64,000 nt of DNA. Origin: Escherichia virus TH44. Both the position numbers and the translations under genes were made by a program. Under the pieces are notes generated by a model. That model did not search any database. It was given only the letters and a program-made list of their open reading frames with translations, and was not told the origin of the DNA. Numbering within the stretch: position 1 is the stretch's first letter; every line of letters begins with the position of its first letter. Of the stretch, positions 1 to 64,000 are shown one piece after another. The stretch lies in the sequence record MT446415.1; one strand, given 5' to 3'.

Positions 1-1573
1 AACGAGTATCATCACGGCGAGACCAGTTAAAGAACGGTTCAGCGTAATATGACATACGTCCAGGTTTAAACTCTTCCCAACCTGAATCTTTATTTGACCT
101 AAAACTCATCATCAAATAATGCTTGTCATGTATCCATTGTTCATCATACACATATTTGACTGCTTCGTTAACTTCTTCAGGATACTTAGCAGGGAGTTCG
201 GTATCTGGCTCAACGGAATAACGGAAGTTACTTGAACTGATAAAAAGTTCAATTCCATCAGTTGACATGCTTGTGTAACCATGTTCAATACGGCGACGTT
301 CATCCTCTGTATTACCAAAAACTCGTGTCCATGTATCGGTATCGGTATTTAATTTATAAACACCCTTTGATAATGAATCGACAACGTTTTCAGGCTTAGT
401 CGGGTCTTGGCGTTCTTCCTTTACTTCACCCGTGATTAATGCAAACACTTCACCGTCAATTGAATCCATCTTGTAACAAACAGCTTTTGGGTTGCCGCTT
501 ATTGTGCTATATCCAGCTTCAAATAATTTTTCACCGAATGTTGGGGAGTTAGGGTCGTTATCAATTGGAGCATCAGAAGATTTAGCTTTATATACACGGT
601 CGCGGCCAGCAACGTAAATCATGGAATCGGTCGTGGTAATTGCTTCGGCAATTGTTGAGATATATGCCGGAAGTCTTGCGTATGTGCCAAATATTTCAAT
701 ATCAAATCCGAGATTGATATCCGAACCAATTTTTGCAAATGTTATATCCTGAGAACTGAATCGAACATCATCAGCAGACCATCTTATGTCACTTGATTTA
801 CGACCGTAAAAAATTCGGTCATATCCGAGTACATAAGTTGTCGTATCTGATTGATAATAAATTGTGCGCGATACTGGGTTACCGATACGGTCATTAAACA
901 ATTTTACATAATACCAGTTCTGCCCTTTATCATTGGAGACTTTGACAGTTGTCTGGAATCGTTCAAACAAATACAGTACACCACCAAGTTCAGCAATCAT
1001 CGTACGATTAACATCGTTACACACTGGCTGAATACTGCCCTGAATTTCGTGATATTGGTCTTCTTTTAATACATAGTTTGAAATTGAAGACAAATGAGAA
1101 TAAGCAGGAGTAAAGCTAAAATCTTCAGACATCAACGATGCCATAATTGCATCATTATTAAAGTTGATATAAGCCTGATTATTGTTTGTGAATTTTTCTT
1201 CGATGAATTTATTTGTTAATGTAAACTCACGCATGTGTTCAAATGTGTATGCGTTAGTTGCAAAGGTTTCAAATTCTTCGGTATAAACCCAATCAGATTG
1301 TTCAAAACCCATTGCTGCAACAGCAACACGCATTTTGTAAAATGACACTGGACGAATAAAATCTTGTTCGAACCATTCATTGTCTGGAGTATAACCTAAA
1401 TTCCTCCATAACAGATTTTCTTCTGGAATAGCAACACCATTTTCTTTTGTCGTAGCAATCTCAACAAAATAATAAAAGTTGGCGCCAACATTATCCCATT
1501 TTATGCTAACCTGGTTAGCAGATAGTTTATCAATCCGTAAGCTGGTTACATAAGGGGCTTTAACACTCATCAT
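1..1573 (-). CDS. 7: baseplate wedge protein gp7, N-terminal ~524 codons (gene runs past window start)
   Basis: Open minus-strand frame from ATG at 1573 to window edge; N-terminus MMSVKAPYVTSLRIDKLSANQ resembles T4 gp7; lies after gene 6 as in T4. Confidence 0.8.
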   Translation of the reverse strand, partial: MMSVKAPYVTSLRIDKLSANQVSIKWDNVGANFYYFVEIATTKENGVAIPEENLLWRNLGYTPDNEWFEQDFIRPVSFYKMRVAVAAMGFEQSDWVYTEEFETFATNAYTFEHMREFTLTNKFIEEKFTNNNQAYINFNNDAIMASLMSEDFSFTPAYSHLSSISNYVLKEDQYHEIQGSIQPVCNDVNRTMIAELGGVLYLFERFQTTVKVSNDKGQNWYYVKLFNDRIGNPVSRTIYYQSDTTTYVLGYDRIFYGRKSSDIRWSADDVRFSSQDITFAKIGSDINLGFDIEIFGTYARLPAYISTIAEAITTTDSMIYVAGRDRVYKAKSSDAPIDNDPNSPTFGEKLFEAGYSTISGNPKAVCYKMDSIDGEVFALITGEVKEERQDPTKPENVVDSLSKGVYKLNTDTDTWTRVFGNTEDERRRIEHGYTSMSTDGIELFISSSNFRYSVEPDTELPAKYPEEVNEAVKYVYDEQWIHDKHYLMMSFRSNKDSGWEEFKPGRMSYYAEPFFNWSRRDDTR

Positions 1574-1601
1574 GGTTTCCTTAAAAAGCCTCCGAAGAGG
1601 C

Positions 1602-3548
1602 TTATAGTGTAATTGGTTCAAGGTCAATCTTTGTATATTGCGGACGAAGGTCATTCTCAAATACAATCAGTGAACCATCTTGCGTGTATATATTATCTTG
1701 GTTAGGACTTGCATAAAGTTCGATTGATTGAACTTCAAAGCGCTCGGAGGTCAATCCAATCGCGGCGATATCCCAAAAAATATAATCAGAGTAATAGTCA
1801 ATTTCGCCAATTGCGTAATAAACTGTTTGGTCAGCCGGAGCTTCCATTTTATTAAAGTCATCTTGCAGGTAAGGCTGGATGTTTACATTTTCAATAACAT
1901 CGCCTGGACGGAATGGACCAATTACCATTTTACCATCGCCACGAGAATCTTTATCAGTTGCAACAATGCGAACGTTATAGGCTTCACCCGTGGTCGGAAC
2001 AAATTCAAATTCACTTGATTCGACTGAACGGTTGCCATACTGGTTATAGTATTTAATGCCGGATTCTGGAGTCTTAAAGAAGTTCAGGACTTCACGCACC
2101 ATCGAAATGGTTGCAGATGAACCAAGAATACTATGGTCAGTATTATCCACATACGTAAGCATTTTTGACTTAGCAAAACTTCTGTTAAAGATTTCAACTT
2201 CATCGATATAATAACGGTCAATCTGATTAATGATTTGTGCTTGCAGCCATTGTTCAGATTCTTGTAATTTGTTCAGCGCATAAGATACTTTGATATTATG
2301 TTTAAGGAACAAATAATCCGGAGAAATTACCGAGGGTGTAATTGTTGATACGTTGAACTCGCTAAGGTAGTTCTGGATGTCCTCACGCTGCACTGCAGTG
2401 AGATACAAGCCCGATTTAGGCTTAACTGATATAAACGCATACCCAGGCTTATTTGCGTCTGTAAACGTCTGTACGGCTTGCACGATTGAACCAAATCTTT
2501 CAGATACGAAGGTATCATAATCTGTTCCGGTGACAGCACGCATCTGCGCTTCACGTTTAACAACAGCCAGTTCACGGATACGTTCGATATCTTCTGGGTC
2601 ACCACCGCCATCGGCACCGACATAATCAGGGTCGTTGTTGTAGTTTTCAGTAATTTTATCCACTGTGATATAAGACAAAGTATCGGCATAACTGAAATCA
2701 ACAGCGCCGTTTGCATCTGCCCCTGAGGTACGAAGATATTCAATAACAATTGTCGAATCTTGCACCGGTTTGAGACCGCCAATATAGTTGGCTTCCATAA
2801 CGCCACCGGCTACGGATTTGGTGGATTCACCTTCACCGAAGAAAAATTCAGTATAGCCATCGATTGTTTCACGCATATAAAATATGGTGGAAGTCGAACC
2901 AGCATGGACCATTGATTTGTTCGTCCAGTCAACCCACTCAACACCGTTCACATATAACTTAACTTCTTTGCGGTCGATATCCGGGTCGCGAATAAGAATA
3001 GGTTGTTTCGGGTCATATAAAAGTTCTGTACGAATAATACGGCCCTGGGCCAGAGATACAATCGGAAGGTATTGGTTGTTAATATCTTTAACCGCAATAA
3101 CGTTTTCCGTGGTAACAAAAACATAAGGGTCAGCTGATGTATCACGAGCATATGCCAGGAATTTAGTTCCTCGTGGGATTTCAATATTCGATGGTTGCAG
3201 AGCATGAGAACATGTCAACATAACCGAAGTCTTTGCGGCCGAACGTGAAGATGGAAGATATCCATTATCCTGTGCCGCCTGAACAACCGAAGACCTTAAG
3301 TTTGCAGTTCCGATAAATGATTCATAAACTGCTGTATTAGCAAACTGCTGCATATAAAGTGTATTATACGCAAGCATGTCAATCAGGATATTCATTCGCG
3401 AACCTACGAAATCATAATCCTTAAATTCATCCTGGCTTGATAACCAGTCGATGATGTTCTTTTTAATTTCTTCAAACGTAGCTCCCACAAATACTTTTGG
3501 GATAGCGTTAACGGTTCTTGTTAATTGGTAATTCGTAGGAGTAGCCAT
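1602..3548 (-). CDS. 6: baseplate wedge protein gp6
   Basis: 648 aa; N-terminus MATPTNYQLTRTVNAIP...DYDFVGSRMNIL matches remembered T4 gp6; T4 gene order. Confidence 0.9.
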   Translation of the reverse strand: MATPTNYQLTRTVNAIPKVFVGATFEEIKKNIIDWLSSQDEFKDYDFVGSRMNILIDMLAYNTLYMQQFANTAVYESFIGTANLRSSVVQAAQDNGYLPSSRSAAKTSVMLTCSHALQPSNIEIPRGTKFLAYARDTSADPYVFVTTENVIAVKDINNQYLPIVSLAQGRIIRTELLYDPKQPILIRDPDIDRKEVKLYVNGVEWVDWTNKSMVHAGSTSTIFYMRETIDGYTEFFFGEGESTKSVAGGVMEANYIGGLKPVQDSTIVIEYLRTSGADANGAVDFSYADTLSYITVDKITENYNNDPDYVGADGGGDPEDIERIRELAVVKREAQMRAVTGTDYDTFVSERFGSIVQAVQTFTDANKPGYAFISVKPKSGLYLTAVQREDIQNYLSEFNVSTITPSVISPDYLFLKHNIKVSYALNKLQESEQWLQAQIINQIDRYYIDEVEIFNRSFAKSKMLTYVDNTDHSILGSSATISMVREVLNFFKTPESGIKYYNQYGNRSVESSEFEFVPTTGEAYNVRIVATDKDSRGDGKMVIGPFRPGDVIENVNIQPYLQDDFNKMEAPADQTVYYAIGEIDYYSDYIFWDIAAIGLTSERFEVQSIELYASPNQDNIYTQDGSLIVFENDLRPQYTKIDLEPITL

Positions 3549-3556
3549 TTTATTTC

Positions 3557-3850
3557 CTATTTTATAAAGACTTTTGATGAGGCTTGAGCCACAGTATCAC
3601 CACATGAAATCGGGTCTGCCATTTGAACAGCTTTCTTACCGGTAACAAATACTTTTGATGTGCGCGGTTGTGTTACTCCACCGTGAGTTTCATATGGTTT
3701 TTTAATTTCGGTATGCTCGGTAATAGGGTCCCCGGCAACTAACACCGGAATTCCCCCGGTGAATACTTTACCTTGAGTTGCATTAATTACAGTCGGTGGC
3801 CATGCTTCGTGGCCTGCTGTAACACATTGATTGAAACTTAATCCAGCCAT
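3557..3850 (-). CDS. 5.4: PAAR-repeat spike-tip protein gp5.4
   Basis: 97 aa, same length and position as T4 gp5.4; start overlaps 5.1 stop (TAATG). Confidence 0.8.
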
Positions 3851-4371
3851 TAATCCCTCGCATATACGTATGAACGCAATTTATCTGCCCATCTTGACCA
3901 GTTACCAACGATAGTTTTTGTGTAAACTTTTGTCATTGTTTTTCTTACTGGAGCAGGAGGTGGGTCGGTCTCATTACCCGCACGGCTATTACTGCCACCA
4001 GAGCTCCCTGTGTCTCCACCAGAGCTCTCTTCTTGAAAGTCATAGGTTAGGGTTACCGTGTATGAAAAGACTCTCTGGAGGCTCGCTGGGGCCCTCCAGA
4101 GATACAATTGAGTACTCTTATCGGTAGGAAGGTCTTCCCATGAACCAGCAGTTTTGAATTCATCATTAAGCCGATATTTAAGTGCATCATCTGCGAATCC
4201 GAACACGGATTCATAAACGCCATAAAGATGATTCTCCTCAACATTAACGCCAGGGGTGGCCTCATATTCAGTTATATTTATTTCGACTAATGTTTCGTTT
4301 GTTTCTAATTGAGCTGTAAACGTAACATCGATTGAGGCTCCTTCCATGGAGTCTCCTAAGTCAGTGCTCAT
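3850..4371 (-). CDS. 5.1: gp5.1-like protein
   Basis: ORF between genes 5 and 5.4; first ATG downstream of gene 5 stop chosen (track ORF begins at TTG 4431). Confidence 0.6.
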
Positions 4372-4381
4372 TGGAAGTATA

Positions 4382-6124
4382 TTAGCCAATGTCAATCCTC
4401 GAACCATCAATAGTATATTGACCAGATGCAATAGAACTCATTGTTGACATTGTTTCGGACCAATTGCCAGCCACGGTCATATCAACGTTTCCATTAACGG
4501 ACCATTTGACATTACCATTTACCGTATAATCATGGTTACCTTCGACAAGAGTTTTTGCGTCACCTTTAACAGTTATTTCAGCATTACCTTCGACCAAAAT
4601 ACTTACATTACCTTTGACAATAATTGTACCGTCACCTTCAATGGTTTTGGTTTCATTCCCACGAATATGAATGCTTTCGTTTCCATCGGTCTGACGACGA
4701 ACGTTAGCCATATTATAATAGGTTTCATCACCACCAACGTTGACTTTATTATTACCGCCAACGTAAGTACTCGAATCGCCCTGGGTCATATAATAACCAT
4801 CAGCCACTGTCTTCGAAGTCTTACGACCGTCTGGTGCAACTTCCTCATAGGAACCGGTTGGATGAATCAGTCGATAACGTTCTTGTCCAGGGGTGTTATC
4901 AAATTCCTGAATATGACCGCCTTCAGTTTGCATTGTCTGCACGTAAGGATATTCGCCCTTGTAACTGGATTCTGGCTCTTTAAACAGAATCCTCGTATCT
5001 TCTGGAGTCCATGGGTCGGCTGGGTCAGAATTTGCAGGGGCTGCAAAGGTTTGAATCATCCTATATGAACGCCCTTTAAATGACCTTTCTTTAGGGGCCA
5101 TAATACCATATGATTCCATGTTACCTGTAAGGATAATCATTGATACCCTTGATGCACGGCCTTTAGTTTGGTTAAACCATACAGAATCACGAGCGGCATC
5201 AAATGCTTTCTTATAATCTCCAGCTAACATTGCAGCGAGCATCGTTTTAAATTTAGCAAGCCCACCCAATCCCATTTGGAAAGCCATGTTTTCAAGAGCC
5301 ATTTGTCTCGAACGGTTTTCTTTATTGTAAACTGGACCCACGACACTATGTCGACCTATATCGTTTTGCACTTTTTTAAGGTCTTCTTGGAATAATTTAG
5401 AGGCCTCGTCCATTGATATTGCACCAGGGTTACCTTTAACTTCACGGCCTATTTGATTAGATAATATTTTGTTTATCTGATTCATATCTCTAATAGGTTG
5501 TGGTGCAATCAAGTGTCCTATACCTATAGTAGGATAACCTTCGGTGTCCCAATATACTTTCAAACGAAGACCTTCATCACGGTGAAGCATATTTTCAATT
5601 GTGAAATTAGGATTATCATCTGGCTTAACTTGACTCAAATCAAGGCCATCGGGGTTAATACCAAGGTCAAGGTTTGCATCCTGAATTACGTTCGAAGTTG
5701 CATCATAACCGACCTCACCGCCTCGGTTGAGCGCAGCAGCATCATTACCTACATAAAGTGGATATTGTCCTGTGGGGTCAGAGAAGCCTTCGTTGGGATT
5801 TGCTTTTTGTCTTGAGGCTGAACCATATGTACCAAGGACTAATCCGTTAAGTTTCCACTTGTCTAAAAAGTGACCATACACTTGAGTCCCTGGCACCATA
5901 CCGGTCATTGCAGTTTGAATACCCGAAACTGATGCAGATGATGTTGGCATCAATACAGACATCCATGGCAGGTCTTCAGTTCTGATACCTTTTACAGGCC
6001 CTTGCGATTTCTCATATGGATGCATACCCCATACACGGACACGGACTCGACCTTGTTGAAGTGGGTCCATTCGGTCTTCGACAACACCGACGAACCAACT
6101 TACACTATCTGACATATTAATCAT
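4382..6124 (-). CDS. 5: baseplate hub and tail lysozyme gp5
   Basis: 580 aa; internal lysozyme motif GYPTIGIGHLI; C-terminal VxGxxxxx beta-helix repeats; start overlaps gene 53 stop (ATGA). Confidence 0.93.
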   Translation of the reverse strand: MINMSDSVSWFVGVVEDRMDPLQQGRVRVRVWGMHPYEKSQGPVKGIRTEDLPWMSVLMPTSSASVSGIQTAMTGMVPGTQVYGHFLDKWKLNGLVLGTYGSASRQKANPNEGFSDPTGQYPLYVGNDAAALNRGGEVGYDATSNVIQDANLDLGINPDGLDLSQVKPDDNPNFTIENMLHRDEGLRLKVYWDTEGYPTIGIGHLIAPQPIRDMNQINKILSNQIGREVKGNPGAISMDEASKLFQEDLKKVQNDIGRHSVVGPVYNKENRSRQMALENMAFQMGLGGLAKFKTMLAAMLAGDYKKAFDAARDSVWFNQTKGRASRVSMIILTGNMESYGIMAPKERSFKGRSYRMIQTFAAPANSDPADPWTPEDTRILFKEPESSYKGEYPYVQTMQTEGGHIQEFDNTPGQERYRLIHPTGSYEEVAPDGRKTSKTVADGYYMTQGDSSTYVGGNNKVNVGGDETYYNMANVRRQTDGNESIHIRGNETKTIEGDGTIIVKGNVSILVEGNAEITVKGDAKTLVEGNHDYTVNGNVKWSVNGNVDMTVAGNWSETMSTMSSIASGQYTIDGSRIDIG

Positions 6125-6723
6125 AATGACTTCTCCATCTCACGGATTAATGCCGAAATAAATGATTCGATATCATTAGGGTCGATTATCTTTATTTCTC
6201 GTTTATATTCATTTTTGCGAATAGCATCTTCATAGATATCTACTGCAGCTAATGGACCTTCATATTGGGGGTACAATTTATTCTTATCACCTTTATCATA
6301 CCAGGTGTACGGATTATCAGGATAAGAAACAAGATTCCAGAATTTTTCACCATCTTCATTTACATGATAAAGAACCTGATTACCACCTATATTCGAATAG
6401 CGTTGAATTGATGCCTGATACGATGATTCTTGTGAACATATCCAACCATAATAAGGGTCATAGATATTATTAAGCATAAGGAGAACCCAATAGAGTTGCG
6501 TGTTCCCATAGAGCTGGTATGCAAGTTCTTCAGGTCTCGGAGCTCCGGCGATGTAATATGTTTTTGGTGTATAATTAACCGCAACCTTATCAAAATAGGC
6601 ACGATAGTTTCTGAAGATGTCAGTCATTGGGATGCTTAAGACGTCTTCTTTCGTTAATGATGCCGAGTTTTTTCTGATTGTTTTTGCATCATAATCAATT
6701 GGGTTAAAAAATGAAAAAAGCAT
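6121..6723 (-). CDS. 53: baseplate wedge protein gp53
   Basis: N-terminus MLFSFFNPIDYDAK resembles T4 gp53 (MLFTFF...); ATG at 6723 with GGAGG 5 nt upstream (track ORF starts at upstream TTG). Confidence 0.88.
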   Translation of the reverse strand: MLFSFFNPIDYDAKTIRKNSASLTKEDVLSIPMTDIFRNYRAYFDKVAVNYTPKTYYIAGAPRPEELAYQLYGNTQLYWVLLMLNNIYDPYYGWICSQESSYQASIQRYSNIGGNQVLYHVNEDGEKFWNLVSYPDNPYTWYDKGDKNKLYPQYEGPLAAVDIYEDAIRKNEYKREIKIIDPNDIESFISALIREMEKSL

Positions 6724-6735
6724 AAAGCCTCCATT

Positions 6736-6743
6736 TATAAATA
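6736..6743 (+). promoter_or_regulatory. T4-type late promoter TATAAATA for gene 4; divergent 7/8 late-like box on the other strand (6754-6761) for gene 53
   Basis: Exact TATAAATA about 28 nt before gene 4 ATG with SD taggagg in between. Confidence 0.6.
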
Positions 6744-6771
6744 AGTATATCAATATTTATTAGGAGGCTAT

Positions 6772-7221
6772 ATGGCATACTCCGGGAAATTTAAGCCCAC
6801 CAATATAGAAAAATATAAGGGCGACTGGAAGAAAATACAATACCGGTCAAGCTGGGAGGCTTGGTTGATGAGATGGCTCGACAATCATCCGAACGTTGTT
6901 CAATGGGGCTCTGAGACTGTGATTATTCCATACTTCTGCAATGCTGAAGGGAAAAAGCGCAGATATTATATGGATTTCTGGGTTAAGTTTGATACAGGGC
7001 AACAGTTCTTTTTTGAAGTTAAGCCGTTAAAAGAAACAAGACCCCCAACCAAACCGGCTAATAATACCACTGCGAGTAAAAAGAGATTTATTAACGAAAT
7101 GTACACCTGGAGCGTTAACTCTGACAAATGGAAAGCTGCACAAGCTACCGCGGATAAGATGGGTATAACTTTCAGGATAATCACTGAAAACTCACTGAAA
7201 AAATTAGGATGGAAAGGATGA
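6772..7221 (+). CDS. 4: head completion protein gp4
   Basis: 149 aa; MAYSGKF...[11 protein letters not shown] resembles T4 gp4. Confidence 0.92.
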
Positions 7222-8042
7222 GTATTTTTACATTTATCAATGAATCTGCAGATAAACCAGGTCCGAAACCCAGTAAATCAGAACAACAATGGGTTGAAAT
7301 AGGGGTTGAATTTTATACAGCAAAAGAAAAGGGAATGACCTCGAAGAAGTTTGCTGAAGAGAAAGGAATCAACTATTCGACCTTTACCAAAAGCATGTCA
7401 AGATATCATTCGAGAATTCAGACTGCTTATAAAGTATCCAAGCTCAAAAAGAAACCTGCTGGTAAACTTACGAAGGCTGAACGTCAGCTGATAATGGTGA
7501 ATAGCTTTAGAAAGAGCATAAGAGATAAGATTGCTAACGAAGGCGCTGCAAGCAACACCAAATCTGCCAGATGGTTCGCTGAGACAATTAAGAAATCAGT
7601 TCGTGGTCACGTAACGGCTAAACCCCAACCGGGTAAGATTTATGCTTATATCTATGATGCAAAGCATAAGGATACTCTTCCGTACTGGGACAAATATCCG
7701 TTAATCATTTATCTTGGGCTAGGTAAGCACAATTTGATGTATGGTTTGAACTTGCACTATATTCCACCGAAGGCACGTCAAGAGTTCCTTGAGGAACTTC
7801 TTAAGCAATATGCTAATACTCCTACGATTACGAACAAGACTCATCTGAAGATTGATTGGTCAAAGGTAAAGGGATTTAAAGGGGCTGACCAGATGATTAA
7901 AGCATATATACCTGGCAATATAAAAGGTACTATCACTGAAATCAAGCCCAGCGACTGGGCAAACGTGGTATTACTCCCCCTTCAGCAGTTCATGTCGAAA
8001 GGCAAAAGATATTCTTCCCAGAAAGTATGGAGAAATTCATAA
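7209..8042 (+). CDS. 2: DNA end protector protein gp2
   Basis: 277 aa ORF in T4 gene-2 position (T4 gp2 is 274 aa); called by synteny and size. Confidence 0.8.
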
Positions 8043-8053
8043 TCTATTATCGG

Positions 8054-8101
8054 TCAGTGTTATTGGTAAGGACAAAAGGTCTAGAACCATTATAACACTG
8101 A
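8054..8101 (+). repeat. 10-bp perfect inverted repeat (tcagtgttat / ataacactga) with 28-nt spacer between genes 2 and 3
   Basis: Read directly from sequence; possible RNA hairpin or protein-binding site. Confidence 0.5.
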
Positions 8102-8127
8102 TTGTTTTAAAGCAAACAAGGTGCACT

Positions 8128-8727
8128 ATGTCAGGTTTATATAATCAAACTAACACGACTAACTTTATATTAGAGGTGAGCGATTCAAACCTCACACAGA
8201 CCTTTAAACTAAACGTTCAAGACGTTACCCTCCCAGGGGTTCACATTCCTGTGACGGATGTTCCTGGCGGAACACAAGGTATAAATCGCTCCAGTCTTCC
8301 TGGTAGTACAATAGAATTCGACCCGCTGATTGTTAACTTTCTGTGTGACAAAGACCTAAGAGCGTGGCTTGACATCTATAAATGGATGCTCTCGCTCAAC
8401 AACTACATCACACACGAATCAAAAGCATGGCATCCGAAGGGTCGTCCCGAAGCGGTCACGCTTCATATCTTAGATAACAACAAGGACAAAATTGTCATGT
8501 CAATCCATTACTATGGAGCATGGCCGTCCGACCTGTCAGAGATTCAGTACTCATATAAAGAAGATTCTGACCCGGCTATCAATGCAACAGCAACTTTTAA
8601 CTTTAAGTCTTTTGCTGTAGAAATTGATGGTATAATAATAGAAGGTAGACCACAGATTGATAGTAATGCAGCAATGCAACAGGAAATCAGGTCTAAGTCA
8701 ATGCATCCATCTATGAGAAACGTATGA
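8128..8727 (+). CDS. 3: tail completion / sheath stabiliser gp3
   Basis: 199 aa ORF in T4 gene-3 position between 2 and 1; called by synteny. Confidence 0.7.
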   Translation: MSGLYNQTNTTNFILEVSDSNLTQTFKLNVQDVTLPGVHIPVTDVPGGTQGINRSSLPGSTIEFDPLIVNFLCDKDLRAWLDIYKWMLSLNNYITHESKAWHPKGRPEAVTLHILDNNKDKIVMSIHYYGAWPSDLSEIQYSYKEDSDPAINATATFNFKSFAVEIDGIIIEGRPQIDSNAAMQQEIRSKSMHPSMRNV

Positions 8728-9400
8728 AATTAATTGCGATTGTGGGTAAAAAACGCAGTGGTAAAGATACGACTGCTGATTATGTTATTAGTCAAAACGG
8801 AACAAAGTGGCAGCTTGCAGGTCCGATTAAAGAAGCGCTTTATAAAGCGTGGATTCGTCAAGACCTGCCACACAATTTGACCCTGGAAAATTTTGATGGA
8901 CAAGGTTATGACCGTGAAAAAACCTTGATAATGAACAACACCGAAGCTCATATTCTTCTGGCTGATGCTCTTGAATGGTTGAAACAACAATACAATCTCG
9001 ACCTTCCGAATCCGGATATGGTTCGTAAAATTATTGAATTTCACACACTAAATAATGTTGAGCCCTGGACAGTTAGACGTTTCATGCAGACCCTTGGAAC
9101 TGACATTGTTTGTACAGAGTTCGACAGCATGTTTTGGATTAAAACTTTTGCCTGCGACTATCTTGACAACCTCTATTCTGGATATAAATATTACGTTGTC
9201 CCAGATGTTCGCCAAAAGAACGAACTTGATTCGCTTCGGGCGATGGGTGCTACAATAATCTTTGTAGAACGCGATGAAGCAAATCATTCTACTGATACAC
9301 ACATTACGGAAGCTGGACTTCCACCACTAGCTAGTGACATTGTTATTAAAAACGATGGCACACTCGAAGAACTTTTTGATAAAATTAATAAGGTAATATA

Positions 9401-9401
<1 letters not shown>
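8724..9401 (+). CDS. 1: deoxynucleoside monophosphate kinase gp1
   Basis: MKLIAIVGKKRSGKDTTADYV P-loop start and ...THITEAGLP...NDGTLEELF resemble T4 gp1. Confidence 0.92.
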
Positions 9402-10092
<691 letters not shown>

Positions 10093-10152
10093 TGTACAAA
10101 TGAGTGTAGGTGCAGTATTATGCACCTACGTCAACGAACAAACGGAGTTAAA

Positions 10153-10485
10153 ATGAACATCAAAACTTACAACGAGTTTTTAGCCGAATCCGCCATCAAT
10201 GAGACCAAATCAATTGATGATAGTGAAGGCTCTCTGAAATTTGGTTTATCCAAAAATGCAGATGGTGTTTTCTTTCAGATTGGTAATGAACGTTTTCAAA
10301 CGTCCAAATATTCCAAAGCTGCAGTTGAAGCTGTCCTGAAATCTGGTGGCAAGTGGAAAGGCAAAGAAGGTACTAAAGAAATTGGTATCGCTGTTGACGG
10401 TGGTATGGCTTATTTTAAAATTGGCGATGAACAATTTATTATGTCTGCTCGCGGGCGTAAAGAACTGGCAAAACTTTATAAATAA
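10153..10485 (+). CDS. CTS-tagged internal-protein-like protein
   Basis: Starts MNIKTYNEFLAES (T4 internal-protein capsid-targeting motif); ATG after ggag; track ORF starts upstream at 10120. Confidence 0.65.
   Translation: MNIKTYNEFLAESAINETKSIDDSEGSLKFGLSKNADGVFFQIGNERFQTSKYSKAAVEAVLKSGGKWKGKEGTKEIGIAVDGGMAYFKIGDEQFIMSARGRKELAKLYK
10477..10484 (+). promoter_or_regulatory. T4-type late promoter TATAAATA
   Basis: Exact octamer overlapping stop of previous gene, 9 nt before the 10494 CTS gene. Confidence 0.5.
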
Positions 10486-10493
10486 GGTTTCTT

Positions 10494-10766
10494 ATGAAAA
10501 CTTTCAATGAATTTTTCAACGAGTCACAACTGAATGAAGAAGTAAAAATTAGTAAAGCAGTCAAATCTATGATTGACAATATCAATCACCTGTATAGCAT
10601 TGACTTGACTGACCATATAACAATTGGTAACAAACGCAACTTTTTCGCGTTTGACATTTCAGAACTTGACCAGAACCAAATTAATAACATTGAGCGTTTT
10701 GCCAATGACAAGGGTCTCCGTCATGAGACGGCTGGTTATAAAAAATATGCAATTTATCTAAAATAG
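10494..10766 (+). CDS. CTS-tagged internal-protein-like protein
   Basis: Starts MKTFNEFFNES. Confidence 0.65.
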   Translation: MKTFNEFFNESQLNEEVKISKAVKSMIDNINHLYSIDLTDHITIGNKRNFFAFDISELDQNQINNIERFANDKGLRHETAGYKKYAIYLK

Positions 10767-10774
10767 GATTTCAA

Positions 10775-11074
10775 ATGCAAACGCTCCATGAATTTTTAGT
10801 AGAAAACAATTACCTGGCAGAAGCAAAAACCTGGCCTCTGGGTCTTCAGAAGAAAAACACTTTCAAATGGGTTGACTTCAAAGGTAAAGGTGACGAAGAA
10901 GATTTTATGCAACTGCGTAAAAATGGTTATACCTTCCTTGACTCCAACTATAACAAAATTACCTCTTTTAGTCAGAAGTCAAGCATTGCCTTCATTGAAA
11001 CTGGTAAGAACTCTCCTAAAGATATTTCTGACGACTTCGCCGCTTATGGTGTAATTCGTGGCGGTAAGATGTAA
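10775..11074 (+). CDS. CTS-tagged internal-protein-like protein
   Basis: Starts MQTLHEFLVEN; C-terminal ...YGVIRGGKM tail shared with the 24785 gene. Confidence 0.6.
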   Translation: MQTLHEFLVENNYLAEAKTWPLGLQKKNTFKWVDFKGKGDEEDFMQLRKNGYTFLDSNYNKITSFSQKSSIAFIETGKNSPKDISDDFAAYGVIRGGKM

Positions 11075-11083
11075 ATAACACAA

Positions 11084-11104
11084 GGGGATAATTATCCCCT
11101 TTTT
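11084..11104 (+). terminator. rho-independent terminator
   Basis: ggggataattatcccc palindrome followed by TTTTT. Confidence 0.7.
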
Positions 11105-11120
11105 ATGGCTTGGAGACAAC

Positions 11121-11363
11121 ATGAAAACTTATCAAACATTTATAACAGAATCTTCTCATGGTATGGAAGTTAAACTTGGTCAAGCCCTTGCTGAAGCTGA
11201 GCGTTTGTTTGCACGCATCAAAGAACTTGCTGATTCCGTAGATGCATCATCTTTTAAAGGTGACCAAGGCAAAGTTAAAGCTCTCCTCGCTCTTTGTTCA
11301 GACGCGGGTGAAATTGCTAAGAATGGCACCAAGATGAAAAAACGTCTGGAAGACTTAAAATAA
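11121..11363 (+). CDS. CTS-tagged internal-protein-like protein
   Basis: Starts MKTYQTFITES. Confidence 0.65.
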   Translation: MKTYQTFITESSHGMEVKLGQALAEAERLFARIKELADSVDASSFKGDQGKVKALLALCSDAGEIAKNGTKMKKRLEDLK

Positions 11364-11393
11364 GTATACGCGATGGGATAACTGCATTATAAT
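11364..11393 (+). promoter_or_regulatory. early-promoter cassette (gtatac-N18-tataat) with gggataa/ttatccc inverted repeat around the -10
   Basis: Sigma70-like spacing; followed by conserved leader tatcccatcaactactggagacaacATG. Confidence 0.55.
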
Positions 11394-11418
11394 TATCCCA
11401 TCAACTACTGGAGACAAC

Positions 11419-11697
11419 ATGAAAACTTATCAAGAATTTATTAACGAATCAATTAGTCACCCGGATATGCTGGAAGACCTGAAAGGATATCTGATGGTTA
11501 AGGCCAAACCGGTTGATGGTGGCGCATTTGAGTTGTTTCTTGTTAAAGGCGAAAACGGTCCTGATAACAAGAAAGTTTCAGCAATGATGTTGACTAAAGG
11601 TTACAAAGTCAGTTCTTCCTGGAATGCTCCATTCACTTACGCGGTAAGCCCTCGTGAACTGAAAAAAGTTAAAGCTGGGCAATATACAAAAATTTAG
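11419..11697 (+). CDS. CTS-tagged internal-protein-like protein
   Basis: Starts MKTYQEFINES. Confidence 0.7.
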   Translation: MKTYQEFINESISHPDMLEDLKGYLMVKAKPVDGGAFELFLVKGENGPDNKKVSAMMLTKGYKVSSSWNAPFTYAVSPRELKKVKAGQYTKI

Positions 11698-11726
11698 TGT
11701 ACGTGATGGGATAACTGTAGTATGAT
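11697..11726 (+). promoter_or_regulatory. early-promoter cassette (gtgtac-N18-tatgat)
   Basis: Same architecture and leader as the 11364 cassette. Confidence 0.55.
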
Positions 11727-11751
11727 TATCCCATCAACTATTGGAGACCAC

Positions 11752-12006
11752 ATGAAAACTTATCAAGAATTTATTACTGAATCTGCAAATACAAAAGTTG
11801 AGTTTGCTTATGTTGGTTCGCCGCGTGGCAGTTTTTCCAATGAGGAATTCCGTCGTTCACTGGACAATTTCATGCAGTTAAGTGCTGAAGTATCGCATGA
11901 TGGTCGTTATGACATCGTTACTATTAGCGGTTCTGAAGACCTTATCAAAAAGTGGCACAAGCAGAAAGATGTTGAGATGCGTTACTATCGTATCCCTAAA
12001 AAATAA
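11752..12006 (+). CDS. CTS-tagged internal-protein-like protein
   Basis: Starts MKTYQEFITES at internal ATG of track ORF 11722. Confidence 0.7.
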   Translation: MKTYQEFITESANTKVEFAYVGSPRGSFSNEEFRRSLDNFMQLSAEVSHDGRYDIVTISGSEDLIKKWHKQKDVEMRYYRIPKK

Positions 12007-12035
12007 GTGTACTTTTAAATGGGATAGTGTATAAT
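12007..12035 (+). promoter_or_regulatory. early-promoter cassette (gtgtac-N17-tataat)
   Basis: Followed by leader tatcccatcaactactgaggagaataaaATG. Confidence 0.55.
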
Positions 12036-12063
12036 TATCCCATCAACTACTGAGGAGAATAAA

Positions 12064-12249
12064 ATGAAACGTTGCGAATTAATTAGAAATGTTACTGCCC
12101 TTGTTGCTGTTACCACTTTTGGTTTTAACATGTTTGCTGGCTTTATGTTGAATATGCTTTCAACTTCTGAGAATATAATCTCTTTAGTAGTTGCATTTTT
12201 AATTGGTTCAATCTCTTTCGTTATGGATAAAATCTCTAAAGGTGAGTAA
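12064..12249 (+). CDS. small hydrophobic protein
   Basis: 61 aa, predicted membrane helices; cassette-driven. Confidence 0.55.
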   Translation: MKRCELIRNVTALVAVTTFGFNMFAGFMLNMLSTSENIISLVVAFLIGSISFVMDKISKGE

Positions 12250-12250
12250 A

Positions 12251-12640
12251 ATGTATAAAGTGTATGCGGATTATCAGGCAAATCCATCTGAAAAACCAGA
12301 TTGTCAAATTGGGTGGGCGCATGACACCCTGCTTGAAGCGGTAGATGAAGCTCAAAAATTAGGGTATAGTTATGTAGATATTGTTCAACCAAATGGAACA
12401 GTTATTACTCTTGAAGAATTCAAGAATATCAAAACAAACTTTTTGCTCTTTGCTGGTGATAGCTATTATCCTCGTGGCGGTTATGCTGACTTAATTGCAA
12501 AAGCTGCGACTGAAGATGAACTGCGTGATATCATTAAAGAAAACGAGAAGAAGCCTTGTTATGGTTCCAACCGTTTTGACTGGTGGCAGATTGTTAATGC
12601 CAATACGCATACTATTGTTGATGAAGGAACATGCGAATGA
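12251..12640 (+). CDS. hypothetical protein
   Basis: ATG after ggtgagtaaa; track ORF starts at 12203. Confidence 0.55.
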   Translation: MYKVYADYQANPSEKPDCQIGWAHDTLLEAVDEAQKLGYSYVDIVQPNGTVITLEEFKNIKTNFLLFAGDSYYPRGGYADLIAKAATEDELRDIIKENEKKPCYGSNRFDWWQIVNANTHTIVDEGTCE

Positions 12641-13113
12641 ATATCAAATTTGGTCAGACCATCCCTAAAGGTTATGTGATTGAAATTGAAACCTGGGAAA
12701 ATGATGGTGACAACTATAAAACCCAAACGGTATTTGGCGTAGAAGAACAAGAAATCCAACAGTACAAATATATCCTGGAACTTTTCCATGGTTCGCATTG
12801 CAATAACCGCAATAAATGTGGTAATTCAGAATGGGATGTGGTTAAACACTTGGTTATCGCCCACATTGCATCTGGTGTAAAATCTGGCCAGTTGACTTAT
12901 GAATTTTTGGATAAAGTTCTTGGTATCCAAGACTTAGAAGCCTTGCTGAATGATGATGAAGAAGCATACTATTTGAATGAAGCCCTTACTGAGCTCCTTG
13001 GTATGGCTTGCGAATATGATGGCGATTTCATGCGTGTAATTTCTTATGTTAAGCTATATATAATCGAAGAAGAAATCCGAATCCCATCTGTTAAAGCGCT
13101 TGATATGCTTTAA
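12631..13113 (+). CDS. hypothetical protein
   Basis: 160 aa ORF, start overlaps previous stop. Confidence 0.6.
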   Translation: MRMNIKFGQTIPKGYVIEIETWENDGDNYKTQTVFGVEEQEIQQYKYILELFHGSHCNNRNKCGNSEWDVVKHLVIAHIASGVKSGQLTYEFLDKVLGIQDLEALLNDDEEAYYLNEALTELLGMACEYDGDFMRVISYVKLYIIEEEIRIPSVKALDML

Positions 13114-13234
13114 CAAAAACGCGTTATTATTAATAAGTACCCTCTATTACCAAAGGTTCTTCCCTCAAAGAACCTTTCATAATAGCATGTGCTATTAATC
13201 AAACTTACTTTACTTAATTTTACTTGAGGTGTTT

Positions 13235-13504
13235 ATGTTAGTATTAAAATTAGCTTTTTACGACCCTAAAACAAAGACAACCACTACCAAACGTTGCTCT
13301 ATCTCGTATGAGTGTCAATTTGGCGAAATTCAGCATCCAACAGGCGAAACCTTTATGTCAATTGGTTGTTCAACATTCAATAAAGTCAAATTAATCCCGT
13401 TGGTTAATACGGCGGCTTATCTGGTTGCACCAGAAGAAATGACTTATCATACAATTCAGCATATGGTTAAAGATGATAATGCTCCCGCTGGATTTGTAAT
13501 TTAA
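13235..13504 (+). CDS. hypothetical protein
   Basis: ATG 7 nt after gagg (track ORF begins at GTG 13229). Confidence 0.5.
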   Translation: MLVLKLAFYDPKTKTTTTKRCSISYECQFGEIQHPTGETFMSIGCSTFNKVKLIPLVNTAAYLVAPEEMTYHTIQHMVKDDNAPAGFVI

Positions 13505-13509
13505 TTTTA

Positions 13510-13583
13510 GGCCCTGTAGCTCAATTGGTTAGAGCATCCGGCTCATAACTGGCAGGTTTCCGGTTCAAGTCCGGATGGGGCCA
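13510..13583 (+). tRNA. tRNA with CAT anticodon (Met or lysidine-type Ile2)
   Basis: Manual cloverleaf: acceptor ggccctg/tggggcc, D arm gctc..gagc, anticodon loop ctCATaa, T arm tccgg-ttcaagt-ccgga; resembles E. coli tRNA-Ile2. Confidence 0.8.
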
Positions 13584-13585
13584 CC

Positions 13586-13662
13586 CGGGGTGTAGCTCAA
13601 TTGTATAGAGCAACGGTCTTCTAAACCGTAGGTTGTGGGTTAGAATCCCACCACCCCGACCA
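13586..13662 (+). tRNA. tRNA-Arg (anticodon TCT), CCA encoded
   Basis: Manual cloverleaf: acceptor cggggtg/caccccg, anticodon stem acggt/accgt, loop ctTCTaa, T arm gtggg-ttagaat-cccac, then A+CCA. Confidence 0.88.
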
Positions 13663-13677
13663 ATTACTGAGGATATT

Positions 13678-13917
13678 ATGGTTATTAGTGAATCATATGC
13701 AGTTATGGATATAACCAGCAACGAGCTGGTTTATAGCTTTGATGAGTTTGACGAAAATGATAAACAAGTCCCATGGTTTGCATTAACTGCTCCACCTGAA
13801 CATAATAAATATCTAAGTTTCCCGACTCGCAGACTAGCAACAAATTTTATGGAATTCAATGACCTTGATTCCAATTATAAGGTTGTTAAAGTCAAATTAG
13901 CTATTACAATTGAATGA
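13678..13917 (+). CDS. hypothetical protein
   Basis: ATG after gagga; track ORF 13633 would overlap the tRNA. Confidence 0.55.
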   Translation: MVISESYAVMDITSNELVYSFDEFDENDKQVPWFALTAPPEHNKYLSFPTRRLATNFMEFNDLDSNYKVVKVKLAITIE

Positions 13918-14110
13918 GAAACCGGGTCGCTACCGGTAAGTCGTCGGACTGATGTTCCCTGGAGTATAGTTCCTCCCACGGTTTTACTGTGTTCTGGTTC
14001 TTTACTATCACAGCTGAAACGGCGCACCCTTTTAACGGAGTTTTTCCAGAGCGGACGGTGCGTCCGGTAGTACGAGAAATCAGAGCGGGTGGTGCATCCG
14101 GTACTATGGA
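13918..14110 (+). ncRNA. candidate small stable RNA (ORF-free, stem-rich)
   Basis: About 190 nt with no ORF; repeated GC-rich stems (accgggtcgctaccggt, ggacggtgcgtccggtag, gggtggtgcatccggtac); T4 has small stable RNAs in its tRNA region. Confidence 0.3.
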
Positions 14111-14111
14111 A

Positions 14112-14119
14112 TATAAATA
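14112..14119 (+). promoter_or_regulatory. T4-type late promoter TATAAATA
   Basis: Exact octamer 32 nt before the 14151 CTS-like gene. Confidence 0.55.
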
Positions 14120-14150
14120 TTAACAACAACCCTAATAATGGAAAAACAAA

Positions 14151-14534
14151 ATGCTTACATATGCAGAATTTTTAAATCGCAATACCATCACTGAATCCGT
14201 ACTGACTGAAGCTGGCAAATTTTCTTTAGTGGCTCCAGAAAAAGCCGGTGTTTCAATTGGTGACCGTGTTATGTTCAAGAAACCAGTTAATGGCGTTTCT
14301 TGGGGTATCGTAACTGGGTTTGGCATCAAAGCTAAAGACGTTAAAAACGCCGCAGCACCTGGTGCTAAACTGGCTGGTTCCAAAGTTTCAACTTATATGG
14401 TTCGCCCTAAACAGTCTCCAGGTAATGGTGCTGCTGACTGGGTTGGTGCTCCAATCGAAATCGCTCGTGATAAATTCTTGAACATCACTGACCGTGCCAA
14501 CGAACGCGCTGCAATGGCATTCGCTCGCGGATAA
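14151..14534 (+). CDS. CTS-like small protein
   Basis: Starts MLTYAEFLNRN (variant of the MKTYQEF tag); late promoter upstream. Confidence 0.6.
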   Translation: MLTYAEFLNRNTITESVLTEAGKFSLVAPEKAGVSIGDRVMFKKPVNGVSWGIVTGFGIKAKDVKNAAAPGAKLAGSKVSTYMVRPKQSPGNGAADWVGAPIEIARDKFLNITDRANERAAMAFARG

Positions 14535-14571
14535 GAACACTTGCCTTGCAGGTGGAACCCCGACAAGGTAT

Positions 14572-14600
14572 AGCCCCTTCCGAAAGGTTGGGGCTTTTTT
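14572..14600 (+). terminator. rho-independent terminator
   Basis: agcccc-ttccgaaaggtt-ggggct hairpin followed by TTTTTT. Confidence 0.75.
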
Positions 14601-14623
14601 ATAAATCAACTAAAGAGAAACGT

Positions 14624-15178
14624 ATGAAACTGTTAAAATATTTGAGTTGGATTCTGTTAGTTCCGCTGGATTTTATCTCCATGATTCTGGCCGTTATCCT
14701 GGCTCCATTTGTAGTTCCGTTCCATAATAAAAAGACTGGTAAACTTCCGTTCGGGTTTGATTGGATGATGACTTATGATAATCCGATTGATGGTGACCGT
14801 GGCCATGTCAAACGTTGGTCAAAAATCCGAAAATGGCCATTAGGTGTTTACTTCCAACGAGTAGCCTGGCTCTGGCGAAACAAAGCATACAATTTTGCTT
14901 ACCACAAGCTCGGCCGTGATTGCAATTCAGAATTCCATTATAAAGGTAATCCGGATGTTGAATCGGGCTCCCCTGATAAAGCTCATCATGGTTGGCTCTT
15001 TATGTGGACTGATAATGCATGGGGTGTTTTTGCTTCTGTTCCTTATCTTAAGGTCGGTGGAATCACCTTTTATCTGCGTGTTTATTGTGGCTGGAAGCTC
15101 AAGAGTCTTCTGTCCCGACCTATCCCTAAGGCTATGCTCGCCTTCCATATAAATCCGTTCCGCTTTTATAAGAACTAA
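14624..15178 (+). CDS. membrane protein
   Basis: Starts MKLLKYLSWILLVPLDF... after the terminator; hydrophobic N-terminus. Confidence 0.6.
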   Translation: MKLLKYLSWILLVPLDFISMILAVILAPFVVPFHNKKTGKLPFGFDWMMTYDNPIDGDRGHVKRWSKIRKWPLGVYFQRVAWLWRNKAYNFAYHKLGRDCNSEFHYKGNPDVESGSPDKAHHGWLFMWTDNAWGVFASVPYLKVGGITFYLRVYCGWKLKSLLSRPIPKAMLAFHINPFRFYKN

Positions 15179-15179
15179 C

Positions 15180-15201
15180 AGCCCGCATTGCGGGCTTTTT
15201 T
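15180..15201 (+). terminator. rho-independent terminator
   Basis: agcccgc-attg-cgggct followed by TTTTT. Confidence 0.75.
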
Positions 15202-15238
15202 ATACCCCGAATAAATTTGAAATTTTCTTCAAAAAGTA

Positions 15239-15268
15239 GTGTACATCCGAATTGACCCGGCGCATAAT
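15239..15268 (+). promoter_or_regulatory. early-promoter cassette (gtgtac-N18-cataat)
   Basis: Followed by leader gattccatactgagttac...ggagaaataaaATG. Confidence 0.55.
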
Positions 15269-15319
15269 GATTCCATACTGAGTTACACACTGAATCAAAC
15301 AAAACTTTGGAGAAATAAA

Positions 15320-15745
15320 ATGAACTTTCTGACCCTGACCTCTGCATTCTCTGTTACCCGCATCACCAACAAAATGGTTGCTGACGAAGTATGTGAAATC
15401 TGCATTCGTGAAGATGCACTTATCCATCTGACTTCAACCCAGATTGTTGCCATTGCCAAGTCCCTTAATTCTGAACTGAAGGTAAACACCAAACAGTCAA
15501 AAGAATCTATCATTGAATTAATCCAAGCTGAAATGATTGAATTCCCAATTGAAGAAGTTAAAGAAGAAAAAATCCAGTCCAAATCTGGTAATGCTCGTGA
15601 CATTTGCTTCCAGGCATTTGCAGAAATTGATATGAATGATAATGCAGCTCGTCGCGCTCTGATTGATGTTCTGGTTACCACCCATGATATCAAAAAGACT
15701 GTTGTTCAGTCATATGCTTCCAACTTCCGCAAAGCTCAAAAATAA
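15320..15745 (+). CDS. hypothetical protein
   Basis: Starts MNFLTLTSAF after the cassette leader; C-terminal module shared with the 16198 gene. Confidence 0.6.
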   Translation: MNFLTLTSAFSVTRITNKMVADEVCEICIREDALIHLTSTQIVAIAKSLNSELKVNTKQSKESIIELIQAEMIEFPIEEVKEEKIQSKSGNARDICFQAFAEIDMNDNAARRALIDVLVTTHDIKKTVVQSYASNFRKAQK

Positions 15746-15756
15746 TTGAGAAAAGT

Positions 15757-15786
15757 GTTTTACTTCCAGATGGGATAATGTATAAT
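15757..15786 (+). promoter_or_regulatory. early-promoter cassette (gtttta-N18-tataat)
   Basis: gggataa/ttatccc repeat around the -10; same leader. Confidence 0.5.
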
Positions 15787-15827
15787 TATCCCATACTGAG
15801 TTACCAAATAAAACACTGGAGAATAAA

Positions 15828-16124
15828 ATGTTTAACGCACCTGCATGGCACGCTACCCAAGCTCAAGAAGAAAACAAAGCAATCGTTTCTGCTAAAATTG
15901 AAGCTCAACTGAATGAATTGTGTGAAACTGCTTCTGAAGAAGTTGTTGCAATCATCAAACAGTATCCTGCATCCAACTACTCCCTGGCATGCATCAAAAC
16001 AGAAATGGTTAACTTGTGGCGTAAGAACAAGAAAACTTTCTTGGGTATGCAGTACCAAGCAATCGCGTCTGCAGTAGTAAACATGTATGACTTTGAAGTT
16101 TATTTCCCAACTTCTGAAAATTAA
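15828..16124 (+). CDS. hypothetical protein
   Basis: 98 aa ORF after cassette leader. Confidence 0.6.
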   Translation: MFNAPAWHATQAQEENKAIVSAKIEAQLNELCETASEEVVAIIKQYPASNYSLACIKTEMVNLWRKNKKTFLGMQYQAIASAVVNMYDFEVYFPTSEN

Positions 16125-16125
16125 T

Positions 16126-16155
16126 GTGTACTTTGGAATTTAACTAAGACATAAT
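16126..16155 (+). promoter_or_regulatory. early-promoter cassette (gtgtac-N18-cataat)
   Basis: Same architecture. Confidence 0.55.
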
Positions 16156-16197
16156 GATTCCATACTGAGTTAACAAATAAACAAACGGGATAATAAA

Positions 16198-16641
16198 ATG
16201 AAAACTTCAAAACTGGTTAAGTATGTTAAACTGGCATTAAACAACTCTTCTGAAGCTGAAGCACAATCCGCAGCACGTATGTTCTTCAAACGTCTGACAG
16301 CTGAAGGTATTTCATTTAACCCGGCAGTATTTGGTATCACTCGTGGCGAAGCTGCTAAACTGGCAACTCTGGCAGGTAAAATTTTTAAAGGTCTGAATGA
16401 TGGACAGGTTAAACCAGAAGTTAAACCTACTCCTAAAGCTGAACCAAAAGCTGAACGTAAGGCACCTAAACGCTCCGGTATGAGCAACAAAGATTTATGC
16501 TATGATATGTTCAAAACTGTTAATATGTCTAATGGTGCCGCTCGCAGGGCTGTTATTGATATGATTGTGCGTGAGTTTGGATTCAACAAAGCATCAGTTC
16601 AGTCTTATGCTTCCAACTTCCGCAAAGAATTTGAAATTTAA
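16198..16641 (+). CDS. hypothetical protein
   Basis: 147 aa; C-terminus ARRAVIDMIV...VQSYASNFRK parallels the 15320 gene. Confidence 0.6.
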   Translation: MKTSKLVKYVKLALNNSSEAEAQSAARMFFKRLTAEGISFNPAVFGITRGEAAKLATLAGKIFKGLNDGQVKPEVKPTPKAEPKAERKAPKRSGMSNKDLCYDMFKTVNMSNGAARRAVIDMIVREFGFNKASVQSYASNFRKEFEI

Positions 16642-16652
16642 TTTAAAAGGGG

Positions 16653-16682
16653 GTATACAAGCCCCCTGCTTTAAGGCATAAT
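16653..16682 (+). promoter_or_regulatory. early-promoter cassette (gtatac-N18-cataat) inside hairpin gggggtatacaagccccc
   Basis: -35 sits in the loop of a 5-bp G/C stem directly after the upstream stop. Confidence 0.5.
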
Positions 16683-16723
16683 GATTCCATACTGAGTTAC
16701 ACAATAAAACACTGGAGAATAAA

Positions 16724-17029
16724 ATGAAATTCATCATCAACCTGGCGCTTGTTGACTTTGATAAAACTGGTAATTTCGCATCTGCTGAAAATATGATTCG
16801 TAACACCAAGTTCAAAGTGCAAGTCCAACAGGCGGTAGCAAAAGAGTTCTTTACTGATAAATTAACTAACGTTGTTAATCACCTGAATGTGCAAGTTAAA
16901 TTTACTCGTGAAGCGGAAACTACTGTTGCATTTGATTTTGACTGCCAATACCATGATGAATATGTTCGCCGCATCCTGGATATCGTGTCTGACGAACTTT
17001 ATTATGGTGTACAGGAAAACAAAATCTAA
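16724..17029 (+). CDS. hypothetical protein
   Basis: 101 aa ORF after cassette leader. Confidence 0.6.
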   Translation: MKFIINLALVDFDKTGNFASAENMIRNTKFKVQVQQAVAKEFFTDKLTNVVNHLNVQVKFTREAETTVAFDFDCQYHDEYVRRILDIVSDELYYGVQENKI

Positions 17030-17101
17030 ATTAGTGCTTTAATGGGAACATGATAGTATGTTCCCTGGATAATAAAACATTAACCAACTGAAGGAAATAC
17101 C

Positions 17102-17695
17102 ATGAATACTTTAAAGAAACTTGTTGAATTCATCCGCTCCAAACTGGGTACTGCAATGGCACAAAACCTGTCTATTGAAGACCAATATACTAAAGCTGCT
17201 TCTACCCTGATTGACAAGATTACTGAGCTCCAGACTGCCCATGTTAAGTCTGTTAATGAAGAAAAACGCATCCGCGAGTTAGCGAATGAAAAAGACCAGC
17301 TCGCCGCTTCAAAAGAGCGTGAAATCCGCAAACTGATTTCTGATGGTGCAGATGTTCAGGTCCATGCTAAACTGGGTCTTCTGTATCGTCGCACTGCTAA
17401 ACAACTTCGTAAGAAGGCAGATGATTATGTTGAAATGCGTAATGAAATTAAATTGAAAGTTAAAGAGCTGGATGACTCTCGTCAGGAACTAGCTGTTAAA
17501 CTGGAATACATCCGCGAAACCCGTAAGGTGTCTGCACTGGGTATTGCGACTGCAGATGATGTTGTTGAAATCGCTGCATTGACTAAGATTGATATTGAAG
17601 ACACCCTGATGCGTGTTGAAACCTTCAAAGGCCCACAGGTTGGTGTGGATACCACGTCCGCGGACATTGAAGAATACATCAATTCACTTAAGTAA
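17102..17695 (+). CDS. hypothetical coiled-coil protein
   Basis: 197 aa, charged heptad-rich sequence. Confidence 0.6.
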
Positions 17696-17737
17696 GATAA
17701 AGGGGGCTTTGCCCCCTAATTGGGAGAGGAGAATATT

Positions 17738-18292
17738 ATGAGCTTATATAATGACCTTATATCAAATGTAGAATGGTTTGGCGGTAGTGGTCTTGCTACT
17801 GAAACTAATACAGTTCTTTATAGAATCCGTGGTGACTTGGGTTATTCCAATGATTTCTTAAGAAGAACAACTAGCCGTGGACACACTACAAAATTGCCTT
17901 TTATTTTTGCTTTAGCTGAAGACCTTTCTTTCGCAGATGCCTTGGAAATTATTGATGTAAATCTGGGTATTCAACGAGTGGAATTCGGTGGGCTGAGTTA
18001 TTCCGTGTATGCGTTAAATGACCCAAGCGATTATAGGCAACTTATTAATGCGAACGATGATGACCATTTGGTGTGTTATTTGATGTTGGAAAATGGTGAC
18101 CACTTTGGAATGGTTGACCGCCGACCAGCTTATACTGATATTAAAAATTATGATAAAGATGAGCTTCTTGATTTGACGTCTGAGTACACATTAGAGAGTC
18201 GTAAACAAAAACGAAAGCTTAATCGTTTTATTGCTGAATGTCGTGAATATGCTAAAGAGGTTCAAAATGCGAACGTTATATCTGCCAAATAA
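17738..18292 (+). CDS. hypothetical protein
   Basis: ATG after gaggag (track ORF starts at TTG 17720). Confidence 0.55.
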   Translation: MSLYNDLISNVEWFGGSGLATETNTVLYRIRGDLGYSNDFLRRTTSRGHTTKLPFIFALAEDLSFADALEIIDVNLGIQRVEFGGLSYSVYALNDPSDYRQLINANDDDHLVCYLMLENGDHFGMVDRRPAYTDIKNYDKDELLDLTSEYTLESRKQKRKLNRFIAECREYAKEVQNANVISAK

Positions 18293-18626
18293 ACCAGAAA
18301 AATTTGTATACGCAAACAAGATTGATAAAGACTTGATGCCTCCATTTGGAGCTTTGTCCATGTGCATCGTTGGGGTTATAATGATGGTGCTTTGTGGGGA
18401 TATGGATATCATTAGTGTCGGAGTCGCCTGGGCACTAATAATCGCAGCTCCTTTTATTACAGTCCTGAGCATGATTTTGATAAATGTGTGGCATCAAAAT
18501 CATATGAATAAAGGATATCGTGGGCGAGTTAAAGAGTGGGAACAAAAATGTATTTCCCTACAAGAAGAGCACAAAATTAAATGTGCAGAAGAATTTATCA
18601 AGGAGGTTCGTAATGGAACGGCCTAG
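18267..18626 (+). CDS. membrane protein
   Basis: ATG after aaagagg; two predicted TM helices; overlaps upstream gene end. Confidence 0.5.
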   Translation: MRTLYLPNKPEKFVYANKIDKDLMPPFGALSMCIVGVIMMVLCGDMDIISVGVAWALIIAAPFITVLSMILINVWHQNHMNKGYRGRVKEWEQKCISLQEEHKIKCAEEFIKEVRNGTA

Positions 18627-18966
18627 TCTTGCATCACATGTTTATCAATTGGCTGAATATGATATTGGTGCCAGTTTATTATTAGGGATACCCACCGCCA
18701 TGCTTGGTGGTTTGGTTGGTCTGGTAATGACCACGGTTATGGCTGCAATCGAGGGAGTGATGCCCATTGAGATGGGTTTCTTTATGATAATCGCTCCGGC
18801 TGTTGTGTCTTATTTTATCCCTGTTGTGTATGATATCTGCCACACAAACGCCGTGAATGCTCCTAGTCGGAAGAGATATGCTTCAGCAATGGCTGAGTAT
18901 AATAAGTTCCTAGACAAAACAAAACGTAATGACCTTGAAACCTTTATTAAGGAATGTAAATCATGA
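18613..18966 (+). CDS. membrane protein
   Basis: ATG after aggagg; TM helices; C-terminus LETFIKECKS resembles end of the 22203 gene. Confidence 0.55.
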   Translation: MERPSLASHVYQLAEYDIGASLLLGIPTAMLGGLVGLVMTTVMAAIEGVMPIEMGFFMIIAPAVVSYFIPVVYDICHTNAVNAPSRKRYASAMAEYNKFLDKTKRNDLETFIKECKS

Positions 18967-19253
18967 ATAAAATTGAAATTGCTATCCCCAAGTATTATGA
19001 TGAGAAATCTGCAGAAAAAGCTATCTATTCTCTTCTAAATAAGACCTCTGAAATTGAAAAACACTGTGAAGAAATCGCAGATGAATATGGTATCGAATTC
19101 AGCACTGGCGATTACGGCACCGGCCGTACATATCACCCAGTCGGTTATGAATGTTCCGAATGGTTCGCTCACCATATTGAAAACAACGGCGGGCAAGTTG
19201 AAAACGGCATTGTTACTGTTGGTGCCTGGGTTTCCTCTTCTGAGGTGTGCTAA
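18963..19253 (+). CDS. W-SS-C tail family paralog 1
   Basis: 96 aa; ends ...GAWVSSSEVC. Confidence 0.6.
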   Translation: MNKIEIAIPKYYDEKSAEKAIYSLLNKTSEIEKHCEEIADEYGIEFSTGDYGTGRTYHPVGYECSEWFAHHIENNGGQVENGIVTVGAWVSSSEVC

Positions 19254-19254
19254 T

Positions 19255-19536
19255 ATGATGAATGATTACCGTAAAAATAAAGAACTGGCTAACGCAGTAA
19301 ATGATATCCATAAAGCTATTCGTCGTGCCGAGGAAATTGCAAACAAATATGAGACTCATTTTAATATATACCCTGCTCGCGGTATGGGCGGTGACTATTA
19401 TTCTCCTGGCGCCCTGAAAGCTGACCTTGCTCATTGGGAAGAACATGGTCATCCTGAATGGGCTATTGTTAATACTCATGACTATACAACTGACCTGGAA
19501 AAAGGCGGTTGGGTGTCCTCCTCTTCTGAATGTTAA
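19255..19536 (+). CDS. W-SS-C tail family paralog 2
   Basis: 93 aa from ATG after previous stop; ends ...GGWVSSSSEC. Confidence 0.6.
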   Translation: MMNDYRKNKELANAVNDIHKAIRRAEEIANKYETHFNIYPARGMGGDYYSPGALKADLAHWEEHGHPEWAIVNTHDYTTDLEKGGWVSSSSEC

Positions 19537-19544
19537 GGAATGTT

Positions 19545-19742
19545 ATGTCTCGTGAATTAGATTGTGCAATCCGTACTGCTGCGGCAGCTATTGAAAACGT
19601 TATCCAGATTTGTAAAGAAGAGCGTGAAGAAGCTGATATCTATATTGACGGTCAGCGTAATCTGGAACGTCATATCACGCTTTATAATGGTTGTATTACA
19701 ATTAGTGGTACCTCTTGGGTGTCCTCCTCTTACGAATGCTAA
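19545..19742 (+). CDS. W-SS-C tail family paralog 3
   Basis: 65 aa; ends ...TSWVSSSYEC; taaggaa SD. Confidence 0.6.
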   Translation: MSRELDCAIRTAAAAIENVIQICKEEREEADIYIDGQRNLERHITLYNGCITISGTSWVSSSYEC

Positions 19743-19751
19743 GGAAATAAA

Positions 19752-19970
19752 ATGACTACTAAAACTGTTAAAGAAATTGAAGACCAAATCCGTGCACTAA
19801 TCTGTGAAGGTGAACAACTGGCCGATAAAACCGGCGAACACTTCTGTAGCGGTGGCGAAGAATATATTCCAGCTTCTAGTCCGGAATATAACGATTACGA
19901 ATGGGTTCGTGATGAATATTGTATTCCAGAAGGTGAAGGTTTCTGGTTTAACTCCTCTATGTCTTGCTAA
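19752..19970 (+). CDS. W-SS-C tail family paralog 4
   Basis: 72 aa; ends ...GFWFNSSMSC. Confidence 0.55.
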   Translation: MTTKTVKEIEDQIRALICEGEQLADKTGEHFCSGGEEYIPASSPEYNDYEWVRDEYCIPEGEGFWFNSSMSC

Positions 19971-19979
19971 GGTGATAAA

Positions 19980-20213
19980 ATGACTACTGCTGTTGAACAT
20001 GCTGAATTAGAAAAAGCTGCCCTTGAACTGGCCGCGCTGTATAAGAAAGTAAAAGATATGGCTTTTGCTCAAGATTTCGGTGTCGAGCTTGATGATTATG
20101 ACGGCGAAGTTCGTCTTGAAGATTGGTTGAATAGCTCTTGTTACGGTGAAGAAGCTGGTCGTACCTTCGTTGCTCGTGCCGATGGTAAAATCTGGTATCC
20201 GAGTAGCTGCTAA
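19980..20213 (+). CDS. W-SS-C tail family paralog 5
   Basis: 77 aa; ends ...KIWYPSSC. Confidence 0.55.
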   Translation: MTTAVEHAELEKAALELAALYKKVKDMAFAQDFGVELDDYDGEVRLEDWLNSSCYGEEAGRTFVARADGKIWYPSSC

Positions 20214-20258
20214 AATTATCACAAGGATGTGATAGGAGGACTTATGTGCAGAAATTTA

Positions 20259-20288
20259 GTGTACAAGCCTAAAGAAACGTAGTATCAT
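20259..20288 (+). promoter_or_regulatory. early-promoter cassette (gtgtac-N18-tatcat)
   Basis: Preceded by perfect 7-bp palindrome tatcaca-agga-tgtgata (20217-20234). Confidence 0.5.
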
Positions 20289-20316
20289 TATCTCGTCAAC
20301 TAATGAGGAAAATATT

Positions 20317-20484
20317 ATGTATAATGTTCTTATTGTTTTTGTCACTCACCCGCAAGGTGGAGTAAGACAGAATACTTCTCAAGTGGTTCAATTTTCTTCA
20401 CTAGAGGCCGCCAATCTTGCTGCCTCACGAATTGAAGCGAAAAAATCGGCACTTGGAAAATATGAAGTAACTCGTCTTTACTAA
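20317..20484 (+). CDS. small hypothetical protein (55 aa)
   Basis: Below track cutoff; ATG after leader aatgaggaaaatattATG, which also precedes the 20498 and 21517 genes. Confidence 0.45.
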   Translation: MYNVLIVFVTHPQGGVRQNTSQVVQFSSLEAANLAASRIEAKKSALGKYEVTRLY

Positions 20485-20497
20485 TGAGGAAAATATT

Positions 20498-21457
20498 ATG
20501 ATGTTAGTTATTGGTTCTCGTGCATTACATAACGCTGGTCTGATTGAAAGTCAGAAAATTGAAAACTCTGATTGGGACTTTATCGCTGACCAGGGTTCTT
20601 GGAACCACTTTAAAGCACGTATGTTCGGGGCTCATGTTCCTGTGGATAACCCTAACGTCCAAGCTTTTAAATGTATGTACAATGGCAAAGAAACCTATTT
20701 TGAAGCTTATATTGTCCGTGCCCTGACCAATGTCAGAGAAATTACTGGTGAGCTTCAAGACGAAGATTTCACCTCAAGTTATCGTCTCTTGAAATACGCT
20801 GAAAATCATATTAAGAAAGACCGTCTTACAGGTTTCTATTGGGCGACGCCTGATATTTGCCTGGCGATTAAATTGTCTCATCGTTACCTGAAGAACAATC
20901 CATTCTTCCTGAAGACCATGAGTCATATTAATTACCTTCGCAATAAGGGTGTTGTTCTTAATGATGAACTGCAAAAAATCATGCTACAGCGTCAGGCAGA
21001 AACATTGTCATATAGTCACCCTAAACTAGACGTGGGCAAGAAAACTTTCTTTAATGATACAATCTATACCCTTGACCATGACTCCATCCACGAGGCCGTG
21101 GCGCTTGCTGATAAGCCTGCATATAAGTTCTATATGAAGGATGATTCAGAAGTCATGACCTCACGTGAAAAATTTGAAGCACTCCCTGATGTTATTAAAC
21201 TGGCAGGGGTTTATGAAGAAGCATGTGTGCTCGCTCTGGAGCGTTCGCAGGTTCCTAATGAGTTCAATATCTCTCCATCCGTGAGCTTCCATGTTGCGCT
21301 GGAAAAAGTCTGCACCTCCATTACTTCTGGATGGTTCCGTGAGTACGCCTGGGAACATTACCAGGAAGTGGTTAATATGTATAACACCCTGGGTCGCGAA
21401 GACTATGTTAAACGCTTCAAGGCTAACCAACATTTAATTCGCCCTTTCACAAAATAA
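20498..21457 (+). CDS. hypothetical protein (319 aa)
   Basis: N-terminus LVIGSRALH...ENSDWDF weakly resembles a nucleotidyltransferase G[S]...D.D motif. Confidence 0.6.
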   Translation: MMLVIGSRALHNAGLIESQKIENSDWDFIADQGSWNHFKARMFGAHVPVDNPNVQAFKCMYNGKETYFEAYIVRALTNVREITGELQDEDFTSSYRLLKYAENHIKKDRLTGFYWATPDICLAIKLSHRYLKNNPFFLKTMSHINYLRNKGVVLNDELQKIMLQRQAETLSYSHPKLDVGKKTFFNDTIYTLDHDSIHEAVALADKPAYKFYMKDDSEVMTSREKFEALPDVIKLAGVYEEACVLALERSQVPNEFNISPSVSFHVALEKVCTSITSGWFREYAWEHYQEVVNMYNTLGREDYVKRFKANQHLIRPFTK

Positions 21458-21516
21458 GTATGTACATCCAAGTGGGACCATGACACAATGGTCCCACAAT
21501 CAATGAGGAAAATATT

Positions 21517-22203
21517 ATGAACAGTCCAAAAACTTTTAATTCTCAAGCTCGTGCAGTAGGCGGATTTGCAGGTCATATTTCTAATGATGATATTAAAAAC
21601 GAGCCTATGTTCTTTAACTGTGATTTGAATTTTGCTGCACAAAATGGCGGTCCTATTACTCGTAGCTTTATTACTAATCTCCCTGATGAGTGGAAAGCCG
21701 CTGAATGTGTATTTGATTCTCGGGTTCATATGTTGATGCCTGGTTGGTATCCTGCTATCCCAGGGTATCATCATGACGATGTACCACGCCCAGATATTCC
21801 GGTTGGTCAACACTTTATTACTGCAGGGCAACCTGATTATGATAATCCTCGTTACCATTCTGAACATATTCTTGGTCTTGTTAACGCTGATGTGTGTCCT
21901 ACTTATTTTGCAACCGGAACTGCACAATTTAGTCAGATTCCTGAAGGCGAACTTATCTATCGCCAGTGGCATAAAGAAGTTCTGGAAAAAATTGAGTCCA
22001 ATGAATTAACCAAGTGGGATGCTCCTGACCGTACGTTGCTCCAGTTTGATTGGCAGACATGGCATACAGGTTCTCGCGCAGTAAGTAATGGTTGGCGCTG
22101 GTTTGGTCGCGTATCTCGTAAAACTGACCGCGTTAATAAAATCACCAATGAAATTCGCGTTAATGCTCAAGTATATCTGGAATTCCCTATGGAGGGCTGG
22201 TAA
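21517..22203 (+). CDS. hypothetical protein (228 aa)
   Basis: Preceded by hairpin gtgggaccat...atggtcccac and the shared leader. Confidence 0.6.
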   Translation: MNSPKTFNSQARAVGGFAGHISNDDIKNEPMFFNCDLNFAAQNGGPITRSFITNLPDEWKAAECVFDSRVHMLMPGWYPAIPGYHHDDVPRPDIPVGQHFITAGQPDYDNPRYHSEHILGLVNADVCPTYFATGTAQFSQIPEGELIYRQWHKEVLEKIESNELTKWDAPDRTLLQFDWQTWHTGSRAVSNGWRWFGRVSRKTDRVNKITNEIRVNAQVYLEFPMEGW

Positions 22204-22790
22204 TGGCCCTTTATGAACCTGGGTGTATGGGTGTTGATGTAAACTTCATCCGTCGCCCAGAAAATGCAGGAATTATTGTCTCAAGAGACGAATTTATGAT
22301 TACCAAAAGATATTGGGCGGACCTTGATGATGGTGATGAAGGAATCAAGGTTGAAAACGTTGATTGGTCGCGATGCAATCGTCATGTGAAAGAGCTTTTA
22401 ATTAAGGAATATAAAATGGGATATATTGTTAATGGGTATCAACCGGAACCACTCAAAGAACAGACACCCGACCCATTAATTTCTTATAGCAAGAAATATG
22501 GATTTCGTACCTGGAGTGATGAATTTGATAAGTTAATTTGTTCCAGGTTTTATGCCTGGTCTGGAATCTTATTTTTACCATTCCTGTGGTTTTTCCTGAC
22601 AGGTAAAAATGAAGCATCTGTAGCTGTAATGGGCGCGTGCTTTTCTACTGCTCTTGCTGGACTTATTGCATCATTTTTATGGACTATGGTTATTGAAGTA
22701 CCTTTTCGTATTTCTAAAGTTAAAAAGGTGTACGACGATATCACTAAGAAAAATACATTGAACTCTTTTATTGAGGAATGCCGTAAATGA
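22203..22790 (+). CDS. membrane protein
   Basis: 195 aa with predicted TM helices; ATGG overlap with upstream stop. Confidence 0.6.
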   Translation: MALYEPGCMGVDVNFIRRPENAGIIVSRDEFMITKRYWADLDDGDEGIKVENVDWSRCNRHVKELLIKEYKMGYIVNGYQPEPLKEQTPDPLISYSKKYGFRTWSDEFDKLICSRFYAWSGILFLPFLWFFLTGKNEASVAVMGACFSTALAGLIASFLWTMVIEVPFRISKVKKVYDDITKKNTLNSFIEECRK

Positions 22791-23023
22791 GTATTGCAAT
22801 TTATATTAAATCCGAGTCATGTGATTCTTATCTGTATTCCTATGACACCGGAACATCAGAAGAGAAAATCAAAGAAGATTTAGAAAGTGATTTGGATATG
22901 TTCTGCCCAATTTCCGATTATATGGTCCAAATATCTGATAGTGAAAGTCCGTCAACAGAAACACGCGTTGAAATTATTATGGCCGAAATCTTTAAAAAAT
23001 CTTGGGAACGTGATGATGAGTAA
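22787..23023 (+). CDS. acidic small protein
   Basis: 78 aa ORF overlapping nudE start. Confidence 0.5.
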   Translation: MSIAIYIKSESCDSYLYSYDTGTSEEKIKEDLESDLDMFCPISDYMVQISDSESPSTETRVEIIMAEIFKKSWERDDE

Positions 23024-23468
23024 GAAAGTGAAGGAATTATCTGCTGGCATTATTTTCATGACCGAAGATAAAGAGTTATTCATGGGTCGTGTGACTGGTT
23101 CTCGTAAACCAGGTATGCCTGCGCACAAATGGGACATCCCTAAGGGTCATGTTGAAGCTGGCGAATCACCGATTGAAGCTGCTATCCGTGAAACCGAAGA
23201 AGAAACTGGGTTTACCCAATACGACCCGGCATTCTTAAAAGACCTCGGTGAATTCCGTTATTCAGATAATAAAAACCTTCACCTGTTTTTATATACGGTT
23301 CCGGTTGAGCATGAACAATTCAGACATAGTAAATGCTCTGCATATCATACCTTCCCGGATGGTAGTACGGTCCCAGAGTTCGATGCATTTGCTCTGATTA
23401 AACCGAGCCAATGGCAGTATGTGATGGGCAAATCGATGTACAAGGTAATGACTCAAATTTTCGGATAA
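23013..23468 (+). CDS. nudE: Nudix hydrolase NudE
   Basis: 151 aa; Nudix box GHVEAGESPIEAAIRETEEETG; directly upstream of e as T4 e.1/nudE. Confidence 0.85.
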   Translation: MMSKKVKELSAGIIFMTEDKELFMGRVTGSRKPGMPAHKWDIPKGHVEAGESPIEAAIRETEEETGFTQYDPAFLKDLGEFRYSDNKNLHLFLYTVPVEHEQFRHSKCSAYHTFPDGSTVPEFDAFALIKPSQWQYVMGKSMYKVMTQIFG

Positions 23469-23493
23469 TAAATACCCCTATATAAGGGGGTAT
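23467..23493 (+). promoter_or_regulatory. late-promoter-like box (aataaata) plus RBS-sequestering hairpin of the lysozyme gene
   Basis: Hairpin atacccc-tatataag-ggggtat ends 1 nt before the e ATG and contains its SD; 7/8 late box overlaps the 5' arm. Confidence 0.55.
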
Positions 23494-23494
23494 T

Positions 23495-23986
23495 ATGAAT
23501 ATATTCGAAATGTTACGCATAGATGAAGGTTGTAAGTTGGATTTGTATAAAGATACCGAAGGCTATTGGACCATTGGTATCGGGCAATTGATAACTAAGA
23601 ACCCATCAAAAGATGTAGCTCGTGCTGAGCTCGACAAGCTTATGGGTCGCGTCTGTAATGGTCGCATAACCCAGCACGAAGCTGAAACATTGTTTAATCG
23701 TTCGGTCGAAAAAGCTAAAGCCGGAATCTTGAGGCATCCTGTCTTAAAACCTGTTTATGATGTACTGGATGAAGTTCGTCGTTGTGCGCTCATTAATATG
23801 GTATTCCAGATGGGTGTTGCCGGGGTAGCTGGTTTTCCTAAGGGTATGCGATTGCTGAAGGCTAAATCATGGGAAGCCGCTGCTAAGGAACTAGCTGACT
23901 CAAGATGGTATAAAGTCCAGACTCCGAATAGGGCAAAACGAGTTATCGAAACTTTCCGTACTGGAACTTTTGACGCATACAAATAA
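23495..23986 (+). CDS. e: endolysin (T4 lysozyme)
   Basis: 163 aa; [12 protein letters not shown]...[18 protein letters not shown]...[14 protein letters not shown], near-identical pattern to T4 gpe. Confidence 0.97.
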
Positions 23987-23994
23987 GGTAAAAT

Positions 23995-24264
23995 ATGAAA
24001 ACGTATCAAGAATTTTTGGCTGAATCTGTATTAAATGAATCAGATGAAAGTCGCATGGCATTTTTAGCTAAGAAAGAAGGCTTTGAGTTTACTTCTATTA
24101 AAAAAGTTAATGGAACTTCATTTAAAGTTGGTGATTGGACCTTTGGTAACAAAGGAAATGGCCAGTGGCAAATTGTAGATAAATCTGGCAAAGAAGTGGA
24201 TTATTTGTTTAATCAGAAATTGGGTGATATCGCTAAACTTATGGGTCAATACTCTAAGAAATGA
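23995..24264 (+). CDS. CTS-tagged internal-protein-like protein
   Basis: Starts MKTYQEFLAES. Confidence 0.7.
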   Translation: MKTYQEFLAESVLNESDESRMAFLAKKEGFEFTSIKKVNGTSFKVGDWTFGNKGNGQWQIVDKSGKEVDYLFNQKLGDIAKLMGQYSKK

Positions 24265-24293
24265 TGTACATCTCCAAACGATAGGGTTATAAT
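24264..24293 (+). promoter_or_regulatory. early-promoter cassette (atgtac-N18-tataat)
   Basis: Leader ccctatcaactacggagaataaacATG before denV. Confidence 0.5.
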
Positions 24294-24319
24294 GACCCTA
24301 TCAACTACGGAGAATAAAC

Positions 24320-24736
24320 ATGACTCGTATTAATTTAACCCTGGTATCTGAACTTGCCGACCAACATCTTATGGCTGAATACCGTGAACTTCCTCGCGTG
24401 TTTGGTGCGGTTCGTAAGCATGTGCAAAATGGTAAAAAGGTTTCTGACTTTAAAATCCCATCATCTTTTCTTTTAGGGACTGGTCATGTCACCTTCTTTT
24501 ATGATAAACTTTTGTTCCTTAAAAACCGCCATCAAGAACTTATTGCGGAATGTTTAAAGCGAGGGTTTAACATAAAAGATATTTCTACCCAGGATTTAAA
24601 TGATATTCCTGATGAATGGAAGAATGATTATCAACCATCAATCTGGTCAATTGAAATCAGTCAAGCCAGACTGAATGAGAAAATTTCTCAAAAGCCTACC
24701 TGGTACAAATACTATGGGAAAGCTGTGTACGCTTAA
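24320..24736 (+). CDS. denV: endonuclease V (pyrimidine-dimer DNA glycosylase)
   Basis: 138 aa; [35 protein letters not shown]...[13 protein letters not shown], near-identical to T4 DenV. Confidence 0.96.
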
Positions 24737-24754
24737 TTAAAAAGGTTGTATAAT
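24725..24754 (+). promoter_or_regulatory. early promoter (gtgtac-N18-tataat)
   Basis: Overlaps denV 3' end; TG immediately before the -10. Confidence 0.5.
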
Positions 24755-24784
24755 GATTTTATCAACCAAACAATGGAATATAAA

Positions 24785-25048
24785 ATGAAAACTTATCAAG
24801 AATTTATTACTGAATCTGCCAAAGCTCCTGCTGGTTCTTTTAAAGTTCGCGCCTTCGCGGGTGATGCTGAAGACTTTGGCACCATGAAGCGTAACGGTTA
24901 TTCTTTCTTTGGCGGAGATGGTAAAGAAATTGTAACCTATGCAAAACGTCGCGAAATCGCATTTGTGGTTGCTGGTAAGAAAGTTGATGTTGACGATATT
25001 GAATGGGACTTTGAGACCTTTGGTATTGTTTCTGGCGGTAAAGCATAA
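24785..25048 (+). CDS. CTS-tagged internal-protein-like protein
   Basis: Starts MKTYQEFITES at internal ATG of track ORF 24746; C-terminal ...FGIVSGGKA tail shared with the 10775 gene. Confidence 0.7.
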   Translation: MKTYQEFITESAKAPAGSFKVRAFAGDAEDFGTMKRNGYSFFGGDGKEIVTYAKRREIAFVVAGKKVDVDDIEWDFETFGIVSGGKA

Positions 25049-25050
25049 CT

Positions 25051-25079
25051 GTTTACTTTATGATGGGATAGTGTATAAT
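25051..25079 (+). promoter_or_regulatory. early-promoter cassette (GTTTAC-N17-TATAAT)
   Basis: Best match to a T4 early promoter in the window; gggata/ttatccc repeat; conserved leader. Confidence 0.6.
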
Positions 25080-25107
25080 TATCCCATCAACTACTGAGGA
25101 GAATAAA

Positions 25108-25305
25108 ATGTTAACTTATAAAGAATTTATGAAAGAAGTTAAAAAACTTAAAAAGACTTCTGGTGATGTTAAAATTGAAATCCATGGCCAAACCGTAAAT
25201 GCGGTAGCGGATGGTCAGGCATTAGTTCTTTATAGTGATAAAGACCAAGAATTTCGCGAAGCACAAAAGAAAAAATTTACCGTGTGGCTCAAAAAAGCTG
25301 TTTAA
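25108..25305 (+). CDS. CTS-like small basic protein
   Basis: Starts MLTYKEFMKEV. Confidence 0.6.
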   Translation: MLTYKEFMKEVKKLKKTSGDVKIEIHGQTVNAVADGQALVLYSDKDQEFREAQKKKFTVWLKKAV

Positions 25306-25313
25306 GGACCAAT

Positions 25314-25613
25314 ATGAAAACTTATCAAGAATTTATCACAGAAGCCAAAGCCCCTAAAGCATTCCAAATTGGAGTCCAAGGCAATTTAGACCAACAATAT
25401 GTTGATGCTATTGTAGCAAGCCTCGGTAAACAGGGTGTACAAGTGGATTTGGTTGATTTTACTAAAGGCAATACTTTTAATATTGTCACATCTAAAGGTT
25501 CTTTAGCTAAAGTTAAAAAGGCCTTTGGTGTAGCACAAGCATATGAAATCGACCACTCTGAATTGGAAAATAAAGGTCGCCAGAACACAATTAAAGGTTC
25601 TGGTTCTTTCTAA
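25314..25613 (+). CDS. CTS-tagged internal-protein-like protein
   Basis: Starts MKTYQEFITEA at internal ATG of track ORF 25284. Confidence 0.7.
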   Translation: MKTYQEFITEAKAPKAFQIGVQGNLDQQYVDAIVASLGKQGVQVDLVDFTKGNTFNIVTSKGSLAKVKKAFGVAQAYEIDHSELENKGRQNTIKGSGSF

Positions 25614-25777
25614 TAAAGGCAAGCCGACCCTCTCCTCATGAACTTCGTGTCCTCTGAGTGATGGACCTTTCCCTACCTGTAATAAGGTCGAGCCCAAGTG
25701 CGGTAAAGGGTTTACATACGGATACATGGACGAATTATGTGCCAAGGAATGGCCCCACAACTTAAAAAGAGACAATT

Positions 25778-26323
25778 ATGAAAACGTTTTTAACCGGTAG
25801 TTATCTATCCCTGATGAATGCTTTTGCAAACCATTCTGATGCTAGAGTAGAACACATTTGTAATAGTGGGTTTTATGTACCCGATTCGCAAACCTTGTTT
25901 AAAGAATGTTGCACCTTAAAACTTGATGGTGGGCGCCAATCTGGTAAAACTAAAGCAGTATCCATTTTTGCTACGGAATGGTTAGCTGATGGCGGCTCTA
26001 TTGTTATTTTGTCTAATAACACGGCATATGCTAATGTTTCGGCTACTGCAATCCGAAAGGAATATTTTAATAACCATACAGAAAGTATTAAGCACCGCTT
26101 GTACACTGATTCTGTTCGTAGTTTTATTGGTAACACTGCATGTAAATTCCGTGGATTATCACTTTCACGGGTTCTGTATATAATTGATGAGCCTGTTAAA
26201 ACACCTGATATGGATAAGATTTATGATGCCCACATAAAGGTTGTGCATTATTGCTGCCGTGCATCATGTGAAGAAACCAATCAAACCACACGCCCTCTGT
26301 TCTTTGTGATAGGAATGCAATGA
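25778..26323 (+). CDS. small P-loop NTPase-like protein
   Basis: Walker A-like GGRQSGKT and Walker B-like LYIIDEP. Confidence 0.55.
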   Translation: MKTFLTGSYLSLMNAFANHSDARVEHICNSGFYVPDSQTLFKECCTLKLDGGRQSGKTKAVSIFATEWLADGGSIVILSNNTAYANVSATAIRKEYFNNHTESIKHRLYTDSVRSFIGNTACKFRGLSLSRVLYIIDEPVKTPDMDKIYDAHIKVVHYCCRASCEETNQTTRPLFFVIGMQ

Positions 26324-26619
26324 TGACCCATGAAGAGCTTTTTGACCAAATCTATTTTATTCCAAAGGTTAGGTCAGAAGATTTCGTAAAGAATTTTGAA
26401 ATCTTTAATAAAGCAAATTTCTTTGAGTATGTGTTTTTGTCTGGGCCTTTTAATGGGTCCAGATTTCGTTGCACTGCTCCGAGTATTCGCTTGATGAAGT
26501 TGGTTCCTTACTTTACTCTGGAATTTATTTCTGGACCGTGTAAGGGTATTATCACTCGTAGCCTCCTGACCTATGACCAGGATGTGCGATTAATTAGTGA
26601 CTGGAAAAAATATGTCTAA
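26320..26619 (+). CDS. hypothetical protein
   Basis: 99 aa, overlapping start/stop with neighbours. Confidence 0.55.
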   Translation: MMTHEELFDQIYFIPKVRSEDFVKNFEIFNKANFFEYVFLSGPFNGSRFRCTAPSIRLMKLVPYFTLEFISGPCKGIITRSLLTYDQDVRLISDWKKYV

Positions 26620-26826
26620 ATTGACTATTGAAGGTTCTGATGCAGCCCTGAAAAGATTTGTTGAATGGTTTAATGGCCCAGGTGAACAAGACTTTCTGGA
26701 AGTCTGGAACGGTGGACAGTGGAATGGTAAAGAAATAGTTTACCCAACTACCTATATCTCCGTGCAAGGTTGGACTGAAGGCCTTCGTTTGGTAGAATAT
26801 GATATCGCAACTGGCGAGGAAGTGAA

Positions 26827-26830
<4 letters not shown>
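26612..26830 (+). CDS. hypothetical protein
   Basis: Internal ATG of track ORF 26597. Confidence 0.5.
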
Positions 26831-27409
<579 letters not shown>

Positions 27410-27410
<1 letters not shown>

Positions 27411-27439
27411 TGTACAAGCAGGTTGAAATGAGTTATGAT
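27410..27439 (+). promoter_or_regulatory. early-promoter cassette (gtgtac-N18-tatgat)
   Basis: Leader tatcccatcaaacaaaaggagataatcATG. Confidence 0.5.
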
Positions 27440-27466
27440 TATCCCATCAAACAAAAGGAGATAATC

Positions 27467-27925
27467 ATGACTACTATCGATTCAAGTGTTTACATTCGCC
27501 GCAATAAACTTCGTCGCATTTTTGAAACGGAGTTCCTCAAAATTAATAATGCTATCAACAAGGCTTGTAAAGAAGCAGGCCTTGAAGCATTCTTCATTAA
27601 GTACAGTCCACACCTGTTGGACCGTGCAATCCAACGTGAAATTGATGAACAATATGTTTTTGACTTGTTTGGAAAAATCACACCACATGTAAAAGAAATC
27701 GTTGAATTCCTGGAGATGAAACCACTCCCGGAAGTTGAAGCACAAATTGACCCGAATGTGAACTATCGTCCACTTCGTCTGGAAATCACAGACAAGAACC
27801 TGTGGTTAGGAATGACAGTTAACCCAGCTCTTCCTGGGAAGTCTCCGACCATGTGTTGTCGTATGGCGTTTGTTAACTCTAATCGTCTGGAAGGAAAAAT
27901 TAGCACAAAAGTGATTTATATCTAA
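27467..27925 (+). CDS. hypothetical protein
   Basis: 152 aa from ATG after aaggag. Confidence 0.6.
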   Translation: MTTIDSSVYIRRNKLRRIFETEFLKINNAINKACKEAGLEAFFIKYSPHLLDRAIQREIDEQYVFDLFGKITPHVKEIVEFLEMKPLPEVEAQIDPNVNYRPLRLEITDKNLWLGMTVNPALPGKSPTMCCRMAFVNSNRLEGKISTKVIYI

Positions 27926-27935
27926 TGGGGAATTC

Positions 27936-28478
27936 ATGAAAAAAGTAATCGCCACCTTACTATTGACAGTTAGTATGTCTGCCCATAGCGTAGAGCCTAC
28001 TTTCAGTAATGAACAAATGGGGAACCTCCAATATGCTTATGCGTTTGGAGAACAGTTCCAGAAAAATGGTAAGTACAAAGAAAATCCGCACCAACATAAT
28101 GGTTTGGGATATATCATGGCTGGTTTAGCCTGGCAGGAAAGTTCTGCTGGGATTAATACTGGATTAAATAAAGATAAGCATCATGCATATGGTATATTCC
28201 AAAATTATCTTCCAACCGTGCGCGAACGCGTGAAACAGGTTGGGTGGACAATGACAGATAAAGAAATAATCAAGATGATAAGCAAGAGAGAGAACAGTGC
28301 ACGCTGGGCTTATATTGAGCTTTCATACTGGTTGAATATTCATAAGGGGGATATAAGGAAAACACTATCATCATATAACGCAGGGTGGAATGTGAAAGCT
28401 GGTAATACGTATGCTTCACAGGTCCTAGAAAAAGCTAACTACTTAAAATCACGAGGCCTATTAAAAACGGTGGATTAA
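27936..28478 (+). CDS. secreted lytic-transglycosylase-like (SLT-domain) protein
   Basis: N-terminal signal peptide MKKVIATLLLTVSMSAHS; motifs AWQESSAG, GIFQ and SSYNAGWN resemble SLT-domain motifs. Confidence 0.6.
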   Translation: MKKVIATLLLTVSMSAHSVEPTFSNEQMGNLQYAYAFGEQFQKNGKYKENPHQHNGLGYIMAGLAWQESSAGINTGLNKDKHHAYGIFQNYLPTVRERVKQVGWTMTDKEIIKMISKRENSARWAYIELSYWLNIHKGDIRKTLSSYNAGWNVKAGNTYASQVLEKANYLKSRGLLKTVD

Positions 28479-28480
28479 AA

Positions 28481-28840
28481 ATGGTAAGAGTTATCACTTT
28501 AGCCATAGGGTTAGTATTCAGCACGGGAGGAATAGCTTCAGTACAGAGCGACGACAACAACAGCATCATAGAATATGCAACGAGGACGGCTAAAGATTAT
28601 TGCGCAGCAAGCAATGTGGATTGTGTAATCCAGTTCAGTGCCAAGCTCACCGCAGCCTATAAAGATGGCCAAAATGATGTTGAACATACGCTTTTGAAAA
28701 AGAATGTATTATCCAACAAATATGAAAAGAAACTATTTGAAATGGATTGCATTCTGTCAAGTGCAAAATATAAGGCGGCCTGCACCAGTATGGTTGACAG
28801 GTTAGTGGATTCATATAATAGAGGATTGAACTCTAAATGA
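28481..28840 (+). CDS. secreted small Cys-containing protein
   Basis: Signal-peptide-like N-terminus MVRVITLAIGLVFSTGGIASVQS; four Cys. Confidence 0.55.
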   Translation: MVRVITLAIGLVFSTGGIASVQSDDNNSIIEYATRTAKDYCAASNVDCVIQFSAKLTAAYKDGQNDVEHTLLKKNVLSNKYEKKLFEMDCILSSAKYKAACTSMVDRLVDSYNRGLNSK

Positions 28841-29310
28841 TTACCCAGTATATTAAGGGCGATATCGTCGCCCTCTTTCTTCAAGGCAATATTATTGCAC
28901 ATGGTTGTAACTGCTTTCACACAATGGGTTCTGGCGTAGCTGGGCAGCTGGCGAAGGCTTATCCAAAAGTTTTAGAAATAGATAAAACCACTACTGAATA
29001 CGGTTCTCGTGATAAATTAGGCGATATGTCTATTGTTTTTAAACATAAGACTACAGGTTTTGGCATGTGCTATAACTTGTATACGCAATACGAACCAGGC
29101 CCTAATCTTGATTATGGTGCTTTAGTAAATTGTATGATAGAATTAAATCTACAAGCAGAAACCCTTTTGTTTAAACCGGTAATTTATATTCCTCGTATTG
29201 GTTGCGGTATTGCAGGCGGAGATTGGGATAAGGTTTCTAAATTAATCGACATGTTTACTCCTGACATTGATTTAATAGTGGTGGATTATGAGCCAAGCCC
29301 GAATTCTTAA
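28837..29310 (+). CDS. macro-domain-like protein (putative ADP-ribose binding/hydrolase)
   Basis: Motifs HGCNCFHTMGSGVAGQ and PRIGCGIAGGDW resemble the two glycine-rich signatures of macrodomains. Confidence 0.6.
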   Translation: MITQYIKGDIVALFLQGNIIAHGCNCFHTMGSGVAGQLAKAYPKVLEIDKTTTEYGSRDKLGDMSIVFKHKTTGFGMCYNLYTQYEPGPNLDYGALVNCMIELNLQAETLLFKPVIYIPRIGCGIAGGDWDKVSKLIDMFTPDIDLIVVDYEPSPNS

Positions 29311-29494
29311 AACGGCCAAATGTGAAAAATGTGAATGGCCAGTAATCGCAGCTTTGTGCAACGATGAAATGAATTGCGAATATGATTACTGGTGGTACTG
29401 TTCTAATAAAGGATGTTCTAATCATAAGGGTGAAGGTTTTCATTCTGGTTATTGCGAACATCCTAAATTTGTGCGATATGGGGAACCGAAATGA
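29288..29494 (+). CDS. Cys-rich small protein (zinc-binding-like)
   Basis: 68 aa with 9 Cys incl. CEKCEW, CSNKGC. Confidence 0.5.
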   Translation: MSQARILKTAKCEKCEWPVIAALCNDEMNCEYDYWWYCSNKGCSNHKGEGFHSGYCEHPKFVRYGEPK

Positions 29495-29676
29495 GTTTAA
29501 GCATTAGTCAGAAAAGTAGATTATTTGAGCTTATCCATGAGCTTTTGGATGAGCATACGGAAGCAAACGCCTTTTATGATGAATACGGTCCAATAGATGC
29601 CGAACATCAGGAAGAATTTGCCAATCGATTTGATGCGAAAGAAAACGAATTAATAGCTTATGTGAATACGCTTTAA
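29491..29676 (+). CDS. acidic small protein
   Basis: 61 aa. Confidence 0.5.
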   Translation: MSLSISQKSRLFELIHELLDEHTEANAFYDEYGPIDAEHQEEFANRFDAKENELIAYVNTL

Positions 29677-29685
29677 GAAGGTGAT

Positions 29686-30258
29686 ATGGCGAGTTTAATT
29701 TATCATTACGCAGCAATGAATGCAGGCAAAACAGCTTCATTGCTGACTGCAGCTTATTCCTATAAAGAGCGTGGAATGAGTGTGCTTTTGCTAAAACCTG
29801 TTATTGATAATCGGGACTCGGAAGGCGAAATTAAATCACGCATCGGTATTAGCCAGGAAGCAAACCTGGTGACGGCCGACATGAACCTGTTTGAATTCTA
29901 TAAATGGGCCGAGTCTCAAAAGGATATCCATTGTGTCCTGGTCGATGAAGCTCAATTTTTGTTACCAGAGCAAATTGACCAGTTAGCTCAAGTGGTTGAT
30001 AATTACAATATCCCCGTTATGTGTTACGGGTTAAGAACAGATTTTCGGGGCCAATTATTTCCCGGTTCGGCTAGACTTCTGGCTATTTCGGATAAACTGG
30101 TTGAATTAAAGGGCGTCTGTCATTGCGGTCGGAAAGCAACCATGACCGCTCGAGTAATCGACGGTGCTGCTGTAAAGGACGGCGAGCAAGTATTGGTCGG
30201 TGGGAATGAATCGTACGTATCTTTATGCAGAAAACATTGGCTCGAATTGACAAGCTGA
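29686..30258 (+). CDS. tk: thymidine kinase
   Basis: 190 aa; MASLIYHYAAMNAGKTASLL...VDEAQF...CHCGRKATMTAR...LCRKHW, very close to T4 Tk. Confidence 0.95.
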   Translation: MASLIYHYAAMNAGKTASLLTAAYSYKERGMSVLLLKPVIDNRDSEGEIKSRIGISQEANLVTADMNLFEFYKWAESQKDIHCVLVDEAQFLLPEQIDQLAQVVDNYNIPVMCYGLRTDFRGQLFPGSARLLAISDKLVELKGVCHCGRKATMTARVIDGAAVKDGEQVLVGGNESYVSLCRKHWLELTS

Positions 30259-30265
30259 GGTTCGC

Positions 30266-30541
30266 ATGGTATACAAGGTTTGGACGTATATCTCTATTTT
30301 GATATTCCTGGTTTTGGTTTTTGTTCCGATGCAACAAGACCAGGAAAGGTATGAGCGCGAAGTTGAAATTGTTGCAAGTACCTATCACTCGTTCAACAAA
30401 GAGTGCCCCAATAAAAACGGAATAAGCCTGCAACAAGCATACTATTTGTCAACGGTCACCAGCCCAAAACAACGGGTCTGGGTTGAACGTAATTTTGCAA
30501 GTTTATTTTCAGAGTACTGCTTTAATTTTAAACGTCTATAA
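30266..30541 (+). CDS. membrane-anchored small protein
   Basis: N-terminal TM helix. Confidence 0.55.
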   Translation: MVYKVWTYISILIFLVLVFVPMQQDQERYEREVEIVASTYHSFNKECPNKNGISLQQAYYLSTVTSPKQRVWVERNFASLFSEYCFNFKRL

Positions 30542-30613
30542 ATACAGTTACTAACTAGTATTCCGCTATGTTAAGGCTGCAAAGCGTAATCATGACCAAC
30601 AATAGGAGTCCTT

Positions 30614-30907
30614 ATGGACCTTATTCGAGGACTTTCATTAAGTCTAATAATCCTGGGCTGTTTAGGCCCAAATCTGTCCTCTGCAACAGAGGGGAAGTTT
30701 ACCCAATATGCAGATAGTGCGATGAAGATTTATTCGCAATTCAAAGAACCAAGCGTGCACCAATCCGAACAGTTCTGGGCGTTTATCAAGACTGAATGGA
30801 ACAACAAAAGCCAATGCGAAACAGAAATCACCTGCAAAAGCGATGGTAAAGCTGCGGCGAGAGAGTACGCTAAATTAATGAAGGTAAAATTGGAAGATGA
30901 AATTTGA
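30614..30907 (+). CDS. rI: lysis-inhibition regulator RI-like protein
   Basis: 97 aa with signal-anchor-like N-terminus; ...SEQFWAFIKTEW...YAKLMKVKLEDEI resembles remembered T4 RI; next to tk. Confidence 0.6.
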   Translation: MDLIRGLSLSLIILGCLGPNLSSATEGKFTQYADSAMKIYSQFKEPSVHQSEQFWAFIKTEWNNKSQCETEITCKSDGKAAAREYAKLMKVKLEDEI

Positions 30908-31280
30908 TGATTTCGTAACGGGTCGTGGGTCTGAGGTGGATTCATATATTGGGTGGCTATTAGTCTCTTTGGCTTATTTTAAGTCTGCTCATCTTGAAAC
31001 CAAAAGTTATGCCCGCCATAAAGCTTATGATTTCTACTTCACAGAAATCCAGGGTCCACTCGACCAGTTCAGTGAGCAATGGTTAGGTTACAGCGGGAAA
31101 CAATACAAAGCTGCATTACCGTCCGCCTCGGACTTGCCGAAAGATACAATTTTGTTTTTAGATGAAATGATTAAAAGCTCGGAAAGAGTCTATAAAGTTG
31201 TACCCAAGGCTATTCAATCGACTCTGGACGATATCGTTGGAGTTTTCTTTCAGACTAAGTATCTGTTAACACTAGAGTAA
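30897..31280 (+). CDS. hypothetical protein
   Basis: 127 aa. Confidence 0.55.
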   Translation: MKFDDFVTGRGSEVDSYIGWLLVSLAYFKSAHLETKSYARHKAYDFYFTEIQGPLDQFSEQWLGYSGKQYKAALPSASDLPKDTILFLDEMIKSSERVYKVVPKAIQSTLDDIVGVFFQTKYLLTLE

Positions 31281-31286
31281 TTCAAA

Positions 31287-31313
31287 AGGTCTGCCTTCGG
31301 GTGGACCTTTTTT
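31287..31313 (+). terminator. rho-independent terminator with UUCG tetraloop
   Basis: aaggtctgcc-ttcg-ggtggacctt then TTTTT; ~90-bp block repeated at 60581-60670. Confidence 0.75.
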
Positions 31314-31381
31314 CATTTAGGGGGTTTACAACACCATAAAAAGGGTGTACTATTATCCCATCAACTACTGAGGAGAACACA

Positions 31382-31585
31382 ATGAGAATTAAAAATATCA
31401 AGATTGATGCAGTTAATACTGGTGATGAGGTTGTTATCTATCTTAATGATTATGCAATCTTTATGGACAGTGCCACTGATGAAGAAGTGGTTGAACTCTT
31501 ACAGAAAGCTCCATTTGAACTGTGTGAAGAAGATGCTACCCATCTTTCATCAGCAATTTTCTCATTATCATATGTGGTGGAATAA
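31382..31585 (+). CDS. hypothetical protein
   Basis: 67 aa after conserved leader. Confidence 0.55.
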   Translation: MRIKNIKIDAVNTGDEVVIYLNDYAIFMDSATDEEVVELLQKAPFELCEEDATHLSSAIFSLSYVVE

Positions 31586-31821
31586 TGAAACTTACAAATA
31601 CCATGGTTTCATTGGAATATGAAACCAATAATCATATTCTTGAAATTAAGATATTTGATGACGGAAGCATATTTGCTGATTACCGCGGATATAGAATCCG
31701 CCTGGAAAAGGATGAGCTCAATGAACCATGGCTCCTTAAAGACACCTTAAAGGGTTGTGGGTGTAAACTGAAGACCACTCAAGTCCAAGAATTAATTTCT
31801 ACCATCAAAAAATACTGGTGA
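31585..31821 (+). CDS. hypothetical protein
   Basis: 78 aa. Confidence 0.55.
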   Translation: MKLTNTMVSLEYETNNHILEIKIFDDGSIFADYRGYRIRLEKDELNEPWLLKDTLKGCGCKLKTTQVQELISTIKKYW

Positions 31822-31825
31822 TATT

Positions 31826-32008
31826 ATGTTAACTACTGAACAGATTGAACAAATCCTTAAACTTGCTACTGCTGTTGAACGCGATTCTTATGATATGGCA
31901 GTAGAACATTGTGAAGGCTATTCATATTCCGGAATAGAGCAGTGTAAACGAGATTTAGCGAATTCTAAAGCAGCATTGGTTGGGTATCTGAATGAGTTGA
32001 AAGAATAA
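31826..32008 (+). CDS. hypothetical protein
   Basis: 60 aa. Confidence 0.5.
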   Translation: MLTTEQIEQILKLATAVERDSYDMAVEHCEGYSYSGIEQCKRDLANSKAALVGYLNELKE

Positions 32009-32265
32009 TGGCTGTTGGATTTGCAAAAGATGGTGCTGAACAGTTAGAGATGGAAGCGGTTGTCCAAGCCGCTATCACCCACGCTCGTAAGCAAGTTGCA
32101 GTTGAAAGGGAGTCTGCTGAATTCTGTTTTGACTGCGACGAAAAAATTCCTGAAGCGCGGAGACAAGCGATTAAAGGCGTGATATATTGTGTTGGTTGTC
32201 AATCAATGCATGATGAAATTTTTAAACGTGAGCCACGAAATTGTTGGCACAGGAGCATGAGATGA
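32008..32265 (+). CDS. TraR/DksA-family C4 zinc-finger protein
   Basis: CFDCDEKIP...CVGCQ (CxxC-N17-CxxC). Confidence 0.65.
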   Translation: MAVGFAKDGAEQLEMEAVVQAAITHARKQVAVERESAEFCFDCDEKIPEARRQAIKGVIYCVGCQSMHDEIFKREPRNCWHRSMR

Positions 32266-32356
32266 TTTACTATCTTGAATCTTGGGCTTGGTTAACAATG
32301 ACCGTAGGACCTGTTTTAATTGGTTTATTCTTTTCATGGTTAGCGAGGAAACTGTA

Positions 32357-32554
32357 ATGTTATATGACCCGAGTGGTAATTCTGAAGATGGTATTATTGT
32401 CCTCTTGGCAGATGTTGAAGAATCCGACGATGACATCTTTGTTAAAGATTGGGAAGAAAAAGGTGGAATCACAATCCAGCAAGAAAATGATATGATTTGT
32501 CTGAATGCAGACCAAGTCGAAGAGCTTTATAGTATTTTAAAACATAACCGTTGA
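32357..32554 (+). CDS. acidic small protein
   Basis: ATG after gcgaggaaactgtaATG; track ORF 32282. Confidence 0.5.
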   Translation: MLYDPSGNSEDGIIVLLADVEESDDDIFVKDWEEKGGITIQQENDMICLNADQVEELYSILKHNR

Positions 32555-32564
32555 GGAACAGAAA

Positions 32565-33125
32565 ATGATTATTGAAACAACTGAATTGTTTGGCGAACTG
32601 ACCGCTGAAGTAGTTAATAATGCAATTGAGCTTTGTCAAGAAGACGATAAAATCGTACTGACTATCCAAGATATTAAACCACTTTATGATTTAATGGTTT
32701 TGGATAGACACGATTATCTTAATGGTCGTGCTAGTGCTCCTATTGATATCAATGATGATATGTATGCCTATATCTATAAAAATGAAGCTGGGTTTAATCT
32801 GGAAAATGGTATTGAATGTCTGAGCATCAGCGATTCTGATAAATTCTTTGATTGTATCTTCAAACTCTTCCAGGAAGAATGCAAGCCAGAAGTTGAATGG
32901 AAAGTACCAGGTCAAGATGCGCTGATTCGCTCCAGTGAAACCTTTGATGGCGACGAAGAAGAATTGAATTATAATACTGAACTGTCTGTTGTTCAACATG
33001 GCGGCCGTGACCAACTATGTATTACCCAAGTACACGATGGTTTTAATGAAGTGGTATTTACTAAAGACGAGCTAAAAGTTTTAGTCTCTTATCTGAACTC
33101 TGTTATCCCAACTATGAACGCTTAA
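32565..33125 (+). CDS. acidic hypothetical protein
   Basis: 186 aa. Confidence 0.6.
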   Translation: MIIETTELFGELTAEVVNNAIELCQEDDKIVLTIQDIKPLYDLMVLDRHDYLNGRASAPIDINDDMYAYIYKNEAGFNLENGIECLSISDSDKFFDCIFKLFQEECKPEVEWKVPGQDALIRSSETFDGDEEELNYNTELSVVQHGGRDQLCITQVHDGFNEVVFTKDELKVLVSYLNSVIPTMNA

Positions 33126-33135
33126 GGAAAATATT

Positions 33136-33588
33136 ATGATTATCAATGCAAACTCTTGGCACGTTAAATTACACGACCGTTTTTACGACCGTAATTCTCG
33201 ACCACACTCTCTGTGTGCTTATTTCTGGAAAATGGTTTGGGCTTGTTTTGCTTGTGCTGTTGTTGCAGGTAGTACGCTTTTTGGATTAACTGTTGCAGGG
33301 GCTGGGGTATTAGAGCATTTCTTTGTATTAAGTACTCCTGTTCTGTTGAGTCTCGGGTTTGTTTTAGGGTTGGCTACGATAGCTCTTATTATTGCGCTAT
33401 CCATTGGTTTGGCATTAGGTGCGATGAATTTACACGCATGGTATGATGCACGTATAGAAGAAAAGGAATGGCAACGTATTCTAGCCAAACGTGAAGGAAA
33501 GGAAATTAAAGAAAATATCGTCATTCAATATATCAAAGCTCGTAAATCTAAGATGTGTCCGGTAATCCATTTTGAGGCGAAGAAATGA
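33136..33588 (+). CDS. membrane protein
   Basis: 150 aa, several TM helices. Confidence 0.6.
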   Translation: MIINANSWHVKLHDRFYDRNSRPHSLCAYFWKMVWACFACAVVAGSTLFGLTVAGAGVLEHFFVLSTPVLLSLGFVLGLATIALIIALSIGLALGAMNLHAWYDARIEEKEWQRILAKREGKEIKENIVIQYIKARKSKMCPVIHFEAKK

Positions 33589-34595
33589 GAACAGTTATGA
33601 AAGGCTACTTCGGTAGCCATCTTTATGGAACAAGTACCCCGGAATCTGATGTCGATTTTAAAGAAATCTTTGTTCCGCATCCTCGTGATATTCTACTTGG
33701 GACGGCGATGAACCATACCAACCTGAATACGAATAACACGGCCACCAAAAATACAAAAGATGATGTTGACCATGAGCTTTACAGCCTGAAATATTTCTTT
33801 AAACTGGCGGCCGAAGGCGAAACCGTTGCTCTGGATATGATTCACACCCCGGCTGACCTGGTTGTCAAATCCGATTTACCGGATGTATGGAAGTTTATTC
33901 AAGACAACCGTTCGCGGTTTTATACAACTAACATGAAAGCCTATTTGGGGTATGTCCGTAAGCAAGCTTCCAAATATGGTGTTAAAGGTTCTCGTCTGGC
34001 TGCTCTGCGTGGTGTACTGGCAATCGTTAACCAGATTCCTGAACAGTGGGTCGACTATCAAGAAGGAATCCCTGATAGACTTCGTCGTACTAAGGTAGAA
34101 GATATCAAACACAGACTCCCTGAAAACGAGTTCTGTGAATGGGTATTCCATAACCATGAGAAAACAGGTCCACAAACGTTCTATACTGTTCTCGGACGTA
34201 AGTACCAAACAACGTTATCAATTACAGAGCTTAAGCAATCTCTGAATAAACTTGATGCTGAATATGGTGAACGTGCTCGTAAGGCAGAAGCCAATGAAGG
34301 TATTGACTGGAAAGCTCTGAGTCACGCTTATCGCGCAGGGTATCAATTGATGGAAATCTACCAAACAGGTGACTTGGTGTTCCCATTGCGCGAAGCCTCT
34401 ATCATTAAGCTGATTAAAGCCGGTGAATTACCATTTAAAGAAGTTCAAGAACTTCTTGAAGATACTGTTGATTTGGTTGAAGTTCTGGCTATCCAGGCTC
34501 ATAAGAACGGTATGCCTGAGAAGGTAGACATGAAGTTCTGGGACAAGTTCGTTGAAGAGGTATATCTTGACAACCACAACTCTTATTATCGATAA
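33585..34595 (+). CDS. Pol-beta-superfamily nucleotidyltransferase-like protein
   Basis: N-terminal GSHLYGTSTPESDVDF fits G[S]x9D.D nucleotidyltransferase motif; 336 aa. Confidence 0.6.
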   Translation: MRTVMKGYFGSHLYGTSTPESDVDFKEIFVPHPRDILLGTAMNHTNLNTNNTATKNTKDDVDHELYSLKYFFKLAAEGETVALDMIHTPADLVVKSDLPDVWKFIQDNRSRFYTTNMKAYLGYVRKQASKYGVKGSRLAALRGVLAIVNQIPEQWVDYQEGIPDRLRRTKVEDIKHRLPENEFCEWVFHNHEKTGPQTFYTVLGRKYQTTLSITELKQSLNKLDAEYGERARKAEANEGIDWKALSHAYRAGYQLMEIYQTGDLVFPLREASIIKLIKAGELPFKEVQELLEDTVDLVEVLAIQAHKNGMPEKVDMKFWDKFVEEVYLDNHNSYYR

Positions 34596-34791
34596 CCAGG
34601 AAATCAAGGTCTTCTTATCATATGGAAGACCTCATAAAGGTCGCCGCTGGTATCTCGAAGCAGTCTGTCGGGAAACTGGTCGTCGAGTCAATATTAAGTA
34701 CACATGCAAACCAACTCCCAAGCAAACTCGCAGGTTTGTCAACTGGGCTATCAATACTATAAGATTCCATAATTTTTGGAGTGCAATCTAA
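34552..34791 (+). CDS. small basic protein (uncertain)
   Basis: 79 aa ORF overlapping previous gene by 44 nt; terminator directly after its stop. Confidence 0.35.
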   Translation: MKRYILTTTTLIIDNQEIKVFLSYGRPHKGRRWYLEAVCRETGRRVNIKYTCKPTPKQTRRFVNWAINTIRFHNFWSAI

Positions 34792-34814
34792 GGACCCTTC
34801 GGGGTCCTTTTTTA
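34792..34814 (+). terminator. rho-independent terminator
   Basis: ggaccc-ttcg-gggtcc followed by TTTTTT. Confidence 0.75.
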
Positions 34815-34826
34815 TTTTAAAAAGTA

Positions 34827-34856
34827 GTGTACAACCAGATGGTCATGAGGCATAAT
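34827..34856 (+). promoter_or_regulatory. early-promoter cassette (gtgtac-N18-cataat)
   Basis: Leader gattccatactgagttaccaaataaacaaacggagaataaaATG. Confidence 0.55.
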
Positions 34857-34897
34857 GATTCCATACTGAGTTACCAAATAAACAAACGGAGAATAAA

Positions 34898-35104
34898 ATG
34901 TTAGAATTAATCAAAGCTGCTGGTGAAAAAGGTCTGATGGTTAACACTCGTGACCCAGAACAACGTCAAGCATTTGGTGAGTTAAAAGCCAAAGGGCTGG
35001 TTAAAGCATCCCTTGGTATTGGTAATGCTTTGCGTGTGACTTTGACCCCTGCAGGTAAAGCAATGTTCTTCCCTAAACCATTACCAAAACGTCGTCGCAA
35101 GTGA
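34898..35104 (+). CDS. small basic protein
   Basis: 68 aa, C-terminal KRRRK. Confidence 0.55.
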   Translation: MLELIKAAGEKGLMVNTRDPEQRQAFGELKAKGLVKASLGIGNALRVTLTPAGKAMFFPKPLPKRRRK

Positions 35105-35110
35105 GGAATT

Positions 35111-35413
35111 ATGAAGAAGTATGAACTTGACATGATTGATGCATGTCTGAAATCTGCTGACCATTTTAAGTTGAAAATGCACAAGTTAAGAGGAATGATC
35201 AAAACTCCAGAAGAGAAGAAGCGATATGCTCTGAAGGAGAAATGTAAAGCTCTTATCATGATGGATAAGCTGCAAATGGTCGCCGCAGAAGCCCACAGGA
35301 CACGTAAAGCTGAGGCCCTTGGTGTTTATATGGCAGAGCAGCTTCATCGCGCCCAGCAAGCTGTTAAGAGCGTCTGGTTCAGCGGTGAAAATACTGAAAG
35401 AACTTTTAATTAA
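35111..35413 (+). CDS. hypothetical protein
   Basis: 100 aa. Confidence 0.55.
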   Translation: MKKYELDMIDACLKSADHFKLKMHKLRGMIKTPEEKKRYALKEKCKALIMMDKLQMVAAEAHRTRKAEALGVYMAEQLHRAQQAVKSVWFSGENTERTFN

Positions 35414-35415
35414 AT

Positions 35416-35445
35416 GTGTACATAGTATGGGGATAGACGTATAAT
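35416..35445 (+). promoter_or_regulatory. early-promoter cassette (gtgtac-N18-tataat)
   Basis: Leader gttcccatactgagttaccaaatactggagaataaaATG. Confidence 0.55.
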
Positions 35446-35481
35446 GTTCCCATACTGAGTTACCAAATACTGGAGAATAAA

Positions 35482-36006
35482 ATGGAAGCCAAATCAATCT
35501 TTAATCTGATTAATTACAATAATGGTAATTTTAAATCAGAAGCACAAAGTAAGTTCTTTAATGATGTTGCTTGTGCAGGCGAGATTACAGTATCAGGTGG
35601 TCAGACTTATAAAAACGCCTGGAACTGGATTGTGACTGTTGATTCAGTTGGTATTGTTGATGTGTATAAAAACACCAACAAAAACCGCTCTTTGTTCTGG
35701 TCAAGAGAGACTAATGCAGAATATCAAGCGGCAAGAGCAAAGAAAAATATGCCTACTGAATCTGATGTACAAAACATCAAATCAGATATTCAATATTATG
35801 ATGGTCTGATTGCTGAACAACAAGCGGTGCTTGATAAGTTCAATGAAATCAAGGCGTGTAAAGAGATTCCTGAATTCATGAGGGAATCAGTTAATGAACA
35901 ATACAATCTCACTTCAGAGCGTATTGAAACCTATACCAAACAAAGAGCAGAGCGCCAGGTACTCCTTCAGAAGTTTGAAGAGCGTTTAAAGACGGTTCTC
36001 GCATAA
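35482..36006 (+). CDS. hypothetical protein
   Basis: 174 aa. Confidence 0.6.
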   Translation: MEAKSIFNLINYNNGNFKSEAQSKFFNDVACAGEITVSGGQTYKNAWNWIVTVDSVGIVDVYKNTNKNRSLFWSRETNAEYQAARAKKNMPTESDVQNIKSDIQYYDGLIAEQQAVLDKFNEIKACKEIPEFMRESVNEQYNLTSERIETYTKQRAERQVLLQKFEERLKTVLA

Positions 36007-36069
36007 ACGCTTTATACCAAGGATGGTATAATGGTTCTGACCTTTGATTAATCTATTGAGGAAATTATT

Positions 36070-36918
36070 ATGTCACAAGCAATTAATGAAATTCGTTCTG
36101 AAGTTAAAAACGCTGTTAAATTCACAGGACGTATTCCAAGCACTAAAGATGTGGTTTTAAATGTTCTGTATATGATGTGGAATAAGTTCAATGTTTGTAC
36201 TAATTCTGCTGAATTCACTAAAATCTTTGAAAAGACCAAAGGTCTTCTTACATTAGAAGACCGAGTCATGAAATCTCTTCATCGTTCAGGTATGTTGTCT
36301 CGTGCTAATGCCAAAATTATTCTTAAAAAATATAACAAAGGCTATGACCTTTATGGTCGTGCGATTAGCACCATGACGTTTGATGAAGTGGTTAAAGACC
36401 TTTGGAAGAACCAACGTCGTTTACTGGCGCTTGGTGCGCGTCTTGCGAGTGGTCAAGATAAACAAATGACCTTTAAAACCAATAATTCTTTAGATTATAA
36501 ACTATTTAATGTTATTAAAGGTCAAAATGAAGGCGAATACAGTATTTCTTCTTTTAGTGGATGTCAATACGAAAACTGGAAATTCCATCTTCGTTTGGCG
36601 TTGTCTGTACTGGAATGCCACGGTGTTCTTACCTTTTATGATGTTCAAACTGGAGGCGTCCAGCGTATTAAATTATGTCAAATTAAAGACCAAGTTGAAG
36701 CCAGCCCTTCAGAACAAGCTCCTAAAATGGAACCTGTTCCAGTGCGAAGCAATGAAAAATATTCAGAGCAAATTGAGCTTTTCACTAAACAGATTGAAGA
36801 ACTTAACATCACCATCCAGCAACAAGATGATGAAATTTTCCGCCTGACAGGGTTGAACAGCGCAGCGAAAGCTGAACGTCAGAAACTGATGAACGTTATT
36901 GAATTGCTTAAGGATTAA
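36070..36918 (+). CDS. hypothetical protein
   Basis: 282 aa, C-terminal coiled-coil-like. Confidence 0.6.
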   Translation: MSQAINEIRSEVKNAVKFTGRIPSTKDVVLNVLYMMWNKFNVCTNSAEFTKIFEKTKGLLTLEDRVMKSLHRSGMLSRANAKIILKKYNKGYDLYGRAISTMTFDEVVKDLWKNQRRLLALGARLASGQDKQMTFKTNNSLDYKLFNVIKGQNEGEYSISSFSGCQYENWKFHLRLALSVLECHGVLTFYDVQTGGVQRIKLCQIKDQVEASPSEQAPKMEPVPVRSNEKYSEQIELFTKQIEELNITIQQQDDEIFRLTGLNSAAKAERQKLMNVIELLKD

Positions 36919-37002
36919 TAATGGAATGGCTTGCTGTTCTTGGTTATGTAATCATCGCCACAGGTATTCTGTGGCTGATATTCTCAAATATTGTAGGTTA
37001 AT

Positions 37003-37218
37003 ATGGAAATAGTAGGTTTTATTCTCCTTTACTTTGTGCTAGGATTCATAACGACCATTATCATTCATAAATCGGGTGATTGGAATCCAATCGAAATTGA
37101 ATCAAGCTATGACGCAGTATTCATTACACTAGTATGGCCTCTGCTTTGGTTTGTTTGGGCAATTATGATGGTGTTTTGGCCTATTGCTAAATTCTATGAA
37201 AAATTATTTGGACTATGA
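37003..37218 (+). CDS. small membrane protein
   Basis: 71 aa, two TM helices. Confidence 0.55.
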   Translation: MEIVGFILLYFVLGFITTIIIHKSGDWNPIEIESSYDAVFITLVWPLLWFVWAIMMVFWPIAKFYEKLFGL

Positions 37219-37219
37219 T

Positions 37220-38104
37220 ATGAAAATTAAAACTCGCGCTGAATATGCTAGTAGTTATGGACCATATGACGGTCGTGTGACTCGTCTTATCGCAATGAAT
37301 TCTTTGGTTAACTTTGGCAAAATCAAATCAGGTTCTGCTACCCAGGGGTATGGTCAACGTATTGTAAGAATTAACTCTCTGAATGATTACTGCCGTCGCC
37401 CGGCGTTTTTGTTTGGTGCCACGGTTCGTAAGAGTATCAAGGAAATCCTGGCTGCTGGATTTCGTATTCGCAAAGCTCCGGTTAACATCAAGAACTATAA
37501 TTTTAACTCTGACAACTTGATTATCAATATCAATTATGATGGTGTACAGATTAAGTTCAAACCAACCACTAAGGGTGATGTTGCTCTTTGTGATACCTTT
37601 AAAGAGGTTATGGGTATTGCTCTGTTTTATATGCGTCATGCCGTTGAAGCATACACGTTTGAAGAAGATACAAATTATATCCATCAAACAGAAAAATTCC
37701 TTAAAACCGTAACTATCGATATTAAACTGACAAAGGAATATCTTTTGTCTTATGCACCTTATCAAGAGAAAAAGGAACCAGAAATGGCGGAACGTATCCC
37801 TACTGCGACATATAACCCATCAGTTACAGGTCAGTTTAAATCTTACGACCAGGCTAAAATTTCACCGCTGGACGTTAAAAATATGTATCAATGGAAAATC
37901 CAGCCAAACAGCTCTCTTGAAATCTTTAACCCACCAATGAAGCCTATTGAGAGCTATCATGCTGATGCTATCCAGGAATCAGTCAACCGCTTAAATGGTC
38001 TGATTGAAGATGAGAAAAAGGGTATCCAGGATGTTCTGAATCGCATCAAGAACATGGAAAAACAACGCAATAAATTGCAAGCTGCAATCAAAGCATTAAA
38101 ATAA
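37220..38104 (+). CDS. hypothetical protein
   Basis: Start at ATG 2 nt after previous stop (alternatives 37184, 37196). Confidence 0.55.
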   Translation: MKIKTRAEYASSYGPYDGRVTRLIAMNSLVNFGKIKSGSATQGYGQRIVRINSLNDYCRRPAFLFGATVRKSIKEILAAGFRIRKAPVNIKNYNFNSDNLIININYDGVQIKFKPTTKGDVALCDTFKEVMGIALFYMRHAVEAYTFEEDTNYIHQTEKFLKTVTIDIKLTKEYLLSYAPYQEKKEPEMAERIPTATYNPSVTGQFKSYDQAKISPLDVKNMYQWKIQPNSSLEIFNPPMKPIESYHADAIQESVNRLNGLIEDEKKGIQDVLNRIKNMEKQRNKLQAAIKALK

Positions 38105-38162
38105 TGTTTACTTCCAAGGATGGAGGGAGTATAATGAATTCCTACTTTATGAGGAGAACACT

Positions 38163-39152
38163 ATGACACGTAACGAATATATCCAGGCCTTTAACTCAAC
38201 TATCGACACAAAAGTAAAACCATTAATAGGTGAATCGGCTATCCTTTTAATTATCAATTACTGGTTAAATCAGATTGACTCGACGATTGTTGCATCTGGT
38301 CGCTTCAAGAAAGACATTGCAACTATTGCGAGTCGTGCTGGTAACGATGATATCAAGAAAACTTTTAAAAGTTCCCGAGTCCTGGCATACCTGGTTAATA
38401 AAGACCTTCTTAATAAGTTTGGTGTTGAATCCAGACGTGGTAAAGGTACAATTGGATATCATTGGTTTGGTGATGTTGAAAAATACTACCTTGATAAACA
38501 AGGCTATACTGTTTCTGAATTCGCACATTGCTGGGCTCGTGAATTCAGAGATAACAAAATGTCTATCATAAAATCAGCGACAAAATTGATGGATGGCGAT
38601 TATCGCACTATCTGTCATTTGGCAGAGCACATGGTCAAGGTTAAAGAGTCTGGTAAAAACCAGGTAATTATTACAGTTAATCATGAGTTCTTTACTCCAG
38701 TGGCTACTCCAGAAAATGTCAAAAAGTATTTTGATGCTGCGAGCACGCTTACTTCACAGATGCAGTGTGCCCTTAACTATATGCGCACTGTTGAAAAAAT
38801 TAAAGTAGACCCTATCACCAGTACTCGTGGTTGGAAAGGTTGGAAAATTGTGGTGACATTGCGTGAAGTTAAATGCGCAAAACAACCAACTGATGCAGAA
38901 ATTTATAAAAAGAAAAGTGAGGAAATTATGAATGCACCGCAAGAAACCACCCTTGAAGACCTGATTGATAATCTGAACAATGAGCCAGTGAAACAAAAAG
39001 CGCCTGAAATTATTGCTCTGGAAATGGCGTATAATAAAGCTCTTGCTGTTAATAAAAAGGCAACTGAAGATTATACAAAAGCCAAGCGACTTTGGGAAGA
39101 ATCAACTAATCGTCTGGATAAACTGGAACAGGCTCTGGAGCTGCTGAAATGA
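38163..39152 (+). CDS. hypothetical protein
   Basis: 329 aa. Confidence 0.6.
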   Translation: MTRNEYIQAFNSTIDTKVKPLIGESAILLIINYWLNQIDSTIVASGRFKKDIATIASRAGNDDIKKTFKSSRVLAYLVNKDLLNKFGVESRRGKGTIGYHWFGDVEKYYLDKQGYTVSEFAHCWAREFRDNKMSIIKSATKLMDGDYRTICHLAEHMVKVKESGKNQVIITVNHEFFTPVATPENVKKYFDAASTLTSQMQCALNYMRTVEKIKVDPITSTRGWKGWKIVVTLREVKCAKQPTDAEIYKKKSEEIMNAPQETTLEDLIDNLNNEPVKQKAPEIIALEMAYNKALAVNKKATEDYTKAKRLWEESTNRLDKLEQALELLK

Positions 39153-39463
39153 AACAACGTTTAGCTGAAGATATTGCTTCATCATCTAATACCGGTTTAT
39201 TGGAATTTATTAAAGCCGAGGATGTTGAAGCTGAATTGGTTGGTAAGATTCATGGCTGTGATGATTATAGCCAAGATATTCCCGATTGGAATGCTATTAT
39301 TAAAATTGTCGAACGTCGTGAAAAAGCTTCTAAGAACGTTCCGAACTGTCCTATGTGTGGAACTGAACAGGTCCAGTTGGTTCAATGGCGGCATAATCCG
39401 CTTCAGTATAAATGTCGCATGTGTAAACACAAATTTGAGCGAGACGAAAATGGCAAAGCGTAA
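39149..39463 (+). CDS. zinc-ribbon small protein
   Basis: CPMCG...CRMCKHKF. Confidence 0.55.
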
Positions 39464-39695
39464 AGAATATGTTGAGACCGCCGAAAGGGTGGTCCGCGAA
39501 CTTGCTCTGGCTTATTATAAAGAACATGGTAAATTCCCGGATAGTTATTCGGTATTGAAATCTGCTTTAACTCGTTCGTATAATAATATCCTTACTGAAG
39601 TGCATGATATCAGAAATGCACACCTTAAAGAAACTGGAACAGAGCTTGACCGCTCTGAAGTATTCAAACAAGTATTAGGAATTCAAGATGTTTAA
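39450..39695 (+). CDS. hypothetical protein
   Basis: Internal ATG of track ORF 39174. Confidence 0.5.
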
Positions 39696-39951
39696 AATTT
39701 ATGGTTACGATTCAAACATTCATCGTTGCGTTTTCTGCGATAATGCAAAACGTTTACTTGACGTTAAAAAACAACCTTATGAGTTCATCAATGTTATGCC
39801 GGAAAAAGGTGTGTTTGATGATGAGAAGATTGCTCAACTCCTGTCTGCACTTGGTCGTGAATCTCAAATTGGTTTGACCATGCCACAGGTATTTGCCCCT
39901 GATGGAAGTCATATTGGCGGCTTTGACCAACTGCGAGCATATTTCAAATGA
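39688..39951 (+). CDS. nrdC: glutaredoxin/thioredoxin NrdC
   Basis: 87 aa; [24 protein letters not shown]...[24 protein letters not shown], near-identical to T4 NrdC. Confidence 0.95.
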
Positions 39952-40115
39952 TTGAATTAATGTTGGGTGTTTTGTATCTTATCATCGGTATTGGTTATGC
40001 TAAGACCCTAGCTAAATTAGATGATTTCGGTGCAGGTGACTTTTGCTGGTGGCTGACGTCTATGATTTGTTGGCCTTTATTTCTGGTTGGTGCTTCATTC
40101 TGGAACTTTAAATGA
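39948..40115 (+). CDS. small membrane protein (55 aa)
   Basis: Below track cutoff; ATGA overlap with nrdC stop; hydrophobic. Confidence 0.4.
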   Translation: MIELMLGVLYLIIGIGYAKTLAKLDDFGAGDFCWWLTSMICWPLFLVGASFWNFK

Positions 40116-40300
40116 CCGAATTTGATATGGCCTATGAAACCTGCGCAAGAGAGTTTGCAAGAGAGTTTGATACTCCTGCGCCTAGTAAAGAAACCGTATT
40201 GGCAAATCTCCCGGATTGGTTAAAAGAAGAAGCCAACAAATGGGGTTGGACTGATACTTGTGTACGTGACCAGCTATTTGAATTTATGGTGGAATTATGA
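40112..40300 (+). CDS. hypothetical protein
   Basis: 62 aa. Confidence 0.5.
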   Translation: MTEFDMAYETCAREFAREFDTPAPSKETVLANLPDWLKEEANKWGWTDTCVRDQLFEFMVEL

Positions 40301-40605
40301 GTGAATTAGACGGACAAACAATTTATCTGGGTGACGGTAAAGAAGACGACCTGGAATATAAACTCTATGAATACATGGTAGCCCTGGCGAAAGAAGAAGG
40401 TATCGATTTTGCTGTGGCTAACCCGTATGGTGAGAACACTGTTGTAATTGGTGGCACTGCTTATGAAGTCCAATGGCAATATGTTGGACTTGAATCTGAA
40501 ATATACGAAGAAGATAAGCATGGCGATTGGCATCCGGTTGGTCCTTGGTACTGGGACGACGGCGAGCCTGATTTTGAAGTAAGCAGTTATTGGTGTGACC
40601 GTTAA
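40297..40605 (+). CDS. acidic hypothetical protein
   Basis: 102 aa. Confidence 0.55.
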   Translation: MSELDGQTIYLGDGKEDDLEYKLYEYMVALAKEEGIDFAVANPYGENTVVIGGTAYEVQWQYVGLESEIYEEDKHGDWHPVGPWYWDDGEPDFEVSSYWCDR

Positions 40606-40721
40606 GCCATGGTATACCGCTCGATGGGAAACTGTCGAGCCAGAGGAACCTGTTTACAACGATTCCGAAATAGATTATAATGAACCTTCAAACAATGATT
40701 TAATCGATATGAGGTTTGGAT

Positions 40722-40895
40722 ATGAGTACCAAAATTGAAGTTGGCCGTCACAAAGGCCGTCTGATTGAACATTCACTTTACGAATTGTCGGATTCTCGTA
40801 AGTTACCCGATGAAGAATCTGCTTTAATTTTTGCTGCAGCTGACTACATTCATTGGCTTGAAGCACAACTCCGCTTTTCTGATGAGGCCTTTTAA
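40722..40895 (+). CDS. small hypothetical protein (57 aa)
   Basis: Below track cutoff; ATG after gagg; stop overlaps next start. Confidence 0.4.
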   Translation: MSTKIEVGRHKGRLIEHSLYELSDSRKLPDEESALIFAAADYIHWLEAQLRFSDEAF

Positions 40896-41167
40896 TGTTT
40901 TTAGAAATTGTTAATATTCATGCTGCTGCTCAATCAGGTTTTATGAAAGAGCTTCAAGACGCAGGATTTAAAAATGGCGATGTTATCCAGGCATTAAGAC
41001 AACGTTTTGACCCTGATGTTGAATGTAATGTTTGGGACGTTGTTGAAACAGATGAATACCTTTTTGATACCATAGAAATTGAAGGGTCATGGGCCTGTAT
41101 CACTGAGTATATGATAATTGATAATGGTAACGTTGAATGTCATTATCCTTGTTTTAGGATTGTTTAA
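40895..41167 (+). CDS. hypothetical protein
   Basis: 90 aa. Confidence 0.55.
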   Translation: MFLEIVNIHAAAQSGFMKELQDAGFKNGDVIQALRQRFDPDVECNVWDVVETDEYLFDTIEIEGSWACITEYMIIDNGNVECHYPCFRIV

Positions 41168-41343
41168 TGAAAACTGCATTAGTCTATACCGAAAAGTTAA
41201 ACGGTGACAAGGTCTGGAAACTTCTTATTAAAGGAAGTCCTACTGACCAGTTTATGGCCACCTGTGTGGGATTGTATACTCGTCCTACCAAAAAGATGAT
41301 TCGACAATTTAAACGGTTACATCGCTCGTTCTATGGGGTCTGA
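41167..41343 (+). CDS. small hypothetical protein (58 aa)
   Basis: Below track cutoff; start overlaps previous stop. Confidence 0.4.
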   Translation: MKTALVYTEKLNGDKVWKLLIKGSPTDQFMATCVGLYTRPTKKMIRQFKRLHRSFYGV

Positions 41344-41472
41344 TATGGATGCTCTTATTACGGTATTTTGGGCCGGAGTTGCTTTATTCGGATTGTTGTT
41401 AGTGCTAAGTTGCACTGCTAAACTATTAGGATATTAATAAATACCCTTATCTAATAATGGTAAGGGTTGATT

Positions 41473-41946
41473 ATGTTGTTGACTGGCAAATTATACAAAG
41501 AAGAAAAACAAAAACTTTATGATGCACAAGCTGGTAAGTGTCCAATTTGCCACCGTGATTTGGACTCCGATGTTCAGGCCAACCATCTTGACCATGACCA
41601 CGAATTGAACGGGCCAAAAGCTGGTAAGGTTCGCGGGTTACTATGCAATCTGTGCAATGGAACAGAAGGACAAATGAAGCATAAGTTCAGCCGTTCGGGT
41701 CTAAAAGGTCGCAATGTTGACTACCTGGAATGGTTAGAGAGTTTGCTTGTCTATCTGAAATCTGATTATACCGAAAATAATATTCACCCTAATTTTGTGG
41801 CAGACAAAGCCAAAGAGTTCGGTCGCCTAGGGAAAGAAGAAATGATTCAGGAAATGCTTTTGAACGGCATGACTTATAATGAATCTGATACGAAGCCTAA
41901 ACTACAAGCTTCATTTAAAAAACAACTGAGGAAATCACTTAAATGA
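41473..41946 (+). CDS. 49: endonuclease VII (Holliday junction resolvase)
   Basis: MLLTGKLYKEEKQKLYDAQAGKCPIC...HLDHDHELNGPKAGKVRGLLCNLCN...FKKQLRKSLK, near-identical to T4 gp49. Confidence 0.95.
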   Translation: MLLTGKLYKEEKQKLYDAQAGKCPICHRDLDSDVQANHLDHDHELNGPKAGKVRGLLCNLCNGTEGQMKHKFSRSGLKGRNVDYLEWLESLLVYLKSDYTENNIHPNFVADKAKEFGRLGKEEMIQEMLLNGMTYNESDTKPKLQASFKKQLRKSLK

Positions 41947-42031
41947 TTAATTTTTATGGAATTATTGTTTATTGTATTGGCGAAGCTATAAACAATTTAA
42001 TACGAGTGATGGGTGACGAGTATCCTTCTCA

Positions 42032-42283
42032 ATGGCTATTCCTCGTAACCAATACAGGACCTTTCTAATGAACAAATTTCGTAATGCTGTTTCTGATATC
42101 CTGGCCAATATTACATTTGTCCTGTTTATTGTATGCCTTTTAATCTTGGTCATCCCATTTGGATTGCTGTTTGTGATGATTGGCGCCCTGAGTACTGAAA
42201 AGGGCCTTGAAGGGTCTGAGTTCGACAAACGAATCCAGGCTGTCCATAGTGTTATTACTAAAATGATGAAGGTGAAAGAATGA
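42032..42283 (+). CDS. small membrane protein
   Basis: 83 aa with TM helix; start uncertain. Confidence 0.45.
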   Translation: MAIPRNQYRTFLMNKFRNAVSDILANITFVLFIVCLLILVIPFGLLFVMIGALSTEKGLEGSEFDKRIQAVHSVITKMMKVKE

Positions 42284-42579
42284 AACGTTTTGAAGAATAT
42301 GTAGCTACTAATTGGACCGCGTGGGACAAGTTCGGTGATGAATGGTACTTCCACGACTGTGACTTGGACCCGGAATTCTTTGTCGGTAAGGAAGAAGACC
42401 TTAAAGACATCTATGCATTGTCTGAGATTCATGGAATCAAACCGACGGTTTATTTCTCTTTCGACGATACCGGATTTCTTATTCAGATTTATGTTCCATA
42501 CAAAACCGTTGATGATGAAGAAGTTATTAAAACCTGGAACTACCAAGGAGTGATTTCCTGTGGGCCAAAACTCGACTAA
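42280..42579 (+). CDS. hypothetical protein
   Basis: 99 aa. Confidence 0.55.
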   Translation: MKRFEEYVATNWTAWDKFGDEWYFHDCDLDPEFFVGKEEDLKDIYALSEIHGIKPTVYFSFDDTGFLIQIYVPYKTVDDEEVIKTWNYQGVISCGPKLD

Positions 42580-42877
42580 GATTGAAATCTATGGTATCCC
42601 CGAAGAAGTCGGTCGATGCCCTGGTTGTATGCACGTCAGGAGCCTTCTGGGCTCCTTAAACCTTCCTTATACATTCTATTCAGTCCTTAACAAACAAGGC
42701 TCTGAAATCGCTTATGACAGGCCTTTAATCGTGTCTCTGGCTAAGCGTGCTGGATATCCTACCCTTAACATTCGTTACCCGGTGATTTTTGTCAATGATG
42801 AAAAAATGACCAATATTCCTGCCTTTAAAACAAAACTGATATCCCTGGGGTATGACCAGGACTTAATTGAAGATTAA
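42560..42877 (+). CDS. glutaredoxin-like protein (CPGC active-site motif)
   Basis: GTG start after aaggag; KIEIYGIPEEVGRCPGCMHV thioredoxin-fold signature. Confidence 0.55.
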   Translation: MGQNSTKIEIYGIPEEVGRCPGCMHVRSLLGSLNLPYTFYSVLNKQGSEIAYDRPLIVSLAKRAGYPTLNIRYPVIFVNDEKMTNIPAFKTKLISLGYDQDLIED

Positions 42878-42883
42878 AAAGGG

Positions 42884-42913
42884 GTGTACAAGCCCCTTTG
42901 AATGATGTATCAT
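42884..42913 (+). promoter_or_regulatory. early-promoter cassette (gtgtac-N18-tatcat) in hairpin ggggtgtacaagcccc
   Basis: Leader tatcccatcaactactgatgaggaaaacataATG. Confidence 0.5.
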
Positions 42914-42944
42914 TATCCCATCAACTACTGATGAGGAAAACATA

Positions 42945-43121
42945 ATGACTATCCAAGATAAAGAAATTAAAGTCAACCAGTATTATTCAATCAACGGCAA
43001 AGCTGTTCTAGTGACTGGAATATCTAGCCTGGATGTGTGGTATACCATAATTGACCTTAATATTAAAATGATTTGTGACCGTGGTGTATTTTGTTCGATA
43101 GCTAAGGAAATCAAATTATGA
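42945..43121 (+). CDS. small hypothetical protein (58 aa)
   Basis: Below track cutoff; ATG after cassette leader. Confidence 0.45.
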   Translation: MTIQDKEIKVNQYYSINGKAVLVTGISSLDVWYTIIDLNIKMICDRGVFCSIAKEIKL

Positions 43122-43372
43122 GCCTGAAATTACATTCAATGAAAAATGTCGCCACCCTTAATCTTGATGATGAACGTTTGATTTTTATCACCGTCACTGA
43201 TAAGAATATTGAAATTGCAAATGGTCCTAAGACTTATTGTTGCCCAGTGAAGAATTGGAAACATGTAACCTTTTTGACCCTGGGCGAACGTCTGAAAGAC
43301 CTTAAGTTGGATTTGGATGTCAAAGATATCCAGTACATTAAAAATCTTATTGGATACAAACTGCTGAGGTAA
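43118..43372 (+). CDS. hypothetical protein
   Basis: 84 aa. Confidence 0.55.
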   Translation: MSLKLHSMKNVATLNLDDERLIFITVTDKNIEIANGPKTYCCPVKNWKHVTFLTLGERLKDLKLDLDVKDIQYIKNLIGYKLLR

Positions 43373-43400
43373 CTATGGGTAAACTATTCGTCGCAAAGAA

Positions 43401-43667
43401 TTGTCTGTAAAAGATTTTTATTATTCAGGGCGTCGTCAGGCACCTGATGGTGTAAGTCAGGAACAAGTTGAAGAAAATATCTTCCGTTCAGACAAATGGA
43501 AGCGTATGCGTGGCGTTGATTCAGAAGTCAAGAATGAGATGAATCGTCAACTGCGTAAAGAAGTTCGTCAGTTGAAAAAAGATGTATACGTTGAGGATGA
43601 TTTGGATTATAATACTTCTCATCGTGTTGCAAAACGTAAATCAAACGAGTGTTATCGTTACAGCTGA
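43401..43667 (+). CDS. hypothetical basic protein (uncertain start)
   Basis: Track ORF begins at TTG; no in-frame ATG near the 5' end. Confidence 0.3.
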   Translation: MSVKDFYYSGRRQAPDGVSQEQVEENIFRSDKWKRMRGVDSEVKNEMNRQLRKEVRQLKKDVYVEDDLDYNTSHRVAKRKSNECYRYS

Positions 43668-43674
43668 GGAAAAT

Positions 43675-43872
43675 ATGAATCCTGAATCTAAATTATCACA
43701 GCGAATTGCTGAATCTCGTCGTCAGTTCTTTGAAAATATGATAGCTCAAGGTATTGATGATGAAGTTTTTCTGAACTGGTTTTGGAATCTCTATTATTCA
43801 AAATGTGCAGGAGCAATATTAATTTCCGCCGCAATGATGTATGAAGGTTGGAAAGGCGCTAAAGCGCAGTAA
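43675..43872 (+). CDS. small hypothetical protein
   Basis: ATG after gaggaaaat; track ORF 43582. Confidence 0.5.
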   Translation: MNPESKLSQRIAESRRQFFENMIAQGIDDEVFLNWFWNLYYSKCAGAILISAAMMYEGWKGAKAQ

Positions 43873-43944
43873 AAACCAACGGGGTCATGGTATAATGACC
43901 CCAGGATAATAAAATTTTAATTGAATGAGACTGAGGAATATATC

Positions 43945-44271
43945 ATGACTGCATCTATCACTAACACCATCGCTAATTTCGCATTTGCTAAAGTTAACAC
44001 TCTGATGAAATCTGGTTTCGTTACCCCTGAGATTCTGGACCAGTGGGAAGGCGATGTACAGAAGTTGATTATTGCAGAAGGTCAGACAATGGGTAAAGCT
44101 CGCATTCGTGAAAGCCTTGTCCAGTATATCCTGAATGAATTTGATGTAGTAGCGTTTGGTCTGCCGCTTCCACGTGAAAACAAAGAAGTTTCTGACAAAG
44201 CCATCAAGCGTATGAACTCCCAGCGTAAGAAAGGTTTTGTTGACCTGAAAATTATTAAGGGTGCGAAATGA
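43945..44271 (+). CDS. hypothetical protein
   Basis: ATG after gagga; track ORF 43921. Confidence 0.55.
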   Translation: MTASITNTIANFAFAKVNTLMKSGFVTPEILDQWEGDVQKLIIAEGQTMGKARIRESLVQYILNEFDVVAFGLPLPRENKEVSDKAIKRMNSQRKKGFVDLKIIKGAK

Positions 44272-44516
44272 ATAATTTACCAGAAGGTGTATCAGCCATA
44301 ATCGTCCTTAAAGCTTTGTCTAGCTTCCAACGTACATCTATGATGGTTAATAGTGAAACTATTATAAAAGAGGCTAAGATGCTAAGTGGAAGTCATCGTG
44401 ATTTCAGGATACTTCCTATAAGCTCTAAGACCACTTATATGCAAATGCCTGACCCTAAAATAGCCTGGGACGAAGGCATGACATTAGACGAATTCCTGGA
44501 CTACTTAAATGATTAA
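44268..44516 (+). CDS. hypothetical protein
   Basis: 82 aa. Confidence 0.55.
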   Translation: MNNLPEGVSAIIVLKALSSFQRTSMMVNSETIIKEAKMLSGSHRDFRILPISSKTTYMQMPDPKIAWDEGMTLDEFLDYLND

Positions 44517-44775
44517 AATAAAACTCTCTAATTACGATAAAAACCTGGAAATGATTACTATGAAAGAAGAACTCCTGAATGATGTCCGCTTTACGGGTTA
44601 TGCAGTTCAATTTAATAATGCTGGCGTTCTCCAGATTGAAGGTGACCACTTTATTATTGAATACGAATTCCACCAGTATTGGTTGTATGCTAAAGATGAA
44701 GTTGGTGGGATTGATTATATTGACCAGTTTGATAAGCTTGATGATGTTTTAGAAGCTGCTCAATTGGTGTACTGA
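44509..44775 (+). CDS. hypothetical protein
   Basis: 88 aa; start ambiguous (44509, 44551, 44560). Confidence 0.45.
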   Translation: MIKIKLSNYDKNLEMITMKEELLNDVRFTGYAVQFNNAGVLQIEGDHFIIEYEFHQYWLYAKDEVGGIDYIDQFDKLDDVLEAAQLVY

Positions 44776-45041
44776 TGCACATCAATCATACAATGATATC
44801 CATCCAGGACCTGGGAACGTTTTGGGTGGATGAATTCATGAAAATAACATTCTTCCCACACGTAGAAGGGTATGGCTCTTGGGAGTCTCATATCGGCATG
44901 TTGAATGAAGGACAATACCGCAACGAGCATGACCGTCTGATGGAATTCATTAGTGATGCCGAGGTTATCCCTTATATTGACATCCATGAATTTAAGGCAA
45001 TTATGGAGAAGGTCTTCCAGGCTTACTGTTTACTTCGCTAA
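44775..45041 (+). CDS. hypothetical protein
   Basis: 88 aa. Confidence 0.55.
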   Translation: MHINHTMISIQDLGTFWVDEFMKITFFPHVEGYGSWESHIGMLNEGQYRNEHDRLMEFISDAEVIPYIDIHEFKAIMEKVFQAYCLLR

Positions 45042-45089
45042 TGCTTTGTATCAAGGATGATATAATATTCATATACTAAGTGAGGCGAT

Positions 45090-45647
45090 ATGAACGAAAT
45101 TAAATTAACCAAGAATAACTATGTAAATAATAAAGAGCTTTTGAAAGCTATTTCGGAGTGGAAACAGAAGCTGAATGCGAACACTGACCCGAACAAAATT
45201 ATTCGCCAGAACGATGTTATTGGTCTGGCGATTATGCTTATAGCCGAAGGTCTTAGCAAACGTTTTAACTTCTCCGGATATACCCAATCCTGGAAGCAAG
45301 AAATGATAGCGGACGGAATTGAGGCCGCAATAAAAGGTCTTCACAACTTCGACGAAACAAAATACGATAATCCACATGCTTACATAACAATGGCTTGCTT
45401 CAATGCTTTCGTTCAGCGTATCAAAAAAGAACGTAAAGAAATGGCAAAGAAATATAGCTACTTCGTCCATAACGTATATGATTCACGTGACGACGATATG
45501 GTGGCTCTGGCTGATGAAACATTTATCCAGGACATCTATGACAAAATGACACAGTACGAATCCTCCTTAGTTAAAGTGCCAGGGTCTGATAAGAGCACCA
45601 AAGATAAAGAGGGTGATTTGGATTTTTTATATGGAACATCAATTTGA
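45090..45647 (+). CDS. 55: late-transcription sigma factor gp55
   Basis: 185 aa; [12 protein letters not shown]...[41 protein letters not shown]..., near-identical to T4 gp55. Confidence 0.96.
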
Positions 45648-45864
45648 TATTACCGATTTTTTAGATAAAATCGAGGAAGACTTTACGGCTCTCCCATATT
45701 TCATTAAACTTTATCTGCGAGACATAAAAGGTCTTCCAATTGATATCGACCCTTTAAACGTCCGGAATCTGGAATTTACTTCACCGGATAATAACGTTGA
45801 TTATCGTTATCATGTGGATAATGCTAATCTATATTTTACAATTGAGTTAACTCCCAAGGATTAA
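45631..45864 (+). CDS. hypothetical protein
   Basis: Internal ATG of track ORF 45613; overlaps gene 55 end. Confidence 0.45.
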
Positions 45865-45865
45865 T

Positions 45866-46177
45866 ATGCAAGCTCCAGATATTTCTCAACTGACCGATAA
45901 GCAGATTGAAGAAGCACAGGAACGTCTCGAAGAAGCGAACGCACTCGAAGCAACCAGTCAAGCAGCGAAGATTCTGAAAAAGAATGCTCGCGAAATTGCA
46001 CGACTGAATAAGCATGCTCAAGGGGCAGTGCTGGAAAACAATTTTGAAGCATACAAATACGCTTTAGTTAAACTGCGTGGGATTTACCGCCAACCCGTTA
46101 CGGAAGACCTGATTAAGTTGATGTGGGATTCTACTCGCAAACAAATTTGGGAAATCGTAAATGGCATTAGTAAATAA
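45866..46177 (+). CDS. hypothetical coiled-coil protein
   Basis: 103 aa. Confidence 0.55.
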   Translation: MQAPDISQLTDKQIEEAQERLEEANALEATSQAAKILKKNAREIARLNKHAQGAVLENNFEAYKYALVKLRGIYRQPVTEDLIKLMWDSTRKQIWEIVNGISK

Positions 46178-46361
46178 ACCCTTTAAACGGCTTCTTATTG
46201 GAGCCGCTTTCAGACTTCGCTCATATGGTAATATCTGTATCAAGCAGACCGAAACCGAATACAAAATGATGGGCCAATATTCTGATGGTATTTTTAAGAT
46301 TGAGCCTGTAGCCAAGGTTTGGGTCGATTCTCATCAACTTAAGAAATGGTGGCAACGATGA
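46161..46361 (+). CDS. small basic protein
   Basis: 66 aa ORF. Confidence 0.45.
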   Translation: MALVNKPFKRLLIGAAFRLRSYGNICIKQTETEYKMMGQYSDGIFKIEPVAKVWVDSHQLKKWWQR

Positions 46362-46379
46362 TAACATGGACAGGTGGCT

Positions 46380-46480
46380 AATGAAAGACGAACATCCTGA
46401 TTTTTAAAAGCTTATGAATGACGAATATGAAAAAGTTTAAGAGGCTGTATGAATGACGAATTCGACGGATTTTGATAAGA
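46380..46480 (+). repeat. three tandem ~34-bp units, each starting tATGAA(A/T)GACGAA and encoding an 8-codon mini-ORF
   Basis: Mini-ORFs MKDEHPDF (46381), MNDEYEKV (46414), MNDEFDGF (46449). Confidence 0.6.
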
Positions 46481-46626
46481 TTAAATCTGACAAAAATGAG
46501 ATGATACTTCAATTTGAAGCCGCTCGCATTAAAGCAGAAAATGAAGGTACTATTACCTATAAGCCTATCAAGTTCAGGTCTTCTCATGAACCTCTGTACG
46601 GTGTATTAATTGGAAAGGAAGCCTAG
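46453..46626 (+). CDS. small hypothetical protein (57 aa)
   Basis: Below track cutoff; ATG nested in third repeat unit, 8 nt after aagagg; stop inside terminator loop. Confidence 0.4.
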   Translation: MTNSTDFDKIKSDKNEMILQFEAARIKAENEGTITYKPIKFRSSHEPLYGVLIGKEA

Positions 46627-46639
46627 CGCTTCCTTTTTT
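46616..46639 (+). terminator. rho-independent terminator
   Basis: aggaagc-ctagc-gcttcct followed by TTTTT. Confidence 0.7.
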
Positions 46640-46683
46640 GCTTTATATTCGAGATGATAAAATGAACCAACTGAGGAGAACAT

Positions 46684-46827
46684 ATGGAATTATTTTTAGG
46701 ATATGTCGTGTTATTCATGGCATTCTACACATTCACACGAGCTTGTTGGATAGGATTCTTTTCCACTCCTGACGGGTTCATTTCAATAATTTTATTTTGC
46801 ACTGCGATAACGGCGCTTGGCTTATGA
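46684..46827 (+). CDS. small membrane protein (47 aa)
   Basis: ATG after ctgaggagaacat; hydrophobic; stop overlaps gene 47 start. Confidence 0.45.
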   Translation: MELFLGYVVLFMAFYTFTRACWIGFFSTPDGFISIILFCTAITALGL

Positions 46828-47843
46828 AAATTTTAAATTTAGGTGATTGGCACTTAGGTGTCAAAGCTGACGACCCATGGGCTCAAAACATTCAACGCGA
46901 TGGTATTTTACAGGCGATTGCATATTCCAAAGCGAATGGGATTAAAGTCTGGATTCAATATGGTGATATTTTTGACGTCCGTAAGGCCGTAACGCATAAG
47001 ACGATGGAATTCAGCCGTGAGATTATGGAACTCCTTCGTGAAGCAGGAATTACTATGCACACGATAGTCGGGAACCATGACATGAATCTGAAGAATAAGA
47101 TTCATCCTAATGCTATCACTGAACTCCTGAATAAGTATGACCATGTTAAAATCTACGATAAGCCAACGACTGTTGATTTTGACGGTTGTCAGATTGATAT
47201 GATTCCATGGATGTGTGACGAGAACGCAACTGACATTCACCAACATATCAAAACTTCTGGGGCTGAATATTGCATCGGTCACTGGGAATTAACCGGGTTT
47301 TATTTCTATAAAGGATTGAAATCCCACGGTCTTGAGCCTGATTTCCTTAAGAAGTACAAGCAAGTTTGGTCTGGTCACTTTCACACAATTTCAGAAGCTG
47401 CAAACGTTAAGTACATCGGGACACCATGGACATTAACAGCAGGTGATGAGAACGACCCGCGCGGGTTCTGGGAATTTGATACCGAAACCGAAGAGATGAA
47501 ATTTATTCCGAATGAAACCACCTGGCATCGGAAGATTTTCTATCCAAACGAAACTATTAACTACGACGACTTCAAAGACTTATCAGTCCGTGTTATTGTA
47601 GAAAAAGTCGATAAAGACCTGACCAAGTTCGAATCCGAATTAGAAAAGCGTGTACATGAATTACGTGTTGTCAATAAGGTTGATAACAGTGTTGATACGA
47701 CTGACTCCGAAGAAGAGTTAGATATAAAACGCTTAACTGATATGATGGCAGAATATATCGATGCATTACCTGACGCCAATGAGAAAGAATCAAAAGCTCT
47801 CAAAGCATTGGCCAACAAATTATATCTTGAGGTGCAACCATGA
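46824..47843 (+). CDS. 47: recombination endonuclease subunit gp47 (Mre11/SbcD-like)
   Basis: MKILNLGDWHLGVKADDPWAQNIQ...IQYGDIFDVRKA...VGNHD, near-identical to T4 gp47. Confidence 0.96.
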   Translation: MKILNLGDWHLGVKADDPWAQNIQRDGILQAIAYSKANGIKVWIQYGDIFDVRKAVTHKTMEFSREIMELLREAGITMHTIVGNHDMNLKNKIHPNAITELLNKYDHVKIYDKPTTVDFDGCQIDMIPWMCDENATDIHQHIKTSGAEYCIGHWELTGFYFYKGLKSHGLEPDFLKKYKQVWSGHFHTISEAANVKYIGTPWTLTAGDENDPRGFWEFDTETEEMKFIPNETTWHRKIFYPNETINYDDFKDLSVRVIVEKVDKDLTKFESELEKRVHELRVVNKVDNSVDTTDSEEELDIKRLTDMMAEYIDALPDANEKESKALKALANKLYLEVQP

Positions 47844-48103
47844 GACTTTATGATTTTAATGAAGCGGGACTTGAGCATATCCGTGAATGTGATGTGGTTG
47901 ACGACGATAATCAACCGAATATTATTAAGTATTGGTTTGAAGCTATCACTGACCGGGAAACCGGTCAACTTATCAAAGTCTATGTAGTCACCGATTGGGC
48001 CGTAGAATTTAGTTTTAATGTAATGGAAAGTGATACTCCAGAAACATTAATCCATATGGCTGAATCATGCATTAAGGATGCTTATAATGATGAAAATGTA
48101 TAA
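47840..48103 (+). CDS. hypothetical protein
   Basis: 87 aa between 47 and 46. Confidence 0.55.
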   Translation: MRLYDFNEAGLEHIRECDVVDDDNQPNIIKYWFEAITDRETGQLIKVYVVTDWAVEFSFNVMESDTPETLIHMAESCIKDAYNDENV

Positions 48104-48302
48104 ACATGATTTTCATATTGGCGATGGCTGGTTCGGTAATGTAGAATGGGACGTGGATGGTTCTTGGTATACCGGAACTATGTATGTCACTTCTGAATAT
48201 TCTGAAGGTGTTTCATGGGCCATGGAACTTGACGACGTGTTTGCTTCTTCCGAAGAAATGCTAGAATATGCTGAACAAACAATTCGTGGGAACAATACAT
48301 GA
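48096..48302 (+). CDS. hypothetical protein
   Basis: Start ambiguous (48078-48096). Confidence 0.45.
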   Translation: MYKHDFHIGDGWFGNVEWDVDGSWYTGTMYVTSEYSEGVSWAMELDDVFASSEEMLEYAEQTIRGNNT

Positions 48303-49981
48303 AAACGTTTAAGCTAAAGAAAGTCATCTACAAAAATATTATGTCGGTAGGCCAGCAACCTATTACAATCCAACTTGACAAGGTCCAAAAAACTCTGGTC
48401 ACCGGTAAGAATGGCGCTGGTAAATCTACGTTCCTTGAAGCCGTTACATTTGCTCTGTTTGGAAAGCCTTTTCGTGATGTTAAGAAAGGGCAGTTGATTA
48501 ACTCAAGTAATAAGAAAGACCTTTTGGTCGAACTGTGGATGGAATATGATGGAAAAGAATACTATATCAAACGCGGGCAAAAACCCAATGTTTTTGAAAT
48601 CACTTGTGGCGGTAAACGTCTTGATGAATCTGCCAGCAGTAAAGACTTCCAAGCGGAATTTGAACAGCTCATCGGAATGTCCTATGCGAGCTTCAAACAA
48701 ATTGTCGTACTCGGCACAGCTGGATATACCCCTTTTATGGGCCTATCCACTCCTGCAAGAAGAAAACTTGTCGAAGACCTTTTAGAGGTTTCTGTACTGG
48801 CCGATATGGATAAGCTGAACAAATCTCTTATCCGCGAAGTCAATAGTCAAATCCAGGTGATGGATGTGCAGCATGACGGGATTGTTCAACAGATTAAAAT
48901 CTATCAGGACAACGAAGACCGTCAAAGAAAATTATCAGGTGATAATCTGTTGCGGCTGCAAACGATGTATGATGAACTTGCCACAGAAGCACGTGGAATC
49001 AAAACGACTATCGAAGAAGCAACGACAAGACTGACCGAGATAATCTTGGGAGAAGACCCTGAGCATGAACTCACGAAGTTAAAGCAGGAATCATTCCTGA
49101 TTAAATCGAAGATTGACGATTACCGAAAGGTGGTTGGTCTGTACGAGAAAGGTGGTTGTTGTCAGACTTGTGCCAGTCAGTTGCATCCAGGAGACCCTAT
49201 TGTCGCCAGGATTGAGTCAAAGATTGAAGAATGTAATGTATCAGCTGATAACCATAAAGCTCGCCAGAATGCTGTTCAGGAGCAATTTGATGAGTATTCT
49301 GCTGCAAGACAAAAGCAACGTACAATAGCTCAAGACATTCAAACTAAGAAACAAACCTTAGTCCAGACTGTCGAAAAAGCTAAAAAGGTTAAAGCATTAA
49401 TCGAGCAAGCTAAGTCAGAATTCATTGACCATGCAGCAGACATTAAAATGCTTCAAGACCAGCTTGATAAAATAGTCAAACAGAAATCTGACCTTGTGAT
49501 GGAAAAATATCAACGTGGCATCTTAACGGATATGTTGAAAGATTCTGGTATTAAGGGCGCGATTATTAAGAAATATATTCCTATCTTTAATAAGCAGATA
49601 AACGCTTACCTTAAAGTTATGGAAGCTGATTATAGTTTTACGTTAGATGAAGAGTTCAACGAAACGATTAAATCTCGTGGACGTGAAGACTTCAGCTATG
49701 CATCATTTAGCCAGGGTGAAAAAGCTCGTATCGATATTGCATTGCTGTTTACATGGCGTGATATTGCTGCGAAAGTATCTGGTGTTAATATTAACACATT
49801 GATTCTGGACGAAGTTTTCGATTCAGCTACTGATGTAGAGGGTGTTAAAGCAATTGCTACCATCCTGAACAAATTGGAAGACACCAACATCTTTATTATC
49901 AGTCACCGAGACCATGACCCGGAAGCATACGGGCAACATCTCCAGATGAAAAAAGTTGGTCGATTCACTGTTATGGAATAA
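48299..49981 (+). CDS. 46: recombination endonuclease subunit gp46 (Rad50/SbcC-like ATPase)
   Basis: 560 aa; Walker A TGKNGAGKST, central coiled coil with CQTC zinc hook, C-terminal LILDEVFDS. Confidence 0.96.
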   Translation: MKTFKLKKVIYKNIMSVGQQPITIQLDKVQKTLVTGKNGAGKSTFLEAVTFALFGKPFRDVKKGQLINSSNKKDLLVELWMEYDGKEYYIKRGQKPNVFEITCGGKRLDESASSKDFQAEFEQLIGMSYASFKQIVVLGTAGYTPFMGLSTPARRKLVEDLLEVSVLADMDKLNKSLIREVNSQIQVMDVQHDGIVQQIKIYQDNEDRQRKLSGDNLLRLQTMYDELATEARGIKTTIEEATTRLTEIILGEDPEHELTKLKQESFLIKSKIDDYRKVVGLYEKGGCCQTCASQLHPGDPIVARIESKIEECNVSADNHKARQNAVQEQFDEYSAARQKQRTIAQDIQTKKQTLVQTVEKAKKVKALIEQAKSEFIDHAADIKMLQDQLDKIVKQKSDLVMEKYQRGILTDMLKDSGIKGAIIKKYIPIFNKQINAYLKVMEADYSFTLDEEFNETIKSRGREDFSYASFSQGEKARIDIALLFTWRDIAAKVSGVNINTLILDEVFDSATDVEGVKAIATILNKLEDTNIFIISHRDHDPEAYGQHLQMKKVGRFTVME

Positions 49982-50016
49982 TGTTTTAAAACAAGGATGT
50001 TATAATAGAGGCTATT

Positions 50017-50208
50017 ATGGCTGACTTCTTAACCGGGCAGCATTTATTGGCTGTCCCTGAAATTAAACGGTATGTGTTAGTTAATACCTTTTCGAAAGAT
50101 GAACACCTTGTTACTGAACGTGACTTACAAAACGCTTTCGGTGAAGAATATGTTAAAATAATCGCGAACAGACATAATGCCTGGTTTGCATATGAATACT
50201 TTGATTAA
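50017..50208 (+). CDS. gp45.2-like small protein
   Basis: 63 aa in the T4 45.2 position. Confidence 0.55.
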   Translation: MADFLTGQHLLAVPEIKRYVLVNTFSKDEHLVTERDLQNAFGEEYVKIIANRHNAWFAYEYFD

Positions 50209-50232
50209 TTGATAATGAATAGAGAGAATATT

Positions 50233-50640
50233 ATGAACAACGTAACTGCTAAAGATATCCAAGTTAAAACCATTCGCACCGACGCTAACCCACATAACCA
50301 AAACCGCGTCCGCAAATCCTGGGTCCTGGCATGTGATGAAGCATCTGCTACCCGTCTGCAGTCTCTGCCGCAAGAAATTAAATTCATGCTGTATGGTGTG
50401 ATTGATACTGATGTATCTGATAAGTGGATTGAACTGATGCGCAATCACTACAACGATTCACTGGCTGCTGGTGCTAAACTGGTTATCGACCGTGACGGTT
50501 CCGAACGTCTTGAAGATGATTATTGTGTTAACTCTGACGACCATCTGGTGCAAGCTGGTTCTATTATTGCTGCACAACTTCCAGAGTATATTGAATCTCT
50601 TCCGGAAGCTATCCGCAAACAAATGGCAGTTGTTGCTTAA
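50233..50640 (+). CDS. rpbA: RNA-polymerase-binding protein RpbA-like
   Basis: 135 aa from MNNVTAKD...; between 46 and 45 as T4 rpbA. Confidence 0.6.
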   Translation: MNNVTAKDIQVKTIRTDANPHNQNRVRKSWVLACDEASATRLQSLPQEIKFMLYGVIDTDVSDKWIELMRNHYNDSLAAGAKLVIDRDGSERLEDDYCVNSDDHLVQAGSIIAAQLPEYIESLPEAIRKQMAVVA

Positions 50641-50670
50641 TTAATTTTGATTTGAATAAAAGGTAATTAA

Positions 50671-51366
50671 ATGAAATTCTCTAAAGACACCATCGCAGTT
50701 TTGAAAAACTTCACCTCCATCTACTCTGGCATTATGCTTAAACCAGGTAATACCATCCTGACTCGTTCCGTAACTGGAGCGTCATATGGCGAATCCGAAA
50801 TCAATGATACAATTGACTTTGAAGCTGCGATTTATGACCTGAACGGCTTCTTAAGTATTCTGGGCCTGGTAACTGACCAAGCTGAAGTATCTCTGGCTGA
50901 AGATGCATCGAATATCATTATCAAAGACCAACGTTCAACGATTCACTGGCCTGCGGCAGACCCGAGCACTATCGTGTTCCCTGCTAAGAAGATTCCTTTC
51001 CCGGTAGCTAAGGTTATCTTCGACCTGAAAGGCAGTGACCTGCAGCAGCTTCTGCGTGTGGCTGGCGGTTTGTCTCTGGATACTTTTGCAATCACCAACA
51101 AAGACGGTAAGATTGTTATCCATGGTTATAACCAGCTCGAAGATAAAGAATTAGCGCGTCCATTGTATTCCCTGGTGTGTGGCGATTACGAAGGCGATGC
51201 AGCGTTTAAATTTATCATTAACAAACTGAACATGAAAATGATTCCGGCTGATTACCGTGTTATGCTTTGGGCGAAAGATGATAAATTTGCTACGAAGTTT
51301 GAAGGCACACAAGCAAGCTATGTGATTGCAATGGAACAAGGCTCTAGCCACGAATTCCAAGATTAA
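50671..51366 (+). CDS. 45: sliding clamp gp45
   Basis: MKFSKDTIAVLKNF...FWPAADPSTIVFP...LQQLLRV, near-identical to T4 gp45. Confidence 0.96.
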   Translation: MKFSKDTIAVLKNFTSIYSGIMLKPGNTILTRSVTGASYGESEINDTIDFEAAIYDLNGFLSILGLVTDQAEVSLAEDASNIIIKDQRSTIHWPAADPSTIVFPAKKIPFPVAKVIFDLKGSDLQQLLRVAGGLSLDTFAITNKDGKIVIHGYNQLEDKELARPLYSLVCGDYEGDAAFKFIINKLNMKMIPADYRVMLWAKDDKFATKFEGTQASYVIAMEQGSSHEFQD

Positions 51367-51422
51367 TAAATGGGGCTTCGGCCCCATGGAGTACAAAGTA
51401 GAAACTAATATGAGGAAAATAT

Positions 51423-52382
51423 ATGTTAACGGTTAATGACAAAGAATTCATGTGGGAACAAAAATACCGCCCAGGTACATTATCAGAGTGTATTCTCCCG
51501 GCTCATGATAAAGAAACATTAGAGGCGATTGTTAAAAAAGGTTTGATTCCTAACTTGATTCTGGTCAGTAGTTCTCCTGGCACTGGTAAGACAACAGTTG
51601 CAAAAGCTATGTGCGCAGATACGAATTCTGATATGCTGTTTGTTAACGGCTCCGATTGTCGAATTGACTTTGTGCGTAATGAATTGACTCGCTTTGCATC
51701 ATCCAAATCAATCGAAGGTCGCCGCAAGGTAATCGTTATCGATGAGTTTGACCGTGCAGGTCTGGCTGAATCACAACGACACCTCCGTAGCTTTATGGAA
51801 GCTTATTCAAGCAACTGTTCAATCATTATGACCGCGAACAATATTGATGGTATCATCACTCCGTTGCAGTCTCGTTGTCGCGTCATTAAGTTCGGTGAAG
51901 CAACTCCGGCTGACCAGACTACCATGATGAAAGAGATGATTCATCGTGCAGTTGCGGTATGTAAAAACGAAGGCGTTGAAATCGAAGACCTGAAAGTTGT
52001 TGCTGCTCTGGTTAAGCATAACTTCCCGGACCTGCGTAAGACAATTAACGAGCTTGACCGTTACTCTGCAAAGGGTGTTATCGATTCTGGTATTCTGAGT
52101 ATCGTGACAAACAATCGCACACCAATTGATGATGTGATTGATGCCCTTAAGGACCGTAACTTTAAAGTTCTCCGTGGCCTGGCTCCTAAGCATGCAAATG
52201 ATTATTCAAGCTTCATTGCAAAGCTGGCTGATGAAATGTATGGTAAACTGACTGGTGCAAGTATCATCCGCATGTATGAGATTGTAGGTGAGAATAATCA
52301 GTACCATGGCATTGCGGCCAATACCGAAGTACACTTGACTTATCTGTTTGCTCAACTGGCTGGGGAAATGAAATGGCTGTAA
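51423..52382 (+). CDS. 44: clamp loader large subunit gp44
   Basis: 319 aa; SPGTGKTTVAKA, VIVIDEFDR, IIMTANNIDGII, near-identical to T4 gp44. Confidence 0.97.
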   Translation: MLTVNDKEFMWEQKYRPGTLSECILPAHDKETLEAIVKKGLIPNLILVSSSPGTGKTTVAKAMCADTNSDMLFVNGSDCRIDFVRNELTRFASSKSIEGRRKVIVIDEFDRAGLAESQRHLRSFMEAYSSNCSIIMTANNIDGIITPLQSRCRVIKFGEATPADQTTMMKEMIHRAVAVCKNEGVEIEDLKVVAALVKHNFPDLRKTINELDRYSAKGVIDSGILSIVTNNRTPIDDVIDALKDRNFKVLRGLAPKHANDYSSFIAKLADEMYGKLTGASIIRMYEIVGENNQYHGIAANTEVHLTYLFAQLAGEMKWL

Positions 52383-52951
52383 GTCTCTTTGATGATGACG
52401 TTCAATTAAACGAACATGAGGTTGCGTGGAAATCACGCGACTTTAACAAAATTCAGGAATTGTCCGATTCATACAAAGAGAAAGCAGAAAATGAATTGTT
52501 CGCGATTCTTAACGACATAACCGTTAGCAAAAAACCACGGAACCTGATTCAATCAGAAAACTACAATAAATTCTGGCTGGATAACGCATTGAGTCAACAT
52601 GTTGATTGCATCATGCAGGTGAACGTGATGAACTTAATCGGTTCCGGGTTAACAGACCAGCAGCATTATAATTATTTGCTGCATGCAGTTCCACAAGGCA
52701 AGCGTTATGGCAAATGGGCCAAGGCTGAACCGGATGTAGTCAACGTCCAGCTTGTGCTCAAGCTTTTAATGAAATATTATACAATTAATGCAGATGATGC
52801 TTTGATGTATATGGAAACATTGAAAGTCAAAGGTAGTCTTAAAGATGTTTTGAAAAAGACAAAAGGTCTGGTGACGGATGAATTCTTAAAGACCGTTACC
52901 AGTAATGTGAAAGAACAAAAAGAAATTAAAAAACAAATATTGGAATGGTAA
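52373..52951 (+). CDS. 62: clamp loader small subunit gp62
   Basis: 192 aa ORF overlapping gene 44 end as in T4. Confidence 0.88.
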   Translation: MAVSLFDDDVQLNEHEVAWKSRDFNKIQELSDSYKEKAENELFAILNDITVSKKPRNLIQSENYNKFWLDNALSQHVDCIMQVNVMNLIGSGLTDQQHYNYLLHAVPQGKRYGKWAKAEPDVVNVQLVLKLLMKYYTINADDALMYMETLKVKGSLKDVLKKTKGLVTDEFLKTVTSNVKEQKEIKKQILEW

Positions 52952-52952
52952 A

Positions 52953-53321
52953 ATGATTGAAATTACATTAAAGCAACCTGAAGACTTCCTGAAAGTTAAA
53001 GAAACTCTGACCCGTATGGGCATCGCAAATAATAAAGACCGTGTGCTGTACCAGAGCTGCCACATCCTCCAGAAGCAAGGTCGTTATTATATTGTTCACT
53101 TCAAAGAAATGCTGCGCATGGATGGTCGTCAGGTTGATATTGACGGCGAAGACTACCAGCGCCGTGATTCCATTGCTCAACTGCTCGAAGACTGGGGCTT
53201 AATCGCTATTAAAGAAGAAGAGCATAATGAATTGTTCGCAGTAACAAATAACTTCCGTGTTATCTCATTCAAACAAAAAGACGACTGGAAGCTCGTAGCC
53301 AAATATACAATTGGTAATTGA
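52953..53321 (+). CDS. regA: translational repressor RegA
   Basis: 122 aa; MIEITLKQPEDFLKVKETLTRMGIANNKD...FKEMLRMDGRQV, near-identical to T4 RegA. Confidence 0.96.
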   Translation: MIEITLKQPEDFLKVKETLTRMGIANNKDRVLYQSCHILQKQGRYYIVHFKEMLRMDGRQVDIDGEDYQRRDSIAQLLEDWGLIAIKEEEHNELFAVTNNFRVISFKQKDDWKLVAKYTIGN

Positions 53322-53322
53322 T

Positions 53323-53538
53323 ATGAAGCATGAAATTGAAACATGTGAACGCCTTAAAGAAGTATACGGACTTTCCCCAACTCAAACTATTTTTGACCTT
53401 TCCGAAGAACTTCAAATAGAATTTCAAAAGGAACTCAATAAATTATTGCATCCTGGTCAGAGAGTCTTCCAGGCTATGGTTAGAACTAAAGATGAAACTG
53501 GTAATCCGACTATCGAACGTCGTACAATAGAAATTTAA
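53323..53538 (+). CDS. hypothetical protein
   Basis: ATG 1 nt after regA stop (track ORF starts at TTG 53311). Confidence 0.5.
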   Translation: MKHEIETCERLKEVYGLSPTQTIFDLSEELQIEFQKELNKLLHPGQRVFQAMVRTKDETGNPTIERRTIEI

Positions 53539-53544
53539 AGCAAA

Positions 53545-53562
53545 GGGACTTCGGTCCCTTTT
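53545..53562 (+). terminator. rho-independent terminator with UUCG tetraloop
   Basis: gggac-ttcg-gtccc followed by TTTT. Confidence 0.7.
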
Positions 53563-53623
53563 GTAGTATAATAGCGTCAAGTCATAAAACAAAAGTCAAT
53601 CACTCGACTATAAAGGAAACCAA

Positions 53624-56338
53624 ATGCAAGAATTTTATTTAACTATCGAACAAATTGGTGACAATCTGCTCGAACGATACATTGACAAGAACGGTCATGA
53701 ACGTGTTCGTGAAATCCCTTATGCTCCATGCTTGTTTATGCACGCCCGGGAAGGTCAGGCTGCAAAGTATACAGACATCTATAATAAAGGTTGTGTGAAA
53801 AAAGAATTCGATTCCATGCGTGATGCGTCCCAGTGGATGAAGCGAATGAATGACATGGGTCTCGAAGCTATGGGTATGGATGACTTTAAACTCGCATACT
53901 TGTCCGACCGTTACCCGCACGAAATCAAATATGATTCAAGTAAAATCCGTGTTGCTAACTTCGATATCGAGGTGACATCTCCCGATGGGTTCCCTGAACC
54001 GTCTGAAGCACGTCACCCTATTGATGCCCTGACGCACTATGATTCGGTAGACGATAAATTCTATGTCTTTGACCTTTTGGGCTCACCATACGCCACTGTG
54101 GAGCAATGGTCTATTGATATTGCTGCTAAGCTACAGGAAGACGGCGGTGATGAAGTCCCTGAAGAAATCCTGGAAAAAATTGTTTATATGGCTTTCGATT
54201 CAGAAGAAGAAATGCTCCAGCAGTATTTGGTATTCTGGAACGAGAAAACTCCGGTTATGCTAACTGGTTGGAACATCGAGAAGTTTGATATTCCATATAT
54301 CTACAACCGCCTTAAAAATATATTTGGTGAAGCTACAGCAAAACGTCTGAGCCCACATCGTCGTACAAAAGTTAAGGTCATTAACAACGGCTTTGGTGAA
54401 GAACAAGAAATCATTCAGATTCTGGGTATCTCTGTTCTGGATTATCTGGACCTGTATAAAAAGTTCAGCTTCACAAACCAACCGTCTTATTCGTTGGATT
54501 ATGTTGCGGAATCTGAACTTGGTGTTGGTAAACTCCCGTATGATGGCCCGATTTCTAAACTGCGTGAATCAAATCACCAGCGGTATATTTCTTATAACAT
54601 CATCGACGTTTATCGTGTTGTGCAGATTGACCGTAAGCGGCAGTTTATTAACCTGAGCCAGTCAATGGGTTATTATGCAAAAATGCAGATTCAGTCTGTA
54701 TTCAGCCCAATCAAAACTTGGGATGCGATTATCTTTAACAGCCTGAAGACTCAAAACAAAGTCATTCCGGAAACCAAATCGCATGTTCGTCAATCGTTCC
54801 CTGGTGCATTTGTTAAGGAACCGATTCCGAACGCATACAAATATGTAATGAGCTGTGACTTAACATCTCTGTATCCGAGCATTATCCGACAGATTAACAT
54901 CAGTCCAGAAACGATTGCCGGTTCATTTGCACCAGCCCAGATGTATGAATACATCGCAGGAACTGCTGACCGTCCATCTGATACATTTAGTTGTGCTCCA
55001 AATGGTATGATGTATTTTAAAGATGTTGCGGGTATTATTCCGACAGAAGTCACCAAGGTGTTTAATCAGCGTAAAGAACACAAAGGCTATATGCTTGCGG
55101 CTCAACGTAATGGTGAACTGATTAAGGAAGCTCTGCGTAATCCAGGAACGGGTACAACCGAGCCTGAAGTTGATTATCGTTATGACTTTGATGACAATAT
55201 GAAAACGGCCCTGCATGGTCTGAATCAAACAGTCCTGAATGGTATGCTGTACAAAGCGCAGATGGAAGAAGTTGCAGGCATGACCGCACAGATTAACCGT
55301 AAACTGCTTATCAACAGTTGTTATGGCGCTCTGGGCAATATCTGGTTCCGTTACTTTGACCTGCGAAATGCGACCGCGATTACATCTTTCGGACAACTTG
55401 CATTGCAGTGGATTGAGCGTAAAGTTAACGAATACTTCGATAGTGTTTGTGGGACAAGCGGCGAAACTTATGTGTTCTATGGCGATACTGACTCCATTTA
55501 TATCCAGTGCGATAACCTTATTAAAAAGGTTGGTGGTGAATCTAAATTCCGTGATACAAACCACCTGGTTGACTTCATGGACAAGTTTGCGAAAGACCGC
55601 CTGGAACCGGCAATCGATAAAGCTTTCCGTGAGCTGGCTGAATACATGAACAACAAACAGCATCTTATGTTTATGGACCGTGAAGCGATTGCATGTCCTC
55701 CGCTGGGTTCTAAAGGTGTGGGTGGATTCTGGACGGCGAAGAAACGTTATGCGCTGAACGTGTACGATATGGAAGGCACACGTTATGCTGTTCCGAAATT
55801 GAAAATCATGGGTCTGGAAACTCAAAAGTCGAGTACTCCAAAGGCATGTCAGAAAGCTCTGAAAGAATGTATCCGCCGTATGCTGCAAGAAGGTGAAGAA
55901 TCCCTGCAGACATACTTCAAGGAATTCAATAAGGAATTTAATGAGCTTAACTATATGACCATCGCGGGTGTATCATCGGTTAACAACATCCAGAAATATA
56001 ATGAAGGTGGTTTCCCTGGATTTAAGTGCCCGGCTCATATCAAAGGTGTGCTTGCATATATGCGTGCAACTAAAGGTCTGAAGACTGTTCCGCAAATCAT
56101 GGAAGGGGAAAAGGTGTATGTACTTCCTCTTAAAGTCGGCAACCCGTTTGGTGAAACCGTGATTGCATGGCCATCTGGGATTGAACTCCCGATTGAAATC
56201 CGTGACCAGGTTCTGCAGTGGATGGATTACAGTGCTTTGTTCCAGAAGACTTTTGTTAAGCCGTTATCAGGTTTCTCTGAAGCTGCAAAGGTTGATTACG
56301 AAAAGAAAGCAACTCTTTTTGACATGTTCGACTTTTAA
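53624..56338 (+). CDS. 43: DNA polymerase gp43
   Basis: 904 aa; exo motifs FDIEV and YNIIDV, pol motifs DLTSLYPSII, KILINSCYGALG, YGDTDS. Confidence 0.98.
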   Translation: MQEFYLTIEQIGDNLLERYIDKNGHERVREIPYAPCLFMHAREGQAAKYTDIYNKGCVKKEFDSMRDASQWMKRMNDMGLEAMGMDDFKLAYLSDRYPHEIKYDSSKIRVANFDIEVTSPDGFPEPSEARHPIDALTHYDSVDDKFYVFDLLGSPYATVEQWSIDIAAKLQEDGGDEVPEEILEKIVYMAFDSEEEMLQQYLVFWNEKTPVMLTGWNIEKFDIPYIYNRLKNIFGEATAKRLSPHRRTKVKVINNGFGEEQEIIQILGISVLDYLDLYKKFSFTNQPSYSLDYVAESELGVGKLPYDGPISKLRESNHQRYISYNIIDVYRVVQIDRKRQFINLSQSMGYYAKMQIQSVFSPIKTWDAIIFNSLKTQNKVIPETKSHVRQSFPGAFVKEPIPNAYKYVMSCDLTSLYPSIIRQINISPETIAGSFAPAQMYEYIAGTADRPSDTFSCAPNGMMYFKDVAGIIPTEVTKVFNQRKEHKGYMLAAQRNGELIKEALRNPGTGTTEPEVDYRYDFDDNMKTALHGLNQTVLNGMLYKAQMEEVAGMTAQINRKLLINSCYGALGNIWFRYFDLRNATAITSFGQLALQWIERKVNEYFDSVCGTSGETYVFYGDTDSIYIQCDNLIKKVGGESKFRDTNHLVDFMDKFAKDRLEPAIDKAFRELAEYMNNKQHLMFMDREAIACPPLGSKGVGGFWTAKKRYALNVYDMEGTRYAVPKLKIMGLETQKSSTPKACQKALKECIRRMLQEGEESLQTYFKEFNKEFNELNYMTIAGVSSVNNIQKYNEGGFPGFKCPAHIKGVLAYMRATKGLKTVPQIMEGEKVYVLPLKVGNPFGETVIAWPSGIELPIEIRDQVLQWMDYSALFQKTFVKPLSGFSEAAKVDYEKKATLFDMFDF

Positions 56339-56340
56339 GT

Positions 56341-56370
56341 GTTTACAACGGCAATGGATTGCCGTATTAT
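56341..56370 (+). promoter_or_regulatory. early promoter (GTTTAC-N18-TATTAT) with palindromic spacer
   Basis: Directly after gene 43 stop; spacer contains cggcaat-gg-attgccg. Confidence 0.5.
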
Positions 56371-56407
56371 TACCTCATCAACTGATGAATAACTTAAGGA
56401 TATTAAA

Positions 56408-56650
56408 ATGGAAACATTAATTGCGGGTACTGTTGTTCTTGGTGCAGGTTCTTTCTTCCTGGCTGCACTGGCATATTTTCTGCCGTGGATTATCGCGCTG
56501 CTGCGTGGTACCAAAAGTAATTGTGGAATCTTCTTTGTTAACCTCCTGATAGGTTGGACAATGGTCGGATGGTTTATTGCATTTATCTGGGCACTCGTTG
56601 CTGAACGTAAATCAAACGCACAAGTAATTATCATCAAGGAAGCAAAATGA
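56408..56650 (+). CDS. small inner-membrane protein (Imm-like position)
   Basis: 80 aa, two TM helices; lies where T4 has imm. Confidence 0.55.
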   Translation: METLIAGTVVLGAGSFFLAALAYFLPWIIALLRGTKSNCGIFFVNLLIGWTMVGWFIAFIWALVAERKSNAQVIIIKEAK

Positions 56651-56790
56651 AGATAATTACAATTATTGTACTGATTGCATTTTTTAGTATGTCAATCTAT
56701 TGGGCAATAATGACTCCACATATGATTCCAACTTTAATTTTGGGTTGGGTATTTTTGGGGCTCCAAGCCCGCTATGAATGTTTTAATTAG
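56647..56790 (+). CDS. small membrane protein (47 aa)
   Basis: Below track cutoff; hydrophobic; ATGA overlap. Confidence 0.4.
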   Translation: MKIITIIVLIAFFSMSIYWAIMTPHMIPTLILGWVFLGLQARYECFN

Positions 56791-56798
56791 GAAGCAAA

Positions 56799-57302
56799 AT
56801 GAAAAAGTTAGCTATCGCAGCTGTTATGCTGCTATCTGGTTGTGCTTACCAGGGTGATGTTGTTAATGCCAACGAGATTGGTAAAGCGCGAATTGCTGCA
56901 GACCGTCAGGTGCATAATGGTTCCTTTGATTTCAAAGGTGGTACTGGACTTATCTACAAACGCGACAACAATCAATGTGGAAACAACTGCGCGAAATATG
57001 CTCAACAAGAAATTGAGTACAAACGCGAGCAAGCTGCGAAGCATGACGAAATCATTGCCAAGCTGGAAGCAGAAACCAAGCGACAAAATGACCTGGATAC
57101 TGTTAACCAGATTTCACAGGTCTGCATGTCATATATCAATATGCAGATAAACATCATGCGCGCAGAAGCTTATCAGGCAGCGGAGACGGGTTCTCCAAAA
57201 GCTAATGAGTACCGCGATATGTATCAGCGTTCTGCTCAAAACCGTCTGAGCTATATTAATAAATGTGTAGCTAAAGAGAAAGCACGCCAAGGTATTAACT
57301 GA
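56799..57302 (+). CDS. lipoprotein
   Basis: Signal peptide with lipobox MKKLAIAAVMLLSGC. Confidence 0.65.
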   Translation: MKKLAIAAVMLLSGCAYQGDVVNANEIGKARIAADRQVHNGSFDFKGGTGLIYKRDNNQCGNNCAKYAQQEIEYKREQAAKHDEIIAKLEAETKRQNDLDTVNQISQVCMSYINMQINIMRAEAYQAAETGSPKANEYRDMYQRSAQNRLSYINKCVAKEKARQGIN

Positions 57303-57644
57303 TGTTATTATTACTTCTGATTGTTGTAACAGTAATTGGTTTGTTGCTATTAGAAAAGCGTAATAAGCATTTGGCTGAAGAAAACTGGAAACGTGGTAAC
57401 GTTTACTAAATTACTCTGAACTGCGAGAAAAATATTATGATTGGTGCGCTATTGATTAGTCTGTGGCTGTTGTCTGCATTTGGTATTGGTTTTATGTACT
57501 GGTGGGACAAACGTCAGACCCGGAAGATTGTTGAACGTGCAATTAATCGTGGTTTCAATCGTTAATTGCTCTAAAAATACAGTGATATAATTATCCTATC
57601 TTAAACCTGTGAGAAAAATATAATGGTGCCTATGGAAAAAATGA

Positions 57645-58823
57645 ATGTCTATTGCAGATTTGAAATCCCGTTTGATTAAAGCTTCTACATCCAAAATGAC
57701 CGCGACTCTTACCAAGTCCAAGTTTTTTAATGATAAAGATGTAGTTCGTACAAAAATCCCGATGCTGAACATTGCAATCAGCGGTGCACTAGATGGTGGT
57801 ATGCAGTCAGGTTTGACTATTTTTGCTGGTCCGTCAAAACACTTTAAATCCAATATGGGTTTAACGATGGTCTCTGCATATATGAACAAATACCCCGATG
57901 CAATCTGTTTGTTCTATGATTCAGAATTTGGTATCACAGAAGCATATCTTCGTGCAATGAAAGTTGACCCGGAACGTGTTATCCATACACCAATCCAGTC
58001 GGTTGAACAATTGAAAGTTGATATGGTTAACCAGCTTGAAGCAATTGAGCGTGGTGAAAAAGTCATTATCTTTATTGACTCAATCGGTAACATGGCGTCG
58101 AAAAAAGAAACAGAAGATGCGATGAACGAAAAAGTCGTTGGCGATATGACCCGTGCTAAATCCTTGAAATCTCTATTCCGTATTGTTACTCCGTATTTTA
58201 GTATCAAGGATATTCCTTGTGTCGCGGTTAACCATACAATCGAGACGATTGAGATGTACAGCAAAACCGTTATGACTGGTGGTACTGGTGTTATGTATTC
58301 TGCTGATACCGTATTCATTATCGGTAAACGCCAGATTAAAGAAACCGGTAAAGAACTTGAAGGTTTCCAATTTGTTCTGAACGCCGAAAAATCTCGTATG
58401 GTCAAAGAGAAAAGTAAATTCTTCATTGATGTAAAATTCGATGGTGGGATTGACCCGTATTCTGGCCTGCTTGATATGGCAATGGAAATCGGATTTGTGG
58501 TGAAACCGAAAGTTGGTTGGTATAACCGTGAATATCTTGATGTTGAGACCGGTGAAATGGTCCGCGAAGAAAAATCATGGCGTGCAAAAGATACCAACTG
58601 TACTGAATTCTGGGGCCCGTTGTTCAAGCACGAACCTTTCCGTGACGCAATCAAACGTCATTACCAGCTGGGTGCAATCGATAGCAATGCTGTTGTTGAT
58701 GCCGAAGTTGATGCGCTTATTGCCTCCAAGGTTGAAAAATACTCCGCTCCTGAAGGTAAGACAAAACCGTCCGCGGCAGATATCGAAAACGATTTAGATA
58801 TGATGGAAGACCTTGATGAATGA
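57645..58823 (+). CDS. uvsX: RecA-like recombinase UvsX
   Basis: 392 aa; LKSRLIKASTSK, GPSKHFKSN (Walker A), VIIFIDSIGN, near-identical to T4 UvsX. Confidence 0.97.
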   Translation: MSIADLKSRLIKASTSKMTATLTKSKFFNDKDVVRTKIPMLNIAISGALDGGMQSGLTIFAGPSKHFKSNMGLTMVSAYMNKYPDAICLFYDSEFGITEAYLRAMKVDPERVIHTPIQSVEQLKVDMVNQLEAIERGEKVIIFIDSIGNMASKKETEDAMNEKVVGDMTRAKSLKSLFRIVTPYFSIKDIPCVAVNHTIETIEMYSKTVMTGGTGVMYSADTVFIIGKRQIKETGKELEGFQFVLNAEKSRMVKEKSKFFIDVKFDGGIDPYSGLLDMAMEIGFVVKPKVGWYNREYLDVETGEMVREEKSWRAKDTNCTEFWGPLFKHEPFRDAIKRHYQLGAIDSNAVVDAEVDALIASKVEKYSAPEGKTKPSAADIENDLDMMEDLDE

Positions 58824-59157
58824 TATCGATTTATCTGATTTAGATAATTTCGAGAAAGATGCGGAGGGAGCTAAGGCTCCTTCTGTACCTTACTACGAAA
58901 AAAGTTTGGAGATTATCCGGCAATCCATGGGAACCGTACGACAGGAAATTCTGTTATCACTCCCTGATGGGTCCAGTCACATTGTGTACGTAACCGGAAT
59001 TAAAATTGAACCATCTGGAAAAGTTTCAGTTGATTTCGGCACCCCTTCTGAAGACCGCAAAGCGGAGCTTGCAGTGCATGTAGAAAAGTGTGTTACAATG
59101 CAAATACAAGATGAAATTGATAAGATTAAAATGAAAAAGAGGTGGTGGAAGTGGTAG
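58813..59157 (+). CDS. 40: gp40-like protein
   Basis: 114 aa ORF between uvsX and 41 as T4 gene 40; called by synteny only. Confidence 0.55.
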   Translation: MMNDIDLSDLDNFEKDAEGAKAPSVPYYEKSLEIIRQSMGTVRQEILLSLPDGSSHIVYVTGIKIEPSGKVSVDFGTPSEDRKAELAVHVEKCVTMQIQDEIDKIKMKKRWWKW

Positions 59158-60581
59158 AAACTATTTTATCCCAGCTACTCTTTAACAAGGAATATTTTGT
59201 TAAAGTCTGGCCATATCTGAATAACACATATTTTGAAAAGGGTCCTGCAAAGACCCTTTTTAATACGATTAACGAACACGTAAAAGAATATCAAGCGGTA
59301 CCAACTAAGACTGCACTTGATATCGCGCTCGACAGTTCTGACCTTTCTGAAGTCGAATATGAAGGCACAAAGAAACTCTTAGGAGTCCTGGCCGATACTC
59401 CAGAAGACCAGGAATGGTTGGTTAAAGAAACCGAGAAGTATGTGCAGAAGTCTGCGATGTTCAATGCCACATCCAGGATTATCGAAATCCAGAGTAATGC
59501 CGAACTTCCGAAAGACAAACGTGATAAACGAATCCCGGATATTGGCGCTATCCCCGACATCATGCGCGATGCATTGTCTATCTGTTTTGACTCTGCTCTG
59601 GGTCATGACTGGTTAAACGATTACGAAGCTCGATTCCAGACTTATCTGAACAAATCGAAGAAGGTTCCGTTCCGTATTAACATCCTGAATAAAATCACAA
59701 AGGGTGGGGTTGAGTACGGTACAGAGAACGTTTTACTGGCCGGGACAAACGTCGGGAAATCCCTTGGACTTTGTTCGTTAGCGGCTGACTATCTTCAGAC
59801 TGGCCATAATGTGCTTTATATAAGCATGGAAATGGCAGAAGAAGTATGTGCCAAGCGTATTGACGCCAACTTGCTGGATGTATCTCTGGATGATATTGAT
59901 GAAGGTCATATATCGTGGGCAGAATACAAAGCTAAGATGGAAAAATGGCGTGCAGCAGGGACTCTTGGGACTCTGAAGATAAAACAATATCCAACTGGCG
60001 GTGCTCATGCGGATACCTTTCGTGCATTGCTGAATGAATACAAACTGAAGCAAGGGTTTGTGCCGGATGTGATTATTGTTGACTACCTAGCAATCTGTGC
60101 AAGCTCAAGACTGAAAACGTTTACCGAAAACAGTTACGGTCTGATTAAGATGGTTGCAGAAGAACTTCGTGGTCTGGCGGTCGAGAAAAATGTGGTCCTG
60201 TGGACTGCAGCACAGACAACCAGGGGTGCGAACGTTGCAGCTGAGATTGATATGGCTGACATCGCAGAATCATTTGGTATTGCTCACACGGCCGACTTTA
60301 TGTTGGGTGTTGTTGAGACCGAAGAATTCGCTCAAATGGGACTACAGTTAATCAAACAGCTTAAGTCTCGTTATGGCGATAAGAACTACTATAATAAATT
60401 CAAGATGGGTGTTAAGAAAGGTAATCAGCGCTGGTATGAGGTTGATGATGATTCAGCTCCTAAACAAGGCCCTACGGTTAAAGAAGCCACTGGTGAGATG
60501 AATCGCCAGGCTGAAATGAATAGACAAACCAGGGTCAACAGGAGCGACCTGGACGACCTTGCTGCTCAAATGAAATTCTAA
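59151..60581 (+). CDS. 41: replicative DNA helicase gp41 (DnaB family)
   Basis: MVETILSQLLFNKEYFVKVWPY...GTNVGKSLGLCSLAADYL...VLYISMEMAEE resembles T4 gp41; GTG start 5 nt after gaggtgg. Confidence 0.95.
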   Translation: MVETILSQLLFNKEYFVKVWPYLNNTYFEKGPAKTLFNTINEHVKEYQAVPTKTALDIALDSSDLSEVEYEGTKKLLGVLADTPEDQEWLVKETEKYVQKSAMFNATSRIIEIQSNAELPKDKRDKRIPDIGAIPDIMRDALSICFDSALGHDWLNDYEARFQTYLNKSKKVPFRINILNKITKGGVEYGTENVLLAGTNVGKSLGLCSLAADYLQTGHNVLYISMEMAEEVCAKRIDANLLDVSLDDIDEGHISWAEYKAKMEKWRAAGTLGTLKIKQYPTGGAHADTFRALLNEYKLKQGFVPDVIIVDYLAICASSRLKTFTENSYGLIKMVAEELRGLAVEKNVVLWTAAQTTRGANVAAEIDMADIAESFGIAHTADFMLGVVETEEFAQMGLQLIKQLKSRYGDKNYYNKFKMGVKKGNQRWYEVDDDSAPKQGPTVKEATGEMNRQAEMNRQTRVNRSDLDDLAAQMKF

Positions 60582-60600
60582 AGACCTTCGGGTCTTTTTC
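60581..60600 (+). terminator. rho-independent terminator with UUCG tetraloop
   Basis: aagacc-ttcg-ggtctt then TTT; start of ~90-bp block also at 31283-31381. Confidence 0.7.
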
Positions 60601-60670
60601 ATTTAGGGGGTTTACATCCTCATAAAAGGGGTGTACTATTATCCCATCAACTACTGATGAGGATAATAAA

Positions 60671-60919
60671 ATGTTATTAGTTAATGTGCATTACCAGTTC
60701 AAATCTGAAGAAGCTCTCCAAAAGTATGCTGACATTTGTGAGCATAATAAAAGAACAGCTGCCATTGTTGGTCTGAAGCCTTTTAAAATTTTGGATTGCT
60801 CCTTGAACAGAGCAAGGCGCTGGTGTAGTGTTGCCTGTCATGCTTCAGTTGAAGGGAATGATTATTTTTTCATTACTTTCAATGCACAAGATTTTCATTT
60901 AATTAATGAATTAAAATAG
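60671..60919 (+). CDS. hypothetical protein
   Basis: 82 aa after conserved leader. Confidence 0.55.
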   Translation: MLLVNVHYQFKSEEALQKYADICEHNKRTAAIVGLKPFKILDCSLNRARRWCSVACHASVEGNDYFFITFNAQDFHLINELK

Positions 60920-60948
60920 TGTACAAACCCCTTGTCTTAGGACATAAT
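60919..60948 (+). promoter_or_regulatory. early-promoter cassette (gtgtac-N18-cataat)
   Basis: Leader gattccatactgagttacacaataaacc... Confidence 0.55.
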
Positions 60949-60998
60949 GATTCCATACTGAGTTACACAATAAACCAACTGTTAAAAAGGAAAACCAT

Positions 60999-61301
60999 AT
61001 GTTTAATCAAACCGATATGAACCGTTACTATTTTGGTCAGTTCGCTCGCCGTGATGAAAACTGTGCTGCTCTTATCGCATCAGGCATTCAAACTGGTAAA
61101 TTAATAAAGCTCAAAAGCGATGTTCAACCTTCATCTGTTCGCAGCTCTCTTCGTGAGTATCTGCTTGCAGGCGGTGAAGTGTACGTCATCGCTGAACCTT
61201 TTGTTAACGTGTGTGATGATTACACAATTAGTGTGACTGTTATGCACCCAACTACTGGGAAAATTCGTTGTCTGACTATGCACAACTATGAGTTGGCGTA
61301 A
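60999..61301 (+). CDS. hypothetical protein
   Basis: 100 aa. Confidence 0.55.
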   Translation: MFNQTDMNRYYFGQFARRDENCAALIASGIQTGKLIKLKSDVQPSSVRSSLREYLLAGGEVYVIAEPFVNVCDDYTISVTVMHPTTGKIRCLTMHNYELA

Positions 61302-61311
61302 GTGAACAAAA

Positions 61312-61331
61312 GGGGCTTACAGCCCCTTTTT
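61312..61331 (+). terminator. rho-independent terminator carrying the -35 of the next promoter
   Basis: ggggc-ttaca-gcccc then TTTTT; followed by TGtTATAAT (61336-61344). Confidence 0.65.
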
Positions 61332-61370
61332 CTTATGTTATAATGACTCTATCAACTACTGGAGAATAAA

Positions 61371-61688
61371 ATGAAAACCATTGATTGCAAGGCAGAATAC
61401 AAAGTTTATTATCATGGGTCAAGCTCTAATGCTGGAATCCAAAATATGCTTTGTCCTCCTGATGCAACTGGTGTTCTGTCAGAAGTTGGACGTAAGAAAA
61501 ATTTAGGGCGTGTGTTTTTTACTGAAGATATTGGTTTGGCGCGTATCTATGCAGGAAGAGCAGCTCGCTCATATGGAGGAGAACCCCGTCTTTATCGTGT
61601 GATTGCACCTGTTGACGTGGTTTGTTTAAATGACACTAAAGGCGCAACAGTTTATCACGCCGCATGGGCGTTTTGTGAGGAAATCTAA
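61371..61688 (+). CDS. hypothetical protein
   Basis: 105 aa after leader ctatcaactactggagaataaaATG. Confidence 0.55.
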   Translation: MKTIDCKAEYKVYYHGSSSNAGIQNMLCPPDATGVLSEVGRKKNLGRVFFTEDIGLARIYAGRAARSYGGEPRLYRVIAPVDVVCLNDTKGATVYHAAWAFCEEI

Positions 61689-61892
61689 ATGTATAAATTA
61701 GAGAACGTAGTGTTTATTGGTTGGTTTGAAAATGGTAATATGTTTACCAAAGAAACCGCGCTGGATGTCAGTGACAAAAATATGATTGAATGGGTTACAG
61801 TGCAGTATGCAGAAGTGAATAATGCGCTGGTTAAAGCCTTTGTTAATGACAATAAAGTTTTTGAATATGATGCCCGCATTGAGGAAATCTAA
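61689..61892 (+). CDS. hypothetical protein
   Basis: 67 aa; ends ...ARIEEI; weak paralog of next gene. Confidence 0.5.
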   Translation: MYKLENVVFIGWFENGNMFTKETALDVSDKNMIEWVTVQYAEVNNALVKAFVNDNKVFEYDARIEEI

Positions 61893-62234
61893 ATGACTTT
61901 TAATCCAGAAGACCGCGTAAAAGTAACAATCAAAGTGAGTGCCGTTGGCGTTCCATCTTTTGAGCGCTCAAGTATGTTCCATCCCGCAGGTATTCACTGG
62001 TATGTCCAGAAGACTGCTGATAACTATAATGCACTGGTTGAAGCTTTTGTTGATGACAAGCTAATTCATAAAGTAGACATGCGTAAGGGTACTGCATTGC
62101 GTAATCTGATTTTGACCGTTGAAGCTCAACTGGTAAATGAAGAAATCTGCCTTACTGATATTGAAGCGGCTCTTCATATTGCGCGTGCTGAATATTACAA
62201 CTTGACTGGTTTTTCAGTTGAAGGTGAAAAATAA
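61893..62234 (+). CDS. hypothetical protein
   Basis: 113 aa. Confidence 0.55.
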   Translation: MTFNPEDRVKVTIKVSAVGVPSFERSSMFHPAGIHWYVQKTADNYNALVEAFVDDKLIHKVDMRKGTALRNLILTVEAQLVNEEICLTDIEAALHIARAEYYNLTGFSVEGEK

Positions 62235-62264
62235 GTGTACATCAAAGGGATAATGCAGTATATT
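62235..62264 (+). promoter_or_regulatory. early-promoter cassette (gtgtac-N18-tatatt)
   Basis: agggataa/ttatccct repeat; leader atcaactactgaggagattgaaATG. Confidence 0.5.
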
Positions 62265-62292
62265 ATCCCTATCAACTACTGAGGAGATTGAA

Positions 62293-62586
62293 ATGAAAAA
62301 GTTATTAATCGCAGCAATTCTTACCGTAGCATCATGTGGTACAGCTCCAGTTACTGCTGGACTTGATAAAGACCTTTGTGAGTGGTCTATGACTGCGGAC
62401 CAGACTGATGTTGAACACCAGATTTATGCTGACATCATGAACATTACTAAACGTGACCGCCCAGATATGGTTAAAGAAGTATCTGACCAACTGGCTTCTG
62501 GTGACGTTATGCAGTATAACTATGTTCTGTATTGCGATGCTTCATTTGACAACAGCAAGATTGTTCAATGGGTTACAGGTGAATAA
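62293..62586 (+). CDS. lipoprotein
   Basis: Signal peptide with lipobox MKKLLIAAILTVASC. Confidence 0.6.
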   Translation: MKKLLIAAILTVASCGTAPVTAGLDKDLCEWSMTADQTDVEHQIYADIMNITKRDRPDMVKEVSDQLASGDVMQYNYVLYCDASFDNSKIVQWVTGE

Positions 62587-62587
62587 A

Positions 62588-63028
62588 ATGATTAACAGAA
62601 ATTTAGTTATCAAAAAACTTCGTTGTAAAAATCAAAATGCACAAGCATACAGGATGTTTTGGAGCGACGAGCCCATTCAATACCTGGGTTATTTTCTTGT
62701 TGATAGTGATAATAGAATTACGTTTGCTCATAAACTTCTTAACAAAGAATTAAACCATTGGCAAGAACTTATTGCGGTCAAGTCTAAATTATTTTCGCGC
62801 AATACAATACACCAATTGGTTTATTTTTTCGCTGATGGTATTCCTGACAAGGTTGAGTTTGACGGGTTTGAATTTAAAGACATCAACCCTGATAATGAAT
62901 TGAATGACAGTATTGTTAATATGGGTATCCCGGGTAAGTACATCAAAAACAGTCTTTTGAAACTTCTGGAAACCCCTGTATATTCAGTTGACGACCAGAT
63001 TTTTAATGCCTTCATGAAGCGAGATTAA
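62588..63028 (+). CDS. hypothetical protein
   Basis: ATG 1 nt after previous stop (track ORF 62453 is another gene's region); ends DDQIFNAFMKRD. Confidence 0.55.
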   Translation: MINRNLVIKKLRCKNQNAQAYRMFWSDEPIQYLGYFLVDSDNRITFAHKLLNKELNHWQELIAVKSKLFSRNTIHQLVYFFADGIPDKVEFDGFEFKDINPDNELNDSIVNMGIPGKYIKNSLLKLLETPVYSVDDQIFNAFMKRD

Positions 63029-63032
63029 TATG
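62990..63032 (+). repeat. 43-bp direct repeat, copy 1 (3' end of gene plus next ATG)
   Basis: gacgaccagatttttaatgccttcatgaagcgagattaatATG vs copy at 63362. Confidence 0.7.
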
Positions 63033-63184
63033 CATATTCAAAGTGATTTATCTTATCTGAATTTTGAATTAGTTAAAAATAATGATGGTAATGCTCATTA
63101 TGAATTCCGTGAACCCAGGTTTAATCAGGCGCGATTGGTTATATTATCGTTAAAGATGATGTTATCATAAAGGCTCGCTCATTT

Positions 63185-63400
63185 ATGGTAATGAATGGAC
63201 CGTATGAAGATACTCGTGGCTACCCATTTGATAAAAAGAATGTGCGCGATTGTGCAGTCTGGATAACTGGAAACCCTGAAATTGGGGTCATGTTATCTAC
63301 TGAAGCAAATGACATTCTGGAAGCGGGCTGGGTCAAAGCTCAAGAACCGCCTACTGATATTGATGACCAGATTTTTAATGCTTTCATGAAGCGAGGTTAA
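63185..63400 (+). CDS. hypothetical protein
   Basis: 71 aa; ends DDQIFNAFMKRG. Confidence 0.55.
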   Translation: MVMNGPYEDTRGYPFDKKNVRDCAVWITGNPEIGVMLSTEANDILEAGWVKAQEPPTDIDDQIFNAFMKRG

Positions 63401-63404
63401 TATG
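63362..63404 (+). repeat. 43-bp direct repeat, copy 2
   Basis: tgatgaccagatttttaatgctttcatgaagcgaggttaatATG; 40/43 identical to copy 1. Confidence 0.7.
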
Positions 63405-63623
63405 TTTGTTTTGACACAATTCTCTAAAGCAATATATAGTTACACTTGTCAGTGGGAAGTCTTTATTGATACTCCATCTCCCAAGTATGGAGTTTTTGGA
63501 CGAGTAACTACTCAAGCCTACGTTGCACGACCGACTAAACGTCAGATTCGTAAACTTAAAAAGGCGCATCGTCAACTGATTAAAAGAAGGGAACAATATG
63601 AGTGCAATGTGTACGGGCTCTAA
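63402..63623 (+). CDS. small basic protein
   Basis: 73 aa, Lys/Arg-rich C-terminus. Confidence 0.5.
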   Translation: MFVLTQFSKAIYSYTCQWEVFIDTPSPKYGVFGRVTTQAYVARPTKRQIRKLKKAHRQLIKRREQYECNVYGL

Positions 63624-63789
63624 GATTTCTGTCTTCCAGATTTTTGAAGAATATGAAATCGTGTCGCAAGACCAAGAAGCAATCCATGTTATCGCTGATG
63701 ATGGTGTTACCTGGATTATTCCGTTGTATCATGAAGACACTTATGAAGTGACTGATGCAAATGGTGATAAAGCTATCTTCGTTGTATAA
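63598..63789 (+). CDS. hypothetical protein
   Basis: 63 aa ORF overlapping previous gene end. Confidence 0.4.
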   Translation: MSAMCTGSKISVFQIFEEYEIVSQDQEAIHVIADDGVTWIIPLYHEDTYEVTDANGDKAIFVV

Positions 63790-63792
63790 ATA
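63785..63792 (+). promoter_or_regulatory. T4-type late promoter TATAAATA
   Basis: Exact octamer 17 nt before the 63809 CTS-like ORF. Confidence 0.55.
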
Positions 63793-63808
63793 GCGGAAAG
63801 GGGGTGTT

Positions 63809-63976
63809 ATGAAAACATTCAAAGATTTTATCAACGAAGATATGGTTGCTGGTGACGCAGGTGGAAACCCAACTAATATCGCAACAGGTACCACTTCCGG
63901 GGCAGTTGTCAATAAAGGCCCTGAACAAATCCCATCAAAAAAGCGTAAGAACAAAGACGATAAACCTACAGTATAA
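63809..63976 (+). CDS. CTS-like small protein (55 aa)
   Basis: Below track cutoff; starts MKTFKDFINED; ATG after aaagggggtg. Confidence 0.5.
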   Translation: MKTFKDFINEDMVAGDAGGNPTNIATGTTSGAVVNKGPEQIPSKKRKNKDDKPTV

Positions 63977-64000
63977 TGGTCCTCCGGGACCATTGAAATG

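Follow-up and report, generated by a model that had tools for sequence, protein, structure and literature searches.

In phage T4, superinfection is restricted jointly by Imm and Sp, which also curb lysis from without and the premature collapse of lysis inhibition (PMC7677548, PMC7650644, PMC6832632). T4 Imm prevents productive DNA entry by the superinfecting phage (T4 imm RefSeq note; PMC6832632). Sp, also known as Spackle or gp61.3, is a soluble protein: when T4 gp61.3 was overexpressed and released from the periplasm by freeze-thaw, it was a major soluble species (PMC7650644, Kanamaru et al.), and N-terminal sequencing showed that its first 22 residues had been removed, so that the mature protein starts at Gly23 (PMC7650644). 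For T4 Spackle, a Cys29-Cys81 disulfide and the gp5 contact residues Ser32, Met33, Thr34, Ala35, Gln37 and Asn76 have been named (PMC7677548, Shi et al.). The basic gp5 residues that contact Spackle are Arg181, Arg182, Arg187, Lys189, Arg312, Lys321 and Arg326 (PMC7677548), and Gly322 of gp5 is the site of a Spackle-bypass mutation (PMC7650644).

The window analysed here is a stretch of DNA of 64,000 nucleotides. Megablast searches returned VR7, VR20, VR26, SP18, RZ, '212' and other Escherichia and Shigella phages at 93-98% identity. VR7 is classified within the Tevenvirinae, in the genus Gaprivervirus, and the source of the window is very likely a T4-like phage of this VR7/SP18 group (Gaprivervirus) that carries the standard T-even exclusion pair imm and sp. 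The gene order in the window is T4-like, with 44-62-regA-43, further on uvsX-40-41 and then sp, dmd being located after 41. A preliminary description had pointed to four ORFs following gene 43 and gene 41, at the places that imm and sp occupy in T4. Both positions agree with this gene order, and the four ORFs were recovered at exactly 56408-56650, 56647-56790, 56799-57302 and 62293-62586. In profile searches, all four proteins matched PHROG families over their full length, with E-values of about 1e-27 to 1e-47, and homologues of the four ORFs are present in hundreds of T4-like phage genomes. This indicates that the ORFs are real genes and did not arise by chance. In addition, ribosome-binding sites of the AAGGA/AGGAAG type were found before imm, the 47-aa ORF and the lipoprotein gene, and GAGGAG was found before sp. 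The proposal that exclusion factors are encoded at the imm and sp positions was thus correct as far as the loci are concerned, but the genes are those of T4 itself and not non-homologous newcomers. Their presence at these positions is already known, as imm and sp are annotated in the sister phages VR7 and SP18.

The imm gene (56408..56650, plus strand; ribosome-binding site AAGGA) encodes a predicted inner-membrane superinfection immunity protein of 80 aa. Its product scored 61.9 bits on Pfam PF14373, 'Superinfection immunity protein' (E=5e-17), where the cut-off is 27.9, and it matched phrog_1039, 'immunity to superinfection', with E=1e-29. When aligned to T4 Imm, 43 of 83 positions were identical (52%; E=4e-29) and residues 1-80 were covered. 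Judged from these sequence comparisons, the 80-aa protein is the orthologue of T4 Imm. In a Kyte-Doolittle analysis, the protein showed two hydrophobic segments, one spanning roughly residues 3-33 and the other roughly 39-66, in keeping with the two-helix membrane protein described before. The T4 protein, of 83 aa, likewise has two hydrophobic helices, and both proteins contain the motif LPW-IAL-RG-KS ... GW. The gene is named imm in VR7, SP18, JS98 and many other phage records, and in tblastn searches about 1,200 phage records contained a relative. In both T4 and the window, imm is located downstream of gene 43. However, in T4 imm.1 lies between the two, whereas in the window imm follows 43 directly, and gene 42 and beta-gt do not come after it. 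By analogy with T4, Imm would be an early product in the inner membrane that stops the DNA of later T-even phages from crossing this membrane.

Between the stop codon of gene 43 and imm, we found a sigma-70-like promoter match (TTTACA-17-TATTAT; 56342..56370, plus strand; 10 of 12 positions). The promoter scan yielded 2 sites where 4.6 were expected from shuffled sequence, and hence fewer than chance, so that the match is no more than a weak candidate for an early promoter of imm.

The second member of the pair, sp (62293..62586, plus strand), encodes a 97-aa protein that starts with MKKLLIAAILTVASC. It matched PF25676, 'T4 Spackle', with 147.8 bits (cut-off 27; E=1e-43) and also phrog_1586. 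Searching with the same protein, we found T4 Spackle structure 6X6O with E=4e-38 over residues 1-97, and 6XC0, 6XC1 and 7CN6 were likewise matched. The 97-aa protein is, by its sequence, the orthologue of T4 Spackle (gp61.3; 6X6O, 6XC0, 6XC1, 7CN6 and 7CN7) and is predicted to inhibit the gp5 tail lysozyme in the periplasm. Both proteins have 97 aa and are about 66% identical, and they have the signal peptide, the cleavage site, the Cys29-Cys81 pair and the gp5-contact residues in common. Cys29, Cys81, Ser32, Met33, Thr34, Ala35, Gln37 and Asn76 are all identical to T4, the differences being minor substitutions. In both genomes, sp is located downstream of 41 and dmd. The gene is annotated in VR7, and tblastn found it in about 900 phage records, where it is mostly labelled 'spackle periplasmic protein'. 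The earlier statement that the proteins at the two positions are not recognisably similar to T4 Imm or Sp was therefore wrong, given 52% and about 66% identity and matches to both Pfam families.

The target of Spackle is also encoded in the window. Gene 5 (4382..6124, minus strand), for the baseplate central spike and tail lysozyme, matched T4 gp5 structures with E=7e-259. According to our reading of the alignment, six of the seven basic residues that contact Spackle are identical (Arg182, Arg187, Lys189, Arg312, Lys321 and Arg326), whereas Arg181 is replaced by His. Gly322 was kept as well. By analogy with T4, Sp would be exported into the periplasm by means of a cleavable 22-residue signal peptide and would there form a 1:1 complex with the gp5 lysozyme domain in the tail spike of an arriving phage, thereby inhibiting the lysozyme. 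Inhibition of gp5 would then prevent penetration of the cell wall and lysis from without. The family identity of both Imm and Sp comes directly from the comparisons above, and we infer their mechanisms in this phage from T4 on the grounds of orthology.

Directly after imm, a 47-aa ORF is located at 56647..56790 on the plus strand. It encodes a predicted small membrane protein with two hydrophobic segments, in line with the hydrophobic peptide noted previously, and it matched phrog_3610 over its full length with E=8e-27. The T4 homologue is an ORF of 49 aa directly after imm (Y02C/gp42.1; L001 9228-9377, minus strand), which matched the same family with E=1e-25 and has no annotation in the RefSeq record of T4. 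The two peptides are 51% identical and both contain the MIPT and KYECxN motifs, and no notable difference was seen between them. The homologue is named gp42.1 in VR7 and RB51, and in RB69 it is described as 'similar to T4 42-imm intercistronic region'. One homologue matched PF26865, Phage_T4_Y02C, a newer Pfam model. Homologues with the motif ...IYWAI-TP-MIPTLI-GW...LQAKY-x-CFN were found in JS98, X20, PEi20 and PM2, so that the peptide is well conserved between genera, and tblastn found it in 512 phage records.

The next gene (56799..57302, plus strand) encodes a protein of 167 aa, which is predicted to be a lipoprotein of the outer membrane and belongs to the T4 Imm.1 family (phrog_1754). 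The protein begins with MKKLAIAAVMLLSGC and has the lipobox LSGC, with Cys15 as the lipobox cysteine. The signal peptide carries basic residues close to its start and ends in a lipobox of the form [LVI][ASTVI][GAS]C. This lipobox passed the PROSITE PS00013 pattern, the G+LPP pattern and the strict pattern. Of 41 family representatives, 39 retain it; one of the other two is a fragment, and the second, P0037, has a conventional signal peptide and lacks a lipid anchor. The match to all three patterns and the conservation in the family uphold the earlier assignment of this ORF as a lipoprotein with an LLSGC lipobox. The residue at position +2 is Ala, Val, Gln or His in the family and never Asp, and it is Ala in the window protein. 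Following the E. coli Lol sorting rule, the absence of Asp at this position predicts an outer-membrane location, and the lipoprotein is probably located in the inner leaflet of that membrane.

The relationship of this lipoprotein to T4 Imm.1 was seen by profile comparison. The 167-aa protein matched phrog_1754 with E=7e-47 over profile positions 2-147 of 148, and T4 Imm.1 matched the same family with E=6e-43 over positions 2-146. The T4 protein, encoded between 43 and imm, has 125 aa and starts with MKIAILVIALGLAGC. It matched Pfam DUF5481 (PF17578) with 239 bits, whereas the 167-aa protein gave no match to this model at E<=1 and nothing significant in Pfam overall. In BLASTP, the two proteins aligned over the first 28 residues only (50% identity), and hhalign aligned the 167-aa family to the Imm.1 profile with 97.9% probability (E=6e-13), this alignment being limited to the N-terminal 55 columns. 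Given the PHROG match and a profile match confined to the N-terminus, the 167-aa protein belongs to a diverged Imm.1 subfamily outside the Pfam DUF5481 model. Both proteins have an [LV]-x-G-C lipobox and the mature-start motif QG-x-VV-x-x-[SN]-[ED]-[VI]-GK, both have four cysteines in the mature chain, and both genes adjoin imm. However, the genes are located on opposite sides of imm, and the T4-type Imm.1 lacks the G-x-G-L-x-Y-x-R-x-x-NQCGxNC hairpin motif of the window protein. Within the family of the 167-aa protein, Gly14, Cys15, Cys60, Cys109 and Cys156 are invariant and Cys64 is nearly so, on account of which two disulfides are probably formed in the periplasm. No function has been described for Imm.1/DUF5481 or for Y02C/gp42.1 in the literature searched, where unrelated 'Imm. 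1' strings swamped part of the results.

To describe the fold of the lipoprotein, we used an AlphaFold2 model made from 20 sequences (mean pLDDT 72). In this model, the N-terminal 60 or so residues are poorly defined and a hairpin is placed at the conserved G-x-G-L-x-Y motif. Helices were modelled at residues 63-130, 135-147 and 149-163, with pLDDT values of 83-95 from about residue 81 on, which makes a helical C-terminal domain probable. Foldseek searches of the PDB with the model returned generic helical hairpins only, the best with E=1.9 and none with E<1, and in BFVD the only meaningful match was the family's own homologue from JS10. The small proteins gave nothing above threshold in PADLOC and NCBIfam. 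A match to a 'T6SS immunity lipoprotein' model was rejected, as it reached 17 bits against a cut-off of 43 bits and covered the signal peptide alone. Similarly, P0040, a cell-wall-binding-repeat-like protein of 676 aa, matched the N-terminal hairpin region of the lipoprotein five times (E=4e-5), and we dismissed homology as this is a weak resemblance amplified by repeats.

The lipoprotein family is small, with 26 representative clusters among 1.84 billion proteins. As sampled, it is phage-borne, the contigs examined being T4-like, and it occurs in phages of Escherichia, Serratia, Edwardsiella, Pectobacterium and Enterobacter. The lipoprotein is also the most diverged protein of its neighbourhood. 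It has about 32% identity to T4, whereas Imm, Sp and the 47-aa peptide reach 51-66%, and the flanking proteins (replication, assembly and Dmd) reach 46-79%.

We also compared the gene neighbourhood across relatives. The order in T4 is 43 - imm.1 - imm - ORF49 - 42, whereas it is 43 - imm - 47aa - lipoprotein in the window, VR7 and JS98. In RB69, imm.1 - imm directly precedes sp, at a distance of about 10 kb from gene 43, near which the Y02C homologue has stayed. The lipoprotein gene is therefore at most one gene away from imm in three gene orders (T4; window/VR7/JS98; RB69). This tendency to move together with imm hints at a related role. On the other hand, synteny of the replication gene block is conserved generally, which weakens guilt by association. 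In X20, PEi20, PM2, CIP9 and two metagenomic contigs, the lipoprotein gene directly follows 43 without an adjoining imm. The order is 43 - lipoprotein - sugar isomerase in X20, PEi20, PM2 and the two metagenomic contigs, and a Y02C-type ORF comes after the isomerase in X20, PEi20, PM2 and contig L015, with none listed in CIP9 or contig L016. Edwardsiella phage PEi20 carries both the lipoprotein and the 47-aa homologue, whereas neither Imm nor Sp was found there by tblastn and HMM searches in 150 of its 178 kb, including all early regions. On this evidence, the function of the lipoprotein cannot strictly depend on Imm or Sp. The lipoprotein gene stays near imm through three rearrangements and is part of an imm.1-imm-sp cluster in RB69, yet it is kept in lineages of the PEi20 type, which appear to lack Imm and Sp.

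Several other explanations of these genes were considered. One is that the T4 positions of Imm and Sp have been taken over by new, non-homologous envelope proteins, which act there as new exclusion factors. The 167-aa lipoprotein, to which no function is assigned, fits this in a weak sense only, and the idea is hardly credible for the two genes in question, whose products exceed the curated Pfam cut-offs of both families by a wide margin, can be aligned end to end with the T4 proteins and are encoded by genes annotated as imm and sp in relatives. The homology results refute such a replacement, and the two genes are best taken as the T4 exclusion pair. Within this pair, the preliminary description had considered Sp a second lipoprotein, with TVASC as its lipobox, which conflicts with the N-terminal sequencing of T4 Sp, a protein that is soluble in the periplasm and starts at Gly23. 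Lipidation of Cys15 with membrane anchoring of at least part of the protein, possibly as a minor lipidated pool, would account for the VASC match to PS00013 and for the conservation of Ser14-Cys15. These two residues do not vary among the 28 full-length Spackle cluster representatives (from 5.8 billion proteins) or across six phage genera down to 48% identity, while the adjoining positions of the signal peptide do. But the stricter G+LPP pattern was failed because of Ser at -1, and the canonical signal peptidase I site is just as invariant, with Pro19, Ala22 and Gly/Asn23 conserved in 28 of 28 representatives. Moreover, the Spackle crystal structures were made with residues 23-97, and the T4 protein taken from the periplasm was a major soluble species with Gly23 at its N-terminus (PMC7650644). 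A lipidated Sp is thus improbable. The window protein keeps the V20-T21-A22|G23 cleavage site with Pro19 upstream, and by this site and its orthology to the sequenced T4 protein we take Sp to be a soluble periplasmic protein and not a lipoprotein.

For the lipoprotein and the 47-aa peptide, our best guess is that they are accessory factors which remodel the envelope as part of the early infection programme. A role in exclusion or in protection from secondary adsorption is possible but rather unlikely, the argument being drawn only from gene neighbourhood and predicted envelope location. It is likewise rather unlikely that the lipoprotein, perhaps together with Y02C/gp42.1, forms a third T-even envelope factor, whether for exclusion, for withstanding lysis from without or for shielding the envelope in some other way. 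Llp of T5 and Cor are small phage-encoded outer-membrane lipoproteins that are made early in infection and block the receptor, which results in superinfection exclusion. Were the 167-aa lipoprotein to act in the same manner and inactivate the outer-membrane receptor of its own phage from the membrane's inner face, it would block superinfection and spare the progeny from adsorbing to debris. The outer-membrane-type lipobox in 39 of the 41 representatives, with its lack of Asp at +2, is compatible with this, and so are the position in an early-gene block adjoining imm and the relocation together with imm to a place beside sp in RB69. The high divergence, the highest in the neighbourhood, would fit a lineage-specific target. 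However, the likeness to Llp and Cor is a functional analogy between small early phage lipoproteins of the outer membrane, as no similarity of sequence or fold was found in Pfam, the PDB (no match with E<1) or BFVD (the JS10 homologue only), and PADLOC gave no match either. The family also spans phages of five host genera, whose receptors presumably differ, and it includes P0037, which lacks the lipid anchor. Imm by itself, expressed from a plasmid, is reportedly sufficient for immunity, as Lu and Henning are said to have found in 1989. We therefore regard receptor masking as unlikely. A role in lysis, with the lipoprotein and the 47-aa peptide as a spanin-like or holin-like pair, is very improbable. 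A small membrane protein encoded next to an outer-membrane lipoprotein looks superficially like an o-spanin and its membrane partner, but the two genes are part of the early replication block, away from the lysis genes, and they are split by other genes in X20, PEi20, PM2 and RB69. In T4-like phages, the spanin pair is pseT.2/pseT.3, the latter being listed as a membrane protein in the annotation of PEi20. The 167-aa lipoprotein is also helical in the model and not proline-rich, and so a lysis role was rejected on location, size and composition.

The impact of these results on annotation is small, since imm and sp are textbook T4 exclusion genes that are already labelled as such in the sister phages. 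The remaining interest is modest and concerns the Imm.1-type early lipoprotein family, the 47-49-aa membrane peptide and the invariant cysteine in the signal peptide of Spackle. These could refine the view of how T-even phages shield the envelope of the infected cell, which is of relevance for cocktails that contain several T4-like phages.

Downstream of the lipoprotein gene, two more short ORFs were seen on the plus strand, each with a single predicted transmembrane segment and neither with a family match in Pfam or PHROG. The ORF of 42 aa (57437..57565) is conserved in the DNA of VR7, where it is not annotated. The ORF of 35 aa (57302..57409) is a candidate coding sequence located in an insertion of about 100 bp that is not present in VR7.

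The spackle protein Sp (97 aa) carries within its signal peptide (window 62293-62358) a Ser14-Cys15 pair that is invariant in all full-length Spackle homologues examined (alignment A3, proteins P0043-P0071), both among the 28 cluster representatives and across six phage genera. The pair forms a lipobox-like x-x-S-C, and the signal-peptide residues around it are variable in the same set of homologues. T4 Sp is nevertheless cleaved after residue 22 and yields a soluble product (PMC7650644). For the Imm.1-family lipoprotein encoded at 56799-57302, the lipobox is replaced in one family member, P0037, by a signal peptide of the ordinary type (…FGVNA|E…), and therefore the predicted lipid anchor is not universal in this family.

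When other phages were compared, the imm.1-imm pair of RB69 was found directly upstream of sp (2155-3190 in the RB69 region L011, corresponding to RB69 18654-19689), so that imm.1, imm and sp make up an envelope cluster of three genes, which lies about 10 kb away from gene 43. The RB69 Y02C homologue (ORF054c) remains at the gene 43 locus. Edwardsiella phage PEi20 encodes both the Y02C peptide and a lipoprotein of the Imm.1 family after gene 43. In the PEi20 regions searched, L012-L014 (1-100000 and 128000-177643, on either side of the late structural genes at 100-128 kb), neither tblastn (E<=0.5) nor small HMMs detected a homologue of Imm or of Sp.

In T4, a 49-aa ORF belonging to a conserved family lies directly 3′ of imm on the minus strand (9228-9377 in the T4 region L001, about 26227-26376 in NC_000866.4). 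It is absent from the RefSeq annotation of T4, is kept across Tevenvirinae (phrog_3610, PF26865 Y02C) and is named gp42.1 in VR7 and RB51. The JS98 homologue of the corresponding 47-aa peptide of the window, gp044 (2383-2493 in the JS98 region L003), is annotated with a length of only 36 aa, and its start codon was probably mis-called. T4 imm.1 (L001 9637-10014) is called ‘iduronate sulfatase’ in NC_000866.4. This label looks like an annotation error, because the product is a 125-aa DUF5481 lipoprotein that lacks an iduronate sulfatase domain. Other records name this protein ‘immunity protein’, apparently owing to the nearness of its gene to imm.

Whereas gene 42 (dCMP hydroxymethylase), beta-glucosyltransferase and segA are positioned between imm and uvsX in T4, tblastn found no homologue of any of the three in the whole 64-kb window, including 56650-57645. 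Between the lipoprotein gene and uvsX we found two plus-strand single-TM ORFs, neither with a family match: one of 35 aa (57302-57409) inside an insertion of about 100 bp not present in VR7, and one of 42 aa (57437-57565), which is conserved in VR7 DNA and carries no annotation there.

Further along, a Dmd-like antitoxin gene (61689-61892) encodes a 67-aa protein with 57% identity to T4 Dmd. The ORF immediately after it (61893-62234, 113 aa) contains a segment that weakly resembles Dmd (PF17587, E=0.0017, below the cut-off; phrog_2102, E=9e-6) and may be a tandem Dmd paralogue; the pair is also found in VR7. Overlapping sp is a mechanically called GTG ORF of 191 aa (62453-63028). Its phrog_8539 match begins only at residue 46, and therefore translation most likely starts at the ATG at 62588, which directly follows the stop codon of sp; the product would then have 146 aa, like VR7 ORF039c.

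Follow-up and report, generated by a model that had tools for sequence, protein, structure and literature searches.

A 43-bp direct repeat in a T4-like coliphage probably encodes the invariant C-terminal tail of AdfA-family proteins

Why do two adjacent phage genes end in the same peptide, encoded by almost the same DNA? The window, i.e., the whole stretch of 64 kb which was analysed, contains a 43-bp direct repeat with copies at 62990-63032 (GACGACCAGATTTTTAATGCCTTCATGAAGCGAGATTAATATG) and 63362-63404 (GATGACCAGATTTTTAATGCTTTCATGAAGCGAGGTTAATATG). Direct reading of the sequence gives 40 identities in 43 positions. Each copy comprises the last 12 codons of one ORF, its stop codon and the ATG of the next ORF, exactly as an earlier note on this DNA had described. 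Of the three differences, GAC/GAT and GCC/GCT are silent, and the third alters the last residue from D to G. In a repeat search the pair stretches to 45 nt with 93% identity (62988-63032 and 63360-63404). A search with the degenerate back-translation of DDQIFNAFMK, allowing up to 3 mismatches, found exactly two sites in the window; the same search returned a two-match outcome in none of 100 dinucleotide-preserving shuffles of the window (mean 0.00). A looser peptide expression, applied to all six frames of the window, retrieved the same two sites and no others. A weak third copy within sp (62411-62455, 64% DNA identity, VEHQIYADIM) was discarded as chance; a profile HMM of the tail leaves Sp unranked among the window ORFs. 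The earlier note had considered the upstream gene (gene A) and the downstream gene (gene B) as unrelated. It had proposed either a functional tag or a recombination module which moves the 3' ends of genes between loci, as a counterpart of 5' cassettes.

Judged by its sequence, the window is that of a T4-like coliphage, Gaprivervirus; the region is 95-97% identical to the Gaprivervirus phages VR20, UPEC01 and TH41. The gene order is uvsX, 40, 41, small early genes including dmd (61689-61892), sp, A, B, a TifA/gp61.4-like gene, a 63-aa gene and 61.1. The primase gene, which comes after 61.1 in related records, lies beyond the window end. Gene A fills the slot between spackle and 61.1 in which T4 has AdfA, and sp precedes every tail-bearing gene in T4, RB33, RB69, T2, JS98, L034 and L035. 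The product of the right-hand neighbor is 42% identical to T4 gp61.4 (E=5e-14), i.e., TifA, an inhibitor of ToxN (PMC9391042). Srikant et al. considered this stretch of T4, which holds dmd, tifA and adfA, as a likely "anti-TA island" (PMC9391042). The features of the locus are compiled in Table 1.

Table 1. Features at and around the two copies of the repeat, with window positions.
Feature	Position	Strand	Basis
sp (Spackle), conserved left flank	62293..62586	+	annotated sp in VR20 and UPEC01
Gene A, 146 aa, phrog_8539	62588..63028	+	phrog_8539, E=1.3e-90
Tail core copy 1, codons for DDQIFNAFM	62990..63016	+	sequence; peptide invariant, codons vary only synonymously across phages
Junction copy 1: K-R-D codons, stop, ATG of gene B	63017..63032	+	direct reading
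Gene B, about 122 codons if intact, phrog_4122	63030..63400	+	phrog_4122, E=3.1e-53
Extra GC in GCGCG run, +2 frameshift	63129..63133	+	alignments with VR20, UPEC01 and MN01
Tail core copy 2, codons for DDQIFNAFM	63362..63388	+	direct reading
Junction copy 2: K-R-G codons, stop, ATG of next gene	63389..63404	+	direct reading
TifA (gp61.4)-like gene, DUF7279, right flank	63402..63623	+	Pfam DUF7279, E=9e-20

In the window gene B is split into two ORFs, 63030-63170 and 63185-63400. The three aligned relatives VR20, UPEC01 and MN01 carry a single ORF instead (117 aa in VR20, 122 aa in UPEC01 and MN01), and the GC insertion is absent from all three. Thus, the 71-aa ORF at 63185-63400, previously taken as a gene of its own, is the 3' remnant of a frameshifted gene B. 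The closest allele, that of MN01, is intact at 96% DNA identity. The broken gene B is either a pseudogene or the product of a sequencing error.

What is the shared peptide? T4 gp61.2, i.e., AdfA (PF23813), which is said to have been described by LeRoux et al. in 2022, has the C-terminal end SIDDQIFNAFMNRG (...VNVSIDDQIFNAFMNRG). The conserved end of AdfA, ...S[IV]DDQIFNAFM[NK][RK]G, is present in A and B, with 11 to 14 of 14 residues identical to AdfA of T4 or RB69. The shared tail comprises 12-14 residues, [S/D][I/V]DDQIFNAFM[K/N][R/K][G/D]. The Pfam AdfA model matches gene B in residues 102-117 only, i.e., the last 16, and these align with model positions 196-211, again the last 16. The score of B, 21.4 bits, is below the cut-off of 27, and A has no match to the model; outside of the tail, neither attains the Pfam threshold for AdfA. 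For gene A no Pfam family at all was matched at E<=0.1, and NCBIfam yielded nothing for A, B, AdfA or B', a divergent B type. The families phrog_8539 (A), phrog_4122 (B) and phrog_3781 (AdfA) cross-match in the tail only. From an index of 5.8 billion proteins, all recovered members of these three families end in [S/D/A][I/V]D[D/E]QIFNAFM[N/K/E][R/K][G/D]. A published primer for RB69 adfA encodes the same tail end (PMC11257639).

AdfA, anti-DarT factor A, is reported to bind the toxin DarT1, and residue 164 decides about binding; deletion of adfA from T4 had no phenotype on DarTG1 (PMC11257639). Our statements on AdfA draw on PMC11257639, PMC11825919 and PMC9391042. The resemblance of A and B to AdfA includes an identical tail, the same slot after sp, the same early-gene, translationally coupled context, and possibly a similar fold, as suggested by Foldseek matches between predicted models. 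They differ in size: A (146 aa) and B (117-122 aa) have one domain whereas AdfA (208-216 aa) has apparently two. Altogether, what the repeat encodes is probably the conserved C-terminus of AdfA-family proteins; its remainder is the junction at which one gene stops and the next one starts.

The repeat is by no means confined to the two sites which the earlier note had seen. A blastn search with 52 nt found 749 copies in 552 phage records, all from enterobacterial Tevenvirinae, and a scan of IMG/VR found 16 loci, all of which are the locus between sp and 61.1. The AdfA body, taken without its tail, was counted in 487 records, A in 85 and B-type genes in 332. Related genomes have one tail copy or two adjacent ones, the window two. 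In every locus read, the tail-bearing genes follow directly on sp, singly or in tandem: sp-AdfA-61.1 in T4, AdfA-B'-61.1 in RB33 and L019, sp-B'-61.1 in T2, sp-A-TifA-like in JS98 and VR26, sp-A-B in the window, sp-A'-B in L035, and sp-B'' in the more distant L034. When 1.84 billion cluster representatives were searched with a profile built from the last 30 aa, eight matches reached E<=1e-3, all at the extreme C-terminus: A, the mosaic A', B, two divergent B types (B' and B''), AdfA, and two fragments. Among these 1.84e9 representatives no protein outside of this set bears the tail. A dispersed 3'-end module or a C-terminal tag on unrelated genes was dismissed on these grounds, i.e., a single locus in all loci read and a single family set. 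Some records are peculiar. That of phiD1 with four tail copies is probably an assembly artefact, with runs of N at the joins, and was excluded. The records of DCP80, with tails in four places, and of phage 04086 appear rearranged or poorly annotated; the DCP80 tails were nonetheless kept in the table of tail variation.

Are A and B unrelated genes, as the earlier note had it, each having captured the same mobile 3' end which might be attached to any gene? BLASTP of A against B aligns just the 13 residues of the tail, the two belong to different PHROGs, neither passes the Pfam threshold for AdfA, and A' constitutes a different body on the same 3' module. All this speaks for such a capture. The predicted structures speak against it. 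In the AlphaFold2 model of A, strands at residues 5-11, 19-25, 31-38, 43-50 and 58-60 are followed by a helix (71-82) and a strand (88-92); in B the strands are at 6-15, 18-25, 30-38, 41-47 and 55-57, the helix at 65-76 and the last strand at 82-85. Order and spacing of the elements are the same. The core of A, residues 1-100, is modelled with a pLDDT of 75-86, the tail region with <50; the model of the gene B family member P0052 has a mean pLDDT of 79.8.

Foldseek searches of predicted viral structures agree. The B model retrieved an A-family model (E=9.3e-5, probability 1.00, TMq 0.57), the AdfA fragment of Yersinia phage fPS-65 (E=5.3e-5, TMq 0.55) and a 212-aa protein of the length of RB69 AdfA (E=3.3e-4, TMq 0.54), and the A model retrieved the fPS-65 fragment (E=1.7e-5, TMq 0.43), all with scores which count the identical tail residues, with large rmsd and between models which are predictions throughout. 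A full-length AdfA model was not among the hits of the A model, and no solved structure of AdfA was found. The fPS-65 protein corresponds to AdfA residues 52-208; reading of its locus showed that it is annotated short, with a nonsense codon near the start.

Profile comparisons by hhalign after removal of the tails point in the same direction. A aligns to B with E=0.006-0.014, A to AdfA residues 12-78 with E=0.01, and B to AdfA residues 35-72 (E=0.003) and 108-167 (E=0.009). These alignments are weak, with low probabilities, and the profiles are shallow, searches of the 5.8-billion-protein index with A, B and AdfA having delivered close relatives only; yet the aligned regions are mutually consistent. 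The N-terminal half of AdfA aligns to its C-terminal half with E=7e-4; apparently, AdfA carries the domain of A and B twice, with the common tail at its end. In BLASTP, residues 93-145 of A match residues 146-207 of AdfA with 37% identity. A hairpin motif, G-h-h-h-V-K-[DN]-[DN]-x-I-h (h, hydrophobic), and a later "PF..N..D.A" recur in A, B and AdfA; even A' carries the conserved hairpin motif of the family (YVGFIMVQNNKII). In view of the shared model topology, the Foldseek matches, the consistent tail-less profiles and the recurring motifs we consider A and B as related by descent. Together with the identity of the tail, it is probable that they are tandem, single-domain and very diverged paralogs of AdfA, as far as models can tell. 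Capture of one 3' end by unrelated genes is unlikely, also considering that the tail was seen exclusively within this family set.

Paralogy does not by itself determine at which level the tail is preserved. Compared between families and genera, gene bodies share 22-47% identity, tails 11 to 14 of 14 residues. Within the 27-nt core which encodes DDQIFNAFM the third position varies in eight of nine codons; the ninth, ATG, has no synonym. In the copies collected all nine distinct changes of the core are synonymous. Of the 81 single changes which are possible, no more than 11 leave the peptide unaltered; at 11/81 per change, ignoring transition/transversion bias, nine out of nine would come about by chance with a probability of about 2e-8. 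The pair of tails in L035 encodes one and the same peptide, with differences at 5 of 27 nt. Since all core changes are synonymous and the tails stay while the bodies diverge, DDQIFNAFM is, by the pattern of substitutions, kept by strong purifying selection on the peptide and not on the DNA. The functional peptide, one of the two options of the earlier note, is thereby supported.

One may object that the repeat is purely a DNA-level module for recombination or conversion, and that the encoded peptide has no function. Several observations are in line with this. Within seven genomes, which represent only about three independent lineages, the tails are 0-2 nt apart, compared to a mean of 2.45 to the orthologous tails of other genera. 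Synonymous variants specific for a lineage occur in both copies (TTC in Gaprivervirus, GAT at codon 2 in L019). The mosaic A' of L035 has a body without DNA similarity to A, a sharp boundary, and the same last ~95 nt. T4 equals RB33 minus 358 bp between the AdfA tail and the B' tail, with the junction inside the repeat: AdfA of T4 ends with AAT AGA GGT, i.e., B'-type, followed by 61.1, that of RB33 with AAT AAA GGT, followed by B'. Conversion alone, however, is insufficient to explain nine of nine synonymous changes spread over eight of nine codons in 27 nt. The L035 tails preserve an identical peptide in spite of their five differences, and RB69, T4, Gaprivervirus and the distant L034 keep the peptide with different codons and a different downstream junction. 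A module devoid of peptide function is quite unlikely.

Recombination is nevertheless part of the picture. In VR26 gene A is joined straight to the TifA-like gene, without B. The tail distances suggest that tails are occasionally homogenised within genomes, L035 with its five differences being the exception. T4 recombines at homologies of 6-10 bp (PMC9391042), and 40-50 nt of near-identity should thus be an effective substrate. With 30-50 nt of near-identity between neighbors, a gene between two tails could be deleted or inserted, a gene body upstream of a tail could be replaced, and tails would probably be homogenised now and then. Hence, one part of the recombination proposal of the earlier note holds: the homology is apparently used, to judge from the T4/RB33 junction and from A' on its ~95-nt module. 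Movement between loci did not hold, because in every locus read the copies lie between sp and 61.1 and at the extreme C-terminus. The recombination role is a consequence of a selected peptide motif in one locus and not that of a mobile 3' cassette.

The last 13-16 nt of the repeat (CGAGGTTAATATG) are a different matter. They contain a Shine-Dalgarno sequence and the overlapping stop/start of the next gene. Junction copy 1 (AAGCGAGATTAATATG) has a Shine-Dalgarno-like GAGA and an overlapping TAA/ATG, junction copy 2 (AAGCGAGGTTAATATG) the Shine-Dalgarno sequence GAGG, and in the relatives each tail copy shows the same layout. Plausibly, this part alone is constrained as DNA or RNA as well. Could the conservation as a whole be that of a regulatory element, i.e., a ribosome-binding site with translational coupling, an RNA structure or an embedded promoter? 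Both copies, like most relatives, have GAGG (or GAGA) and the overlapping TAATATG; two other gene boundaries of the window bear a similar junction of 16 nt (TGAGGAAATCTAAATG); and the T4 version of the tail contains the string TGCTTTT, which we take to resemble a MotA box. Yet RNA folding of four versions of the repeat gave z-scores from -0.95 to +1.23, among them +0.65 and +1.23, none better than shuffles, which indicates no structure; neither copy contains a promoter or a terminator; the synonymous codons GCC TTC destroy the MotA-like string in the window; and L034 keeps the tail peptide with a different, non-overlapping junction. Because the core varies at third positions over its entire 27 nt, regulation accounts for no more than the last ~13-16 nt, and as an explanation of the whole repeat it is very unlikely.

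With selection on the peptide as the preferred reading, the architecture of the proteins is informative. Nowhere is the B alignment more variable than in the stretch ahead of the tail, where indels occur as well. In the models the pLDDT is <50 at residues 103-131 of A and 101-110 of B, and <50-55 from the linker onward; the tail is modelled as a short helix of low confidence in both. An amphipathic helix or a membrane anchor was discarded since the hydrophobic moment is unremarkable; 35-47% of shuffles are as high. The protein would consist of a specificity domain which evolves fast and, tethered to it flexibly, a short helix which does not vary and might bind something conserved. This predicted combination is the pattern one expects of a tethered binding peptide, and an invariant tail beside fast-evolving domains argues for a conserved partner.

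Type II antitoxins such as Phd, CcdA, MazE and RelB consist of a folded domain and a disordered C-terminal tail which binds the toxin. The likeness lies in the architecture, in which a flexible region connects the folded domain to a short C-terminus with a predicted helix, and in the reported binding of a toxin by AdfA. However, there is no relation in sequence or fold, and A and B are phage-encoded without a cognate toxin gene. Further, the tail of a classical antitoxin co-varies with its toxin, whereas that of the AdfA family is invariant and its toxin contact only putative. By this analogy, and because AdfA is reported to bind DarT, the most likely candidate for the partner of the tail is a surface which is conserved among the target toxins. 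Alternatively, it may be another family member or the tail itself, or, ranked third, a conserved phage or host protein. The mutation R164H, the switch for DarT1 binding in RB69 AdfA, lies in the segment FTENNINRIAS, which may correspond to helix alpha1 of the A and B models, as read from the hhalign alignment and the models. The protease adaptor SspB, which uses its C-terminal ClpX-binding motif as a tethering peptide, offers a second parallel, since there, too, a linker which varies in length connects the domain that binds the substrate to a short and invariant peptide for docking at the C-terminus. The AdfA-family tail has no sequence similarity to the SspB motif.

Tentatively, and with less than even confidence, we propose that the tail is a portable effector or docking peptide, that the variable domain picks the target, e.g., DarT-like toxins, and that the coding sequence of the tail doubles as homology for swapping. 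The constant helix might plug a conserved site of the toxin, recruit a host or phage partner, or pair family members; the tail homology would let phages swap, add and drop specificity domains at one locus. If this is true, T2, Gaprivervirus and Dhakavirus, which are said to lack adfA, carry single-domain versions.

Two cases from T4-type phages deserve comparison. Arbiol, Comeau and Krisch reportedly described in 2010 the PeSLs, "promoter-early stem-loop" mobile regulatory cassettes of T4-type phages. Similarities are short repeats at gene boundaries, a location in hyperplastic regions, and a possible use as homology for modular shuffling. A PeSL, however, is a non-coding 5' hairpin with an early promoter, whereas the repeat described here is in frame inside two ORFs, selected as a peptide and restricted to one locus, with neither a hairpin nor a promoter-like site. 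A PeSL-type cassette was therefore rejected, and the repeat is not the counterpart of 5' cassettes which the earlier note had suspected. Repoila et al. are said to have reported in 1994 a capsid-targeting sequence common to the polymorphic internal-protein genes of T-even phages. There, too, a short conserved terminal peptide is found on diverse genes in one hypervariable T-even locus, has its function as a peptide and is usable as homology. The capsid-targeting peptide is N-terminal, is cleaved and has a role in head packaging; the AdfA-family tail is C-terminal.

The finding is explained mostly by known biology and is no new kind of system. Three points appear to be undescribed in the papers on AdfA cited here: that phrog_8539 and phrog_4122 belong with AdfA, including in T2; that the tethered tail is the one invariant element of the family; and that tails mark breakpoints of gene gain and loss. 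Published searches count T2 and others as being without adfA, yet T2 has a B-type gene with the tail. Recombination from tail to tail would explain the differences in copy number among T4, T2, RB33 and Gaprivervirus, and the nine-residue core of the tail is the obvious first target for mutagenesis. AdfA is one of few known phage inhibitors of the DarTG defence. Predicted fold, slot and tail link to it phrog_8539 (~85 records) and the phrog_4122-type genes (~330 records, including T2), and through this putative link T-even phages gain further candidates for anti-toxin proteins.

The 16-nt junction TGAGGAAATCTAAATG is identical at 61676-61691 and 61880-61895 and ends two neighbouring genes, 61371-61688 and dmd (61689-61892), so that both proteins terminate in ...EEI. 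The junction also brings the Shine-Dalgarno sequence and the ATG of the following gene. The pair is a second, shorter instance of adjacent genes which possess a common 3' end and a coupling junction. In the ORF which follows dmd, one segment resembles Dmd (phrog_2102, E=8.8e-6; Pfam Dmd, E=0.0017, under threshold); this ORF may be a tandem Dmd paralog with an extra C-terminal part.

A leader which includes a TATAAT-like box, then ATCAACTACTGAGGAG and then ATG is repeated upstream of three ORFs. Two of the three leaders sit 3' of terminator-like hairpins and promoter-like sites. The leader repeats are similar to PeSL (promoter-early stem-loop) modules. Most probably, these leaders are the 5' cassettes mentioned in the earlier note.

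Features of the window outside the 43-bp repeat
Feature	Coordinates	Location	Remark
Repeated leader, ~40 nt	60634-60671, 61339-61376, 62259-62296	upstream of three ORFs	
Terminator-like hairpins	60580-60597, 61308-61330		
113-aa ORF	61893-62234	directly 3' of dmd	Dmd-like segment, residues 30-65
Extra GC in GCGCG run	63129-63133	inside gene B (63030-63400)	reading frame lost after codon 34

Within sp a weak, in-frame third match to the 43-bp repeat is present at 62411-62455, with 64% DNA identity, coding for VEHQIYADIMNITKRD vs VDDQIFNAFMKRD. Sp was not ranked by the tail HMM among the ORFs of the window; thus, this repeat-like stretch is probably due to chance.

Phage T2 has been described as naturally devoid of an adfA homolog (PMC11257639); its record carries, directly 3' of sp, a B-type gene of 118 aa that bears the AdfA tail (1992-2348). 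In Yersinia phage fPS-65 adfA (3536-4160, minus strand) is interrupted close to its start by a stop codon, TAG vs a Gln codon in T4, and the sole product annotated for it is a C-terminal one of 157 aa, i.e., BFVD entry A0A449C4E3. The record of Yersinia phage phiD1 contains four tail copies (812-2348), those of AdfA, the divergent B type B', a 33-aa ORF and a second B', and has N characters where the copies join. This array is probably an assembly artefact and not a true triplication. Gene B itself, frameshifted in the window, is unbroken in the nearest relatives MN01, VR20 and UPEC01; the frameshift either marks a genuine pseudogene or stems from an error in sequencing.

Directly 3' of gene B, phage MN01 has a 63-aa phrog_3249 gene (1581-1772) and lacks the TifA-like gene found in the window at 63402-63623. 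The TifA-like gene constitutes a further presence/absence polymorphism at the sp-61.1 locus.
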